Source of the DNA: Malacoraja senta
Lineage: Eukaryota
Length of the DNA stretch: 64,000 nucleotides
Reading direction: 5' to 3'
Assembly (NCBI GenBank): GCA_038087875.1
Contig: CM075994.1
Span: forward strand, 9,612,001 to 9,676,000
In this document: piece after piece, positions 1 to 64,000 of the stretch
Position numbering within the stretch: position 1 is the first letter of the stretch
Layout: each line of letters starts with the position of its first letter
Program-made: the position numbers and the translations under genes
Notes under the pieces: generated by a model
Databases searched by the model: none
What the model was told of the DNA's origin: nothing
Seen by the model: the letters and a program-made list of their open reading frames with translations, nothing else

Positions 1-220
1 ACCGAGTGTAGATGTTGTTCACCCTTTCAACTGGTTCATCACTTTGGGTCTTTGGTACCAATCCGTTGTCAAAACTAAATGGCGGTTCAATGGTACGTCG
101 CTGGCCTGTCGTTCAGAAGCCCACTGACGTGATACTCTTCACCCTAAACCGCTGCCTACACTGCGGGACTGGAAACCAGACTTCTGACAACACCGGGATG
201 GGCTGATCCCATCCAACGGA

Positions 221-610
221 CGCAGAGTGCTGGAGTAACTCAGCGGGTCAGGCAGCATCTGTGGAGAACATGAATAGGTGACGTTTCAGAGTGCTGGAGA
301 AACTCAGCGGGTCAGGCAGCATCTGTGGAGAACATGGATAGGTGACGTTTCACAGAGTGCTGGAGTAACTCAGCGGGTCAGGCAGCATCTGTGGAGAACA
401 TGGATAGGTGACGTTTCAGAGTGCTGGAGTAACTCAGCGGGTCAGGCAGCATCTGTGGAGATTGTGGGTAGGTGACGTTTCACAGAGTGCTGGAGTAACT
501 CAGCGGGTCAGGCAGCATCTGTGGAGAACATGGATAGGTGACGTTTCAGAGTGCTGGAGTAACTCAGCGGGTCAGGCAGCATCTGTGGAGAACGTGGGTA
601 GATGACGTTT
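221..610. repeat. Tandem repeat, ~6 x 64-66 bp, derived from the Penelope pLTR
   Basis: Unit CAGAGTGCTGGAGTAACTCAGCGGGTCAGGCAGCATCTGTGGAGAACATGGATAGGTGACGTTT(CA). Confidence 0.9.
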
Positions 611-1461
611 CGGGCCGTGAACTATCTTCAAGGGTCCCGTCCCGAGCTGGCCCCCATCTATGTTCTCCAGAGATGCTGCCTGACACCCCCCAGTTACTCC
701 AGCACTCTGTCTTTCTTTGGTGTAAACTAGCACCTGCAGTTCCTTCGTTATTACACCTTGCAGGCCTGCGACTGCCCTCAAATCCTCGAGACGGAGACAG
801 AGAGCGCCATGGGTGACCGGGACTCAGATAAAGAACTCCCAGAAGTGAACAGGGTTGAACAGAGAATAATCCACCTTAGACAAGACACAAAATGCTGGAG
901 TAAACTCAGCGGCTCAGGCAGCATCTCTGGAGAGAGGGGACTTTTGTGTCTGAAGAAGGGCCTCGACCCGAAACGTCACCCGTTCCCTCTCCAGAGATGC
1001 CGCCTGTCCCGCTGAGTTACTCCAGCATTTTGAGCCTATCGATGGTGTAAACCAACATCTGCAGTTCCTTCCCAAGACAGATAATTCACCCTGCCATGTC
1101 TTCACAAACACACACACACAAGCGGTTCATTTTTGTGTTGATGAAACGTTTTAAAGTTTGTTTTTGTTCCCCCACTGAAAAGAAATCCATTGGCACCAAC
1201 TTCAGTTCACGACTGTGAATGGGGACAGGGGAGTGGAAGCGGCAATAACAGAATAATGTGGTTTTGGAGGGGGTGGGGAGGGGGGGTTAGGGAGGGAGAG
1301 AGGGAGAGAGGGGAGGAGAAGGCAAAGAGTTTCTTTTGTTAAAGTGAACACTGTTTACAGCCTCGTGGCATATCATCTGTCTGCGGGCCCGCTGTTAAAC
1401 AGACATCTTTTCTTGAGGAGTTGCCCGGGTCTCGCTCTCTCTCTCGCTCTCTCTTCTTTCT

Positions 1462-1552
1462 CTAACGGATAGTCTTGACTGGGCTTTTGAAGTTGCTGGC
1501 AGCTTGGAGCTGGAGTTGGTAGGCCATGGGGTGTATCTTGAAGCCGTAGAGT
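1462..1552 (-). CDS. CSNK2B: CK2 beta last coding exon ([29 protein letters not shown])
   Basis: 91 nt to TAG at 1464-1462, CTCTCCAG acceptor; conserved C-terminus. Confidence 0.97.
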
Positions 1553-4500
1553 CTGGAGAGAAGGGGGGTAAAAGGGGGAAAGAGATGGAGAGAGTTAACG
1601 GCGATGGAGCGGAGGACAGGAGCGAGAAGGTGGAGGAGGCAGAGACCCGGCTTCGATCCCGACTATGGGCGCTGTCTGTACGGAGTTTGCGCGTTCTACC
1701 CGTGACCTGCGTGGGTTTTCTCCGGGAGCTCCGGTTTCCTCCCACACTCCTTAAACGCACTAGGTTTGTAGACTAATTGGCTTCGGTAAAAATTGTAAAT
1801 CCCACACACCCTAGTATGTGTAGGATAATGTTAAGTATGCGGGAATCGCTGGTCAGTGCAGACTCGGTGGGCCGAAGGGCCTGTTTCCGCGCTGTATCTC
1901 TAATCTAAACTAACTTAAGCTTCCTATCTGAAGATACGTGATCTCCTGGTTGCTCAGCACTTCAACTCCCCCTCCCATTCCCACACTGACCTTTGTCCTG
2001 GGCCTCCTCCACTGTCAGAGTGAGGCCAAACACAAATTGGAGGAACAGCGCCTCATATTTCGCTTGGGCAGCTTACACCCCAGCGGTATAGAAACATAGA
2101 AAATAGGTGCAGGAGTAGGCCATTCGGCCCTTCGAGCCCGCACCACCATTCAATATGATCATGGCTGATCATCCAACTCAGTATCCTGTACCTGCCTTCT
2201 CTCCATACCCCCTGATCCCTTTAGCCACATATAACTCCCTCTTAAATATAGCCAATGAACTGGCCTCAACTACCTTCTGTGGCAGAGAATTCCAGAGATT
2301 CACCAGTCTCTGTGTGAAAAATGTTTTTCTCATCTCGGTCCTAAAAGACTTCCCCCTTATCCTTAAACTGTGACCCCGTGTTCTGGACTTCCCCAACATC
2401 GGGACCAATCTTCCTGCATCTAGCCTGTCCAACCCCTTAAGAATTTTGTAAGTTTCTATAAGATCCCCCCTGAATCTTCTAAATTCTAGCGAGTACATCT
2501 TTAAGTAACCCATGCATCCACCAGCTTTTGTGTTTATCCTTCGGTTTAAACCAGCATCCCAGGAATGAGTGGGTTAACATATGATGAGCGTTTGACGGCA
2601 CTGGGCCTGTACTGGCTGGAGTTTAGAATGATGAGGAGGGGGGGGGGGGGGGGGACCTCATTGAAACTTGCCAAAAAGTGAAAGGCCTGGATAGCGTGGA
2701 TGTGGAGAGGAATTTCCTTCAGTCAGAGGGTGGTGAATCTGTGGAATTCTTTGCCAGACAGCTGTGGAGGCCAAGTCAGTGGATATGTTGAAGGCAGAGA
2801 CTGATTCTCGATTCGTACGGGTGTCAGGGGTTATGGAGAGAAGGCAGGAGAATGGGGGTTGAGAGGGAGAGATAGATCAGCCAGGATTGAATGGCGGAGT
2901 AGACTTGATGGGCCAAATGGCCTAATTCTGCTCTTATCACTTTATGATCTGCAGTAGCTCCCTAAACTTCCTCTCCCAGCGGCCATGCAACACCTCCTGA
3001 ACACGACATGCAGGTTTTCTTCCTCAATCTGCTCCTGTGATCTGTAGCTGGCGTTCAACGTCCAAACCTGGCAACTCTCTGCCTGCTGTTACCAGAAGTG
3101 GATTTGCAATCATGCATTCCGATCGCTTCACCCTTTTAAACCCTTAATCCATCAGCAGCATTTCTGACTTTATCTTGCACTGAATGTCATCAGGAAATAG
3201 GAGCAGAATTAGGCCATTCGGCCCATCCAGTCCACCCCGCCATTCAATCATGGCTGATCTATCTCTCCCTCCTCACCCCCATTCTCCCGCCTTCTCCCCA
3301 TAACCTCCGACACCCGCACTCATCAAGAATCTATCTCCCTCTGCCTTAAAAACGTTACTCCCCTTAACGTGGTGGTGCCGCGCCAGAGCTGCTGACTGAC
3401 AGCACCAGAGGCCCGGGTTCGATCCTGACCGCGGGCGCTGTCTGTACGGAGTTTGCACGTTCTCCCCGTGAGTTTTCTCCGGGAGCTCCGGTTTCCTCCT
3501 ACACTCGAATGACGTACGGGTTTGTAGGTTATTTGGCTTGGATTAATTGGAAATTGTCCCATGTGTGTGTAGGATAGTGTTGGTGGGTGCATTCAGAAAC
3601 AAAACTCTGACATAGGCCACGAAAGTACATTACATAAGTCAATTCAGTAACATGCATCTCTGCATTTCAGTTTGAGTTTGGTTTGGCGAACTCTAAAGCA
3701 ATGAAAAAAAGAAACAAAAAATGCAGGTCAGGCGGCATCTCTGGAGAACATGTATAGGGGACGTTTCGGGTCTGGACCTTTCCTCCGTTCTTTCTGGGGG
3801 AGTTAAGCACTTTCTAGGGGCGTGAAGGGGCAGGACTGGCCAGGTTTTGGTGTGTGGGATTGTTACAATAGACAACAGGTGCAGGAGGAGGCCATTCGGA
3901 CCTTCGAGCCAGCACCGCCATTCCCTGTTATCATGGCTGATCATCCCCAATCAGTACCCCGTTCCTGCCTACTTCCCATATCTCCTGACTCCGCTATCTT
4001 TAAGAACCCTATCTAGCTCTCCCTTGAAAGTATCCAGAGAACCGGCCTCCACATCCCTCTGAGGCATAGAATTCCAGATTCACAAACCTCTGTGTGAAAA
4101 AGTTTTTCCTCATCTCCATTCTAAATGCTTTACCACTTATTCTTAAACTGTGTGGCCCCTGGTTCTGGACTCCCCCAACATCGGGAACATGTTTCCTGCC
4201 TCTAGCGTGTCCAAACCCTTAATAATCTTATATCTTTCAATGAGATACCCTCTCATCCTTCTAAATTCCAGAGTATACAAGCCGAGCCGCTTCATTCTAT
4301 CAACATATGACAGTCCCGTCATCCCGGGAATTAACCTGGTGAACCTACGCTGCACTCCCTCAATAGCAAGACCTACGTTCAGTCCCTCAATACCTGATGT
4401 TATTGGGGTGCTGACCCAACATGTCACCCATTCCTCTTCTCCAGAGATGCTGCCTGACCCGCTGAGTTACTCCAGCATTTTGTGTCCATCTTCAATCATT

Positions 4501-4672
4501 AACGTGTAGGAACTACAGTCAGTGGTTCAAACCGAAGATAGACACAAAACGCTGGAGTAACACAGCAGGACAGGCAGCATCTCTGGAGGGAAGGAATGGG
4601 TGATGTCTCAGGTCTTCTTCAGACTGAAGGGTCTCAACCCGAAAGGTCACACCCAGAGATGCTGCCAAGTCC

Positions 4673-7600
4673 TACAGTAAGATTGTTACACCTAAGGTAC
4701 TGGAAGAGAGTAGGTGGGTGACGGTGAGAAAGGGAGGGAAGCATGGAATGCAAACGTCCCCGGGTGTTGTACCTCTTGTGAACAGGTTCACCCACTTAGA
4801 AGTCGTCGGGACAGAAGACGTTATTACACTGAGCGGCGGACTGGCTTGCGAAGCAAAAAGGGCTGTTGAGCCAAAACCAAAGAGGCCAACGTCAGGCAAC
4901 GCCATTGTAGTGGGAGACTCCATTGTGAGAGGTACGGACAGGGGTTTCTGCGGCAAAAGACGGGATTCGAGGATGGTGTGCTGCCTTCCTGGTGCCAGGA
5001 TCCAGGATGTCATGGACAGAGTGCAGAAAATCCTCAAGGGCGAAGGTGAACAGTGGTAGTGCATGTCGGCACAAACGATGTCGGAAAGAAGGGGATGAAT
5101 ATTCTGCAGCGTGACTTTAGAGAGCTCGGAAAAATGGTGAAAAGCAGGATCTCCAGGGTTGTTATCTCCGGTTTGCTTCCAGTTCCTCATGCTGGCGAGA
5201 GCAGGAACAGGGAGATACGGGACCTGAATGTGTGGCTGAGGAACTGGTGCACGGGGCAGGGATTTAGATTCTTAGATCACTGGGATCTGTTTTGGAGTAA
5301 AAGGGAACTGTACAAAAGGGACGGATTGCATCTTAACAGGTGGGGGACCAGCATTCTGGCAGGCAGGTTTGCCATTGCTACACGGATGGTTTTAAACTGA
5401 ATAAGGGGGTTGGGGTGTCAAATGGGATAGTCGAGGATGGAGTTAAAGGGAAAGGGTTTCTTAAATGTGTGAGCAGAGAGAGGTGTAAAATGAGGGTTGA
5501 AGCAATAGGTAGCAAGGTGAAAAGTAAAAGTGGCAGGCAGACAAATCGAGGGCAAAAATCAAAAAGGGCCACTTTTCAACATAATTGTATAAGGGGTAAG
5601 AGTGTTGTAAAAACAAGTCAGAAGGCTTTGTGTCTCAATGCAAGGAGCATTCGTAATAAGCTGGATGAGTTGAATGTGCAGATAGCTATTAATGACTATG
5701 ATATAGTTGGGATCACGGAGACATGGCTACAGGGTGACCAACGCTGGGAGCTGAACATCCAGGGGTATTCAATATTCAGGAGGGATAGACAGAAAGGAAA
5801 AGGAGGTGGGGTAGCGTTGCTGGTTAGAGAAGAGATTAACGCAATAGAAAGGAAGGACATTAGCTTGGAGGATGTGGAATCGATATGGGTAGAGCTGCGA
5901 AACACTAAGGGGCAGAAAACGCTAGTGGGAGTTGTGTGCAGGCCACCTAACAGTAGTAGTGTAGTTGGGGATGGCATCAAACAGGAAATTGAAAATGCGT
6001 GCAACAAAGGTAAAACAGTTATAATGGGTGACTTCAATCTACATATAGATTGGGTGAATCAAATTGGCAGGGGTGCTGAGGAAGGGGATTTCTAGGAATG
6101 TATGCGGGAAAGTTTTCTAAACCAACATGTAGAGGAACCAACGAGAGAGCAGGCTATTCTAGACTTGGTATTGAGTAATGAGGAAGGGTTAGTTAGCAGT
6201 CTTGTTGTGCGTGGCCCCTTGGGCAAGAGTGACCATAATATGGTTGAGGTCTTCATTTGGATGGAGAGTGACATAATTAATTCAGAAACAAGGGTTCTGA
6301 ACTTAAAGAAAGGTAACTTTGAGGGTATGAGACGTGAATAGGCCAAGATAGACTGGCAATTGATTCTTAAAGGGTTGACGGTGGATATGCAATGGAAGGC
6401 ATTTAAAGGCTGCATGGATGAACTACAACAATTGTTCATCCCAGTTTGGCAAAAGAATAAATCAGGGAAGGTAGTGCATCCGTGGATAACAAGGGAAATC
6501 AGGGATAGTATCAAAGCAATAGATGAAGCGTACAAATTAGCCAGAAAAAGCAGCCTTCCAGAGGACTGGGAGAAATTCAGAGTCCAGCAGAGGAGGATAA
6601 AGGGCTTAATTAGGAAAGGGAAAATAGATTATGAAAGAAAACTGGCAGGGAACATAAAAACTGACTGCAAAAGTTTTTATAAATATGTGAAGAGAAAAAG
6701 ATTAGTTAAAACAAATGTAGGTCCCTTGCAGTCGCAAACAGGTGAATTGATCATGGGGAACAAGGACATGGCAGACCAATTGAATAACTACTTTGGTTCT
6801 GTCTTCACTATGGAAGACATAAATAATCTGCCGGAAATAGCAGGGGACCGGGGGTCAAATGAGATGGAGGAACTGAGTGAAATCCAGGTTAGCCGGGAAG
6901 TGGTGTTAGGTAAATTGAATGGATTAAAGGCCGATAAATCCCCAGGGCCAGATAGGCTGCATCCCAGATTACTTAAGGATGTAGCCCCAGAAATAGTGGA
7001 TGCATTAGTGATAATTTTTCAAAACTCTTTAGTTTCTGGAGTCGTTCCTGAGGATTGGAGGGTAGCTAATGTAACCCCACTTTTTAAAAAGGGAGGGAGA
7101 GAGAAAACGGGGAATTACAGACCAGTTAGTCTAACATCGGTAGTGGGGAAACTGCTAGAGTCAGTTATTAAAGATGGGATAGCAGCACATTTGGAAAGTG
7201 GTGAAATCATTGGACAAAGTCAGCTTGGATTTATGAAAGGTAAATCATGTCTGATGAATCTTATATAATTTTTCGAGGATGTAACTAGTAGAGTGGATAA
7301 GGGAGAACCAGTGGATGTGTTATATCTGGACTTTCAGAAGGCTTTCGACAAGGTCCCACATAAGAGATTAGTATACAAACTTAAAGCACACGGTATTGGG
7401 GTTCAGTATTGATGTGGATAGAGAACTGGCTGGCAGACAAGAAGCAAAGAGTAGGAGTAAATGGGTCCTTTTCAGAATGGCAGGCAGTGACTAGTGGGGT
7501 ACCGCAAGGCTCAGTGCTGGGACCCCAGCTATTTACAATATATATTAATGATTTGGACGAGGGAATTGAATGCAACATCTCCAAGTTTGCAGATGACACG

Positions 7601-8512
7601 AAGCTGGGGGGCAGTGTTAGCTGTGAGGAGGATGCTAGGAGGCTGCAAGGTGACTTGGATAGGCTGGGTGAGTGGGTAAATGCATGGCAGATGCAGTATA
7701 ATGTGGATAAATGTGAGTTTATCCACTTTGGTGGCAAAAACAGGAAAGTAGACTATTATCTGAATGGTGGCCAATTAGGAAAAGGGGAGATGCAACGAGA
7801 CCTGGGTGTCATGGTACACCAGTCATTGAAAGTAGGCATGCAGGTGCAGCAGGCAGTGAAGAAAGCGAATGGTATGTTAGCATTCATAGCAAAAGGATTT
7901 GAGTATAGGAGCAGGGAGTTCTACTGCAGTTGTACAGGGTCTTGGTGAGACCACACCTGGAGTATTGCGTACAGTTTTGGTCTCCTAATCTGAGGAAAGA
8001 CATTCTTGCCATAGAGGGAGTACAGAGAAGGTTCACCAGACTGATTCCTGGGATGTCAGGACTTTCATATGAAGACTGGATAGACTTGGCTTGTACTCGC
8101 TAGAATTTAGAAGATTGAGGGGGGCTCTTATAGAAACTTACAAAATTCTTAAGGGGTTGGATAGGCTAAATGCAGCAAGATTGTTCCCGATGTTGGGGGA
8201 AGTCCAGAACAAGGGGTCACAGTTTAAGGATAAGGGGGAAATCTTTTAGGACTGAGATGAGAAAAACATTTTTCACACAGAGAGTGGTGAATCTCTGGAA
8301 TTCTCTGCCACAGAAGGTAGTTGAGGCCAGTTCATTGGCTATATTTAAGAGGGAGTTAGATGTGGCCCTTGTGGCTAAAGGGATCAGGGGTATGGAGAGA
8401 AGGCAGGTACAGGATACGGAGTTGGATGATCAGCCATGATCATATTGAATGGCGGTGCAGGATCGAAGGGCCGAATGGCCTACTCCTGCACCTATTTTCT
8501 ATGTTTCTATGT
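4673..8512 (+). mobile_element. Near full-length CR1-clade LINE (esterase ORF1, APE-RT ORF2), inactivated
   Basis: ORF1 GDSIVRG/VGTND/DGLHLN (SGNH esterase). ORF2 LNARSI, ITETWL, MGDFN, GKSDH, YRPVSLTS, GVPQGSVLGP, KFADD. (TTCTATGT)n tail. Contains stops and frameshifts. Confidence 0.95.
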
Positions 8513-11500
8513 CCCGCTGAATTACTCCAGCTTGCTGCGTCTACCTTCAATGTTACTCCAGCTTTTTGTGTCTACTTTAATAATAATCCTTTGCTTTGCG
8601 TTGTAAGCGATCAGATCAGCAGTCAGAATGAGGGTCCCGACCCAAAACATCACCTGTCCATGTTCTCCAGAGATACTGCATGACTCGCTGAATTACTCCA
8701 GCACTTTGTGCCTTTTATTTTGTGTAAACCAGCATCTGCAGTTCCTTGTTTCTAAATCATGGGATTTCTCTGAAGGTTTAGTTTAGTTTAGAGATACAGC
8801 ACGCGGATACAGGCCCTTCGGCCCATCGAGTCCACCCCAACCAGCGTTCACCCCATACACTAACAGTATCCTACACACCATGGACAAATGACAATTTTTA
8901 CGGAAGCAAATTAACCTGCAAACCCGGAGTGTGAGTGGGAGGAAAGCGGAGCACCCGGGGAAAACCCACGCAGGTCACGGGGAGAACGTGCAAACTCTGT
9001 ACAGACAGCGCCCGTAGCCAGCATGGAACCCGGGTCTCTGGCGCTGTGAGGCAGCGACTCTACCGCTGAGCCACCGTGCCGCCCATTGATGCGCGACATT
9101 CCATCACGCCGAGCAGATCAGCAAGATCACAGTTACTCCCGGAAATTGAACTAAATCAACTAAAGATCTCAAGTTCAAGGAGGGGCAAATTCTGCATTAT
9201 TAACACGTCGGTGGGAACAGAGTGCACCTTAAATTCACTCAACAATTTCCAGGACATACCTGTCATTTTTCGCATTTCATTCGGCAATTGGTGCAGGAGT
9301 AGGCCATTCGGCCCTTCGAGCCAGCACAGCCATTCAATGTGATCATCCACAATCAGTACCCCGTTCCTGCCTTCTCCCCATATCCCCTGACTCCGCTATC
9401 TTTGAGAGCCCCATCTAGCTCTCTCTTGAAAGCATCCAGAGAACCTGCCTCCACCGCCCTCTGAGGCAGAGAATTCCAGACTCACAATTCTCTGTGTGAA
9501 AAGGTTTTTCCTTGTCTCCGTTCTAAATGGCCTACCCCTTATTCATAAACTGTGTGGCCCTTGGTTCTGGACTCCCCCCAACATCGGGAACATGTTTCCT
9601 GCCTCTAGCGTGTCCAAACCCTTAATAGTCTTATATGTTTCAATAAGATATCCTCTCATCCTTCTAAATTCCAGTGTATACAAGCCCAGTCGCTCCATTC
9701 TCTCAACATATGACAATCCCGCCATCCCGGGAATTAACTGGATCGTACGGACTATGCGGAGATGGGCCAGGAGCTCTGTGGTAACAATAGCGGACTAGTA
9801 ATTCAGGGTCGTGGACTAATTAATTCCACATCTCCATTTGTCATTGGGGAATCCATACTGAGTTTAGACTTTACATTAGAGTCCCAGCACGGAATCAGGC
9901 CCCACCACGCTGACCACCAATTGTCCCACACACCAGCACTATCCTACACACACTGGGGACTCTTCTACCGAAGCCAATTAACTGACAAACCCGCACGTCT
10001 TTGGAGTGTGGGAGGAAACCGGAGCACCCGGGGAAAACCCACGCAGGTCACGGGGAGAACGTAAAAACTCCGTAAAGGCAGCGCCCGTGGTCAGGATCGA
10101 ACCCGGGTCTCTGGCGGTGTAAGGAAGCGACTCGACCGCTTGGTAAATGGCGAGGCCCCACACAAGTTGATTAGTGGTAGGAGCAGAGTTAGGCCATTCG
10201 GCCCATCAAGTCTACGCCGCTATTCATTCATGACTGATTTATCTATCCCTCCCAACCCCATTCTCCTGCCATCCCCCCATAACCTCTAACACTGACACCC
10301 GTACTAATCAAGAATCTATCTATCTCTGCCTAAAAAATATCCATTGACTTGGCCTCCACAGCCCTCTGTGGCAAAGAATTCCTCAGACTCACCAGCCTCT
10401 GACTAAAGAAATTCCTCCTCATCTCCTTCCTAAAGGAACGTCCTTTAATTCTGAGGCTATGACCTCTGGTCCTAGACTCTCCCACTGGTGTCCTCTCGTC
10501 CTCGACTCTCTCGCTAGTGGAAAATGTCCTCTCCACGTCCACTCCTTTCACTATTCGGTAAGTTTCAGTGACGTCCCCCCCCCCCCCCCACCTCATCATT
10601 CTAAACTGCAGCGAGTACAGGCCCAGTGCCGTCAAACGCTCATCATACGTTAACCCACTCATTCCTGGGGTGATTCTGGTTAACTGGGGGAACAACTCTC
10701 CCCATGGTCACTATTGAGGGAGTGCAGCGTAGGTTCACCGGGTTAATTCCCGGGATGGCGGGACTGTCACATGCTGAGAGAATGGAGTGGCTGGGCTTGT
10801 ATACTCTGGAATTTAGAAGGATGAGAGGTAATCTTATTGAAAAATATAAGATTATAAAGGGTTTGAACAGACTAGAGGCAGGAAACATGTTCCCGATGTT
10901 GGGGGAGTCCGGAACCAGGAGCCAGTTTAAGAATAAGGGGTAAGCCATTTAGAACGGAGATGAGGAAACACGTTTTCACACAGAGAGTTGTGAGTCTGTG
11001 GAATTTTCTGCCTCAGAGGGCGGTGGAGGCCGGTTCCCTGGATACTTTCAAGAGAGAGCTAGATAGGGCTCTTAAAGATAGCGGAGTCCGAGGGATATGG
11101 GGAGAAGGCAGGAGCGGGTATTGATTGGGGATGATCAGCCATGATCACATTGAATGGCGGTGCTGGCCCGAAGGGCTGAATGGCCTACTTCTGCTCCTGT
11201 TGTCTATTGTCTGCCACGGTGGCTGGGGTGTCGGGAGCTGAGGCTAGACTGCTAGACTGCGGGGGGCTACCTCAAGACTAACCTTTAGAGGAGCAGCTTC
11301 CACTGTCCCACTGCGACACTAGTCTCTTGCGCCACACCAGTGTTCGCTGGTTGAGAACTCAGTCAGACTCACTCCGCACACGGTTCTTGGGGAAAGAGAG
11401 AGGATGCTTTCAGCCTGTCAGTCTGGTCTGGAATCCAACAACAGCCTCGGCTAGTGGAGGGGTGGGGCGGGGGGGAGGGGGTGAAGTGCCAACCCATCAC

Positions 11501-14500
11501 GATCCCCCACTGGGCAAAAGGCAAAGAAGTGCAAAAAAAACCGCACACCTCCAGATTCGGGGGCAGTTTCTTCCCAACCAGAGAGCGGAGCTGAACTGCT
11601 TTTTATTTAAAGAGATACAGCACGGAAACAGGCCCTTCGGCCCGCCGGGTCCGGGCCGACCAGCGATCCCCGCACAACACTATCCTGCACCCAACCAGGG
11701 ACAATTTTTACATTTATATCAAGCCAATTAACCTACAACCCGCACGCCTTTGGAATGTGGGAAGAAACTGAAGGTCTCGGAGAAAAACTCACGCAGGTCA
11801 CGGGGAGAACGTGCAAACTCTGCGCAGACAGCACCCGCAGTCGGGATGGAACCCGGGTCTCCGGCGCTGCATTTGCCCTAAGGCAGCAACTCTACCGCTG
11901 TCCGCCACCGTGACCGCCATCTCGGACTATCTTCGATCGGCCGTTACCTTGAACGGAACGTTATCCCCTTGTCATGTGTCCGCACACTGCAAACGGCTCG
12001 ACTGCAATCATGTTTTTGCCTTTCTGCCGGCTGTTTTTCACTGGACCTCGGAAAACGCGACAATGCACTCGACTGAACTGATACTATCGCCCCGGTTTTG
12101 GCTTCTGATTTGCAGCTCGTTCTAGGTTTGCCGAGAGAATTGATGAGGGCCACGACTTGAGGTGCAGCACCACCACACTCAGGAACAGCTTCCTCCCCCC
12201 CTCTCTTAACGCGCTTCTGAACGGCCCTTCCATAAGCTAGACTACTGTATGATAAACCTCTCCCCCATCCAGGAAGCTTTCTCTCGAACCGGTGCTCTGC
12301 AATGCTGAGAACTATATTCTCCGCCCTGGATCTTCCCCTTCATTCTCCCGATGACGCTGGAGTTTGGCTCGATTGTTTTTAAAGTATTTCACAATCGACA
12401 ATAGGTGCAGGAGTAGGCCATTCAGCCCTTTGAGCAAGCACCGCCATTCAATGTGATCATGGCTGATCATCCCCAATCAGTACCCCGTTCCCTCCTTCTC
12501 CCCATATCTTTAAGAGCCCTATCTAGCTCTCTCTTGAAAGTATCCAGAGAACCGGCCTCCACCGCCCTCTGAGGCAGAGAATTCCACAGGCTCACCACTC
12601 TCTGTGAGAAAATGTGTTTCCTCGTCTCCGTTCCAAATGGCTTACCCCAGAGAATTATATTCTGCATCCTTTATCTTCCCCTTCATTCCCCCTATTACGC
12701 TGTTCGGCTCGATTGTTTTTAAAGTGTAGTATTTCCTTATCTGATAGCATGCGAAACAAAGGTTGGAACGGGTGGCGCCGCTGGTAGAACTGGTAGTTCC
12801 TGAGGCAGTGTCTCCTAAACCCAGGATAAGCTGGGGTACTGTCCGATTCACCTCTACCCCATTGCGGACATTGGACTTTGTCTCTGGAACTGATGCGCAA
12901 CCATGCTGAGACCTACATTCTGCACTCTGTATCTTCCCCTTTGCTCTCCCTGTTGTACTTGAGTTGTCTTGGTTGTATTAGTGGAGAGTAATTGTCCGAT
13001 CGGCTTGGATAGTTTGCAATACATAGACAATAGGTGCAGGAGTAGGCCATTCGGCCCTTCGAGCCAGCACCGCCATTCAATGTGATCATGGCTGATCATC
13101 CACATACGAAGCTTTTCGCTGTACAACACATGACAATAATAAAGGGGTTGAGTATAGGAGCAAAGAGATCCTTCTGCAGTTGTACAGGGCCATAGTGAGA
13201 CCACACCTGGAGTATTGTGTGCAGTTTTGGTCCCCTAATTTGAGGAAGGACATTCTTGCTATTGAGGGAGTGCAGCGTAGGTTTACAAGGTTAATTTCCG
13301 GGATGGCGGGACTGTCATATGCTGAGAGAATGGAGCGGTTGGGCTTGTACACTGTGGAGTTTAGAAGGATGAGAGGGGATCTTATTGAAACATGTAAGAT
13401 CGTTAAGGGTTTGGACACGCTAGAGGCAGGAAACGTGTTCCCGATGTTGGGGGAGTCCAGAACCAGGGGCCACACAGTTTAAGAATAAGGGGTAAGCCAT
13501 TTACAACGGAGACGAGGAAACACTTTTTCTCACAGAGAGTGGTGAGTCTGTGGAATTCTCTGCCTCAGAGAGCAGTGGAGGCCAGTTCTCTGGATACTTT
13601 CAAGAGAGAGCTAGATGGGGCTCTTAAAGATAGCGGCGTCAGGGGATATAGGGGTGAAGGCAGGAACGGGGTACTGATTGGGGATGATCAGCCATGATCA
13701 CATTGAACGGCGGTGCTGGCTCGAAGGGCCGAATGGCCTACTCCTGCACCTATGGTCCATTGTCAGGCAAATGGGGCTAGCCCAGAATGGTCAGCATGGA
13801 CAGGGTGGGCTGAAGGGCCTGTTTCTGTGCTATATAACTCTGTGGCAGAGGGCAAGTAGAAACAATGCTAGTGGGTCCGTGTTTGACGGCACTGGGCCTG
13901 TACTCGCACGAGTTTAGAAGGACGAGGGGAACATCATTGAAACGTACCGAATAGTGAAAGGCCTGGATAGAGTGGATGGGGAGAGGATGTTTCCACTAGT
14001 GGGAGAGTCGAGGACCAGAGGGCACAGCCTTGGAATGATGGGACATTGCTTTCGAACAGTGGAGGAATTTCTTTCGTCAGAGGGTGGTGAATCTGTGGAA
14101 TTCATTGCCACAGACGGCTGTGGAGGCCAAGTCAGTGGATATTCAGGCGGAGATAGATAGATTCTCGATCAGAACGGGTGTCCAGGGTTACAGGGAGAAG
14201 GCCGGAGAATGGGGTTGAGAGGGAGAGATAGAGCAGCCAGGATTGAATGTAGATGGGCCGAATGGCCTGATTCTGCTGCTAGAACGTATGAATTATCCTC
14301 TGGTCCATTTTTACAATCTGCTGCCATTTTCTTGCAAGGATTTCAAGTGTCTGCCGAATGACTGTATAAAATCATGAGAGGAATAGATCGGGTAGATGCA
14401 CAGAATTTCTTGCCCAGAGGACGGGAATCGAGGACCAGAGGACACAGGTTCGAGGTGAAGGGGAAAAGATTTAATCGGAATCTAAGGTGTTTTAAGAAAG

Positions 14501-14789
14501 AACTGCAGATGCTGGAAAAATCGAAGGTAGACAAAAATGCTGGAGACACTCAGGGGGTGAGGCAGCATCTATGGAGCGAAGGAATAGCTGACGTCTGAGT
14601 TTCTCCAGCATTTCTGTCTACCATAGGAATCTGATGGGTAACATTTTCACACAAAGGGTGGTGGGTGCATGGAACAAGCTGCCAGAGGAGGTAGTTGAGG
14701 CTGGGACTCTCCCAACGTTGAAGAAACAGTTATTAGACAGGTACGTGGATAGGGATATGGACCAAGCGCAGGCAGGTGGGGCTGGTGTA

Positions 14790-15146
14790 GATGGGGCATG
14801 TTGGCCAGTGTGGGCAAGTTGGGCCGAAGGGCGTGTTTCCATGGGGCATGTTGGCCGGTGTGGGCAAGTTGGGTCGAAGGGCATGTTTCCATGGGGCATG
14901 TTGGCCGGTGTGGGCAAGTTGGGCCAAAGGGCATGTTTCCATGGGGCATGTTGGCCAGTGTGGGCAAGTTGGGCCGAAGGGCATGTTGGCCAGTGTGGGC
15001 AAGTTGGGCCGAGGGGCGTGTTTCCATGGGGCATGTTGGCCAGTGTGGGCAAGTTGGGCCGAAGGGCATGTTGGCCAGTGTGGGCAAGTTGGGCCGAAGG
15101 GCATGTTGGCCAGTGTGGGCAAGTTGGGCCGAGGGGCGTGTTTCCA
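14790..15146. repeat. Minisatellite, ~35/50-bp units
   Basis: GGGCATGTTGGCCAGTGTGGGCAAGTTGGGCCGAA repeated ~8 times. Confidence 0.9.
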
Positions 15147-15189
15147 CATCGTGTGACTGGAGAGCAGGAAGGGGGAGGCCCAGCCTTAC

Positions 15190-15379
15190 CTTGGGACAAA
15201 CTGGTTGGCAGGCCGCTTGGGCCTGTACTCTGGGTGCACCATGAAGAGCATATGGGGGAAGCCCGTGCCAAAGTAGGCCCCGTCCGTGTGGTGGTGCCGC
15301 GATGACTTTGGCGTGTACACGTCCATGCACTTGGGGCAGTACAGCTTCACCATCGCCTCTCCAGGGATGTCAGACAGAC
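15190..15379 (-). CDS. CSNK2B: CK2 beta coding exon 5 ([64 protein letters not shown])
   Basis: 190 nt, CCCCAG acceptor after a long pyrimidine tract, AG|GTAAGG donor; CPKC zinc ligands. Confidence 0.98.
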
Positions 15380-15410
15380 CTGGGGAGGGCAAAGAGAGAG
15401 AGAGAGAGGA

Positions 15411-15452
<42 letters not shown>

Positions 15453-15462
15453 ATTAGTATTG

Positions 15463-15950
15463 ACTAGACCAAGTGTGGACCTGTTGGGTCCCCCAACTCC
15501 TTAAACGCAATATTCCACCACTCACCTATACTACGAGGGGATGATCAGTCAAAATGCGATCCTGGCCCGGCAAGCCTCCCCAACTGCACAGGCGCGGGGT
15601 CAAAATTGCAGTTAAAATGGCGGCGGGCCCAGCAAGCACCCCCCAAGTGCTCACGCGCGGGGTCAAAATGGCGGTTAAAATGACGGCGGGCCCGGCAACC
15701 CTCCCTCAAGAGCGCAGGCACTGCTGACCGGGCCGGCAAGTGGGAGCGCAGTTAAGGGTATAAAGCAAAGCATATTAAAGGAATAACTTGGGAATTACTT
15801 TGTCAACTGGAACGGAAGTTGCTACTGCACACCCTAGGCGAATGGTGAGTAAGGTGGGCCTAAAATTGTAGCGCTATCCTGTACCGTTTTGGCTATATTA
15901 CCGACATATACATACACATATATATATATACAAGATGAGAGTTTTAGTTA
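15463..15950. mobile_element. Possible non-autonomous Helitron/Helentron-like element
   Basis: Begins ACTAGACC with a subterminal hairpin GGACC..GGTCC, has internal ~60-bp repeats, and a (TA)n tract near the end. Confidence 0.35.
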
Positions 15951-15993
15951 TAAGGTACTTTCACAGGCTGCAAAGGACATGATGTCAAACCAA

Positions 15994-16825
15994 AGGGCCT
16001 GTCCCACTTGGGCAACATTTTCGGCGACAGCCTGAAAAGAGGATGTCGCGTCGTGGTCGGGTCGCGGCGTGATGCGGGGTAACGCATGTAGTGACGCGCG
16101 GTGTCTCCCTGTCGCCCCTGGATTTTTGGAATGTTCAAAATCCAGGGGCGACATCTGAGTGTCTCATCATGTCGTGCGCCCTGTCACACGCTGAGAGGGG
16201 ATGAACGTGGAGAGGAGATGAGAGGGGCAGGGAGGAGAGGGGAGGGGTGGAGAGGAGATGAAGGGAGAGGTGGGGAGAAAGGAAGGGCTGTGGGTAGGAG
16301 AGAATTTCGAACCTCCACCTTATCTAATTACAATTATCTAAGGTGCTGGATTTGAGGGGATGGGTGAGCAGAGGGGAGGTCATGAGAGGAGAGGTGAGGG
16401 GAGGAGAAGATGGGGAAGGGAGGGGGGAGAGGGGAGGAGGGGAATGGGAGGAGAGGAGGAGAGAGAGGAAAGGAGAGGAGAGGAGGGTAGGAGAAGAAAT
16501 GGGAAGTGCGTAGAGGGGAGGAGAGGAGTGGAAACGTTGAGGAGAGAAGGGAGGGGAGGAGAGGAGATGGGAGGAGAGGAGGGGGAGGAGAGGGAGATAG
16601 GAGTGGAGTGTAGAGAAGCGGGGTGTGGGGGGGGGGGGGGGAGAAGAGGGGAGGGTGGATGACGCCCGGTTAGGGTTAGGGACCACAGATGGGCTGTAAA
16701 ATATTCTTCCTTCAATGCATGGATTTTAAACATTAATGGACAGGCATTTTAACTTGACGGTTTTACGGGCGTCAGCCACTGACGCTCGGAGTCGCCGGAA
16801 AAAATGGCAAAGTGGGACAGGCCCT
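15994..16825. mobile_element. PIF/Harbinger-like MITE containing a purine-rich expansion (~16195-16660)
   Basis: Perfect TIR AGGGCCTGTCCCACTT / AAGTGGGACAGGCCCT; flanks CAA/TAA. Confidence 0.75.
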
Positions 16826-16847
16826 TAAGTGTTGTTGGTGCACCTAC

Positions 16848-16922
16848 CGATGGGAAGCATAGGCTGGTTCTCACAGTACACTCGAGGGCAGTAGCCAAAG
16901 TCCCTTGCTGATACTTCTCCAA
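16848..16922 (-). CDS. CSNK2B: CK2 beta coding exon 4 ([25 protein letters not shown]), with an apparent 1-bp deletion
   Basis: 75 nt seen, 76 expected. It reads CAA GGG ACT where CAA GGN GAC is needed (C run at 16902-16904). Zinc-finger CPRVYC present; TTTTCAG acceptor and GTAGG donor. Confidence 0.95.
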
Positions 16923-17924
16923 CTGAAAATGAACAAACGAGTCCCGTTAGACAGGGCAAAGACACAGCTTCCAGTAAATCCAATTAGGAGACCGATTCCA
17001 ATTTGAGTCTGAAGACCCACAACGTCACCCATTCCTTCTCTCCAGAGATGCTGCCTGTCCCGCTGAGTTACGCCAGCATTTTGTGCCTATAATCCAATTA
17101 AGATGGCGGGGCAACTACAACCTTTCCAACCAATACTACTTTCTTAGGCAAGGGTGTTATGAGTTACCATAACAAGACAGTGAGGCCCGGCGGCGCTGCG
17201 GTAGAGTCGCTGCCTTTCGGCGCCGGAGACCCGGGTTCAATCCCGACTACGGGCGCTGTCTGTGCGGAGTTTGTACATTTTCCCCGTGACCATGTGATAG
17301 TTCTCCGGGTGCTCCGGTTTCCCCCACACTCCAAAAGACGGACAGGCTGGTGGTATAATTGGCTTTGGTAAAATTTGTAAACTGTCCCTAGTGTGTAGGA
17401 TAGTGCTATAGAGTACGAGGTGATCGCTGGTCGGTGTGGACTCAGCTGTTTCCACGCTGCATCTCTAAAAGTAAATTAAACTATTTCCCCAGAGATTGAA
17501 GAAGCATTCAGACAGAATCAGCAGGAAAAATGTTCCCAATGTTGGGCGAGTCCAGATCCAGGGGCCACAGTCTTAGAACAAAAGGGAGGCCATTTAAGAC
17601 TGAGGTGAGAAAAAACGTTTTCACCCAGAGTTGTGAATTTGTGGAATTCTCTGCCACAGAGGGCAGTGGAGGCCGTCACTGAATGGATTTAAGAGAGAGT
17701 TAGATAGAGCTCTAGGGGCTGGAGGAATCAAGGGATATGGGGAGAAGGCAGGCACGGGTTATTGATTGGGGACAATCAGCCATGATCACAATGAATGGCG
17801 GGGTGCTGGTTCGAAGGGCCGAATGGCCTCCTCCTGCACCTATTTTCTATGTTTCTAGATATATGGATAGGGTAGGTTTAGAGGATTGTTAGCCAAACGC
17901 AGGCAGGTGGGATTAGTGTAGATG

Positions 17925-18585
17925 CATGCATGATATTCACCTCCAAAAAAAAAAAAAGGAAGTATTGGCCCGGGGGTCCAGGAGGCCGGTTAGGTCCCCC
18001 CCCCCCCAGTGGGGGTTCAGGGGGCTCCTGCATTTTCAATAAATTGAAAGTGATTCCCAAGCTTTCTGTTGGTAGTTTACATAACAGAAGCTTAGAATTG
18101 TTCTAACACATAACCAGTAAAATAACCCCCAAAAGATAAATATTTCATGAAACAAAGACTTCATAAAGCTAAAAAAACTTTACAAAAAATGTTACCTGAA
18201 ATGTCTCTTTGCCTACCTAGCACTGTGTGCAAACAGCACAGAAAAAATGATTTTGGCTGCAGCCATCTTCTGCTTCAGTGAGGGAAGCTGGTCGGTGATT
18301 GGCCGCAACGCCCCTCGGAGACTGCGTCTGATTGGCCGCCTAGTGACCGGCGCATTATGTGATTGGTCGCCCCGCCCTTGAAACAGCGGCTGATTGTACG
18401 TTAGGAGACCGATTTGCTGATTGAACGGGAATTTTGAGGGAAGCTGGTCGGTGATTGGACGCAACCCCCACCTTGGAGACAGCGGTTGGTTGGTTGGCCG
18501 ACAAACAATCGGGCGCAAAAATTTGAAAAAAAGGAAAACACAAAAAAATCGAATTCCAATTTAAATCGGAAGAATATCATGCCTG
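17925..18585. mobile_element. Non-autonomous DNA transposon (hAT-like CAG/CTG ends) with an internal CCAAT-box array
   Basis: TIR CATGCATGATATTC / GAATATCATGCCTG (13/14 match); no clear TSD. Confidence 0.55.
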
Positions 18586-18809
18586 AAAGATGGACACAAA
18601 GTGCTGGAGTACTGAGCGGGTCAGGCAGCAGCGACCCTGAAACGTCACCCATTCCTGCTCTCCAGAGATGTTACCTGTCCTGCTGAGTTTACTGCAGCTT
18701 TTCGCGTCTATCTTCACCTCTCTGGAGAACGCGGATGGGGCCCCATTCTTTGGAAAGTGAACCCAAGTGCCACACACGTGACCAGATGGCCTCACATGAG
18801 TAGTGCTTT

Positions 18810-21800
18810 TTGTTTAAATTCTTGTAAGAGATTCATCTTATTCGTCGCTATTTCCCTACCTGTGGAACTATAACGCATACGTCTGCTAAAGACATGGACA
18901 TTCCAGCTTTATAAAATTCACACAGTTTTTGTAAGATAAAACTGAGCTGTTTAATAGACTACAATATTAAATCCAATTGTAAGAATTGATCCTATTAACA
19001 ACCTAACAATTTAACAAGTTATCTATGTTAGATTAGAATAGTAACGGACGCTAATAAAAAATAAAAATAACGAACTAACAAAACTAATATGAATTTTTAC
19101 TAAATTCAAACCTTATCTATAACTGGGAGGAGGGGATGAGAAACGAGCACCTGGCTGAGGTCCAGGGGCGCGTCTCGTTAACCCCTTCAACCAACAGTTG
19201 ACTATTATTGAAGCTAAAATCATTTGTTTAATAATTAGTAGCTAAAATTGCGATATATATATGATATGTTATAATGTAATATATAGGGTAAATTTGCATT
19301 ATATATCTGAATGTGAGGCCCCGTTCTAATATTTATGATTAACCAAGAGAGCGGAGTTATTTGTTTAACTCCAACAATGGAAGTCGAAACAAGGTTTTCT
19401 CCCACCTACAGGTGGGCCACTTGTTACAGTGTCGACTATTTTAGACACTGTATTTTCAACTTTAAATTTTTTTTTATTAATATCACATAAATTCACATGT
19501 TTGTGTTTTGTGTTTAGTGATAAGCTTAAAAGGGATATGCCAACAAAACTTAGAAATTCAAAGGTTCCCCCAATAACCAAAGACCTGGGATATGGACGCA
19601 CCACAAGATTTAAAGGTACTATAATTATTCAAAATGCAAGATGCTAAACAAAAGAACCTAGGAGTCTCATTCTGTTGTTGGAATATAAGAGGTATTAACG
19701 AACCTATTAAACGGGTAAGATACTAGCTCAGCTGAAACTGTACAACTCTGACATTATCTTCTTACAAGAAACTCATCTAAAATCTCATGATCAAGCTAGG
19801 TTGAGGGCGAAATGGATAGGTCAAACATACCATTCTTCATTTACTTCGAAATCTAGAGGTACATCAATCATTATAAGAAAAGGTATACCATTCAAAAGCA
19901 AAGAATACCATAACAGACATTGAAGGGAGATATTTAATAGTTAATGGAGAAATTCATGATACTCCAATTACTATGGTAAATATATACGTGCCTAACTTTG
20001 ACAACCCTTATTTTTTCAATAAAATTCTGAACATAATCGCAGAGTTTAATTATCAAAATGTTATAATAGGAGGAGACTTTAACTGTGTTTTAGATCCGTA
20101 TTTAGACAAATCAAGCCAAAAACAGAGAGGGAATACGAAATCTAAACCGGTGAATTTTTAAATACTTATATAAACAATACTAATATAGCAGATGTTTGGA
20201 GAATTGCTAATCCAACTGGCAGGGAATACTCGTTTTATTCAATGGTACACAAAACATACTCACGTATAGATTATTTCCTGGTGGACACAAAATTAATCCC
20301 TCATACTTTGAACCCAACATACCATACAAATTCGATTTCAGACCATTCACCACTAACTTTCTTTTTAAAACTGGAAGGAATGTCTAAGAATAAACCGTTT
20401 TGGAGATTTAATTCTCAAATCCTAAAAGATCCACAAGCGAGTATATATTTAAAAGAACAAATGGACGCCTTTTTTGAAATAAATGACACTCCAGATATAT
20501 CGCATACTGTATTATGGGAATCTTTTAAAGCATACATTAGAGGTATTATAATTTCATATCAAGCTTTTCAAAATAAAAAGAATAAGAATGAACAAAGACA
20601 GTTAGAAGAACTTATTAGACAAATGGATATAGATAATGCTAAAGATCCATCAATAGATAAACATAATAAAATAATAATTTTGAAATTTAAATTAAATAAA
20701 CTATTATCAGCCAAACTTATAAGACTTTTTCAAATTACAAAACAAGAGCACTTTGAATTTGGGGATAAACCGCATAAACTTTTGGCTCGCCAGCTAAAAA
20801 AACGAGAAAAAGAACATACGATCCCAAAGATTAAATCAAGATAGAGGGGAATTATTAACCATACCGAAGGATATTAATAAAAGATTTGCGCAATTTTATG
20901 AGAATTTGTATACATCTAAAACGGACCAAACTGACTCCAATAAAATTACAGAGTTTTTGGAAATTGTAATCTTCCAAAGTTAGAGTTGAAGGAACAAGAT
21001 GAATTGGTGCACAAATTTCAATCAAGGAATTAGAAGACACAATAAACTCATTAAAGAATGGAAAAACTCCAGGTCCTGATGGATTTACTAATGAATTTTT
21101 ATAAAAGCTTCTATGACAAAATTATACCACGATTACAAAAAATGTACCAATACGCTTTTAAAAAACAAATATTACCTGATACACTAGCTGAATCAACGAT
21201 CACACTAATACTTAAAAAAGACAAAGATATAGAAGAACCGTGTTCATATAGAGCTATAGCATTGTTAAATACAGATCAAAAAATATTAGCGAAAACATTA
21301 GCTAGAAGATTAAGTAAAAATATATTAGTAAACTAATAAACCCAGATCAGACGGGGTTTATCCCTAAAAGATATTCATCTAATAATACGAGACGTCTACT
21401 CAATATAATGCACTCACATAAATCTGAAGAACAAGAATTGTCAAATTATTTCGTTGGATGCTGAAAAAGCATTTGACAAAGTAGAATGGAATTATATGGA
21501 TAAAGTATTACAAAAATTCCAACTGGGAGAGAATTTTATTTTATGGATTAAACTATTATATAATAAACCTACAGCTAGAATACTAACTAATAACATATTA
21601 TCCTCGAAATTCCAACTATCAAGGGGAAATAGACAAGGATGCTCATTATCACCACAGTTGTTTGCTCTCATAATTGAACCGTTAGCAGAAAAAATTAGAA
21701 CACATCCAGATATCCATGGGTATAATACTAAATATTCAAATAATAAAATATCTTTATACGCGGATGATATATTATTGTACATTACAAAACCTCAAATTTA

Positions 21801-23253
21801 CTATACCAAATATATTAAATTTAATTGAGGACTTTGGATCTTTTTCTGGATACAGAATAAATTGGAATAAAAGTGAAATTATGTCAAAAAACCGAAAGAC
21901 TCAAAACATCTTTTAAAATCCCTTTTAAAATAGCTACAGAAAAATTTAAATACTTGGGAATCGAAATCACTAGAACATATCAAGGCATGTTTAAAGCCAA
22001 ATTTTGATCCTTTTACTTAATAAATTAAATACACTAATTAAATTTTGGAAAACGCTCCCGATGTCTTTTAATAGGCCGAATAAATGCAATAAAAATGATC
22101 TTCTTACCACAAATTTTATACCTATTTCAATTGATTCCCTATATACCTACCAAATAAGTTTTTTTTTAAACTGGATTCAGACATTACTAATTTTATATGG
22201 GACTATAAATCACATAGAATACAAAGAACACACTTGAACAAAGCTAAAGTATTAGGGGGCTTAGCATTCCCTAACTTCATGTATTATTATTGGTCAGTAA
22301 ATATTAAAAATATGATTCAACTGATGGACAACTCTGCCCAGCAAGTGGACTGGATTGTAATGGAGGGAGAGGACTGCTCCTCTGGAAACATTGGAGCGAT
22401 CCTTTCTCTCACCAATGAAACTGAATAACATAAATTATAGCAAAAACCCAATTATACATAGTACAATCAGAAACTTGGAAACAAATAAAACAAAATTTAA
22501 AATTAAGAAATTTATCGCTTTTATCTCCCGTAATTAATAACCCTTCATTTACAAAATTAATTTAAATTAAACTGATACCCAAAGCAGAATGGATTATCTT
22601 CGGAACAACGGAAGATAGTCCAGAACTAAATGTGTTCCAAAAGAAATTAATAGACTATGGGTTAATAACTGGAAAAAAGTTAATCCTAAAATTCTGGAAA
22701 AACGCTCCAATACCAACTATAAACATGTGGATTTCAAATATGTTCGAAACATTACACCTAGAAGAGATAAGACTCCTCCTGGCAGGTAAACCAGATCACT
22801 TCCACCTGACGTGGTCTGCATTTATAGAATTATTACAAGTATAGGGTGCAAAAGTACAAAAAAAAACTGTGGTCAGGTAAGTGGGGGATGAAATCTGGAG
22901 AGTTGGTATATCCCATTTGCGTGATGCTTACAAAAAATAATTTGTTTTTCTCTTTTCCCTCTTTCTCTTTTTTCTACTTTTTTAGGGTCTATTTCTTAAC
23001 TCTTTCTTTTTGTTTTTAATTTCTTTCTTATAGGGTCTTTGTTTTTTGTTTTTTTTGTTGTCACGTTTTTTACACTTTCACTTTTTTCCTTCACTTTCTT
23101 CTATCTCTCAATCTCATCCTTTCCCCTTTATTAGTGTAAAAAATAAACGGAGTACATTAATTGTAATAAGATATATGTGACGAGTACTAATGTAATGGTT
23201 GTAATGTAATGTACTTCTAATAAATAAAAATTAAAAAATAAATAAAAATAAAA
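18810..23253 (+). mobile_element. L1/Tx1-clade LINE, AT-rich, frameshifted (5' boundary approximate)
   Basis: APE motifs WNIRG, IIGGDFN, YSRIDYF, ISDH; RT motifs DAEKAFD, RQGCSLSP, LYADD; AATAAA and A-rich tail at 23219-23253. Confidence 0.9.
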
Positions 23254-23537
23254 CGCTTGCATGAGTCCGCACACGGCGACCAGGGCTGGTTGACCTCTGA
23301 CACCTAAACAAACATGTCAGCGTAACATGTAAAAATTTCACGCGGATAAACTTCGGAAAAATATATGAATCATCGATACAGTGCGAAACAATATACCTGT
23401 AATCTGCTTTCCAGAATTAGAAGAGATGTTTCCCACTATTTTGTTTGGGTCACACACGTGACCGAGAATGTGGGGGGGGGGGGGGGGGGGGGGGGGCCCT
23501 ATTCTGTTCCGAGAACCCCGCAGCGAGGCAGACCTAC

Positions 23538-23653
23538 CATCTGGGCGATCCCTCGGTTGGTGAGAATGTAACGGGCGTGGATCAGTCCGTACAGCATCTC
23601 GGCTGCCTGCTCGATCAGGTCACTCTGGTTGGGGTTATCCTCCAGCTCCTCAT
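23538..23653 (-). CDS. CSNK2B: CK2 beta coding exon 3 ([39 protein letters not shown])
   Basis: 116 nt, CAG/GTAGG boundaries; acidic loop and the HARYILT motif. Confidence 0.97.
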
Positions 23654-23840
23654 CTGAGCAGAAGGGGGAAAACATTAGGCACTTCGCATATGTCCATCCA
23701 CATTCACACAACAGCAGACCGACACGATGGATTGATACCACTTTAACTTCATGGTTTCCTGTATCTTGTGCCGCTATGGCTGTTGGCAGATCAATCTCCC
23801 TCCTGGATGAATAAAGATCTCTGGTGTCGTGTAAGAATAA

Positions 23841-24058
23841 AGCGCATGTCCCACTTTCACGACCCTAATTCACGACCTTTTTTACTCGTGGACATTTTTC
23901 ATCATGTTGAAAAAAACGCCTGACCTACTTGATGCCACGAGTACCTACGACTAGCATCACGACCTGCTACGACCTACCTACGACCCTCGTGACGCCCATG
24001 CTGCGAGTATGAGTCGAGGGCAAACTCGGCAGAGGTCGTGAAGTAGTGGACAGGCCCT
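23841..24058. mobile_element. PIF/Harbinger-like MITE
   Basis: Degenerate AGGGCCTGTCCCACT TIRs, TAA/TAA TSD. Confidence 0.7.
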
Positions 24059-24349
24059 TAAGGGGTAGGCCATTTCGGACTGAAGACTTTTTCCATCCAG
24101 AGGTTGTGAATCTTGTGGAATTCTCTGCCACAAAAGGCAGTGGAGGCCGATTCACTGGATGTATTCAAGGGAGAGTTAGATGTAGCTCTTGGGACTAACG
24201 GAATCGAGGGATGGGGAGAAGGCAGGAACGGGGTACTGATTGGGATGATCAGCCATGATCACATTTGATTGGCGGTGCTGGCTCGAAGGGCCGAATGGCC
24301 GACTCTGCACCTGCTGTCTATTGTCTAATCAGTGGATGATCATCCACAA

Positions 24350-24720
24350 TCTGTGACTCCGGTTTTCAACACACCAGGAGCCAGCTGGGGACAGACTTCA
24401 AGCCTCTGTTGCACCAAACACCACAGCTCCACCCGGCACGGACCTGCCCCGCAAAGAGTGGGTCGCCCTGAACCGGCTCCGTACTGGGGTCGGCCGGTTC
24501 AGCGCCAACATGCATCGCTGGGGGCTGCGTCATCAGCAGCCTGCGTGTGTGGAGCGGACCAGCAGACAGCGCAGCACCTCATTTTCTACTGGGCTGTGCT
24601 CCACTCCCCCCCCCCCCCGGTGGAGGGGTAGACCTCACGGCCCCTCGACACAGCACATTGAACTCGCTACAGCCGCCTGAGGCCGTTACATAACCTCTGC
24701 TGCCTCAAACACAAGAAGAA
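24350..24720 (+). mobile_element. 3' fragment of a Vingi/Ingi- or RTEX-like LINE with a (GAA)n tail
   Basis: WVALNRLRTGVGRF...CVCGADQQTAQHL zinc-knuckle C-terminus; ends CACAAGAAGAA. Confidence 0.65.
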
Positions 24721-26220
24721 GCCATGATTCACATTGAATGGCGGTGCTGGCTCGAAGGGCCGAATGGCCTATTCCTGCACCTATTGTCTATTGACAGATA
24801 TCTACTTGGTCCTTGCATCCTTTCCACCCTTCAGATACACAGCAGTAAGATAGAAACATAGAAAATAGGTGCAATAGACAATAGACGCAGGAGTAGGCCA
24901 TTCGGCCCTTCGAGCATTCAATGTGATCATGGCTGATCATCCACAATCAGTACCCCTTCCCTGCCTTCTCCCCATATCCCCTGACTCCGCTATTTTTAAG
25001 AGACCTATCTAGCTCTCTCTTGAAAGCGTCAGAGAACCGGCCTCCACCGCCCACTCTGAGGCAGAGGAATTCCCCAGACTCACCACTCTCTGTGAGAAAA
25101 AGTGTTTCCTCGTCTCCGTTCTAGGCCCATTCTAGAGTAGGCCATTACACATCAAATATGATCATGGCTGATCATCCCATCAGTACCCCGTTCCTGCTTT
25201 CTCGCCATATCCCTGGATTCCGTTAGCCCCGAGCGCTAATTCTAACTCTACCTTGAAAACTGCCTTCTGTGGATGAGAATTCCACAGATTCACAACTCTC
25301 TGGGTGAAAACGTTTTTCCACATCTCAGTCCTAAATGGCCTTAGTCTATACGGTAGCACTTTATTCATCCCCAGGAGGGAAATTGATCTGCCAACCAGCC
25401 ATAAAAACACTAGATACATGAAACATGGAACTAAAGTGACGAGTGGAAAATGGTTGGTGATGCGCAAAGTGCATGGGAAGGAACTGTAGACGCTGGTTTA
25501 AATCGTAGACACAAAATGCTGGAGTAACTCAGCGAGACAGGCAGCATCTCTGGAGAGAAGGAACGGGTGACATTTCGGGTCGAGACCCTTCATCGGTCTG
25601 AAGAAGTGGTCTCGACCCGAAACGCCACCCATACCTTCTCTCCAGAGATGCTGCCTGTCCCGCTGAGTCCCTCCAGAATTTTGTGTCGACCTTCGGTGTA
25701 AACCAGCATCTGCAGTTCCTTCCCACTCACGCCTTATCTGACACCTATTTTATCTCCTTTGCATCTCCAATCTGTGTGACCATCCCCACCCACCCTCACC
25801 TGTAACCCTCGTGTCCCCGCTCTCTCCGTCCCTCCCCCTACCCTAGTCGCCCTGCTGGTTTCACTGCCATCCTGCTGGGTGTCACTGTCTGTATCCACTA
25901 TTATCACCTCCTCCACAGCCAACAATGGACCATTGTGGGGCCCTCCCCCCGTTCCTTGATCATCGTTCCCAGCTTTGATTTGTTCTTTTAAATTGGTTCT
26001 TTGTGTCTTTTCATACCTCTACTCCGATTCTCGGCCTGAAGAAGGGTCTCGACCCGAAACCCCACCACCTCCTTCTCTCCAGAGATGCTGCCCGACCCGC
26101 TGAGTTACTCCAGCCTTCTGAACCTTCTGAATTTTGTAGTCGGCAGGGCAATACTATGCATATCGCCAACTTGGACAATTTTTACATTTTTATCAAGCCA
26201 ATTAACCTACAAACCTGTAA

Positions 26221-26528
26221 AGGGCCCGTCCCACTATGCGAGTTTACCCAAGAGCTCTCCCGAGTTTAAAAAAAAAATCAAACATCGTGTTAAGTACGTA
26301 GAAATGAACGTAGCGGGTACGTCGGAGCTCGGAACGTCTCTTAGCGGCTGGTAACGCTAACAGCAGGTACTCGGGAAACGAGGTAAGCTCGTGAAGTTTT
26401 TCAACATGTTTAAAAATGTCCACGAGAGCCCCGAGTACCTACTACCATATTACCGTAATTCTCCGAGTTAAAATCAGGGGAAACTTGGGAGAACTCTTGA
26501 ATTACCTCGTACAGTGGGACAAGGCCCT
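26221..26528. mobile_element. PIF/Harbinger-like MITE inserted in a V-SINE
   Basis: TIRs AGGGCCCGTCCCACT / AGTGGGACAAGGCCCT, TAA/TAA TSD. Confidence 0.75.
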
Positions 26529-27659
26529 TAAGTCTTTGGAGTGTGGGAGGAAACCGAATCTCGGAGAACCACGCAGATCACGGGAGAAACGTACGAACTC
26601 CGTACAGACAGCACCCGTAGTCGGGATCGAACCCGGGTCTCTGGTGCTGCATTTTGCTGCAAGGCAGCAACTCTACTGCTGCGCCACCGTGATAGCACTT
26701 TGTGTCTATTTTCGGTGTAAACCAGCATACGCAGTTCCTTCCGACACAATCGCAATTAAATGTCAGCTGTTCAGCCACGGACACCTCGCCCAAATGCAGG
26801 GATATTCCTGGTGCACTGATTCACCGACCAGAAGCTCCTTTGCCCTGACTGTCCCCAAGTGGTGAAAGTTTTGCCGCGCAAAGCCGCACAATTTTGGCCC
26901 AGTGGGCATATGCAAGGCAGATGCAGTTTAATGTGGATAAATGTGAAGTTGTCCACTTCGGTGGCAAAAAACAGGAAGGCAGATTATTATCTGAATGGTG
27001 TCAAGTTGGGAAAAGGGGAAGTACAACGGGATCTGGGTGGTCCTTGTTCAGGTGGTCCTTGTTCATCACTCACTGAAAGTAAGCATGCAGGTTACAGCAG
27101 GCAGTGAGGAAAGCGAGGAAGTTGGCCTTCATAACACGAGGAGTTGAGTATAGGAGCAAAGAGGTCCTTCTGCAGTTGTACAGGGCCCTAGTGAGACCAC
27201 ACCTGGAGTATTGTATGCAGTTTTGGTCTCCAAATTTGGACATTCTTGCTATTGAGGGAGTGCAGCGTAGGTTCACAAGGTTAATTCCCAGGATGGCGGG
27301 ACTGTCATATGTTGAAAGAATGGAGCAACTGGGCTTGTATACACTGGAATTTAGAAGGATGAGAGGGGATCTTATTGAAACATAAGATTAAGACTAGAGG
27401 CAGGAAACATGTTCCCGATGTTGGGAGAGTCCAGAAACCAGGGGGCCACGGTTTAAGAACAAGGGGTAAGCCATTTAGAACGGAGATGAGGAAAAAACGT
27501 CTTCACACAGAGAGTTGCAAGTCTGTGGAATTCCCTGCCTCAGAAGGCGGTGGAGGCCAATTCTCTGGATGCTTTCAAGAGAGAGTTAGATAGATCTCTT
27601 AAAGATAGCGTAGTCAGGGGATATGGGGAGAAGGCAAAAACGGGATACGAATTGTGGAT

Positions 27660-27791
27660 CTTCTTCTTCTTGTGTATGGCGTGCACGTGTAGGACAACTT
27701 GTTCTATTTGATCTTATTTGATTGTGCATGCCGGGTTGATTGCATTCGTCGAAACAGGGCGGACCACGTGAAGGTTGCAATCACCCACCCG
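27660..27791 (-). mobile_element. Short non-autonomous retroelement headed by an HDV-like ribozyme, (GAA)n tail
   Basis: TSD ATTGTGGAT at 27651-27659 and 27793-27801; inserted in a CR1 3' end. Confidence 0.8.
27738..27791 (-). ncRNA. Minimal HDV/CPEB3-like self-cleaving ribozyme (family A, copy 1)
   Basis: P1 GGGGTGG/CCGCCCT (G1-U wobble), P2 GATTGCA/TGCAATC, P3 ACC/GGT, L3 TTCACGT, then GT-TTCG-A-CGAA. Confidence 0.8.
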
Positions 27792-28184
27792 ATTGTGGAT
27801 GATCAGCCATGATCACATTGAATGGCGGTGGTGGCTCGAAGGGCCGAATGGCCTACTCCTGCACCTATTGTCTAGGTGCAGGACTCCTGCACCTATTGTA
27901 CTTAGTTCAGTTCCAAACAGGCGATCTCATGCAGATGACTGTCAATGTGGGATATGGAAAATATTACACTTGAGCAAGTTCAACAATGTTTGTTTATACA
28001 CATCGCCATCTTCTGGTACAAAAGCACCACTGCAGATTTTTCACCCTCTTCCGAAACAGCTCTGCACACACTAAATGTTATTCCCTTTTCATGCATCTGC
28101 ACTCTGTAAACGGCTATATTGTAGTCATGTGCTGTATTTCCGCTGACTGGATCGCACCGAACAAAAGCTCTTCACTGCACCCCG

Positions 28185-28480
28185 GCCACGGTGGCGCAGC
28201 GGTGGAGTTGCTGCCTCACAGCGAATGCAGCGCCGGAGACCCGGGTTCCACCCCGACTACGGGTGCTGTCTGTACGGAGTTTGTACCTTCTCCCCGTGAC
28301 CTGCGTGGGAATTTTCTCCGAGATCTTCTGTTTCATCCCACACTCCAAAGACGTGCAGGTATGTAGGTTAATTGGCTTGGTGTATGTGTAAATTGTCCCT
28401 GGTGTGTGTAGGATGGTGTTAGTGTGCGGGGATCGCTGGTCGGTGCAGACTGTTTCCACGCTGTATCTCTAACCTAAAAA
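28185..28480 (+). mobile_element. tRNA-derived V-SINE (HE1-like). Other copies near 1630, 3385, 8780, 9870, 11600, 17185, 26170, 32360, 33625, 36728, 41830, 43255, 57628
   Basis: A box GGTGGCGCAGCGG, B-box-like GGGTTCCACCCC, V-domain GTACGGAGTTTGTACCTTCTCCCCGTG, tail CTGTATCTCTAA. Confidence 0.85.
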
Positions 28481-28723
28481 CACCTGACAATAAACTCAAC
28501 TAAACTATGAAAGCGTAGGAATGCTGGTTTGCACGGAAGATAAGACACAAAACACTGGAGTAACTCATCTCTGGAGAAAAGGAATAGGTGATGTTTCGGA
28601 TCGAGATCCTTCTTCAGACGGAGTGTGAGGGGAAAGGGAAACGCGAGGTATAGACCTCTCCCCAGAGCTCAGGCCCTCACTGTCCGCACACCAAACAGTA
28701 CCATGAATGTTTTTGCAACATAC

Positions 28724-28826
28724 CAGGCTCGAGGTCAAGAATCATGTCCAAGGCCTGACGATAATGAGGCACCTGCTCGTTCAGTCCAGTCAAGTTGAAC
28801 TTGTCCTGAATATAATCTTCATCAAC
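28724..28826 (-). CDS. CSNK2B: CK2 beta coding exon 2 ([34 protein letters not shown])
   Basis: 103 nt, CAG acceptor and GTATG donor; translation matches vertebrate CK2beta. Confidence 0.97.
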
Positions 28827-28850
28827 CTGCACGCCAGAGAGAAAGAGAGT

Positions 28851-29117
28851 CCCTCGTTATAACAGACCCTCGTTATAGCGGACCCTCGTTATAGCGGACC
28901 CTCGTTATAGCGGACCCTCGTTATAGCGGACCCTCGTTATAGCGGACCCTCGTTAAGACAGACCCTCGTTAAGAACGCCCAATCTTTAAGAAAGCCCAAT
29001 CTTTAAGAACGCCCATCGTTAAGAACGCCCATCGTTAAGAACGCCCATCGTTAAGAACGCCCCTCGTTAAGAACGCCCCTCGTTAAGAACGCCCCTCGTT
29101 AAGAACGCCCCTCGTTA
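28851..29117. repeat. Minisatellite, 16-17-bp unit
   Basis: CCCTCGTTATAGCGGA grading into CCCTCGTTAAGAACGC. Confidence 0.9.
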
Positions 29118-29562
29118 CACCAGACCATAGCGAGGTCAGTGGTGCCAGTTATTGTCGATTGTCTGCTATATAACTGATGAAGGGATTATAAGTGTGTCGG
29201 AAGGAACTGCAGGTGGTGGTTTAAACCGAAGATAGACACAAAATGCTGGAGTAAATCAGAGGGACAGGCAGCATATCTGGAGAGAAGAAATGGGTGAGTT
29301 TTGGGTCGAGACCCTTCTTCAGTCTGAAGAAGGTTCTCAACCCGAAAAGTCACCCATTCCTTCTCTCCAGAGATGCTGCCTGTCTCGCTGAGTTACTCCA
29401 GCATTGTGTTTCCATCTAAGGGATTATAAGTGTCAGAAGGAACTGCAGATGCTGGTGTAAACCAAATAGCTGGAGTAACTGAGCAGTGCAGACAGCATCA
29501 CTGGAGAAAATGAATCAGATGACGTTTTGGTCGGATGCCAAGAAGGATCTCGACCCGAAACC

Positions 29563-30791
29563 ACAAGGGAGAGCCAGTGGATGTAGTGTACCTGGACTTT
29601 CAGAAAGCATTTGATAAGGTCCCACATAGGAGATTAGTGGGCAAAATTAGGGCACATGGTATTGGGGGTGGAGTGCTGACATGGATAGAGAAGTGGTTGG
29701 CAGACAGGAAACAAAGAGTAGGGATTAACGGGTCCCTTTCAGAATGGCAGGCAGTGAGTAGTGGGGTACCGCAAGGCTCGGTGCTGGGACCGCAGCTATT
29801 TACAATATACACCAATGATTTGGATGAAGGGATTCAAAGTAACATTAGCAAATTTGCAGATGACACAAAGCTGGGTGGCAGTGCGAACTGTGAGGAGGAT
29901 GCTATGAGAATGCAGGGTGACTTGGACAGGTTGGGGGAGTGGGCAGATGCATGGCAGATGAAGTTTAATGCGGATAAATGTGAGGTTATCCACTTTGGTA
30001 GCAAAAACAGGAAGGCAGATTACTATCTAAAATGGCGTCAAGTTGGGAAAAGGAGAAGTACAACGGGATCTGGGGGTCCTTGTACATCAGTCTATGAAAG
30101 TAAGCATGCAGGTACAGCAGGCAATGAAGAAAGTGAATGGCATGTTGGCCTTTATAACAAGGAATCGAATATAGGAGCAAAGAGGTCCTTCTGCAGTTGT
30201 ACAGAGCCCTAGTGAGACCACACCTGGAGTATTGTGTGCAGTTTTGGTCCCCTAATTTGAGGAAGGACATTCTTGCTATTGAGGGAGTGCAGCGTAGGTT
30301 TACAAGGTTAATTCCCGGGATGGTGGGACTGGCATATGCTGAGAGAATGAAGCGGCTGGGCTTGTACACTCTGGAGTTTAGAAGGATGAGAGGATATCTC
30401 ATTGAAACATATAGGATTGTTAAGGGCTTGGACACACTAGAGGCAGGAAACATGTTCCCGATGTTGGGGGAGTCCAGAACCAGCGGCCACAGTTTAAGAA
30501 TAAGGATTAAGCCATTTAGAACAGAGACGAGGAAACACTTTTTCTCACAGAGAGTGGTGAGTCTGTGGAAGAGTGGTGAGTCTGTGGAATTCTCTGCCTC
30601 AGACGACGGCGGAGGCAGGTTCTCTGGATGCTTTCAAGAGAGCTAGATAGGGCTCTTAAAAATAGCGGAGTCGGGGGATATGGGGAGAAGGCAGGAACGG
30701 GGTACTGATGGGATCATCAGCCATGATCACATTGAATGGCAGTGCTGGCTCGAAGGGCCAAATGGCCTACTCCTGCACCTATTGTCTATTG
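29563..30791 (+). mobile_element. 5'-truncated CR1 LINE. Many similar fragments, e.g. 13140-13765 +, 26895-27875 +, 55350-56370 +, 3868-4370 -, 34088-34770 -, 38755-39380 -, 42388-42903 -, 48126-48585 -
   Basis: YLDFQKAFDKVPH, GVPQGSVLGP, FADD, RPHLEYCVQFW; 3' tail CCTATTGTCTATTG. Confidence 0.92.
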
Positions 30792-31959
30792 AAACGTCAC
30801 CTATTTATTTTCTCCAGAGATGCTGTCTGACCCCGCTGAGTTACTCCAGCTTTTTGTGATCTATCTGAGGGATTATAAGTAGAACTGCAGAGGCTAGTTA
30901 ATACATAAAGGACACAGTGTGCTGGAGTAACTCAGCAGGTCAGGCAGCATCACTGGAGAACACGGATAGGTGATGTTTCTGGTCGGGACCCTTCTTTAGA
31001 CTCTCTGGACTTGTATCTATTGTCCCCCCCCCCCCCTTCCCCCTCCACTCCTTCTTCCAGCTTCACAATTCCCAACCCTTCAATCCTTTGTCTCACATCA
31101 TCCGTTTTTTCTTTAAATCTCTGGCCTCTGCCCATCTGCCTGTTGTAAAACCACCCTCACCTACATCAAACTCATTACTCCCGTCAGACTTTGTCCTGCC
31201 CCTATCCTCCCTTCCAGCTTTCTCCCCCGCATCGCCCACATTCAGTCCGAAGAAGACTGAAGGGTCCCAACCTGAAACGTTGCTAATCCACGTTCTGCAG
31301 GGATGCTGCCTGACCCGCTGAGTTACTCCAGCACTTGGTGCCTTTTATCCTGCAGTTTCCTTGTTTCCACATTGCCTCGTTAGTTAACTTCGGGCGGAGA
31401 CCCTATCTTCAGACTAACCATGTTCTCCAGAGATGCTGCCTGGCCCCGCTGCGTTACTCCAGCACTATATTGTCTATTGAAACGGCCAGGAGAACGGCCA
31501 GGATCTCGGCCTCCGTAGAGGCAATAGCGGGGGCCTCATTTGGCCTGACTTTTTTGGGTGAACTGGGGCTGGGACTGGACATTGTGCCTTCCCCACAGTG
31601 GAAATCACTGTGGGGGGATGATTTTTGTATGTAATTGTTTGTAATTGTATTTGTTAGTCTGTGTTCAAGATGGCGGTCGGAGGGGAGAGTGGACGCTGGC
31701 GCGGTTTCGTTGCCGCTGCTCTCTCCTCAAATTGTGCTTCTGATTTTATTTTTTGTGTTTTTGGAAGGAATTCTGTCCCTGATTTGTGTATTGGTCTTTA
31801 TAACTTATTTTTTTAATTCTGATTATATGTTTCCTATAAATCTCTGTAAGGTGTCCTTGAGACCTCGGTATAAGGCGCCCGTAAATAAAATTCATTATCA
31901 TTATTATTATATGTCTTTCTACGGAATGGAAACGGTCAAGGTCTCCCTTGATCAATCGT

Positions 31960-32325
31960 TCCTCGACATAAAAAGTCTTCTCACCCACCACTCCACCTCC
32001 AGGCCTCTCAGATCGGCCGACTTGGGGTTGCTGAATATCCCACGGTCTAGGCATCTCAGGGGCGACCGCGCCTTTGCGGTTGCAGCCCCTAGACTGTGGA
32101 ACAGCATCCCCTTCCCATCAGAACTGCCCCCTCCATCGGACTCTTTTAAGTCAAGACTAAAGGCTTAGCTATACTCCCAGCCTTTCCTGACGTCCTCTGA
32201 GTGAGGGCTACATGTATATATGTATGTAGTTTGTTTGTTTGTGCTATTCTTATAACAAATGTAAAGCACTTTGGCCAACGAGAGTTGTTTTTTAAATGTG
32301 CTATATAAATAAATGTGACTTGACT
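31960..32325 (+). mobile_element. L2-clade LINE 3' end
   Basis: RPLRSADLGLLNIPRSR..GDRAFAVAAPRLWNS; tail TGTAAAGCACTTTG...TATATAAATAAA. Confidence 0.75.
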
Positions 32326-32716
32326 CTACATCACAAGAACAGCAACTCGACGATGGATGGCATGGTGGCGCAGCGGTAGAGCTGCTGCCTCACAGGGCCA
32401 GAGACCCGGGTTTGATCCCGACTACCGGTGCTGTCTGTACGGAGTTTGTACCTTCTCCCGCATGGGTTTTCCCGGAGATCTTCTGTTTCCTTCCACACGC
32501 CAAAGACGTACAGGTTGTAGGTTAATTGGCTTGGTGCATGTGTAAATTGTCCCTAGTGTGTGTAGGATGGTGTTGATGAGCGGGGATCGCTGGTCGGCGC
32601 CGACTCGGCGGGCCCCGTTTCCACGCTGTGTCTCCAAACAAAATGAAACCAAACTCCGCACATGTGCCGCCGCGAGGTGGCCGCTGCCAACAGGCTGCCG
32701 GTGAAGCCGGGCTTAC

Positions 32717-32789
32717 CTCGCAGAAGAACTCGTTGCCACGCAGCCCACAGAACCAGGAGATCCAGGGACACTTCCTCCGAGCTGCTCAT
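32717..32789 (-). CDS. CSNK2B: Casein kinase II beta, first coding exon ([24 protein letters not shown]), with an apparent 1-bp insertion
   Basis: AG acceptor at 32802-32801, 11-nt UTR AGGACGCGAAG, ATG at 32789, donor GAG|GTAAGC. Removing one base of the G run at 32765-32767 restores the conserved CK2beta N-terminus (73 nt seen, 72 expected). Confidence 0.95.
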
Positions 32790-32883
32790 CTTCGCGTCCT
32801 CTAGAAGAAGCGGGGAGAGAAGGAGGAAGAGTGAGTGCAGGTTATCAACCTCCCTGGATTACCAGCTCCCGACTTGTGGACAT

Positions 32884-33422
32884 GAGGCCAAGACAATGGC
32901 TATGGAGGCCAAGTCAGTGGCTATGGGAGGCCAAGTCAATGGCTGCGGGAAACCAAGTCAATGGCTGCGGGAGGCCAAGTCAATGGCTATGGGAGGCCAA
33001 GTCAGTGGCTGCGGAGGCCAAGTCAATGGCTATGGAGGCCAGGTCTATGGCTATGGGAGGCCAAGTCAATGGCTGCGGAGGCCAAGTCAATGGCTGCGGG
33101 AAAACAAGTCAATGGCTGCGGAGGCCAAGTCAATGGCTGCGGAGGCCAAGTCAATGGCTATGGGAGGCCAAGTCAATGGCTATGGGAGGCCAAGTCAATG
33201 GCTATGGGAGGCCAAGTCAATGGCTGCGGAGGCCAAGTCAATGCCCGTGGGTGGCCAAGTCATGGCTGTGGGATACCAAGTCAATGGCTGTGGGAAATCA
33301 AGTCAATGGCTGTGGGAAACCAAGTCAATGGCTGTGGGAGGCCAAGTCCAATGGCTGTGGGAGGCCAAGTCAATGGCTGTGGGAGGCCAAGTCAATGGCT
33401 GTGGGAGGCCAAGTCAATGGAT
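32884..33422. repeat. Minisatellite, 20-21-bp unit derived from a CR1 3' region
   Basis: GGAGGCCAAGTCAATGGCT(G/A)(C/T)G repeated ~26 times. Confidence 0.9.
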
Positions 33423-36400
33423 ATTTGCATGTTCATAAGTTATAGGAGCAGAATTACGCCATTCGGATCATCAAGTCTACTCCGCCATTCAATCATGGCC
33501 GGCCCACCTTTCGCTCTCAACCCCATTCTCCTGCCTTCTTCCCATATCCCCTACACCCTTTCTAATCAAGAATCTCCACGGTAAAAATATCAGTCGACTT
33601 GACCTCCACAGCCTTCTGTAGCAATGGCTCAGCGGTAGAGTTGCTGCCTCACAGCGCCAGAGACCAGGGTACGACCCTGACCAAGGGTGCTGCCTGTACG
33701 GAGTTTGTACGTTCTCCCTGTGACCTGCGTGGGTTTTCTCCGGGCGCTCCACTTTCCATTCTCCAAAGGCGTGCGGGTTTGTGGGCTCATTGGCTTGGGG
33801 TAATTGTAAATAGTCTCGAGTGTGTGTATAGGATAGAAGCAGGGATCGCTGGTCTATGCGGACTCAGTGGTTCCAAAGGGCCTGTTCCCGCGCTGTATCT
33901 CTAAACTCAACCCAATGTTGCCTTTTTCCCTGTGATCAGCTTTCTCTGCAATAAACAGGACGTCACCAGTGCCGGTTCGTGGAAAGGGATCTATAGTAGG
34001 CATTGCCTCAAAAAGGCAGCCAACATCATCAAGGACCTACACCACCCTGGCCACACACTCATCTCACTCTTGCCATCCGGAAAAGGAATAGACAATAGGT
34101 GCAGGAGTAGGCCATTCGCCCCTTCGAGCCAGCACCGCCATTCAACGGGATCATGGCTGATCATCCCAATCAGTACCCCGTTTCTGCCTTCTCCCATATC
34201 CCTGACTCCGCTATCTTTAAGAGCCCTATCTAGCTCCTCTTGAAAGCATCCAGAGAACCGGCCTCCACCGCCCTCTGAGGCAGAGAATTCCACAGACTTA
34301 CCACTCTCTGTGAGAAAAAGGTGTTTCCTCGTCTCCGTTCTAAATGACTTACCCCTTATTCTTAAACCTGTGTGGCCCCTGGTTCTGGACTCCCCAACAT
34401 CGGGAACATGTTTCCTGCCTCTAGCGTGTCCAAACCCTTAACAATCTTATATGTTTCAATGAGATCCCCTCATCCTTCTAAACTCCAGAGTATACAAGCC
34501 CAGCCGCTCCATTCTCTCAGCATATGACAGTCCCGCCATCCCGGGAATTAACCTTGTCAACCTACGCTGCACTCACCTCAATAGCAAGAATGTCCTTCTC
34601 AAATTAGGGGTCCAAAAACTGCACACAATACTCCAGGTGTGGTCTCACTAGGGCCCTGTACAACTGCAGAAGGACCTCTGTGCTCCTCTACTCCTCTTGT
34701 TATAAAGGCCAACATGCCATATCTTTCTTCACTGCCTGCTGTACCTGCATGCTTACTTTCAGTGACTGAACAGGAGCCTGAAAACTGCAACATCCAGGTT
34801 CAGGACCAGCTTCGTCCCAACAATCATGTCATTGAACACCGTGAACTCCAAATGAGCTCAAACTACCAGGTTGCCCTCGGGCTGTGTCCACTCATTACCC
34901 ATGTAGGAAGGAACTACAAGCGCTGGTTTACACCGAAGATAAGTCACAAAATGCTGGAGTAACTCGGCGGGACAGGCAGCATCTCTGGAGAGATGGAACG
35001 GGCGACCGTTTCGGGTCGAGACCCTTCTTCAGACACAAAGTCTCGACCCGTAACATCACCCGTCCCTTCTCTCCAGATATGCTGCCTGTTCCTTCTATCC
35101 AGGCAGCCTCTCTGGATAGAAGGAATGGGAGACGTTTCAGGTCGAGACCCATTCCTTCTCTCCAGAGAGGCTGCCTGTCCCGCTGAGTTACTCCAGCATT
35201 TTGTGTCTATCTTCAGTGTAAACCAGATTAGATGTTGCTTTGGCATTTGTTGCTTCATTTTCAACACACAAATTTCTGAATGTGCACGAAATGTGTAGGA
35301 AGGAAGTGCAGATGCCGGTTTATAGATACATAGCTACATAGAAAATAGGTGCAGGAGTAGGCCATTCGGCCCTTCGAGCCTGCACCGCCATTCAATATGA
35401 TCATGGCTGATCATCCAACTCAGTATCCCGTACCTGCCTTCTCTCCATACCCCCTGATCCCTTTAGCCACAAGGGCCACATCTAACTCCCTCTTAAATAT
35501 AGCCAATGAACTGGCCTCAACTACTCTCTGTGGCAGAGAGTTCCAGAGATTCACCACTCTCTGTGTGAAAAAGTTTTTCCTCATCTCGGTCTTAAAGGAT
35601 TTCCCCTTATCCTTAAGCTGTGACCCCTTGTCCTGGACTTCCCCAACATCGGGAACAATCTTCCTGCATCTAGCCTGTCCAACCCCATAAGAATTTTGTA
35701 CGTTTCTATAAGATCCCCTCTCAATCTCCTAAATTCTAGCGAGTATAAGCCAAGTCTATCCAGTCTTTCTTCATATGAAAGTCCTGACATCCCAGGAATC
35801 AGTCTGGTGAACCTTCTCTGCACTCCCTCTATGGCTATAATGTCCTTACACCGGAAGATAGACACAAAATGCTGGAGTAACTCAGCGGGGACAGGAAGCA
35901 TCTCCAGAGGGAAGGAATGGGAGACGTTTCGGGTCGAGACCCATTCCTTCTCTCCTGAGAGGCTGCCTGTTGCCCCAGCATTTTGTGTCTGTCTCTTACG
36001 AATGTACATGGCGGTTTACACCGTAGACACAAATGCTGCAGTAATTCAGCGGGACAGGCAGCATCTCTGGAGAGAAGGAATGGGTCTCGACCCGAAACAT
36101 CTCCCATTCCTTCTATCCAAAGAGACTGCCTGTCCCGCTGAGTTACTCCAGCATTTTGTGTCTATTTTCCACCTATTACCTGCCGGGCTTTGCCTGCCTC
36201 TCCTCTATCCCAGCATTAGAGCTCGTGCCAACGTACGATTGCCTGTTTCCATGCTGTATCTTCCAAAGCAATATCTCTGTAGTAAGTTACATTACATCAA
36301 GTACTCGTGTTGTATGACTGACTTGGCTAATGAAATTCCTCGTATGTTGTAAAACATACTTAGCTTATAAAGTATTATAGTGATTATTGTGATTGTGATC

Positions 36401-37933
36401 AGAATATTAAGGACGCAAATTGGAGGAGCAGCACCTCATATTTAGCTTGGGCAGTTACACCCCAGCGGTATGAACATTGACTTCTCCAATTTCAGGTAGT
36501 CCCTGCTTTCTCCCTCCTTCCCCTCCCCAGCTCTTCCACAGCCTACTATCTCGGCCTCTTCCTTTCTTCTTCCCGCCCCCCACCTCCACATCAGTCTGAG
36601 GAAGGGTCTCGACCCGAAACGTCACCTATTTCCTTCGCTCCATAGATGCTGCCTCACCCACTGAGTTTCTCCAGCATTTTTGTCTACCTTCCAGCATCTG
36701 CAGTTCTTTCTTAAACAGAATATTAAGGGTGGTCGCGGTGGCGCAGCGGTAGAGTTGCTGCCTTACAGCAAATGCACGCCGGAGACCGAGGTTCGATCCC
36801 GACTACGGGTGCTGTCTGTACGGAGTTTGTACGTTCTCCCCGTGACCTCTGTGGGTTTTTTCTCCGAGATCTTCCGTTTACTCCCACACTCCAAAGACGT
36901 GCAGGTTTGTAGGTGAATTGGCTTGGTAAATGTAAAAATTGTCCCTAGTGGGTGTAGGATAGTGTTAGTGTGCGGGGATCGCCCCCGAAGGGCCTTTTCC
37001 GCGCTGTATCTCTCAACATAGAAACATAAAAAATAGGTGCACGAGTAGGCCATTCGGCCCTTCAAGCCTGCACCGCCATTCAATATGATCATGGCTGATC
37101 ATCCAACTCAGTATCCTGTACCTGCCTTCTCTCCATACCCCCCTGATCCCTTTAGCCACATCTAACTCTCTCTTAAATATAGCCAATGAACTGGCCTCAA
37201 CCACCTTCTGTGGCAGAGAATTCCAGAGATTCACCACTCGCTGTGTGAAAAATGACTTTCTCATCTCGGTCCTAAAAGATTTCCCCCTTATCCTTAAACT
37301 GTGACCCCCTTGTTCTGGACTTCCCCAACATCGGGAACAATCTTCCTGCATCTAGCCTGTCCAACCACTTAAACTAATCTAATATTGAGTTGATGAATTT
37401 GTGGAATTCCCTGCCACAGAGGGCAGTGGAGGCCAAATCACTGGATGGACTTGAGAGAGTTAGATAGAGCTCTAGGGGCTCGTGGAATCAAGGGATATGG
37501 GGAGAAGGCAGGCACAGGTTATTGATTGGGACGATCAGCCCATGATCACAATGAATGGCGGTGCTGGTTCGAAGGGCCAAATGGCCTCCTCCTGCACCTA
37601 TTTTCTATGTTTCTATGTTTCTATCAATGTTTTTCTCTTTTAAAGTTAATGAATCGCTCCTACAGGGACCAATTGAGTGCAAGCAATTTGACCTTTGCTA
37701 CTGAATTCAAGAAACAAGTGGTGACTGAGAGTTTTCTGCAGCCTGTCCTGTCATCCAGTAAGTCAGGGACAATTTCCCAACTCCACTTTCCATACGTCAG
37801 AATCCCTCGTGGCCCCAAAACTTCTCAGCCTTGAAAACAAATAAAATGACTGATCCACCATCTGTCCCCAAGAACTCCAAGAACTGGTCGAGCTGCTGCC
37901 TCACAGCGTCAGAGTTGCCATGTACATTCGTAA

Positions 37934-38124
37934 AAGATAGACACAAAATGCTGGAGTAACTCAGCGGGACCGGCAGCATCTCTGGAGGGAAGAATGCGAG
38001 ACGTTTCGGGTCGAGACCCTTCTTCAGTCTGAAAGAAGGGTCTTGACCCGAAACGTCATCCATTCCTTCTCTCCAGAGATGCTGCCGGTCCCGCTGAGTT
38101 ACTCCAGCATGTTGTGTCTATCTT
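37934..38124. repeat. Palindromic (inverted pLTR) Penelope-derived element. Similar copies at ~880-1040, 25505-25720, 29227-29418, 34910-35225, 48784-48991
   Basis: Near-perfect ~90-bp arms centred on CTTCTTCAGTCTGAAAGAAGG. Confidence 0.8.
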
Positions 38125-38261
38125 CAATTTTCTTGGCCCCGCTCTGGAGTAGAAGTGGGGGCGGATCCGGACTGCAACGGCCGTGAGCCCCAGGCCGAGT
38201 TCGACGATCGTTTGCCTGCTTCTGCTGCTGTTGGAGGAGACGTTGCGTCGCGCCAGGGTCT

Positions 38262-38485
38262 TGGGCCTGTCCCACTTTGGCGTCAGTTACGCGACAGCCG
38301 CTGGCGCGCGAAGATTCCGTTTGCTACAAAACCCCCAGAGCCCCGCCCGATACCGCGCACAACTCCATACCCTCCGCGCTTCTCAGTGGGACCAGCCCCG
38401 CGCGGCCACACGATGCCCGTGCGCCTCAACGCGACCACGAGGTTGCGTAATTTGCGTGCCAAGGACACGTAAGTGGACAGGGTCT
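38262..38485. mobile_element. PIF/Harbinger-like MITE
   Basis: GGGCCTGTCCCACTT ... AAGTGGACAGGGTCT followed by TAA. Confidence 0.6.
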
Positions 38486-40444
38486 TAAAGGTCAAAGCAT
38501 TTAGCAGACGCATTAACACGGGCAGAACAGTGGCGCAAGTCCTGAGACACAGGTTCGATCCTCACCTCGGATGCTACCTGCACGATGTTTGCACCTTCTC
38601 CCTGTGGCCAGAGTTCTCCGGTTTCCTCCCACATCCCAAAGATCAGCAGGTTTGTAGGTTGAATGGCCTCTGAAAAATTCTCCCATGCGCGTAGGGAGTG
38701 AACGAGACAGTGGGATAACATAGAAGTAGTCCTGGGGGCTTTGTTTTAAGTCTTTAGAAACATAGAAAATAGGTGCAGGAGGCCATTCGGCCCCTTCGAG
38801 CCAGCACCGCCATTCATTGTGATCATGGCTGATCGTCCCCAATCAATAACTTGTGCCTGCCGTCTCCCCATATCTCTTGATTCCACTAGCCCCCAGAGCT
38901 CTATCTAACTCTCTCTTAAATCCATCCAGTGATTTGGCCTCCACTGCCCTCTGTGGCAGGGAATTCCACAAATTCACAACTCTCTGGGTGAAAAAGTTTT
39001 TTCTCACCTCAGTCTTAAATGACCTCCCCTTTATTCTAAGACGGTGTCCCTGGTTCTGACTCGCCCAACATTGGGAACATTTTTCCCTGCATTTAGCATG
39101 TCCAGTCCTTTTATAATTTTATATGTTTCTATGAGATCCCCGTCATCCTTCTAAACTCCAATGAATACAAGCCTAGTCTTTTCAATCTTTCCTCATATGA
39201 CAGTCCCGCCATCCCAGGGATCAATCTCGTGAACCTACGCTGCACTGCCTCAATCACAAGGATGTCCTTCCTCAAATTAGGAGACCAAAACAGTACACAA
39301 TATTCCAGATGTGGTCGTACCAGAGCCCTACACAACTGCAGAAGAATCTTTTTACTCCTATACTGAAATCCTCGTTATGAACTGAAATCCTCTTGTTATG
39401 AACTGAAATCCTCTTGTTATGAACTACACTGTTTTTAAAATATAAATGGAACTACTTTTTACTATAGTGTCAACTGAGTTCTAGGTTTATATGACTCTTG
39501 TGCTGCTGTAAAAGTAAGTATTTCATTGTTCCGTTTCGGGACATAAAACATAAAAAACTTCTCAATGGGCGATTGAAGGTCGGCATAGACTCGGTGGGCC
39601 GAAGGGCCTGCTTCCACACTATATCCTTCAATCATAAATAAAGCAGCACCTTGCTCTAAATGGCCAATTCCTTATTGGAATCGTGGGCGTCACGGTGGCA
39701 CAGTGGCAGCCGCTGCCTTACTGTGCATCGTCCAGAAGGCTCAAACTCTGGGAAGAGAGACTAGAGACTAGAGTAAGCATGCAGGTACAGCAGTGAAACG
39801 AATGGCATGTTGGCCTTTATAACAAGAGTTGAGGATAGGGGCAAAGAGGTCCTTCTGCAGTTGTACAGAGCCCTAGTGAGACCACACCTGGAGTATTGTG
39901 TGCAGTTTGGTCCCATAATTGAGGAAGAACATTCTTGCTATTGAGGAAGTGCAGCGTAGGTTCACCAGGTTAATTCCCGGGGTGGCGGGACTGTCATATG
40001 CTGAGAGAATGGAGCGACTGGGCTTGTACACTCTGGAGTTTAGAAGGATGAGAGGGGATCTTGTTGAAACATATAAGATTGTTAAGGGTTTGGACACGCG
40101 AGAGGAAGGAAACATGTTCCCGATGTTGGGGGAGTCCAGAAACAGGGGGCCACAGTTTAAGAATAAGGGGTAAGCCATTTAGAACGGAGACGACGAAACA
40201 CTTTTTCACACAGAGTTGTGAGTCTGCGGAATTCTCAACCTCAGAGGGCAGTGGAGGCCGGTTCTCTGGATACTTTCAAATGAAAGACCTAGATAGGGCT
40301 CTTAAAGATAATGGAGTCAGGGGATATGGGGAGAAGACAGGAACAGGGTACTGATTGGGATGATCAGCCATGATCACATTGAATGGCGGTGCTGGCTCGA
40401 AGAGCCGAATGGCCTACTCCTGCACCTATTGTCTATAAGACATT

Positions 40445-40716
40445 CACATGGCAATCGATCCCTCCGGGAATCTCCCACCAGGTTCCGACCAACCGTGGAT
40501 AACCTGGCACAGTGTCACAGACTGCGGACAGGCGCGGGGAGGAGCAAATGGAAGATGCTGGAGTGGGGATATACTGAAGATGCCGCAGACTGAAAGTGTG
40601 GACGGGGCCTCCAGACTATGGAACATCTCCTGAGCTGTGACACGCTGCATGACACTGTAAAGGACCTTGCTGAGGCCTATGACGTGGCACTAAAATGTTG
40701 TGTGACAAAATAATAA
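40445..40716 (+). mobile_element. Second Vingi/RTEX-like LINE 3' fragment
   Basis: LPPGSDQPWITW, RLRTGAGRSK, KCG...QTMEHLLSC across a frameshift and a stop. Confidence 0.6.
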
Positions 40717-40764
40717 CAGCGCCAGAGACCCAGGTTCGATCCCGACTACGGGCGCTGTCTGCAC

Positions 40765-40964
40765 NNNNNNNNNNNNNNNNNNNNNNNNNNNNNNNNNNNN
40801 NNNNNNNNNNNNNNNNNNNNNNNNNNNNNNNNNNNNNNNNNNNNNNNNNNNNNNNNNNNNNNNNNNNNNNNNNNNNNNNNNNNNNNNNNNNNNNNNNNNN
40901 NNNNNNNNNNNNNNNNNNNNNNNNNNNNNNNNNNNNNNNNNNNNNNNNNNNNNNNNNNNNNNNN
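40765..40964. other. Assembly gap (200 N)
   Basis: Run of N. Confidence 1.
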
Positions 40965-43900
40965 GAAATTGGAGAAGTCAACATTCATACCGCTGGGGTG
41001 TAAACTGCCCAAGCGAAATATGAGGTGCTGCTCCACCGATTTACGGTGGGCCTCACTATGGCCATGGAGGCGGCCCAGGACAGAAAGGTTGGATTCGGAA
41101 TGGTAGGGGGAGTTGAAGTGCTGGGCCACCGGGAGATCAGGTTGGTTATTGCGAACCGAGCGGAGGTGTTGGGCGAAGCGATCGCCAAACCTACGCTTGG
41201 TCTCACCGATGTAGAGCAGCTGATCCCTAGAGCAGCAGATGCAATAGATGAGGTTGGAGGAGGTGCAGGTGAAAAATACTATGATCTTTGCCTGGCAGTC
41301 GTTACAGCTCTCAGAACAGGAAATGGAGAGGGCAGTGAAAAATAATTACTTCACAATCACAACATGCAGCAGCTGCAGAGAATCCCATTCCACTGTAAAA
41401 TACCTTTTTACAGCTACACTCCACTTCTGGTATCATACCGCCCCTATTGTGACAGAGGCAGGCACCTTCACAGTGTTCGAGTGCATGAGCCAGTCCTTGA
41501 CTTGTCAAGACATCGGCTATGAATCAAGCTGATTAGTGTAGAAATCCGAAGAAGTGTATCGACCCGTAACGTCACCCATTCATTCTGTCCACAGATGCTG
41601 CCTGAGTTACACCAGCAATTTTGTGATTATCTTAGTACAGATGAGGGTCAACATAGGCATGACGGGCTGAAGGGCCTTCTTCTGCATGCTAGTCCAACAA
41701 CCAGAGTCTTGAACTCTACACACCAGGCTATGATCCATCTTTGGTTGCACTAATGAATAGTGGCTTTTTGAATATTTGCACTAGTATCGGGGTCAATAAT
41801 TAGTTGAATTTTTGATTATATATTTTAGTTTTTTTTAGTTTAGCACGGAAACAGGCCCTTCAGCCAACCGAGTCCGTGCCGACCAGCGATCCCCGCACAC
41901 GATAACTATCCTGCACACAATAGGGACTATTTACAATTTTACCAAAGTCAATTAACCTACACACCTGTACGTCTTTGGTGTGGGAGGGAACTGGAGCAGC
42001 CGGAGAAAACCCACACAGGCCACGTGAAGAATGCACAAAGTCTGTATAGACAGCACCCGTAGTCAGGATCGAACCCGGGTCTCTGGCGCTGTGAGGCAGC
42101 AACTCTACCGCTGCGCCAACGGACCACCCCAAAAACGGGGTATTGGTGTATTATATTACAGGCCTGTTATGCTGCTGCAAGTAAGAGTTTCCCTGTTCTA
42201 TTGTCGATACATGTTACAATTAAACACTCTGAATCCTTTCGGCAATTTATCCTCAACATAGCCGGAAGTTACAGCTGTGGGGGATGTTGGAGAAACTTTG
42301 ACAAATGTCTACACCGCATCAACTAGACTCATACTCGAGGAATAGTGTTGACTATTCCATCTTATTTTTAAAACTTTACAACATTATAGACAATTGGTAC
42401 GGGAGTAGGCCATTCGGTCCTTCGAGCCAGCACCGCCATTCAATGTGATCATAGCTGATCATCCCCAATCAGTACCCCGTTCCTGCCTTCTCCCCATATC
42501 CCCGGACTCCGCTATCTTTAATAGCCCTATCTAGCTCTCTCTTGAAAGTATCCAGAGAACCTGCCTCCACCGCCCTCTGAGGCAGAGAATTCCACAGACT
42601 CACCAGTCTCTGTGAGAAAAAGTGTTTCCTCGTCTCCGTTCTAAATGGCCTACCCCTTATTCTTAAACAGTGGGCCCTGGTTCTGGACTCCCCCAACATC
42701 GGGAACATGTTTCCTGCCTCTAGCATGTCCAAACCCTTAACAATCTTATAGGTTTCAATAAGATCCCCTCTCATCCTTCTAAACTCCAGAGTGTACAAGC
42801 CCAGCCGCTCCATTCTCTCAGCATATGACAGTCCCGCCATCCCGGGAATTAAGCTTGTAAACCTACGCTGCACTCCCTCAATAGCAAGAATGTCCTTCCT
42901 AAAGTTAGGCTATGAATCTAACAACCGTGAACATTTGATTTCCGTACAAAACGACCTACTACGTTTGTCATTTGGAAGCTGCAGGTGTTCATCTTGCAAC
43001 AGCGAGCTGTCCATGCTTCTGTGTCTTGGCATTGCCGGTTATGTAGCAGGATCAGGTACAAGCAAAGCAGCTTCTTCAGTGCAGCAGCAAAGGGCAATGA
43101 AGGGCAGCAAGGTGATCACCAGCTGAGTGGAATGATGTCACAGTGCGGCCCTGACTGCAGTGATGTCACCAATTCGTGGTTATGAGGTCACAGTGGCCGC
43201 CGAGTGATGTCACCAGCCGACGGAAGTGATGTCACAGAGCTTGTCGCTTTTACTAGTTTAGCAAGTTGAGCTTAGAGATACAGCACGGAAACAGGCTCAT
43301 CAAGTCCGCACCGACCAGCCATCCCCGCACACTAACACTACCTTACATACACTAGGAACAATTTTACATTTATATACCAAGCCAATTCACCTACAAACCT
43401 GTGCGCCTTTGGAGTGTGGGTGGAAATCGAAGAACTCGGAGAAAACCCACGGGGAGAACGTACAAACTCCGTACAGACAGCACCCATAGGCAGAATCGAA
43501 CCCGGGTCTCTGGCGCTGTGAGGCAGCAACTCTGCCGCTGCACCACCGTCCTAACCCTATTCTATTGGCGGGTTGCTTCGATATCACTTGCTTTGTCAAT
43601 GCTTCAAATAACATAGAACAGTACAGCACAAGAACAAGCCGTACAGCCCACTTTATCCATGCCGAACATGATGCCAACACCAAATATGTAGGAAGGAACT
43701 GCCGATGACGGTTTAAACCGAAGACAGAGACAAAAAGCTGGAGTAACTCAGAATATCTATAGTAGACAAAAATGCTGGAGAAACTCGGGGTGAGGCAGCA
43801 TCTATGGAGCGAAGGAATAGGTGACGTTTCGGGTCGAGACCCTTCTTCAGAATATCTTTAATTCATTGTTCCATATCTCACAATTTCACCATCAATATAT

Positions 43901-45861
43901 CTCTCATTTCCCTTTCCCCCGACTCTCAGTCTGAAGAAGGGTCTCCTATTCCTTTTCTCCAAAGACGCTGCCTGACCCGCTGAGTTACTCCAGCATTTTG
44001 TGTCTGAGCCAAGACCAAAGATAGACATAAAATGCTGGAGTAACTCAGCCGGGTCAGGCAGCATCTCTAGAGAAAAGGAATAGGAGACGTTTCAAATCGA
44101 GGCCCTTCTTCAGACCGAGTGTCAGGGATCCAGTCTGAAGAAGGGTCTTGACCCGACACCTATTCCTTCTCTCCGGAGATGCTGCCTGACCCGCTGAGTT
44201 ACTCCAGAATTTTGTGTCTCTCTTCGATGTAAACTAACACCTGCAGTTCCTCCCAACACACGATGCCAAGACCATCTATTTGCCAGCACATACTGCATAT
44301 CCCTTCATTCGGTGCACATCCATGTGCCAATCAAAAAGAGTTTAGTTCAGAGATACAGCGTAGAAACAGACCCATCGGCCCACCAAGTCCGTGCCAACCA
44401 GCGATCACCCATGCACCAATTCTATCCTGCACACTAGGAACAACTTACTGAAGCCACAGAATGGAAACCCCCGCGGTCACAGCGAGAGGGAGAAATCTCC
44501 ACACAGTTCACACCCGAGGTCAGGATAAATAATGAGTAGAATTAGGCCATTCAGCCCATCCAGTCCACTCCACCATTCAATCATGGCTGATCTATCTCTC
44601 CCTCCGAACCCCATTCTCAGGCATTCTCCTCAAAACCCCAGACACCAGTACTAATCAAGAATCTATCCATCTCTGCCTTAAAAATATCCACTGACCTGGC
44701 CTCCACCGCTGTCTGTGGCAATAAATTCCAAATTCACCTCACTCGGACTAGAAATTCCTCCTCATCTCCTTCCTAAAGGAACGTCCTTTAATTCTGATGC
44801 TCCGACCTCTGGTCCTAGACTCCCACCAGTGGAAACATCCTCTCCACGTCCACTCGATTCACAGAACCCAAGTCTCTGGCTGTGAGGGAGTAGAGCTACC
44901 AGATGCTGTGCCGTCCTGAAGTCAAACTTAACAGGTCTTATCCAACTGAGTCTGACGAAGGGTCTCGACCCGAAACGTTATCAGACATCTGAACCATTGT
45001 ATCAACAAGTAGAGCAGTCCTGGGCTCCATCTACATCATTGGAGACGCTCGGACTATCCTGAATCATGCCTTACCTTGCACTAAACGCTATTCCGTTTAT
45101 CATGTATCTATGCACTGTGGACTGCTCGATTGTAATTATTGACTGGTTAAACTAAACTACCTCAGCACCGTCACTTTCCCCTCTTCAAATGGTATTTTCA
45201 ACCAGCAGACGAAGATCCTTTCAACCAACCCCTATCAGATCGCACTTTAACCATCTATTTTCCACTAAATACAAACTATATTCTTGCAACTGCCAACGCA
45301 ATTTAACATTGTTTAAGAAGGAACTTCAGATGCTTGAAAAACTCGAAGGTAGACAAAAATGCTGGAGACTCAGCGGGTGAGGCAGCACCTATGGAGCGAA
45401 GGAATAGGTGACGTTTCGGGTCAAGACCCTTCTTCAGACTGATGTGAGGGTGGGGGGGGCAGGAAGAAGAAAGGAAGAGGCGGAGACAGTGGGCTGAGGG
45501 AGAGCTGGGAAGGGGAGGGGAAGGAGGGAGAAAGCAAGGACTACATGAAATTGGAGAAGTCAATGTTGTCAATGTGTAAACTGCCCAAGCGAATGTGTAA
45601 ACTGCCCAAGCGAAATATGAGGTGCTACTCCTCCAATTTACGGTGGGCCTCACTCTGGCCATGGAGGAGGCCCAGGACAGAAAGGTTGGATTCGGAATGG
45701 GAAGGGGAGTTGAAGTGCTGAGCCACCAGGGATAGTTGGATAGTTTAGTGCATTGTCACGTGTACCGAGATGCAGTGATAATCTTTTGTTTTGCGTGCTG
45801 TCCAGTCAAAACAATAACTATAAGACGACAAACTATGGTTTGAAAGGGTTTTCAGATAGGC

Positions 45862-46603
45862 TATGGCGGCACCCGGTGTTTGGGCCACTAGCTACAAGAA
45901 CCCTCAGCAGTCCGGGGGGGGGGGGGGGGGTAGGGTCATGTGACTGGGCAATGGCAGGGAGGAGTTGTCACGGGGTATAGGGGTGTGTCTTGGTATAACG
46001 AACCCCGGGACAACCCTCTCGCTCTCTCTTTCTCTAACTTCGAGCTGACCAGCTCTCTCTCTCTTCTCTCTTCTCTCTTCAGGTGAGTGGTCCTTCCACC
46101 TCAGCAAGAGCTCAGCTCGAGACGACCAGGCAACGGCCTCGCAGCAGCAACAACAACTTTGTGTTAGAGGACCAACGTGTATGTATTTCAATAGACAATA
46201 AGTGCAGGAGTAGGCCATTCGGCCCTTTGAGCCAGCACCGCCATTCAATGTGATCATGGCTGATCATCCCCAATCAGTACCCCGTTCCTGTATTCTCCCC
46301 ATATCCCCTGACTCTGCTATCTTTAAGAGCCCTGTCTAGCTCTCTCTTGAAAGCATCCAGAGAACCGGCCTCCACCGCCCTCTGAGGCAGAGAATTCCAC
46401 AGACTCATCACTCTCTGTGAGAAAAAGTTTTTCCTCGTCTCCGTTCTAAATGGCCTACTCCTTATTCTTAAACTGTGGCCTCTGGTTCTGGACTCACCCA
46501 ACATCAGGAACATGTTTCCTGCCTCTAGCGTGTCCAAACCCTTTCGAACCTATTATGCCTGAATAAAGTAACCCGTTTATTCACGACGTTTGGTGCCTCT
46601 ACA
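45862..46603 (+). mobile_element. Solo LTR (Gypsy-like) interrupted by a CR1 fragment (~46189-46541)
   Basis: 4-bp TSD AGGC, imperfect terminal IR TATGGCGGCACC / GGTGCCTCTACA, AATAAA near the 3' end; paralogous empty site at ~49000-49040. Confidence 0.65.
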
Positions 46604-47639
46604 AGGCATTGAAAGGGAATAAAACAATTGGACGGCGGAAGCAGCAAAAATAATTGGGCCATTCTTAAAAAATAGCCAGGCAGACCAAATGGCTACACAC
46701 TGACTAACTTCACGGGTTAGTAACTTTGCTTTCCCTCTCTCTCTCTCTCCATCCCTCCCCCTTCCTAGTTCTCCAACCAGACTGTCCCCCTGATTAAATA
46801 TTATCTCTGCATGCTTCGTTGTCACCTTCTCCTGGCCAACAATTATCTAGTCTACATTTCCTTGAGCTGCATCCCCTTTAATGTCTCGTTTTCACACCTT
46901 GCACTTCCTTATCTCTGTGTCTCTCCTTCAATCTCTTGTTTTCACACCCTACCATATCTCATTTCCCTCTCCCTGACAATCTGAAGAAGGGTCTTGACCC
47001 CAAAACTCACCCGTTCCTTCTATCTGGAGAGGCTGCCTGTCCCGCTCCACCATTTAGTGTCTATCTTCCATGTAAACCAGCATCTGCAGTTCCTTCCTAC
47101 ACTGACTTCAAATTAAAGCAATAGAAATAAAATTTGGCAGATTTGAACAAGTAACAAGAGCTCCAAGAATGCACATAAATAATCAAACTCCAACAACAGG
47201 AACTCGTGGCAGATATGAATCATTTATCAGTTTGCAGTGTCTTTCACCTTAGAACTGCTACAAAAGAATTGCCTCTGCATGGCAGCATGTGTCAACGGTT
47301 TAAATTGTGTTTGTTTGCATAACTGAAATGAAAGTCACCATTAATAACTGCACGTTTCAATACAAGGTCTGTGATAAATCCTCAGAATTTCACTTGCAAA
47401 AATCCAACAAATCGTCAAAACTCCACACCTAATGACGATAACGAAATGGGTGCAGAAAAGCAAGTACCTGACAAAAATATAGAGCGTAACACAGATGAAA
47501 ACCAGATGATATCTGCCAGGAGATGGTCAGAGGTAAGATTTCATGCTTTGTCTTGTTTATAAGCGGTCGGGTGGGGATTTGGCACCGAAGAACGGGATTA
47601 ACGATAGAATGTGACCCTTATAATGGATGGGACAAGGAG

Positions 47640-47800
47640 GTAAAATGCGGCCATTACGCTTGGTCTCGGTTGAATGCTGGGAGTTGTAGTCCGCCTGTGA
47701 CATCACTGAAACCACGTTAAGCCGCTAGTCCGACACGTGGAACTACAACCCCTAGGATGCACTGCGGGTAGTTCGCCTTCACCGACTGATTCGACTGCAA
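47640..47800. promoter_or_regulatory. Promoter-like island with two oppositely oriented ZNF143/THAP11 (ACTACA-SBS) motifs
   Basis: TGCTGGGAGTTGTAGTCC at 47675-47692 (reverse complement GGACTACAACTCCCAGCA), GGAACTACAACCCCTAGGATGCACT at 47739-47763, E-box CACGTG at 47734. Confidence 0.6.
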
Positions 47801-49799
47801 AAACTAGGCAGTGGCTTAAAATTATTTCCCAACAAACCGAGCAATATTACGACCCAGCGAGACGAATATCGATTGATCTAACTTGGTAACTCTTTATTTC
47901 CCTCTCTCCCCCACCCGACTCGTTGTCCTGTCGTCCTTGGAACTTGGAACCGAAGGAACTTCAGAGGCTAGATTCTACCGAAAATAGACGCAAACAGCTG
48001 GAATAACTCAACGGGTCAGACAACATCTCTGGAGAAAGGGAATAGGTGACATTTCGGGTCGAGACCCTTCTTCAGACTGACTTCACTGTCGTCCTGTTGA
48101 GTTTCAGTCTTTATATTAATGATTAATAGACAATAGGTGCAGGAGTAGGCCATTCGGCCCTTCGATCCAGCACCGCCATTCAATGTGATCATGGCTGATC
48201 ATCCCCAATCAGTACCCCGTTCCTGCCTTCTCCCCATATCCCCGTTCCTGCCTTCTCCCCATATCCCCTGACTCCGCTATTTTTAAGAGCCCTATCTAGC
48301 TCTCTCTTGAAAGCATCCAGAGAACCTACCTCCACCGCCCTCTGAGGCAGAGAATTCCACAGACTCACCACTCTCTGTGAGAAAAAGTGTTTCCTCGTCT
48401 CCGTTCTAAATGGCTTACTCCTTATTCTTAAACTGTGGCCCCTGGTTCTGGACTCCCCCAACATCGGGAACATGTTTCCTGCCTCTAGCGTGTCCAAACC
48501 CTTAACAATCTTATATGTTTCAATGAGATATCCTCTCATCCTTCTAAACTCCAGAGTGTACAAGCCCAGCTGCTCCATTCTCTCTAATAAATTCACTAAT
48601 TGTGTGCCTCCTTAGCACTTTCTCCTCAGCTTACAATGAACCACGATTAACACAAAATGCTGGAGTAACTCAGTGGGACAGGCAGCATTTCTGGAGAGAA
48701 GGGATGTCTTCCGCAATACAGTGAAAAGCTTTTCTTTTGAGTGCTACCCAGTCAAAACATAAACTGTGAAAAGACAAACTATGTTTAAGAAAGAACTGCA
48801 GATGCTGGAAACATTGAAGGTGGACAAAAATGCTGGAGAAACTCAGCGGGTGAGGCAGCATCTATGGAGCGAAGGAATAGGTGACGTTTCGGGTCGCGAC
48901 CCTTCTTCAGACTCGACCCGAAACATCACCTATTCCTTCGCTCCATAGATGCTGCCTGGCCCGCTGAATTTCTCCAGCATTTTTGTCCACCAAAAGACAA
49001 ACTATGGTTTGAAAGAGTTTGTAAAGCAGGCATTGAAAAGGGGGGGGGGGGGATCAATTGGATGGCTGAAGCAGCCATCGACATTTCCTTGATCATCGTC
49101 TGCTTTGTTCTGTCCCCTGACCCTCAGTCTGAAGAAGGGTCTCAACCCGAAACGTCTCCCGTTCATTCTCTCCAAAGATGCTGCCCATCCCGCTGAGTTA
49201 CTCCAGCATTTTGTGTCCTGATCTTCGAAAATACAAATTCGATCTTCCCCACGTTTCAATACGTCTTTCATGGCCAGTTTGACCGCAAAGACAAAAACTA
49301 GGCGGCGACTTAAATATTCGTCCAACAAACCAAGTCATGGGCAATAGGTGCAGGAGTAGGCCATTCGGCCCTTTGTTGTCAATGCTAACACCATTAGCAA
49401 TGTTGTCAATGCTAACACCATTATGTTGACACATTCTGTTGTGCTGCAGCAAGCAAGAATGTCATTGTTCTATCTGGGACACATAACAATAAAACTCTCT
49501 TGACTTGACTCTTTCCCCTCTCTCCCCTCTCTTCCTCTCCCAACACTGAACTTGTATCTCCTGTTCTGTATTATGTTGACATATTCTGTTGTACTGCAGC
49601 AAGCAAGAATGTCATTGTCCTATCTGGGACACATGACAATAAAACACGCTTGACTTGACAATAAAACATTCTTGACTTGACAATAAAACATTCTTGACTC
49701 TCTCTTGACTTGACATTAAATCCCACTGGCAAACCCATTTAAAACAGGCATTTCATCCTCAAAAGAAAACATCTTGGGCACCGGTCAACCAAACATGCA

Positions 49800-50190
49800 G
49801 CTGTCCATTGATTGAAGGCGCCGTCGGCCAATCGGTATCCAAGGTGACGTCACGCCCCCTCCTCTGATTGGTCGTCGCCGGGAGGGCCCGCCCCTTTCCA
49901 AGTTAGGTTGTCGCCCCTCGGTCCCTCCCCCCCCTCTCCAGGCCTAGTTTGGACCTCGGCGTTTAAAATCTTTTATTTATTCCTTCCTTTCCCGTTCCCC
50001 AACCCCCCGACACCGATTAAAGCTTCTACCTTCTAGCGCGGTTGCTTCTCTGTAGACTGAGGAGAGGAGGGGGGGGCGGATTCAGTCGGCGCCTCGCCGA
50101 GTTCTTCCTCAGCCTTCGGTCGGCGCGGTCGCCGCCAAAATCCAGCCAGGCCCCACTTCCGGTGCCGCGGGCAGGAAGTGACGCGCCACC
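49800..50190. promoter_or_regulatory. CpG-rich, probably bidirectional promoter for CSNK2B/NFKBIL1
   Basis: CCAAT at 49828, CRE TGACGTCA at 49845-49852, ATTGG at 49867, a GC box, ETS CACTTCCGG at 50154-50162 and ETS-CRE GGAAGTGACG at 50174. Candidate minus-strand non-coding exon ~50160-50030 ending AAG|GTAGAA. Confidence 0.65.
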
Positions 50191-51012
50191 CTAGCAACTG
50201 AGGGGGGCAGGAGGCATCTTGTCCCTAGCAACTGGGGAGCAAGGGTCACCTGGCCCCTAGCAACTGAGGGGGCAAGATGCAGCTGGTCCCTAGCAACAGG
50301 GGGTGGGGTGTCAGGAGGCATCTGGTCCCTAGCAACTGCGGGATAAGAGGCACCTGGCCCCTAGCAACTGAGGGGTAAGATGCACCTGGCCCCCTAGCAC
50401 TGGGGGGCAAGAGGCACCTGGCCCCTAGCAACTGGGGGCAGGAAGCACCAGGTCCCCAGCAACGGGGGAACAGGAGGTACCTGGTCCCTAGCAACTGGGG
50501 GAACAGGAGGCACTTGGTCCCTAGCAACTGGGGGAACAGGAGGCACTTGGTCCCTAGCAACTGGGGGGCAAGAGGCACATGGCCCCTAGCAACTGGGGGC
50601 AGGAAGCACCTGGTCCTAAGCAACTGGGGGAACAGGAGGCACCTGGTCCCTAGCAACTGGGGGAACAGGAAGCACCTGGTCCCTAGCAACTGGGGGAACA
50701 GGAGGCACTTGGTCCCTAGCAACTGGGGGGCAAGAGGCACCTGGCCCCTAGCAACTGGGGGAACAGGAGGCACTTGGTCCCTAGCAACTGGGGGCAAGAA
50801 GCACCTGGTCCCTAGCAACTGGGGGCAGGAAGCACCTGGTCCCTAGCAACTGGGGGGCAAGAGGCACCTGGTCCCTAGCAACTGGGGGGCAAGAGGCATC
50901 TGGCCCCTAGCAACTGGAGGGTAAGGGTCACCTGGTCCCTAGCAACTGGGGGAACAGGAGGCACCTGGTCCCTAGCAACTGGGGGGCAGGACACACCTGC
51001 TGCCTAGCATCT
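50188..51012. repeat. Minisatellite, ~25 x 31-33 bp, each unit carrying CCCTAGCAAC
   Basis: Unit GGCACCTGGTCCCTAGCAACTGGGGGAACAGGA, with variants. Confidence 0.92.
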
Positions 51013-53244
51013 GTGGCTCCCTCAGGTAAAAGAGTCAATGGTTCAATGATAGAGGAAGGAACTGCAGATGCTGGTTTAAATCGAAGGAAGACACAAAATG
51101 CTGGAGTAACTCAGCGGCTCAGGCTGCACCTCTGGAGGATAGGAGTAGGTGACGTTTCAGGGTCGAGACCCTCCTTCAGAATTACTGTCAGAGGAAAGGG
51201 AAACTGGAGACATGGAAGGCTACTGTAGTTCTACAGGGCCCTAGTGAGACCACATCTGGAGTATTGTGTGCAGTTTTGCTCTCCTAATTTGAGGAAGCAC
51301 ATCCTTGTGATTGAGGCAGTGCAGCGTAGGTTCAGGATGGTGGGACTGTCACATGAGGAAAGATTGGAAAGACTGGGCTTGTATTCGCTGGAATTTGGGA
51401 GGATGAGAGGGAATCTTATAGAAACGTATAAAATTACAAAGGGACTGGACAAGCTAGATGCAGGAAAAATGTTCCCAATGATGGGGGAGTCCAGAACCAT
51501 GGGTCACACAGTTTAAGAATAAAAGGGAGGCCATTTAAAACTGAGATGACAACAAATCTTTTTCACCCAGAGAGTTGTGAATTTGTGGAATTCTCTGCCA
51601 CAGAAGGCAGTAGAGGCCCAGAGAGTTAAATAGAGCTCTAGGGGCTAGTGGAATCAAGGGATATGAGGAGAAGGCAGGCACGGGTTACTGATTGGGGATG
51701 ATTAGCCATGATCACATTGAATGGCGGTGCAGGTTTGATGGGCCGAATGGCCTCCTCCTACACCTATTTTCTATGTTACAAAGAGAATGTAAGGTGTGAA
51801 ACTGACACATTTTAAATGTGGACGTGGAGAGCAGGAGGAATCACGTGGGGGGTGGGGGGGAGGTGCAGAACTCTCGTCGGAGATAGTAGGAGGAGTGTAG
51901 TAGCCATTTAGCTTAACTCTGTATGTTATTATTATAACTAGTTGCCTTTAAAATTTATCTGCTTGTAATTATGTTGGTGGGATTTATCTGTAGTCTGAGG
52001 CGTGTTTGTGGCTGGGATTTTTCACGCAAACGCACATGTTAGTTTTAGTGATTAGTTTGGAGGAGGCATGGGGAAGGCACGGCTTTCTACCATGCTGGAG
52101 TTCTACCCTGCACGAGTTCTATCGAGCACAAGTCTGACCATGCACGAGTTCTGCCGGAGTTTGACTACAAGTAAGATTAAAATGTACTTAAACAAGAAGA
52201 AGTTTGGATGAATATCTCAGGTAGACAAAAGTGCTGGAGAAACTCAGCGGGACAGACAGCATTTCTGAAGAAAGTTATCCCTGATGAATTAGTTAATTAA
52301 TTGTATTAATTCTTGACACTCTGACCTTAAACCTATGTCCTCAAAAAGGCTGGCAGCATCATCAAGGACCCACACCATCCTGGCCACACACTCATCTCCC
52401 CGCTACATTCAGGTAGAAGGTACATGAGCCTGAGGACTGCAACGTCCAGGTTCAGAAATAGCTGCTTCCCTACAGCTATTAAACTCAAATCAAACAAAAC
52501 TCTGAACATTAATAGCCCATTATCTGTTTATTTGCATCTTATCTGTTTATTTATTCATGTGTGTATATATTTATATAATGGTGTATGGACACACTGATCT
52601 GTTCTGTATTCATGCCTACTATATTCTGATGTGCTGAAGCAAAGCAAGAATTTCATTGTCCTATCTGGGACACATGACAATAAACTCTCTTGAATCTTGA
52701 ATCTTGACTCTTGACTCATACTTCTAAACATCTTCTCATCTCCACAGCTTTTTGTTTTTCCGTTTAACGGTCTAAAATACTCTGAACATTTTCTGTTGGT
52801 TTGCAATGTTTAATTGTGAAGGTAGTGTATGATTTATTTCAATGCTCCAGTTATTCCACCTCCAGTTTAAATTCCATTTGGAATATTTTGGGGGACCAAG
52901 AAACCAAGAACCAAGATTGCTCAGTAGTTCAGTTCTGGATTGTCTGAGTTCTGCTTCCTGACTGGAACTGTTGTTCATGAGAGTTTCATTCAGGCTTTGC
53001 TCAGTGGTGCACCAGTCCTGCACTCAAACACTTCCCCTTGGGGGCAGCAGGTAGCAACAGATTTTTTCCATCTCTTTATTTATTAGTTTTGCTCTGTTGT
53101 CGTTTTGATATTGTTGCTCCCTGTTTATTTCTGGGAACTTAAAGTGTTCATTTTGCCAAAGGGGGGTGATATCTTCCTCTTGTGTCAGTCAGCATTGCTC
53201 CCTTTCCAATCCACAATGTGGCTGGAGATGAACTGCTGGGCCTT

Positions 53245-53890
53245 GTGTTGTTGAGTGTGTGTCTGTGTGTGAATGTGTGTCTGTGTGTGAATGTGTGTCT
53301 GTGTGTGAATGTGTGTGAGAATGTGTGTCTGTATGTGAATGTGTGTCTGTGTGTGAGTGTGTGTAAGTGTGAGAATGTGTGTGTGTGTGAATGTGTCTGT
53401 GTGTGAGTGTGTGTCTGTCTGTGAGTGTGTGTCTGTATGTGAGTGTGTGAATGAGTGTGTGTGTGTGATTGTGTGTCTGTGTGAATGTGTCTGTGAGTGT
53501 GTCTGTGTGAATGTGTCTGTGTGAATGTGTGTCTGTGTGAGTGTGACTGTATGTGAGTGTGTGATTGTGTGTCTGTGTGAATGTGTCTGTGAGTGTGTGT
53601 CTGTGTGAATGTGTCTGTGTGAATGTGTGTCTGTGTGTGAGTGTGTGTGTATGTGTGAGTGTGAATGTCTGTGAGAATGTGTCAGTGTATGAGTGTGTGT
53701 CTGTGTGAATGTGTCTGTGTGAGAATGTATCAGTGTATGAGTGTGAATATGTCAGTGTATGAGTGTGTGAATGCGAGTATCCGTGTCTGAGTGCATCCGT
53801 GTGTGAGTGTGTCTGTATGCGAGTGTGTCTGTATGTGTCAGTGTGTGAGTTTGTGCCAATGTGAATAAGAGTGTGTGCGTCTGTGTGTAT
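53245..53890. repeat. Degenerate (TG)n-rich simple repeat
   Basis: TGTGTGTC/TGTGAA-type units. Confidence 0.95.
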
Positions 53891-53956
53891 GGGGTTGGTT
53901 CGCGTTGGTTCGACCGCATTTGGAGTATTGTGCAAAATCCTTCCATTAAATCAGAT

Positions 53957-54111
53957 CTTCTTCTTATCGAGTCCACACACAAGATCAGAAGTTGTTCGGC
54001 CAGACCTGAACACACTTCACGGCATTTGCATACAATGGTGTCTGTCTTGCGCTTCTGGTGAAAAGATAGGTGGAAACAGGGCCGCGACGTGAATGCTCTT
54101 TCCTTGACCCC
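53957..54111 (-). mobile_element. Second family of ribozyme-headed short retroelement, (GAA)3 tail
   Basis: Imperfect TSD ATTAAATCAGAT (53945-53956) / TTTAAAACAGAT (54112-54123); body unrelated to family A. Confidence 0.7.
54060..54111 (-). ncRNA. Minimal HDV/CPEB3-like ribozyme (family B, possibly decayed)
   Basis: P1 GGGGTC/GGCCCT, P2 GGAAAGA/TCTTTTC, P3 GCA/CGC (one mismatch), L3 TTCACGT, then GT-TTCC-A-CCTA. Confidence 0.65.
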
Positions 54112-56459
54112 TTTAAAACAGATAAAGAGAATGTGATGAAAAATTGGAGTGAAACCGTTTATCCATTTTCCTTTTGAAAGTCATACTTTGTTGAGTGTAG
54201 AGCTAAGGAACTGAAGATGCTGCTTTACCAAAATAAAAGACAAAATGCTGGAGTAACTCGGTCACCCCACTCTGGGTAAGAGACTGAGCATGTCCCCGAT
54301 CTATGCCTCTCATGATCGTATGCACCTCCATAAGATCACCAGTGCTCCAAGGAATAAAGTCCTAGCCTGCCCAGCTCCTCCCAATAGCTCAGGCACTCAA
54401 GTCCTGGCAACAACCAAGCAAATCTTTTCTGCACTCTTTCCCACTTCACAACATCATTCTGATTCCACAAAAGACCCTTCTTCCTGCCCTGAAACGTCAC
54501 CTATCCAGAGATGCTGCCTGACCCGCTGAGTTACTCCAGCACTTAGTGCCCTATTATGTATTAACCAGCATCTGCAATTATTTGTTTCCCATGTACCAAT
54601 AGACAATAGAAAATAGGTGTAAGAGATTGGAGGAACAGCACCTCATATTTCGTTTGGGCAGCTTATACACCCCAGCGGTATGAACATTGACTTCTCTAAC
54701 TTCAAATAGCCCTTGTTTTCCCTCTCTCTACATCCCCCCCCCCCCCTTCCCAGTTCTCCCACCAGTCTTACTATCTCCGACTACATTCAATCTCTGTCCC
54801 CTGACATCAGTCTGAAAAAGGGTCTCGACCCGAAACATCGCCCATTCCTTCTCTCCAGAGATGCCGCCAGTCCCGCTGAGTTACTCCGGCATTTTGTGTC
54901 TACATTTTCTCGCGTCTTCCCTTCTCCATTGTTTGCAGTGGAGGAGGTTGTCATGGTCACCGCACGTATCGAGACCATGCTGGGAGGTACCACATATAGC
55001 TTTCATCATATGACAGTCCCGCCATCCCGGGAATTAACCTGGTGAACCTACGCTGCACTCCCTCAATAGTAAAAATGTCCTTCCTCAAATTTGGAGACCA
55101 AAACTGCACACAATACTCCAGGTGTGGTCTCGCTAGGGCCCTGTACAACTGCAGAAGGGCCTCTTTGCTCAGCTCCTCTTGTTATGGAGGCCAACATGCC
55201 TATAGCTTTCTTCACTGCCTGCTGTACCTGCATGCTTACTTTCAAAGATGTTGCCAGGACGAGAGGGTGTGAGCTACAGGGAGAGGTTGGCAGGCTGGGA
55301 CACTATTCCTTGGAGCTCAGGAGGATGAGGGGTGATCTTATAGAGGTGTGGCAGGCAGTGGCAAATGGAGTGCCGCAAGGCTCGGTGTTGGGGCTGCAAC
55401 TGTTTACCATATAGATTAATGATTTGGAAGAGGGAATTAGGAGCAACACTAGCAAGTTTGCGGATGACACAAAGCTGGGTGGCAGTGTGAACTGTGAAGA
55501 GGATGTTAGGAGGTTGCAGGGTGACCTGGACAGGTTGAGTGAGTGGGCAGATGCAGTATAATATAGATAAATGTGAGGTTATCCACTTTGGTGGCAAAAA
55601 CAAGGGGGCAGATTATTATCTCAATGGGGTTAGGTTAGGTAAGGGGGAGGTACAGCGAGACCTGGCGTCCTTGTACACCGGTCACTGAAAGTTGGCGTGC
55701 AGGTACAGCAGGCAGTGAAGAAAGCTAATGGAATGTTGGCCTTCATAACAAGAGGATTTCAGTATCGGAGTAGAGAGGTTCTTCTGCAGTTGTATAGGGC
55801 TCTGGTAAGACCACATCTGGAGTATTGTGTACAGTTTTGGTCTCCTAATTTGAGGAAGGATATCCTTGTGATTGAGGCAGTGCAGCGTAGGTTCACGAGA
55901 TTGATCCCTGGGGATGGCGGGAATGTCATATGAGGAAAGATTGAAAAGACTAGGCTTGTATTCACTGGAGTTTAGAAGGATGAGGGGGGGTCTTGTAGAG
56001 ACATATAAAATTATAAAAGGACTGGACAAGCTAGATGCGGGAAAAATGTTCCCAATGTTGGGCGAGTCCAGAACCAGGGGCCACAGTCTTAGAATAAAGG
56101 GGAGGCCATTTAAGACTGAGGTGAGAAAAAACGTTTTCACCCAGAGAGTTGTGAATTTGTGGAATTCCCTGCCACAGAGGGCAGTGGAGGCCAAATCACT
56201 GGATGGATTTAAGAGAGAGTTAGATAGAGCTCTAAGGGTTAGTGGAATCAAGGGATATGGGGAGAAGGCAGGCACGGGTTATTGATTGGGGACGATCAGC
56301 CATGATCACAATGAATGGCTGGCTCGAAGGACCGAATGGCCTCCTCCTGCACCTATTTTCTACGTTGCTATGTTTCTCGCCACATTTGACAGTGAAGGGG
56401 TTAATGTTGACGTTGGGTTTGTGTTTTTGACCGTGACAGGGGGGTGGTGGGCCGCTGCC

Positions 56460-56733
56460 ATGGCCTCGCGGCAGCAGAGGAAAGTGCTGCGCTACGCGGC
56501 GGAGGGCGACGCCAGCAAGCTGCGGGCCTACCTGCACCGCCACCCGCAGCTGGGGGTGTCCTTCAGCGGCCGCAAGGGCCGCAGCCCGCTGCACGCGGCC
56601 TGCCGGCGGAGTGTCGGGGCCGCCGCCGCCAGGCTGCTGCTGCGGCGCGGAGCCGACCCCACGAGCCGGGACGCCAAGGGGAACACTCCGCTGCATCTGG
56701 CCGCCCGCGTGGCCCTCAGGAGGGGAGAGCAAG
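56460..56733 (+). CDS. NFKBIL1: NF-kappa-B inhibitor-like 1, first coding exon (ankyrin repeats)
   Basis: Acceptor AG at 56438-56439, Kozak GCCGCTGCCATGG. MASRQQRKVLRY...SPLHAAC...LLLRRGADP...GNTPLHLAAR resembles the NFKBIL1 N-terminal ankyrin region. Donor G|GTAAG, phase 1. Confidence 0.85.
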
Positions 56734-57936
56734 GTAAGCTGGAGCTGGGAGTCACGCTGATGGTGATGGAGGGGGTGGATGATGTGCAGATGGTCGACAC
56801 AAAAAAGCTGCAGTAACTCAGCAGGACAGCACCTGCTGAGTTGCATTTCAGTCCGAAGAAGGGATGTCAGACTGATGTCAGGGCAGGGCCGGATTTACGT
56901 ACAAGCCAGACAAGCTTAAGCTTAGGCCCTCGAGATCTAGGGGGGGGCTACTCACCCCGCTGCCTCACCGACCATCCGCCCACCGGGACCTCCTACTCTT
57001 TGCCCGCTGACCCTGGCCACTCCACCGCCCTCCATCAGCCCGCAGCCGTCGCCTTACCTGCAGCCTGGACTCAGCACCGGGCCTGAAGTTTCCACACTGC
57101 AGATTCCCACTCCCCTGGGTTTGACTGCGCTGGGTCCTAGTGCTATGCCCGCCTAACCCTGGTAATCTCAGTGGCTGTTCCACTGGGTCTTCCCCATTCC
57201 CCTCAAACCATGTGACCCCAGCTCTTCCCCACCCACACTACAGTCCTCATACCCCCCTCCCCCCTGACCACCCACCACCCCTCCACCAGACATCGCCTCG
57301 GCCTCAGTCCACTCACCTGCCTTCCTCCGGCCCCAACCCCCATCCCTGCCACAGGCCCAACACTCCAGAGCTTCAAACGGCGATCCAGGTAAGGAGAACT
57401 GGGAAGGGGAAGGGGATGGAGAGAGAGAGAAAGCAAGGGCTATCTGAAGTTAGAGACGTCAATGTTCACACTGCTGGGGTGTAAACTACCCAAGCGAAAT
57501 AAGAAGTCTCGTCCCGAAATGTCACCTATTCCTTCGCTTCATAGATGCTGCCTCACCCGCTGAGTTTCTCCAGCATTTTTGTCCACCTTCTTATATTTCG
57601 CTTGGGCAGCAGTATCAACATTGACTTCGTGGCGCAGCGGTAGGGTTGCTGCCTTGCAGCGAATGCAGCGCCGGAGACCCGGGTTCCATCCCGACTACGG
57701 GTGCTGTTTGTGCGGAGTTTGCACGTTCTCCCTGTAACATGCGTGGGTTTTCTCAGAGATCCTCGGTTTCCTCCCACACTCCAAAGACGTGCAGGTTTGT
57801 AGGTTAATTGGATTGGTAAATGTAAAAATTGTCCCTGGTGGGTGTAGGATGATGTTACTGTGTGGGGATCGCTGGTCAGCGCAGTCCCGGTGGGCCGAAG
57901 GGCCTGTTTCCGTGCTGTATCTTTAAACTAAACTAA

Positions 57937-58800
57937 GACCAAGCGTAGGCTTGGCCATCACTTCGCCCAACACCTCCGCTCAGTTCGCAATAACCAACCT
58001 GATCTCCCGGTGGCTCAGCACTTCAACTCCCCCTCCCATTCCGAATCCGACCTTTCTGTCCTGGGCCTCCTGCATGGCCAGAGTGAGTCCCACCGTAAAT
58101 TGGAGGAGCAGCACCTCATCTTTCGCTTGGGTAGTTTACACCCCAGCAGTATGAACATTGACTTCTCCAATTTTAGGTAGTCCTTACTTTCCCCTCCCCT
58201 TCTCAGCTCTCCCTCAGCCCACTGGCTCCACCTCTTCCTGTCTTCTTCCCGCCTCCCCCCACCCTCACATCAGTCTGAAGCAAAGATCCTATAACGAGCA
58301 AGATGGTCCACTCGACGAAAAAGACGTAGTACGGTCATGGGCAGATTCATGGGTAATTTTTTATGGCCCCATTTCCGTAACTGGCTTCTGTCTCCGCACC
58401 AAAGATCCCATAGCGGAACAAAGATACTAGTGCGGAGACGGAAGCCGGTTATGGAAACATCCTCGTAAAAATAAAAGTAATTTGGTAAAAATCTTCTCAT
58501 TTTCAGAATTACAATTTATTAACACAAACTGTTCCCCCACAACGTTGATTACACTGCGAGTCGGGTCGGGTTACTGAAATGGATGAAAAAAAGGCCCACG
58601 TTCCGCTCCGTTGCGTACTACACGTCACCCCATTGCATTTAGAAGGAGTGGTCTATCTTGCTCCGCTTCAGGATATTTGGTCTGAAGAAGGGTCTCGGCC
58701 CGAAAAGTTGCCTATTTCCTTCGCTCCATAGATGCTGCCTCACCCGCTGAGTTTCTCCAGCATTTTTGTCTACCTTCCAGCATCTGCAGTTCCTTCTTAA
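57937..58800 (+). mobile_element. Penelope-like element 3' fragment (GIY-YIG C-terminus plus pLTR with hammerhead-like motif), split by a hAT MITE
   Basis: Translates TKRRLG..F..HLRSV...DLPVAQHFN...RKLEEQHLIFRLGSLHP..MN. Related pieces at 40965-41272 -, 45305-45730 -, 36415-36715 +, 54625-54905 +. Confidence 0.8.
58281..58679. mobile_element. hAT-like MITE
   Basis: 8-bp TSD GTCTGAAG (58273-58280 and 58680-58687); TIR CAAAGATCCT / AGGATATTTG with extended subterminal complementarity. Confidence 0.8.
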
Positions 58801-59792
58801 ACATTTTGTCTGCTCCACTGCGAAATCTCCTCAAGGTATGCCTACTTTGAAGAAGTTATCTAACTTCAAGTATCCCTTACTTTCCCTCTCTCTCCACCCC
58901 TCCCCCTTCCCAGTTCTCCCACCAGTCTGACTGTCCCCTAATTACGTTTTATCCCTGTTTTATTTGTTGTCACCTCCTCGCTAACAATGATCTATTCTAC
59001 ATGCTCCTTGGTCGCATCTCATTTAATGTCCTGTTTTCACACCTCACACTTTCTTATCTCTGTCTCCCTCTGCCCTGACTCTCAACAGACAATAGGTGCA
59101 GGAGTAGGCCATTCGGCCCTTCGAGCAATGTGATCATGGCTGATCATCCACAATCAGTACCCCGTTCCTGCCTTCTCCCCATATCCCTCTGACTCCGCTA
59201 TCTTTGAGAGCCCTATCTAGCTCTCTCTTGAAAGTATCCAGAGAACCCGCCTCCACCGCCCTCTGAGGCAGAGAATTCCACAGACTCGCAATTCTCTGTG
59301 AGAAAAAGTGTTTCCTCGTTTCCGTTCTAAATGGCTTACCCCTTATTCTTAAACTGTGTGGCCCCTGATTCTGGACTCCCCCAACATCGGGAACATGTTT
59401 CCTGCCCATAGCTTGTCCAAACCCTGAAGAAGGGTTTTGGCCCGAAATGTTGCCTATTTCCTTCGCTCCATAGATGCTGCTGCACCCGCTGAGTTTCTCC
59501 AGCACTTTTGTCTACCTTAATAATCTTATATGTTTCAATAAGATTCCCTCCCATCCTTCCAAACTCCAGAGCATACAAGCCCAGCCGCTCCATTCTCTCA
59601 GCATCTGACAGTCTGAAGAAGGGGGTGTGGGATGGTGTTAGTGTGCGGGGATCGGCTGGTCGTCGCCGACCTGGTGGTTTCCGTGCTGTATCTCGAAACT
59701 AAACACACGCACCGATCAGGAATCTATCACTCTGAGATCGATTCGGGGAGCAGCTCCGTTGGCTAAGGTGACATGGTCTTGTTCCTTCCCAG

Positions 59793-59905
59793 CTGACGTG
59801 GACCTGGTGGTGCCTTTGGTGAAGTGTTGCCCGGTTGCCATGGACCTGCTGAATGACGATGGGGTCACTCCAAGGGAAATACTCAGGTCAAGGTCGAGGC
59901 ATCAG
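59793..59905 (+). CDS. NFKBIL1: NFKBIL1 coding exon 2 (DVDLVVPLVKCCPVAMDLLNDDGVTPREIL...)
   Basis: TTCCTTCCCAG acceptor, CAG|GTGAG donor, phase 1 to 0. Similar to the human segment D..LPLL..CP.AM...N.DG.TP..IL. Confidence 0.85.
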
Positions 59906-60176
59906 GTGAGCATGGCCCTTGGAGGTAGGATTGCCAACTTTCTCAATCCCAAACAGGGGATAAAAGGTGGCGGCGTGGGTATGGTGCAGTTATGTGTACA
60001 GTTTTGCTCCCCTAATTTGGGGGAGGACATTCTTGCTATTGAGGGAGTGCAGCATGGGTTTACAAGGTTAATTCCAGGGATGGCGGGACTGTCATATGTT
60101 GAGAGAATGGAGCGGCTGGGCTTGTATACTCTAGAGTTTAGAAGGATGAGAGGATATCTTATTGAAACATATAAGA

Positions 60177-62994
60177 TTTTACTTCGGAGTCACGTGAGTG
60201 ACGTGAAGAACCCGTCCAGACCGCACACGCGTCATATCGTCAGACGCATAGCGTAGTGCCGATGTGTTTGGAGTGAGCAGAGCTCCTCCAAACCGGTAAG
60301 TAAAAAACCTGAAGGTAAGTGTTTACTTACGTTTTCCAGGTCGATTTCTTCAGAAGACTTGTAGTTGGGAAAACACAAGTCAGAATGAAGAAAGGGTTTA
60401 GAGGTGTACCGCAGAGAACTCAAGTAAGACCTCGGGTCTGCGAGTAGCGGGCGCCCTTTTTAAATTTTTTTAAACGGCTAAAGATATTTACCGTTGTAGC
60501 GCCATTAGAGCGCATAAGAAATAGAGGTGGCAGTAGACTGGAAAGTCAGACCGGAGGATCCCCGATTCAGGTAGCTAGTTTGTTAGATTCAGAACCGCGT
60601 TGCGAGGCAGCGCAGGGAATGCCTGGGGAATAAGCATGGATAGAGGAATGGATAATATAATTTGGGGCAATTTTGCCAAGCCATGTATTTGCCAGTTGCA
60701 GTTATTACTGGAATATTATAATGAATCAGGAGTGTCTCAAATGCCTCCAGAGAGATTCTGGTTGAACACCTTCCATTATGCTACACACTAATTGTAGTGC
60801 TCTAAGTTGAGGTCATACTTATAAGTATTTCCAGCTGTGGAGGTACATGGAATGTGGAGAAAGTACCTTTGATCCAATAACAAGGGATCATTAATGAAAG
60901 TTTTAGGAACATTTATGGCCTAAAGCTTATTGCTCTTATATGCAAAGTTTGCATGTTTAGGTTAGATTGACACTACGGACTAGAACCTATGTTAATCATT
61001 CGAGTGGTATGAGTCAGAATCTTGTAATAGACTGGCTAATGTGATCTGGACCTGGTGTTTACCAGAAATATTTGATTGGCAATCTACCTATGAGGTAGAT
61101 TCAATATAGTTGAAGACTCAAGGTCATGTAAATCAATGATAATACAGAATGGATGTTAGATCGTGACAAATTTAATAATATTGTTGCACGATTGATGACT
61201 TGTTTGTATCCAGACTTAACCACCAATGACCTAAATATATGTCATGGAAACCTGATCCTGGGGCAGTAGCGGTGGATGTTTCTCGCTGCATTGGGGTAGA
61301 ATGTTTGTATACATTTTCTACATTTTATCTCATTTAACAGTATATACAGAAGAGCAAACAGGACTCTGCTTCGGGAGTATTGGTGGTACCAGATTGGATC
61401 TACAAAACCATGGTACCCTCAGGTGTTAAAAATGATCACAAAGCCTCTTATGATTTCCCAAACAGAATTAATCTGTTTGTGCACCATATAATTGATGATT
61501 CACATCCTTTACATAATCGTATTGGTTTGTTGATTTGCAGATTCTTAGGAGTGCCATATATCGGAAGAGGACTATCAGATTGTACTGTGGATATTATTGC
61601 AACCTGGATATTACCCAGAAGCAGTACATTTCTTACATAAGGAAATGGGATATATTTTGCTTAAAGCAGAATATTACATATCACACAATAGACATCTCAG
61701 TAGTGTTAGAGTTTCTGTAAACTCTTTATTTTATTAGCAGTTAAGCTATAGTGCTATGAATACTGCAAGGAGTGCCTTTACTGCATATCTATGGAGGAAT
61801 CAGAATAAAATCTTGTAGGGTTACACCCTTTGGTCTGCAGATTTATGAAAGGAATTTTAAATTCTAAGCCTCCTAGACAGGAATATAATAATCTGGAATG
61901 TAAGAGATCTGTTATGTTGTTTTTTCATTAGTGGACTCCTATTACAGTGCTGTCCTTGGCTTGAATTACCATTGAGGTGGTCAAGCTCAGGGCACTGGTT
62001 TTAGCACAGAGAGTGCAAACATTGCAGAAAGTACGAATAGACATGATGGAAAGAGCAACAGATACTATTGTGTTCTATGTCTATGATTTGCTTAAACAGA
62101 GTAGACCTGGAATCACAGGATGTAAGTTGGGGTTTTCAGCATATCCTACGGATCCACATCTATGTGTGGTATCACATTTACAATGTTAGATTGAAGCCAC
62201 CAGAACCTTAAAGAGGTTCAGTATCAGTATTTTATTAGCCATAAATAGCTGCATAAGAAAATGTCGGTTCAGACTATTTAAAAAATGGCTGAAGCAGGTG
62301 TTGCTTGATGCAGGTATTGATACTGACAAACTTAAATCACATTTCACCAGGGGCACCATCAACATTGACGGCCAAGGAATTGGATGTTCTAATAGAACAT
62401 ATCCTCGTGGCTGCAGGCATAAGTGAAAGAATTTCACAAGTATTATCATAAGGAGATTATAATACCTGTGGTTATTTGGTGGTGCTATTTTGGATTTAGT
62501 ATTAAATATTCCTCTTGTGATAAAGGGGTTACTATTATGGTGATAAATTAACCATTAACTGGTTGCACCCATGTTGTGGTTGTGCATTGCTGATTGCTTT
62601 ACTTATTTAGAATCAATCAATGCAGTGAGACGCCTGGATTTGAATCTACGGCGTGAAATCACAGAGCTTTGAAATCTTCACGTGATTCCGAAGTAAAATA
62701 GTAAGATTAAACGAAAACGTACCAGTTTGAAGTTTGATCTTTATTTTATGAGGAGTTACGATGAGGGACTACGTGCCCTCCGCTCCCACCCTCATAAAGA
62801 TCAAGCTGGTAGTTCTAGTCTTTACGTATCTTACTATCATACTTCAGTAATTGTTGTCTGTGATTTCACTCCGCTGCTTTGATGATTGACGCGTGTGCGG
62901 TCTGGACGGGTTCTTCACGTAGTCCCTCATCGTAACTCCTCATAAAATAAAGATCAAACTTCAAACTGGTAAGTTCTCGTTTAATCTTACTATT
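60177..62994 (+). mobile_element. DIRS1-like tyrosine-recombinase retrotransposon, degenerate and apparently internally deleted
   Basis: ITRs at 60201-60234 and 62887-62920. ICR at 62679-62775 is complementary to both termini. Remnants of the methyltransferase-like domain (SRLNHQ..YMSWKPDPGA) and YR (AQRVQTL, LLKQSRPG, LCVV, SHFTR). Splits a CR1 copy without a long TSD. Confidence 0.9.
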
Positions 62995-63206
62995 ATTAAG
63001 GGTTTAGACACGCTCGAGGCAGGAAACATGTTCCCGATGTTGGGGGAGTCCAGAACCAGGGGCCACACAGTTTAAGAATAAGGGGTAAGCCATTTAGAAA
63101 TGAGACGAGGAAACACTTTTTCACACAGAGAGTTGTGAGTCTGTGGAATTCTCTGCCTCAGAGGGTGGTGGAGGCCAATTCTCTGGATACTTTCAAGAGA
63201 GAGTTA

Positions 63207-63260
63207 GGGGTGGGAGATTGCAACTTTCACGTGGTCCGCCCTGTTTCGACGAATGCAATC
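63207..63260 (+). ncRNA. Minimal HDV/CPEB3-like ribozyme (family A, copy 2)
   Basis: GGGGTGG GA GATTGCA ACT TTCACGT GGT CCGCCCT GT TTCG A CGAA TGCAATC; P3 keeps pairing through a U-G wobble. Confidence 0.8.
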
Positions 63261-63344
63261 AACCTGGCGTGCACAATCAAGTAAGATCAAATAGAACAAG
63301 TTGTCCTACAACTTTAGGCTGTGCACGCCATACGCAAGAAGAAG
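63207..63344 (+). mobile_element. Short non-autonomous retroelement headed by an HDV-like ribozyme, (GAA)n tail
   Basis: Imperfect TSD AAGAGAGAGTTA / AAGAGAGAGCTT; inserted in CR1; homologous to 27660-27791. Confidence 0.8.
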
Positions 63345-63638
63345 AAGAGAGAGCTTGATAGGGCTCTTAAAGGTAGCCGAGTCAGGGGATATGGGGAGAA
63401 GGCAGGAACGGGGTACTGATTGGGGATGATCAGCCACGATCACATTGAATGGCGGTGCTGGCTCGAAGGGCCAAATGGCCTACTCCTGCACCTATTGTCT
63501 ATTGTCTAAAACGCTGGAGTAACTCAGCGGGACAGACGGCACCTCTGGGGAGAAGGAATGGGTGACGTCTCGGGTCGAGGCCCTTCTTGAGATTGTACAG
63601 CTATAGAAACCCAGACTTCTCTCCTTCAACCCTCTCAG

Positions 63639-63765
63639 CAGGACGCAGGGACGGCGGGCGAGCCTTCGACTGAAGCAGGGACGAAGCGCACCGATGGGGA
63701 GTGGTACAGCAAGCTGTTCGGCGAATGCGAGGACGAATTCTACCAGTCGTGCGGTCGTTACGAAG
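63639..63765 (+). CDS. NFKBIL1: NFKBIL1 coding exon 3 (...GEWYSKLFGECEDEFYQSCGRYE); gene continues beyond the window
   Basis: CTCTCAG acceptor (NAGNAG, alternative start 63642), G|GTGAG donor, phase 0 to 1. Similar to human EWRQKLQGELEDEWQEVMGRFE. Confidence 0.85.
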
Positions 63766-64000
63766 GTGAGAAACTTCGAGACTAAGATATCTCCGTGACT
63801 GAGGTGACGAGTATTTTGACATTCTGCTTCCTCTTCAACGATAGTGAGATGTCGCCCGGGCAACCGGGAGAGTTCTTAATGCAACCGATTTAGAAACGTA
63901 GAAAATAGGTGCAGGAGCAGGCCATTCGGCCCTCCGAGCAGTGTTGATCTTGCTCAAGTGTAATATTTTCCATATCCCACATTGACAGTCATCTGCATGA

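What the first reader, a model, noticed from the sequence alone, without database searches (positions are those of the whole stretch)
53957..54111. Second, independent ribozyme-headed element: stems covary while the catalytic core is kept
Seen in sequence: the minus strand reads GGGGUC AA GGAAAGA GCA UUCACGU CGC GGCCCU GU UUCC A CCUA UCUUUUC. P2 and P3 differ entirely from family A but still pair (P2 7 bp; P3 2 of 3, consistent with CpG decay of GCG). L3 UUCACGU, G1-U and CCCU-GU are identical to family A. It has the same architecture (TSD, start at G1, (GAA)3 tail) but an unrelated body ending in what looks like an ORF end (...NAVKCVQVWPNNF*). Inference: covariation supports a real RNA fold and more than one origin of these elements by internal deletion of autonomous LINEs. 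J4/2 CCUA deviates from C-NRA, so this copy may be inactive.
Basis: partly seen in the sequence, partly recalled or inferred. Interest (0 to 1): 0.85.

Follow-up and report, generated by a model that had tools for sequence, protein, structure and literature searches.

The report
Ribozyme-capped mini-retrotransposon cut from a LINE
This is one decayed copy of a roughly 165-base jumping element, present over a thousand times in this animal genome, that ends like a Vingi-type LINE retrotransposon and begins with a predicted, unusually small self-cutting RNA whose relatives on full-length LINEs closely resemble the mammalian CPEB3 ribozyme, hinting at where that ribozyme likely came from.

Summary
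The element is real. It is a ~165-nt non-autonomous retroelement with at least 1,100 copies, target-site duplications (40 of 66 copies; 0 of 66 in controls), a sharp start at G1 and a (GAA)n tail. Its 52-nt head folds on paper as an HDV-like ribozyme with a 6-bp P1 and no P4. The family restores what this copy lost (P3 GCG/CGC, J4/2 C-CAA), so only this copy looks dead. Its last 75 nt are the end of a Vingi-type LINE in the same genome (88% identical). That LINE's 5' end was not found. Family A, however, shares both ends with a different Vingi-type LINE, which shows internal deletion directly for A. Heads from eight families covary (122 of 128 cells paired; shuffle maximum 99). So it is a SIDE/RIME-like element, a known kind. 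Three points look new: ribozymes across Vingi-type LINEs, P4-less heads in an animal genome, and heads of a sister LINE family that pass Rfam's mammalian CPEB3 threshold (57-64 bits against 35). Cleavage is untested.

The parts
54113..54123 (-). 5' copy of the target-site duplication (one extra A at 54112 before G1)
54060..54111 (-). Predicted minimal HDV-like ribozyme head, 52 nt, no P4; predicted cleavage just 5' of G1 (54111)
   Evidence: Rfam CPEB3 model 22.7 bits on this copy, 30.8 on copy L006
54106..54111 (-). P1 5' strand (6 bp, G1-U wobble); partner at 54083-54078
54097..54103 (-). P2 5' strand (7 bp); partner at 54066-54060
54084..54096 (-). P3 (54096-54094 with 54086-54084; one A-C mismatch from CpG decay) closing L3 (54093-54087)
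   Evidence: G at position 18 in 51 of 64 copies
54071..54077 (-). J1/4 GU (P1.1 partner) plus a 5-nt linker in place of P4
54067..54070 (-). J4/2; putative catalytic C at 54070; this copy reads CCTA, the family CCAA
   Evidence: C42 in 62 of 64, A44 in 61 of 64
54032..54059 (-). Likely remnant of the LINE 5' UTR up to an ATG; about 10 nt shorter here than in most copies
   Evidence: an ATG follows the head at a similar distance in families C, L233, L234; inference
53957..54031 (-). 3' end of the partner Vingi-type LINE: last codons of the ORF, stop (53987-53985), 3' UTR, (AAG)3 tail
   Evidence: mean 88% over 26 matches for copy L006; 84-88% for this copy
53946..53956 (-). 3' copy of the target-site duplication
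63207..63347 (+). Family A copy (sister element; head and tail both match a second Vingi-type LINE)
27659..27790 (-). Second, more decayed family A copy (G1 lost)

Best explanation
The element is a short non-autonomous retrotransposon that ends with the last 75 bases of a Vingi-type LINE and likely arose by internal deletion of that LINE, keeping a 5' head predicted to fold as a minimal HDV-like self-cleaving ribozyme. Shown: a multicopy family, TSDs, a sharp start at G1, the shared 3' end, and a head of the same kind on full-length relatives. Inferred steps: a copy is transcribed inside a host transcript; the head folds and cuts just before G1; the partner LINE's endonuclease/reverse transcriptase recognises the 3' end and copies the RNA into a nicked target, giving an 8-13 bp TSD. 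The copy in this window has since lost a P3 pair and the J4/2 purine and is probably inactive.
For: TSDs in 40 of 66 copies against 0 of 66 mismatched controls; 57 of 66 alignments start at base 1. In public contigs the 5' loose ends peak at G1 (366 against 47 two bases further in, run X19). The 3' 75 nt match a LINE family with RT and a C-terminal Cys-His motif. Full-length ~3.1-kb single-ORF relatives (Pfam endonuclease + RVT_1) carry HDV-like heads at their 5' ends. Eight families: 122 of 128 cells paired against a shuffle mean of 83 and maximum of 99; P1+P3 alone 67 of 72 against a maximum of 61. B's head is most like family C's (34 of 45 positions), and C is the B-LINE's nearest family in this genome (tree support 83). 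Family A shares bases 2-77 and 95-140 with its own LINE, whose head also lacks P4. Coding LINEs in metagenome contigs carry heads with a 6-bp P1 and no P4 (L259, L266, L267, L269).
Against: The partner LINE's 5' end was not found. Only 1 copy reached the endonuclease end, 20 kb upstream of it held no B head, none of 25 pattern hits continued into an ORF, and no N-terminus above 61% identity to the closest intact relative turned up. The nested minimum-energy fold of copy L006 is a different hairpin (-10.6 kcal/mol) from P1+P3 (-9.5), though the program cannot fold pseudoknots. B scores below Rfam's threshold (30.8 against 35 bits). Only 19 of 64 copies keep all 16 pairs, the core and L3. The shuffle test ignores relatedness, and P2' was located by best pairing. 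Many copies were picked for similarity or by the L3 motif, which inflates conservation.
Confidence: 0.78

Rival explanations
1. B is a chimera: a head taken from one Vingi-type family, such as a relative of C, joined by template switching to the tail of the B-LINE.
For: No B-LINE 5' end was seen. The head is 84% like C's over 37 nt. Kojima 2018 reports tail exchange in SINEs (abstract).
Against: Head similarity follows the RT tree. Sister family A is a plain deletion derivative. No LINE family in this genome has B's exact head.
Confidence: 0.12
2. The head keeps the fold but no longer cleaves. It acts as an internal promoter (as Pr77 does in L1Tc) or as a binding site or cap for the LINE protein, and that sets the 5' end.
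For: P1 is short, P4 is absent and a competing hairpin exists. The L1Tc head is both promoter and ribozyme (abstracts; passages).
Against: The catalytic C, J4/2, L3, G1-U and P1.1 are all kept in the family, and P1.1 changes on both sides in family F (U-A for C-G). P4-less theta ribozymes cleave in vitro (passages). Promoter and ribozyme roles can coexist.
Confidence: 0.08
3. A conventional Pol III SINE or a chance repeat whose head only looks like a ribozyme.
For: SINE-like size and copy number.
Against: No tRNA, 5S or 7SL match at E up to 10. The descriptor gave 1 hit in 12 random 64-kb sequences. Covariation across families.
Confidence: 0.02

Closest known systems
Bipartite non-autonomous LINEs / SIDEs: RIME (Ingi), NARTc (L1Tc), R2 SIDEs, Vingi-1_EE deletion derivatives
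   Same: Only the two ends of a LINE, ORF deleted, mobilised in trans. NARTc, SIDER and R2 SIDE heads are HDV-like ribozymes (passages).
   Different: Much shorter head (52 nt, no P4, 6-bp P1). Dispersed in an animal genome. [quoted passage not shown]
Vingi clade LINEs (the partner element)
   Same: Single ORF, APE endonuclease + RT, no RNase H, about 3.1 kb. Close homologues in anole, lancelet, sea urchin and icefish.
   Different: The clade label rests on architecture and on my recall that the anole protein P0057 is Vingi-1_Acar. No named reference was in the tree.
Minimal HDV-like ribozymes (drz-Mtgn, theta ribozymes)
   Same: No P4, about 50 nt.
   Different: Those were reported from gut metagenomes and phages, nearly 99% in Caudoviricetes (passages). 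Here they head retroelements in an animal genome.
Mammalian CPEB3 ribozyme (Rfam RF00622)
   Same: B shares an identical 19-nt run through P3-L3-P3'-P1'. Family C heads score 56.7-64.2 bits against a threshold of 35, with matching element lengths and double-sided changes in P1 and P4.
   Different: CPEB3 is single-copy, intronic, and has a 7-bp P1 and a P4. B lacks P4 and scores 30.8 bits. No synteny or descent was tested.

Membership tests
HDV-like ribozyme | Nested double pseudoknot P1/P2/P3 with compensatory changes | tested here: met
HDV-like ribozyme | G1-pyrimidine pair at the cleavage site, L3, P1.1 pair | tested here: met
   (C-G in B; U-A in family F)
HDV-like ribozyme | Catalytic C in J4/2 of form C-N-R-A | tested here: met
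   Family: 57 of 64 copies. Not met in the window copy (CCTA).
HDV-like ribozyme | 7-bp P1 and a P4 helix (canonical form) | tested here: not met
   6 bp and no P4. Absence of P4 defines the minimal subgroup. A 6-bp P1 recurs in LINE heads L248, L255, L259 and family H.
HDV-like ribozyme | Self-cleavage 5' of G1 | not testable with these tools
   No assay; public runs were contigs only
Rfam CPEB3_ribozyme RF00622 | Score of at least 35 bits | tested here: not met
   B 30.8, window copy 22.7. Met by family C (5 copies, 56.7-64.2) and L233 (43.3).
Bipartite non-autonomous LINE (SIDE) | 3' end shared with an autonomous LINE | tested here: met
Bipartite non-autonomous LINE (SIDE) | 5' end shared with the same LINE | tested here: inconclusive
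   B-LINE 5' end not found; met for family A
Bipartite non-autonomous LINE (SIDE) | Dispersed copies with variable TSDs and no RNA-gene head | tested here: met
Vingi clade (partner LINE) | Single ORF, APE + RT, no RNase H | tested here: met
   Pfam on families C and D; the B-LINE's closest intact relatives P0006 and P0031 have the same domains
Vingi clade (partner LINE) | RT phylogeny as sister to Ingi, apart from RTE | tested here: inconclusive
   The tree lacked named Ingi, Vingi or RTE references. A C-terminal Cys-His motif is present; its absence from RTE is recalled.

The most novel reading that the evidence does not exclude
Vingi-type LINEs as a clade carry 5' HDV-like ribozymes, including 52-54-nt P4-less forms amplified over a thousand times in an animal genome. 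The mammalian CPEB3 ribozyme, so far without a non-mammalian outgroup, is the domesticated head of one such LINE from the lineage that includes families B and C.
Probability: 0.45. Interest if true: 0.78.

Novelty: new variant of a known kind. Interest (0 to 1): 0.6.

Why it matters
The element type is known, but three things follow if the heads cleave. First, the smallest natural HDV-like fold, reported so far from gut phages and metagenomes, would have a role in an animal retroelement. Second, Vingi elements are being developed as RNA-only gene-insertion tools that keep the native 5' UTR (passages); a self-cleaving head would explain what that UTR does. Third, Bendixsen 2021 notes that the CPEB3 ribozyme has no outgroup outside mammals (passage). 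Family C heads match it at 37 of 45 core positions (my count), more than A or B match any other family here (20-34 of 45). The human genome holds a Vingi fossil, X12_LINE. This makes the ribozyme's origin directly testable.

Tried and rejected
Walking to the B-LINE 5' end failed; one further gapped-pattern search could not be run, so a head-plus-ORF copy is not excluded. Expression: no RNA holder listed, and the four runs laid were contigs with no molecule-start data, so nothing follows for or against transcription or cleavage. Viral contigs: 83 pattern matches, no relative. The strict descriptor found heads in only 9 of 35 metagenome LINE loci (0 on the reverse strand) and 7 of 30 own-genome loci (0 of 60 controls). 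Further heads were visible by eye, and many loci were 5'-truncated. Family E's head lacks its P1 5' strand and was left out of the covariation count, which used one copy per family. L007 and L015 were dropped as duplicates, and 4 of 40 pattern loci were not B. Rfam microRNA hits in the window are hairpin repeats below threshold. RTE as the partner clade was considered and is disfavoured by the C-terminal Cys-His motif (recalled criterion). Three look-ups of earlier findings returned nothing. Four key papers were not held: Ruminski 2011, Kojima 2011, Webb 2009, Webb and Luptak 2011. They, their supplements, Repbase or patents may already list Vingi ribozymes or the CPEB3 likeness.

Full report
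Observation. On the minus strand, 54111-54060 divides into P1 (6 bp, G1-U), AA, P2 (7 bp), P3, L3 TTCACGT, GU, a 5-nt linker, J4/2 and P2'. A 28-nt spacer, 75 nt ending in (AAG)3 and an 11-bp TSD with one mismatch complete the element. A descriptor allowing one mismatch finds only this site and the family A copy at 63207 in the window, and 1 site in 12 random 64-kb sequences. The genome is a 1.94-Gb animal assembly; its repeats suggest a cartilaginous fish, which is my recall and was not tested.

The family. A DNA search gave 1127 first-look candidates, 40 scored, all 86-92% identical over nearly the full length apart from the self-match. The core motif occurs 1792 times against 585 for the reversed control. 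Among 66 copies, 40 have a TSD scoring at least 8 (8-13 bp), against 0 of 66 shuffled flank pairs; 57 align from base 1, and 40 of those 57 have T just before G1. Thirty of these copies were best hits and 36 were picked by the L3 motif, so they are biased toward intact heads. Column counts over 64 copies give G18 in 51, catalytic C42 in 62 and A44 in 61. This copy has A18, T44 and T51, so its P3 mismatch and CCUA are decay, not family features. CpG sites are mutated in 19 of 224 cells against 20 of 1226 elsewhere. The P2+P3 energy is -7.6 kcal/mol in copy L006 and -1.8 here. The element is held by runs from seven coded organisms, and 5' loose ends of contigs peak at G1.

The tail. A flank of L045 showed a LINE fragment ending like B. 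Searching with it gave a family whose 3' ends match B's last 75 nt at a mean of 88% (26 matches). It encodes RT and a C-terminal Cys-His motif ending ...EKCVQLWLNNI. Copies are old, broken and 5'-truncated: 3 matches reached the RT start, 3 the linker and 1 the endonuclease end. The 5' end was not found. Its closest intact relatives are P0006 and P0031 (an icefish protein), which end in the same motif.

Relatives carry the same kind of head. A protein search found many ~3.1-kb single-ORF LINEs with endonuclease and RT and no RNase H. Six families (C, D, F, G, H, I) have an HDV-like head with P4 at the 5' end, and a seventh (E) has a 5'-cut one. With A and B, one copy per family, 122 of 128 stem cells pair, against a shuffle mean of 83 and maximum of 99. 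P1+P3 alone give 67 of 72 against a maximum of 61. Family F changes P1.1 from C-G to U-A. The shuffle ignores relatedness. Between A and B, 5 of 7 P2 pairs, 2 of 3 P3 pairs and 1 of 6 P1 pairs change on both sides. B's head is closest to C's (34 of 45), and C is the B-LINE's nearest family in this genome (support 83), while the A-LINE groups with E (support 91).

Family A settles the deletion model for A. Bases 2-77 match the 5' end of a LINE at about 90% (L327, L328), directly followed by its UTR and ORF, and bases 95-140 match that LINE's 3' end at 95-96%. So the P4-less head already exists on a coding LINE. In metagenome contigs, 9 of 35 related LINE loci had a descriptor hit upstream of the ORF (0 on the reverse strand). 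Four of these (L259, L266, L267, L269; one family of broken copies) have B's exact layout: 6-bp P1, AA, 7-bp P2, no P4.

Mechanism. By analogy with R2, L1Tc and RTE elements (passages), a copy is likely transcribed within a host RNA and cut free at G1. The partner protein would then bind the 3' end and copy it into a nicked site. The sharp G1 start fits this but would also fit an internal promoter. The deletion joint lies at an ATG about 38 nt after the head, similar to the start-codon spacing in family C and L233/L234. A short repeat around ATG may have guided the deletion; that is inference. Nothing here shows transcription or cleavage.

The CPEB3 likeness. B shares 19 consecutive bases with the Rfam CPEB3 consensus but scores 30.8 bits, below the threshold of 35. 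Five family C heads score 56.7-64.2 and metagenome head L233 scores 43.3. Other heads score 23-34 or were not listed. By my count, C matches the consensus at 37 of 45 core positions and B at 34. Against descent: the fold constrains the core; I picked the best of about twenty heads; structure-based searches already found CPEB3-related ribozymes in sea urchin, lamprey and lancelet (passage); and domestication of vertebrate ribozymes from mobile elements has been suggested in general terms (passage).

Literature. [quoted passage not shown] All other papers were seen as passages or search listings only. Nine searches showed no paper reporting a Vingi ribozyme, this family, or a Vingi origin of CPEB3. 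Four central papers were not held, no supplements were read, and Repbase and patents were not searchable, so absence from print is not established.

Verdict. A real element of a known kind (SIDE/RIME-like) in a new variant: a minimal head, a Vingi-type partner and an animal host. The window copy is probably dead. Interest is 0.6, carried mainly by the minimal fold and the testable CPEB3 link.

Noticed in passing
L123 (oriented 486-660) and L124 (oriented 484-610): Two near-intact family C LINEs start with 4-6 tandem copies of a 26-nt piece of the ribozyme running from one GATC to the next, which suggests reverse-transcriptase slippage at the P1 strands.
   Followed up: no
L322, L325, L326: The family A head is inverted relative to the LINE ORF, like the 5' inversions known from L1.
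   Followed up: no
B copies: TSDs usually begin with A and end with T (T before G1 in 40 of 57), suggesting a target preference or microhomology with the tail.
   Followed up: partly
window 40448-40704 (+): 3' fragment of yet another Vingi-type LINE (43-48% to the family C C-terminus), just before an assembly gap at 40766.
   Followed up: partly
L288 1353-1435: A further LINE family with a CPEB3-like head (34.4 bits) whose P1 5' strand is missing; no GAA tail was found downstream.
   Followed up: partly
L158, L304, L305 (family H): Head with a 6-bp P1 and a P2 identical to that of the Rfam CPEB3 consensus.
   Followed up: partly
L036 vs L006 families: Family A's 40 best copies are 98-100% identical, suggesting a younger subfamily than the A-LINE copies found (84-94%), so a younger driver LINE may be unassembled or not found.
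   Followed up: no
B body, e.g. L217: A 9-nt unit after the head varies from 0 to about 5 copies among B elements, giving length variants.
   Followed up: no
L090 1-1250: An LTR-element-like RT/RNase H stretch abuts the only B-LINE copy that reaches the endonuclease domain (identified by eye).
   Followed up: no
window 43971-44058, 4452-4575, 30781-30992 and others: Abundant hairpin (MITE-like) repeats give sub-threshold Rfam microRNA hits.
   Followed up: no

What the first reader, a model, noticed from the sequence alone, without database searches (positions are those of the whole stretch)
63207..63344. Mini-retroelement family whose 5' end is G1 of a minimal HDV/CPEB3-like ribozyme (copies at 63207-63344 + and 27660-27791 -)
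Seen in sequence: both copies are 130-140 bp, flanked by 9-12 bp TSDs, end in (GAA)n and show no Pol III A/B boxes. Their first 54 nt fit the nested double pseudoknot: P1 GGGGUGG/CCGCCCU with a G1-U wobble, P2 GAUUGCA/UGCAAUC, P3 ACY/GGU, L3 UUCACGU, then G-U-UUCG-A-C-GAA. The element boundary set by the TSD falls at the predicted cleavage site. Established: L3 UUCACGU and the CCCU-GU...C-GAA junctions match the mammalian CPEB3 ribozyme, and HDV-like ribozymes cap R2, RTE and trypanosome L1Tc/ingi elements and their short derivatives. Inference: this is a promoterless, SINE-like parasite that cuts itself out of read-through transcripts, with P4 shrunk to a UUCG-capped stub. I cannot check whether the family is already catalogued.
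Basis: partly seen in the sequence, partly recalled or inferred. Interest (0 to 1): 0.92.

Follow-up and report, generated by a model that had tools for sequence, protein, structure and literature searches.

The report
Ribozyme-capped mini retroelement and its LINE
A 140-base jumping element present in thousands of copies starts exactly where a tiny self-cutting RNA motif should cut, and it turns out to be a shortened offspring of a full-size retrotransposon that starts with the same motif.

Summary
Both window copies exist, each with a 9-bp target-site duplication (TSD) and a (GAA)n tail. The first 54 nt fit a P4-less HDV-like double pseudoknot.

The family is large. The own genome has 2482 exact hits to a 3' 35-mer and 1032 to the ribozyme core. 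In an unselected sample, 18 of 20 copies begin within 1 nt of G1, the predicted cleavage site.

New here:
- The element is a short internally deleted derivative (SIDE) of a single-ORF endonuclease/reverse-transcriptase LINE. Positions 9-81 match that LINE's 5' end; positions 100-138 match its last codons, stop codon, 3' UTR and tail.
- The long form carries the same ribozyme (U5-A32, J4/2 CUAA), and about 48 of 65 distinct loci also start at G1.
- The ribozyme matches, segment by segment, the published layout of minimal "theta" HDV-like ribozymes of gut phages. Its only deviation is a U-U in place of the second P1.1 pair.
- A descriptor built from that layout hit once in the window and never in 20 Mb of simulated sequence.

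Not shown: cleavage itself, RNA 5' ends, an intact partner copy, the LINE clade. Rfam models do not detect it.

Verdict: real, a new variant of a known kind (ribozyme-capped LINE plus SIDE).

The parts
63207..63260 (+). Copy 1, 54-nt minimal (P4-less) HDV-like ribozyme. P1 63207-63213 with 63236-63242. J1/2 63214-63215. P2 63216-63222 with 63254-63260. P3 63223-63225 with 63233-63235. L3 63226-63232. J1/4 GU 63243-63244. Linker UUCGA 63245-63249. J4/2 CGAA 63250-63253, with the predicted catalytic C at 63250. Predicted cleavage is 5' of 63207.
   Evidence: Segment-by-segment fit to the theta/minimal table of PMC10879173, supplement file 6.
63261..63287 (+). Stretch derived from the partner LINE's 5' UTR (element positions 55-81). 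It holds GGCGTGCAC, the 5' strand of a 9-bp stem.
   Evidence: Alignment to L114, L115 and L116. Fold.
63288..63305 (+). Junction stretch of unclear origin (element positions 82-99). It supplies the 5' strand AAGUUGU of an inner hairpin.
   Evidence: Not aligned to either LINE end. Hairpin predicted.
63306..63347 (+). Stretch derived from the partner LINE's 3' end: last codons, stop codon TAG, about 20 nt of 3' UTR (GCTGTGCACGCCATACGCA) and the (AAG)n tail.
   Evidence: blastn of L002 reverse complement 863-898 against window 63306-63343, 89% over 38 nt. Alignments to L113 and L002. P0001 reads through its stop into the same letters.
63198..63206 (+). Upstream target-site duplication of copy 1 (AGAGAGTTA).
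   Evidence: Host-repeat copies without the insertion run straight on at 63207 (loose ends 'behind').
63348..63356 (+). Downstream target-site duplication of copy 1 (AGAGAGCTT, 2 mismatches).
27660..27791 (-). Copy 2, an older copy of the A subfamily. The ribozyme is 27791-27738 with C in place of G1, and the predicted catalytic C is at 27748. It has a 12-nt internal deletion that removes the 3' strand of the inner hairpin, and a tail AGAAGAAGAAG.
27792..27800 (-). Upstream TSD of copy 2 (ATCCACAAT).
27651..27659 (-). Downstream TSD of copy 2 (ATCCACAAT, perfect).

Best explanation
The element is a roughly 140-nt non-autonomous retroelement made by internal deletion of a single-ORF LINE of about 3.3 kb (endonuclease + reverse transcriptase + C-terminal Cys/His motif). 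It keeps only what an RNA needs to be copied.

1. The LINE's first ~81 nt, which begin with a 54-nt P4-less HDV-like ribozyme.
2. The LINE's last ~40 nt: final codons, stop, short 3' UTR and (GAA)n tail.

Proposed mechanism:
- A copy lying in any transcribed region is read through.
- The ribozyme folds and cuts 5' of G1, which gives the RNA its exact 5' end.
- The LINE's reverse transcriptase recognises the shared 3' end and tail and copies the RNA into a nicked target (target-primed reverse transcription). This leaves 7-13 bp TSDs.

Shown: family structure, boundaries, TSDs, homology to both LINE ends, the same ribozyme at the long form's 5' end, and the fit of the fold.
Inferred: cleavage, read-through transcription, and use of this LINE's enzyme.
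For: **Copy number**
- The own genome has 1032 exact hits to the 35-nt ribozyme core.
- It has 2482 exact hits to a 35-nt 3' stretch.
- All 40 best BLAST hits are 99-100% alike.

**5' ends**
- I took the first 20 hits of the 3' stretch on contig C1 without selection. Of these, 15 start at G1, 3 within 1 nt, 1 lacks 4 nt and 1 lacks about 20 nt. TSDs abut G1.
- Contigs of runs from three coded organisms (B, F, A) break into unlike flanks at 63206-63207; a metatranscriptome run (X19) has one such contig.

**Fold**
- P1 has 7 bp, P2 7 bp and P3 3 bp, and a C stands in J4/2.
- The segment pattern |P1 7|J1/2 2|P2 7|ACC|T|TC|ACGT|GGT|P1' 7|G+1|linker 5|CGAA|P2' 7| matches the rows of the theta/minimal table. 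At least a dozen of the 127 rows I saw share ACC/GCC-T-TC-NCGY-GGT/GGC ... GA-TTTCGA.
- A descriptor built from that layout gave 1 window hit and 0 hits in 20 Mb simulated.
- Such P4-less ribozymes cleave in vitro, according to passages of PMC10879173.

**Parent LINE**
- L113 and L002 end an ORF (...CDCGHPDQTIPHIVNDC...STLDLQH*) followed by the SINE's last ~38 nt.
- Relative P0003 is 1019 aa with Exo_endo_phos and RVT_1 domains, on a 3344-nt contig.
- All three regions fetched upstream of endonuclease-domain matches carry the ribozyme and 5' UTR, followed by an ATG.

**Long form**
- 110 loci hold the LINE-type 5' UTR anchor. Of the 100 listed, counting rows with identical flanks once, I read 65 loci; 48 of them start at G1 +/-1.

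**Pair-keeping differences**
- U5-A32 in the LINE type versus U5-G32 in the SINE type.
- C19-G27 in the family consensus versus U19-G27 in window copy 1.
- C30 to U in 14 of 29 hits, which gives G7-U30.

**Function other than translation**
- The ORF-less derivative keeps the ribozyme, so its role is not only translation.
Against: - No Rfam HDV-like model (HDV, CPEB3 or others) matched, even at E up to 10 on 251 nt.
- Nested-only folding energy is no better than shuffles: z = +0.82 for the 54-mer and -1.22 for the whole element. Pseudoknots are not modelled there.
- The second P1.1 pair is U-U, not Watson-Crick as in the theta rows I saw.
- There is no true compensatory (two-sided) change. No second family with the same core and other helices exists in this genome (all 29 hits are point variants). 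Neither a search with relative P0003 nor the ribozyme-core pattern found anything in the metagenome collection.
- There is no RNA evidence. All runs laid were contigs, which cannot show RNA ends and break at repeat borders anyway.
- The three endonuclease-linked LINE copies that I could fetch start at ribozyme positions 10, 10 and about 12, not at G1.
- Some of the 110 long-form loci are other deletion derivatives, not LINEs.
- No open frame above 460 aa was found among the 134 candidates scored (139 matches) for the partner's C-terminus. No intact source of enzyme is therefore shown, although SINE copies look young.
- G4 to A, which breaks a P1 pair, is seen at 4 independent long-form loci.
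Confidence: 0.78

Rival explanations
1. The first 54 nt are an internal promoter, and G1 is a transcription start site. This could be Pol III as in classical SINEs, or Pol II as in many LINEs. On this reading the HDV-like fold is inactive or incidental.
For: - A sharp common 5' end is equally what a fixed start site would give.
- GTTTCGACGAA matches 6 of the 9 specified positions of a recalled B-box consensus.
- No T4 run lies inside the element.
- No RNA data exclude this reading.
Against: - There is no tRNA, 5S, 7SL or snRNA likeness.
- By a recalled consensus, two of the five invariant B-box positions fail, and the A-box match is poor.
- The same GA/GT-TTTCGA-C motif is part of phage minimal ribozymes, so it belongs to the ribozyme core.
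- The full descriptor is not expected by chance: 0 hits in 20 Mb.
- The same 5' end heads a protein-coding LINE about 3.3 kb long, which fits Pol III poorly.
Confidence: 0.08
2. Dual use: the same 5' segment is both an internal promoter as DNA and a self-cleaving ribozyme as RNA. This is what is described for Pr77/L1TcRz of trypanosome L1Tc and NARTc.
For: - There is precedent in PMC3383444 (abstract in the search listing) and PMC4035085 (passages).
- It would explain how thousands of dispersed copies yield enough template without relying on read-through.
Against: - Nothing in the sequence was tested for promoter activity.
- The element starts with GGGGTGGG, which does not resemble an initiator (recalled consensus).
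- A review reports that RTE and baggins elements with HDV-like ribozymes lack their own promoters (PMC6765202 passages).
Confidence: 0.1
3. The fold is a structural 5' module without cleavage. It could serve, for example, as an IRES-like element for the LINE, or as a 5' end signal for second-strand synthesis.
For: - HDV-like ribozymes of R2 and L1Tc have been proposed to promote translation initiation (PMC6765202 passages).
- The LINE's ATG lies about 52 nt after the ribozyme.
Against: - The ORF-less 140-nt derivative keeps the whole fold, including the J4/2 C, and has spread to more than 2000 copies.
- The boundary sits exactly at the predicted scissile bond.
Confidence: 0.04

Closest known systems
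R2 SIDEs and R2/R1 hybrid SIDEs of Drosophila (Eickbush & Eickbush 2012, PMC3414825; abstract read)
   Same: A non-autonomous element made of a LINE's 5' HDV-like ribozyme joined to a LINE 3' end. The ribozyme sets the 5' end of a co-transcript, and the 3' end is used for target-primed reverse transcription.
   Different: R2 SIDEs sit at one rDNA site and are called rare in that abstract. This family is dispersed, with variable TSDs and more than 2000 copies. Its parent is an endonuclease/RT LINE with a (GAA)n tail, and its ribozyme lacks P4.
L1Tc/NARTc, ingi/RIME and SIDERs of trypanosomatids (PMC4035085 passages; PMC3383444 listing)
   Same: An autonomous LINE and its truncated short partner share a 5' HDV-like ribozyme that cleaves at +1. 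Both are high in copy number and dispersed.
   Different: Pr77 is 77 nt, also acts as a promoter, and begins with C1. Here the module is 54 nt, G1-U, P4-less, and in an animal genome. No promoter role has been tested.
Minimal HDV-like / theta ribozymes of gut phages (Kienbeck et al. 2024, PMC10879173: passages and supplement file 6 part 1; Riccitelli et al. 2014, cited there, not read)
   Same: - The same segment lengths and nearly the same core letters: ACC-U-UC-ACGU-GGU.
- No P4, with a U-rich linker ending CGA (UUCGA here against UUUCGA in those rows); 5-nt linkers also occur there.
- J4/2 is CGAA or CUAA, and P2 has 7 bp.
   Different: - The second P1.1 pair here is U-U, against U-A, C-G or G-C there.
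- The context there is phage tRNA 3' ends; here it is a retrotransposon 5' end.
- That paper reports nearly 99% of theta and minimal hits in Caudoviricetes phages and only 12 theta hits in bacterial genomes; the passage gives no count for the eukaryotic genomes searched (human, mouse, protists).
Mammalian CPEB3 ribozyme
   Same: - L3 UUCACGU lies at positions 20-26 (mouse primer GTTCACGTCGCGGCC, 18 nt from the cleavage site; PMC10919898).
- It starts with a G run (blocking oligo in PMC6326823).
- By recall: J1/4 GU, J4/2 CGAA, a U-U in P1.1, and the same lengths of all segments up to position 38.
   Different: CPEB3 has a P4 hairpin, is a single-copy intronic sequence of mammals, and is not at a retroelement boundary. 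The Rfam CPEB3 model does not match this element.
RTE and baggins LINEs with HDV-like ribozymes (Ruminski et al. 2011; not held; described in review PMC6765202)
   Same: Promoter-less LINEs processed from co-transcripts by a 5' HDV-like ribozyme. The partner LINE here has a comparable single ORF and very short UTRs.
   Different: The clade of the LINE here is not determined. Those ribozymes were not described as P4-less in the texts I could read.

Membership tests
HDV-like self-cleaving ribozymes (defined by fold) | Nested double pseudoknot: P1 and P3 nested, P2 pseudoknotted, P1.1 between L3 and J1/4 | tested here: met
   P1 has 7 of 7 pairs, P2 7 of 7, P3 3 of 3. P1.1 is C22-G37 plus U21-U38. 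The definition is taken from PMC4908430 passages.
HDV-like self-cleaving ribozymes (defined by fold) | Cleavage site at the first nucleotide of P1; catalytic C in J4/2 | tested here: inconclusive
   G1 is the element boundary in 18 of 20 unselected copies, and C44 is present (63250). Cleavage itself was not observed.
HDV-like self-cleaving ribozymes (defined by fold) | Divalent-ion-dependent self-scission giving a 5'-OH product | not testable with these tools
   Needs a bench assay. The laid runs were contigs only.
Rfam HDV-like families (HDV, CPEB3, drz families) | Score at or above the covariance-model threshold | tested here: not met
   0 matches at gathering score on the window. No HDV-like family at E up to 10 on 63150-63400.
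Minimal HDV-like / theta ribozymes | No P4; 5-8 nt linker between P1.1' and J4/2; segment layout of the published table | tested here: met
   All 13 segments fit in length. The letters of P3, L3 and J4/2 fall within those seen in the table.
Minimal HDV-like / theta ribozymes | Two complementary P1.1 pairs (CC/GG, UC/GA, GC/GC in the rows seen) | tested here: not met
   UC/GU gives C-G plus U-U. The published descriptor itself is a picture that I could not read.
Minimal HDV-like / theta ribozymes | Phage context, cleavage site next to a tRNA 3' end | tested here: not met
   No tRNA. The context is a retroelement 5' end in a 1.94-Gb eukaryotic genome.
CPEB3 ribozyme | Intron of the mammalian CPEB3 gene, with a P4 hairpin | tested here: not met
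   Thousands of dispersed copies. No P4. Only the core letters are shared.
SIDE (short internally deleted element of a LINE) | 5' end homologous to the parent LINE's 5' end | tested here: met
   Element positions 9-81 align to L114, L115 and L116, which lie upstream of endonuclease-domain matches.
SIDE (short internally deleted element of a LINE) | 3' end homologous to the parent LINE's 3' end; TSDs; no ORF | tested here: met
   Positions 100-138 align to the end of the ORF plus the 3' UTR in L113 and L002. TSDs of 7-13 bp.
SIDE (short internally deleted element of a LINE) | Mobilised by the parent's enzyme | not testable with these tools
   No intact parent copy was seen among the 134 candidates scored (139 matches).
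Pol III SINE (tRNA-, 5S- or 7SL-derived head) | Head related to a Pol III gene with A and B boxes | tested here: not met
   ARAGORN found 0 genes. Rfam at E up to 10 gave only a chance snoRNA hit. Box comparison was by eye against recalled consensus.

The most novel reading that the evidence does not exclude
The minimal, P4-less HDV-like ribozyme is not a phage speciality. It is the working 5' processing module of an animal LINE and its high-copy offspring. The core is letter for letter that of the mammalian CPEB3 ribozyme: L3, J1/4, J4/2 and all segment lengths up to position 38. The CPEB3 ribozyme could therefore descend from an ancient insertion of such a LINE or SIDE 5' end that later gained or kept a P4 hairpin.
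Probability: 0.12. Interest if true: 0.85.

Novelty: new variant of a known kind. Interest (0 to 1): 0.62.

Why it matters
LINEs capped by an HDV-like ribozyme, and their short deletion derivatives, are known from insects and trypanosomes. This case adds three things.

1. It is a P4-less "minimal" ribozyme in an animal retrotransposon. The paper I read places nearly 99% of that class in gut phages.
2. It is about the smallest conceivable LINE parasite: ribozyme plus about 27 nt of 5' UTR plus about 40 nt of 3' end. It has nonetheless reached more than 2000 copies, some 99-100% alike.
3. Its core is identical in its unpaired letters to the CPEB3 ribozyme, as far as I could check. This gives a concrete candidate for where that mammalian ribozyme came from.

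It also offers a compact natural 5' processing and retrotransposition cassette for study.

Tried and rejected
**Folding and first descriptor**
- Rfam at gathering score and at E up to 10 gave nothing relevant.
- Nested-only folding was not better than shuffles.
- My first loose descriptor gave 15 start sites on the window's two strands, so I discarded it as unspecific.
- A shuffle script timed out. I replaced it with a Markov simulation.

**Earlier notes**
- Earlier notes of this scan held nothing.

**Search for a parent LINE with the identical ribozyme or the identical 3' domain**
- Searches gave only indel variants, subfamilies and singletons.
- L053 looked like a LINE 5' end but is a chimera with another high-copy repeat, followed by an unrelated L1-like element.
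- L038 and L041 are rearranged copies.
- No (GAA)4 run exists elsewhere in the window.

**Search for other families with the same core**
- In the own genome, one search gave 29 hits, all point variants of this family.
- In metagenome contigs, a search with relative P0003 and the ribozyme-core pattern both gave nothing.

**Sequencing runs**
- Runs of six coded organisms hold the element.
- The four runs laid were contigs only. They give no RNA starts, no evidence of transcription and no cleavage evidence.
- Whether runs X15-X18 are RNA at all is a guess in the listing.

**Other**
- The protein atlas did not resolve the LINE clade.
- Ruminski et al. 2011 is not held.
- The published theta descriptor is a picture.
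- Literature searches found no report of this family or of a P4-less HDV-like ribozyme in a retrotransposon.
- Repbase and Dfam could not be consulted.

Full report
**1. The observation**

The 35-nt core TTCACGTGGTCCGCCCTGTTTCGACGAATGCAATC occurs exactly twice in the window and in none of 100 shuffles.

Copy 1 starts at 63207. It is flanked by AGAGAGTTA (63198-63206) and AGAGAGCTT (63348-63356).

Copy 2 lies on the minus strand at 27791-27660. It has a perfect 9-bp duplication ATCCACAAT, a 12-nt internal deletion, and C in place of G1.

- P1 G1-G7 with C30-U36, which includes the G1-U36 and U5-G32 wobbles
- P2 G10-A16 with U48-C54
- P3 A17-U19 with G27-U29
- L3 UUCACGU
- then GU, UUCGA and C44-G-A-A

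**2. Size of the family and where its copies begin**

The window lies in a 1.94-Gb genome of 6182 contigs.
- A BLAST search of the 138 nt gave 657 first-look candidates. All 40 scored were 99-100% identical.
- Exact-pattern counts are 1032 for the ribozyme core and 2482 for a 35-nt stretch of the 3' half. The core holds four CpGs, so a lower count is expected even if all copies are full length.

For an unselected view I fetched the first 20 hits of the 3' stretch on contig C1.
- 15 begin at G1.
- 3 begin within 1 nt (L094, L095, L104).
- L105 lacks 4 nt and L103 lacks about 20 nt.
- Duplications of 7-13 bp abut G1 on one side and follow the (GAA)n tail on the other.

The 21 of 30 BLAST-selected loci that held an exact 18-mer show the same picture. 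That sample is biased towards full-length copies.

Runs of six coded organisms hold the element's sampled words: 13 of 13 words in organisms A to E, and 0.77 of them in F. Contigs of runs from organisms B, F and A break into unlike flanks at 63206-63207; a metatranscriptome run (X19) has one such contig.

The G at 63281 marks a minor young subfamily. A is the majority letter in those runs and in 91 of the first 100 genomic hits.

**3. Is the fold more than chance?**

Standard tools do not see it.
- There is no Rfam match at gathering score on the window.
- No HDV-like family matches at E up to 10 on 251 nt.
- Nested-only folding is no better than shuffles. Those folds do, however, predict P1 in the 54-mer and P2 in the whole element. 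The two helices can coexist only as a pseudoknot.
- My first loose descriptor hit 15 start sites on the window's two strands and was useless.

The decisive comparison came from a supplement. File 6 of Kienbeck et al. 2024 (PMC10879173, part 1 read) lists minimal "theta" HDV-like ribozymes cut into segments. The element reads:

|GGGGTGG|GA|GATTGCA|ACC|T|TC|ACGT|GGT|CCGCCCT|GT|TTCGA|CGAA|TGCAATC|

- Every segment has a length seen in that table.
- P3, L3 and J4/2 use letters seen there.
- At least a dozen of the 127 rows shown share ...ACC or GCC|T|TC|NCGY|GGT or GGC|...|GA|TTTCGA|....
- The one deviation is the second P1.1 pair: U-U here, against U-A, C-G or G-C there.

A descriptor written from this layout, with that one pair relaxed, found 63207 and nothing else in the window. 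It found nothing in 20 Mb of first-order Markov sequence, where the 13-nt core regex alone occurred 33 times. Copy 2 fails the descriptor only because G1 is lost.

The paper states that minimal variants lack the P4 domain, cleave in vitro, are inactivated by C-to-U, and are almost confined to Caudoviricetes phages (passages).

The CPEB3 likeness is partly confirmed.
- A mouse primer, GTTCACGTCGCGGCC, said to lie 18 nt from the cleavage site, puts UUCACGU at positions 20-26 as here (PMC10919898).
- A blocking oligo shows that the human ribozyme starts with a G run (PMC6326823).
- The rest of the CPEB3 comparison is from recall.

**4. The parent LINE**

Searches for a long element carrying the identical ribozyme or the identical 3' domain gave only variants and singletons. 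One apparent lead, L053, is a chimera with another abundant repeat.

A search that allowed a changed base near the 3' end gave hits with a different upstream sequence. L113 shows an ORF end...SPACDCGHPDQTIPHIVNDC...AWMSTLDLQH, then stop TAG, then GCTGTGCTCGCCATACGCA(AGA)n. L002, fetched earlier, holds 915 nt of a degenerate copy of the same element. Its last 36 nt align to window 63306-63343 at 89% over a 38-column alignment.

Database relatives:
- P0001: 292 aa, 88% identity. It reads through the stop into letters that are exactly the SINE's 3' UTR.
- P0002: a teleost eel protein named "Reverse transcriptase", 80% identity.
- P0003: 1019 aa, with Exo_endo_phos and RVT_1 domains, from a 3344-nt contig, 63% identity.

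A search of the own genome with the first 226 residues of P0003 found few copies that reach the N-terminus. I fetched the three regions upstream of such copies. All three read ...GATTGCAACCTTCACGTGGTCCACCCTGTTTCGACTAATGCAATCAACCCGACGTGCACAAACAAATAGATGTAGTG...ATGCCAC... That is the ribozyme, about 52 nt of 5' UTR, and then an ATG. These three copies are cut short at ribozyme positions 10, 10 and about 12.

A pattern anchored in the LINE-type 5' UTR, with 78 free places upstream, found 110 loci. I read the 100 listed rows and counted rows with the same 12-nt flank once. That gave 65 loci:
- 48 start at G1 +/-1, with unlike flanks
- 11 are cut within the first 17 nt
- 6 show no ribozyme or only its end

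At least one of these loci is another deletion derivative rather than a LINE. It directly abuts a tail hit. L112 is a third kind of derivative. Internal deletion has therefore happened more than once.

Pairwise alignments place SINE positions 9-81 on the LINE 5' end and positions 100-138 on its 3' end. Positions 82-99 are unassigned.

**5. What the variants say about the fold**

The LINE type has A32, which gives U5-A32, and J4/2 CUAA, which is the commonest J4/2 in the theta table. The SINE type has G32 (U5-G32) and CGAA.

The family consensus has C19-G27 where window copy 1 has U19-G27. Among copies with a changed first P1' base, 14 of 29 have U30, which keeps G7-U30.

These are one-sided, pair-keeping changes, not compensatory ones. 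G4 to A, which breaks a pair, occurs at four independent long-form loci. Old copies show CpG decay in the core, for example TCAACAAA, as expected for dead copies.

No second family with the same core and different helices was found in this genome. In the metagenome collection, neither a search with relative P0003 nor the ribozyme-core pattern found anything.

**6. Mechanism proposed**

- Shown: architecture, boundaries, parentage.
- Inferred: a copy is transcribed as part of a longer RNA. The ribozyme cuts 5' of G1. The LINE enzyme binds the shared 3' end and tail and primes on a nicked, often A/G-rich, target.

In the SINE, GGCGUGCAC (from the LINE 5' UTR) pairs with GUGCACGCC (from the LINE 3' UTR). 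Together with an inner 7-bp hairpin this forms a compact 3' domain. Whether that matters is unknown.

The ORF-less derivative retains the ribozyme, which argues for a role in RNA processing rather than only in translation.

An unresolved point: none of the 134 candidates scored (139 matches) for the partner's C-terminus has an open frame above 460 aa, yet the G-subfamily copies are 99-100% alike. Only the best candidates were scored, so intact copies may have been missed. Alternatively, a related LINE supplies the enzyme.

**7. Comparison with what is known**

- Eickbush and Eickbush 2012 describe the same design in Drosophila R2 SIDEs (abstract).
- Trypanosome L1Tc/NARTc and SIDERs share a 5' HDV-like ribozyme that cleaves at +1 (passages).
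- A review notes RTE and baggins elements with HDV-like ribozymes that lack promoters, and says that some LINEs and SINEs of metazoans use such ribozymes (PMC6765202).

So the kind is known. What differs is the P4-less core in an animal retrotransposon, the extreme compactness and copy number of the derivative, and the CPEB3-identical core.

Four literature searches found no description of this family or of a P4-less HDV-like ribozyme in a retrotransposon. Repbase and Dfam could not be checked, and Ruminski et al. 2011 could not be read.

**8. Verdict**

I put 0.78 on a self-cleaving ribozyme that defines the 5' end of a LINE-derived SIDE. The rest goes to a promoter-defined start, dual use, or a non-catalytic structure.

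Novelty: new variant of a known kind. Interest: 0.62.

Noticed in passing
window 63100-63206 and 63348-63460; also 27560-27650 and 27801-27900: Both window copies are inserted into copies of other abundant repeats. Around copy 1, the contig depth of the host repeat exceeds that of the element in all four runs. Host-repeat copies without the insertion read straight across 63207.
   Followed up: partly
L053 1471-1760 (= L061 59-350): The ribozyme and the next 7 nt are joined to the inside of another high-copy repeat (2579 first-look candidates). This may be a template switch or a rearrangement. An unrelated L1-like element with a poly-A tail follows.
   Followed up: yes
G000:C1:198859107-198859252 (-); L112: At least two further kinds of internally deleted derivative of the same LINE exist. 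One keeps about 105 nt of the 5' end joined to TACAAC...tail. The other has a CT-rich linker.
   Followed up: partly
rows with flank TACCTGTCTAAT (about 25 small contigs): One long-form 5' end with the same flank recurs on about 25 contigs. It therefore sits inside a unit that was itself amplified (satellite-like or segmental duplication).
   Followed up: no
LINE 5' UTR (L114-L116) and 3' UTR (L113, L002); window 63266-63274 with 63321-63329: GACGTGCAC in the LINE's 5' UTR is complementary to GTGCACGCC in its 3' UTR. In the SINE the two form a 9-bp stem. This could be a 5'-3' contact in the LINE RNA, or the microhomology used in the deletion.
   Followed up: no
run X19, record 28: A 276-nt contig of a metatranscriptome run carries element positions 1-68 directly followed by a second copy that starts again at G1.
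   Followed up: no
P0002: A protein of a teleost eel is 80% identical to the partner LINE's C-terminal 149 residues. Relatives of the LINE family thus exist in a named teleost. Vertical versus horizontal spread was not examined.
   Followed up: no
A second, related LINE family (45-46% identity to P0001) has many copies without stops and with open frames up to 884 aa. It appears younger than the partner family.
   Followed up: no
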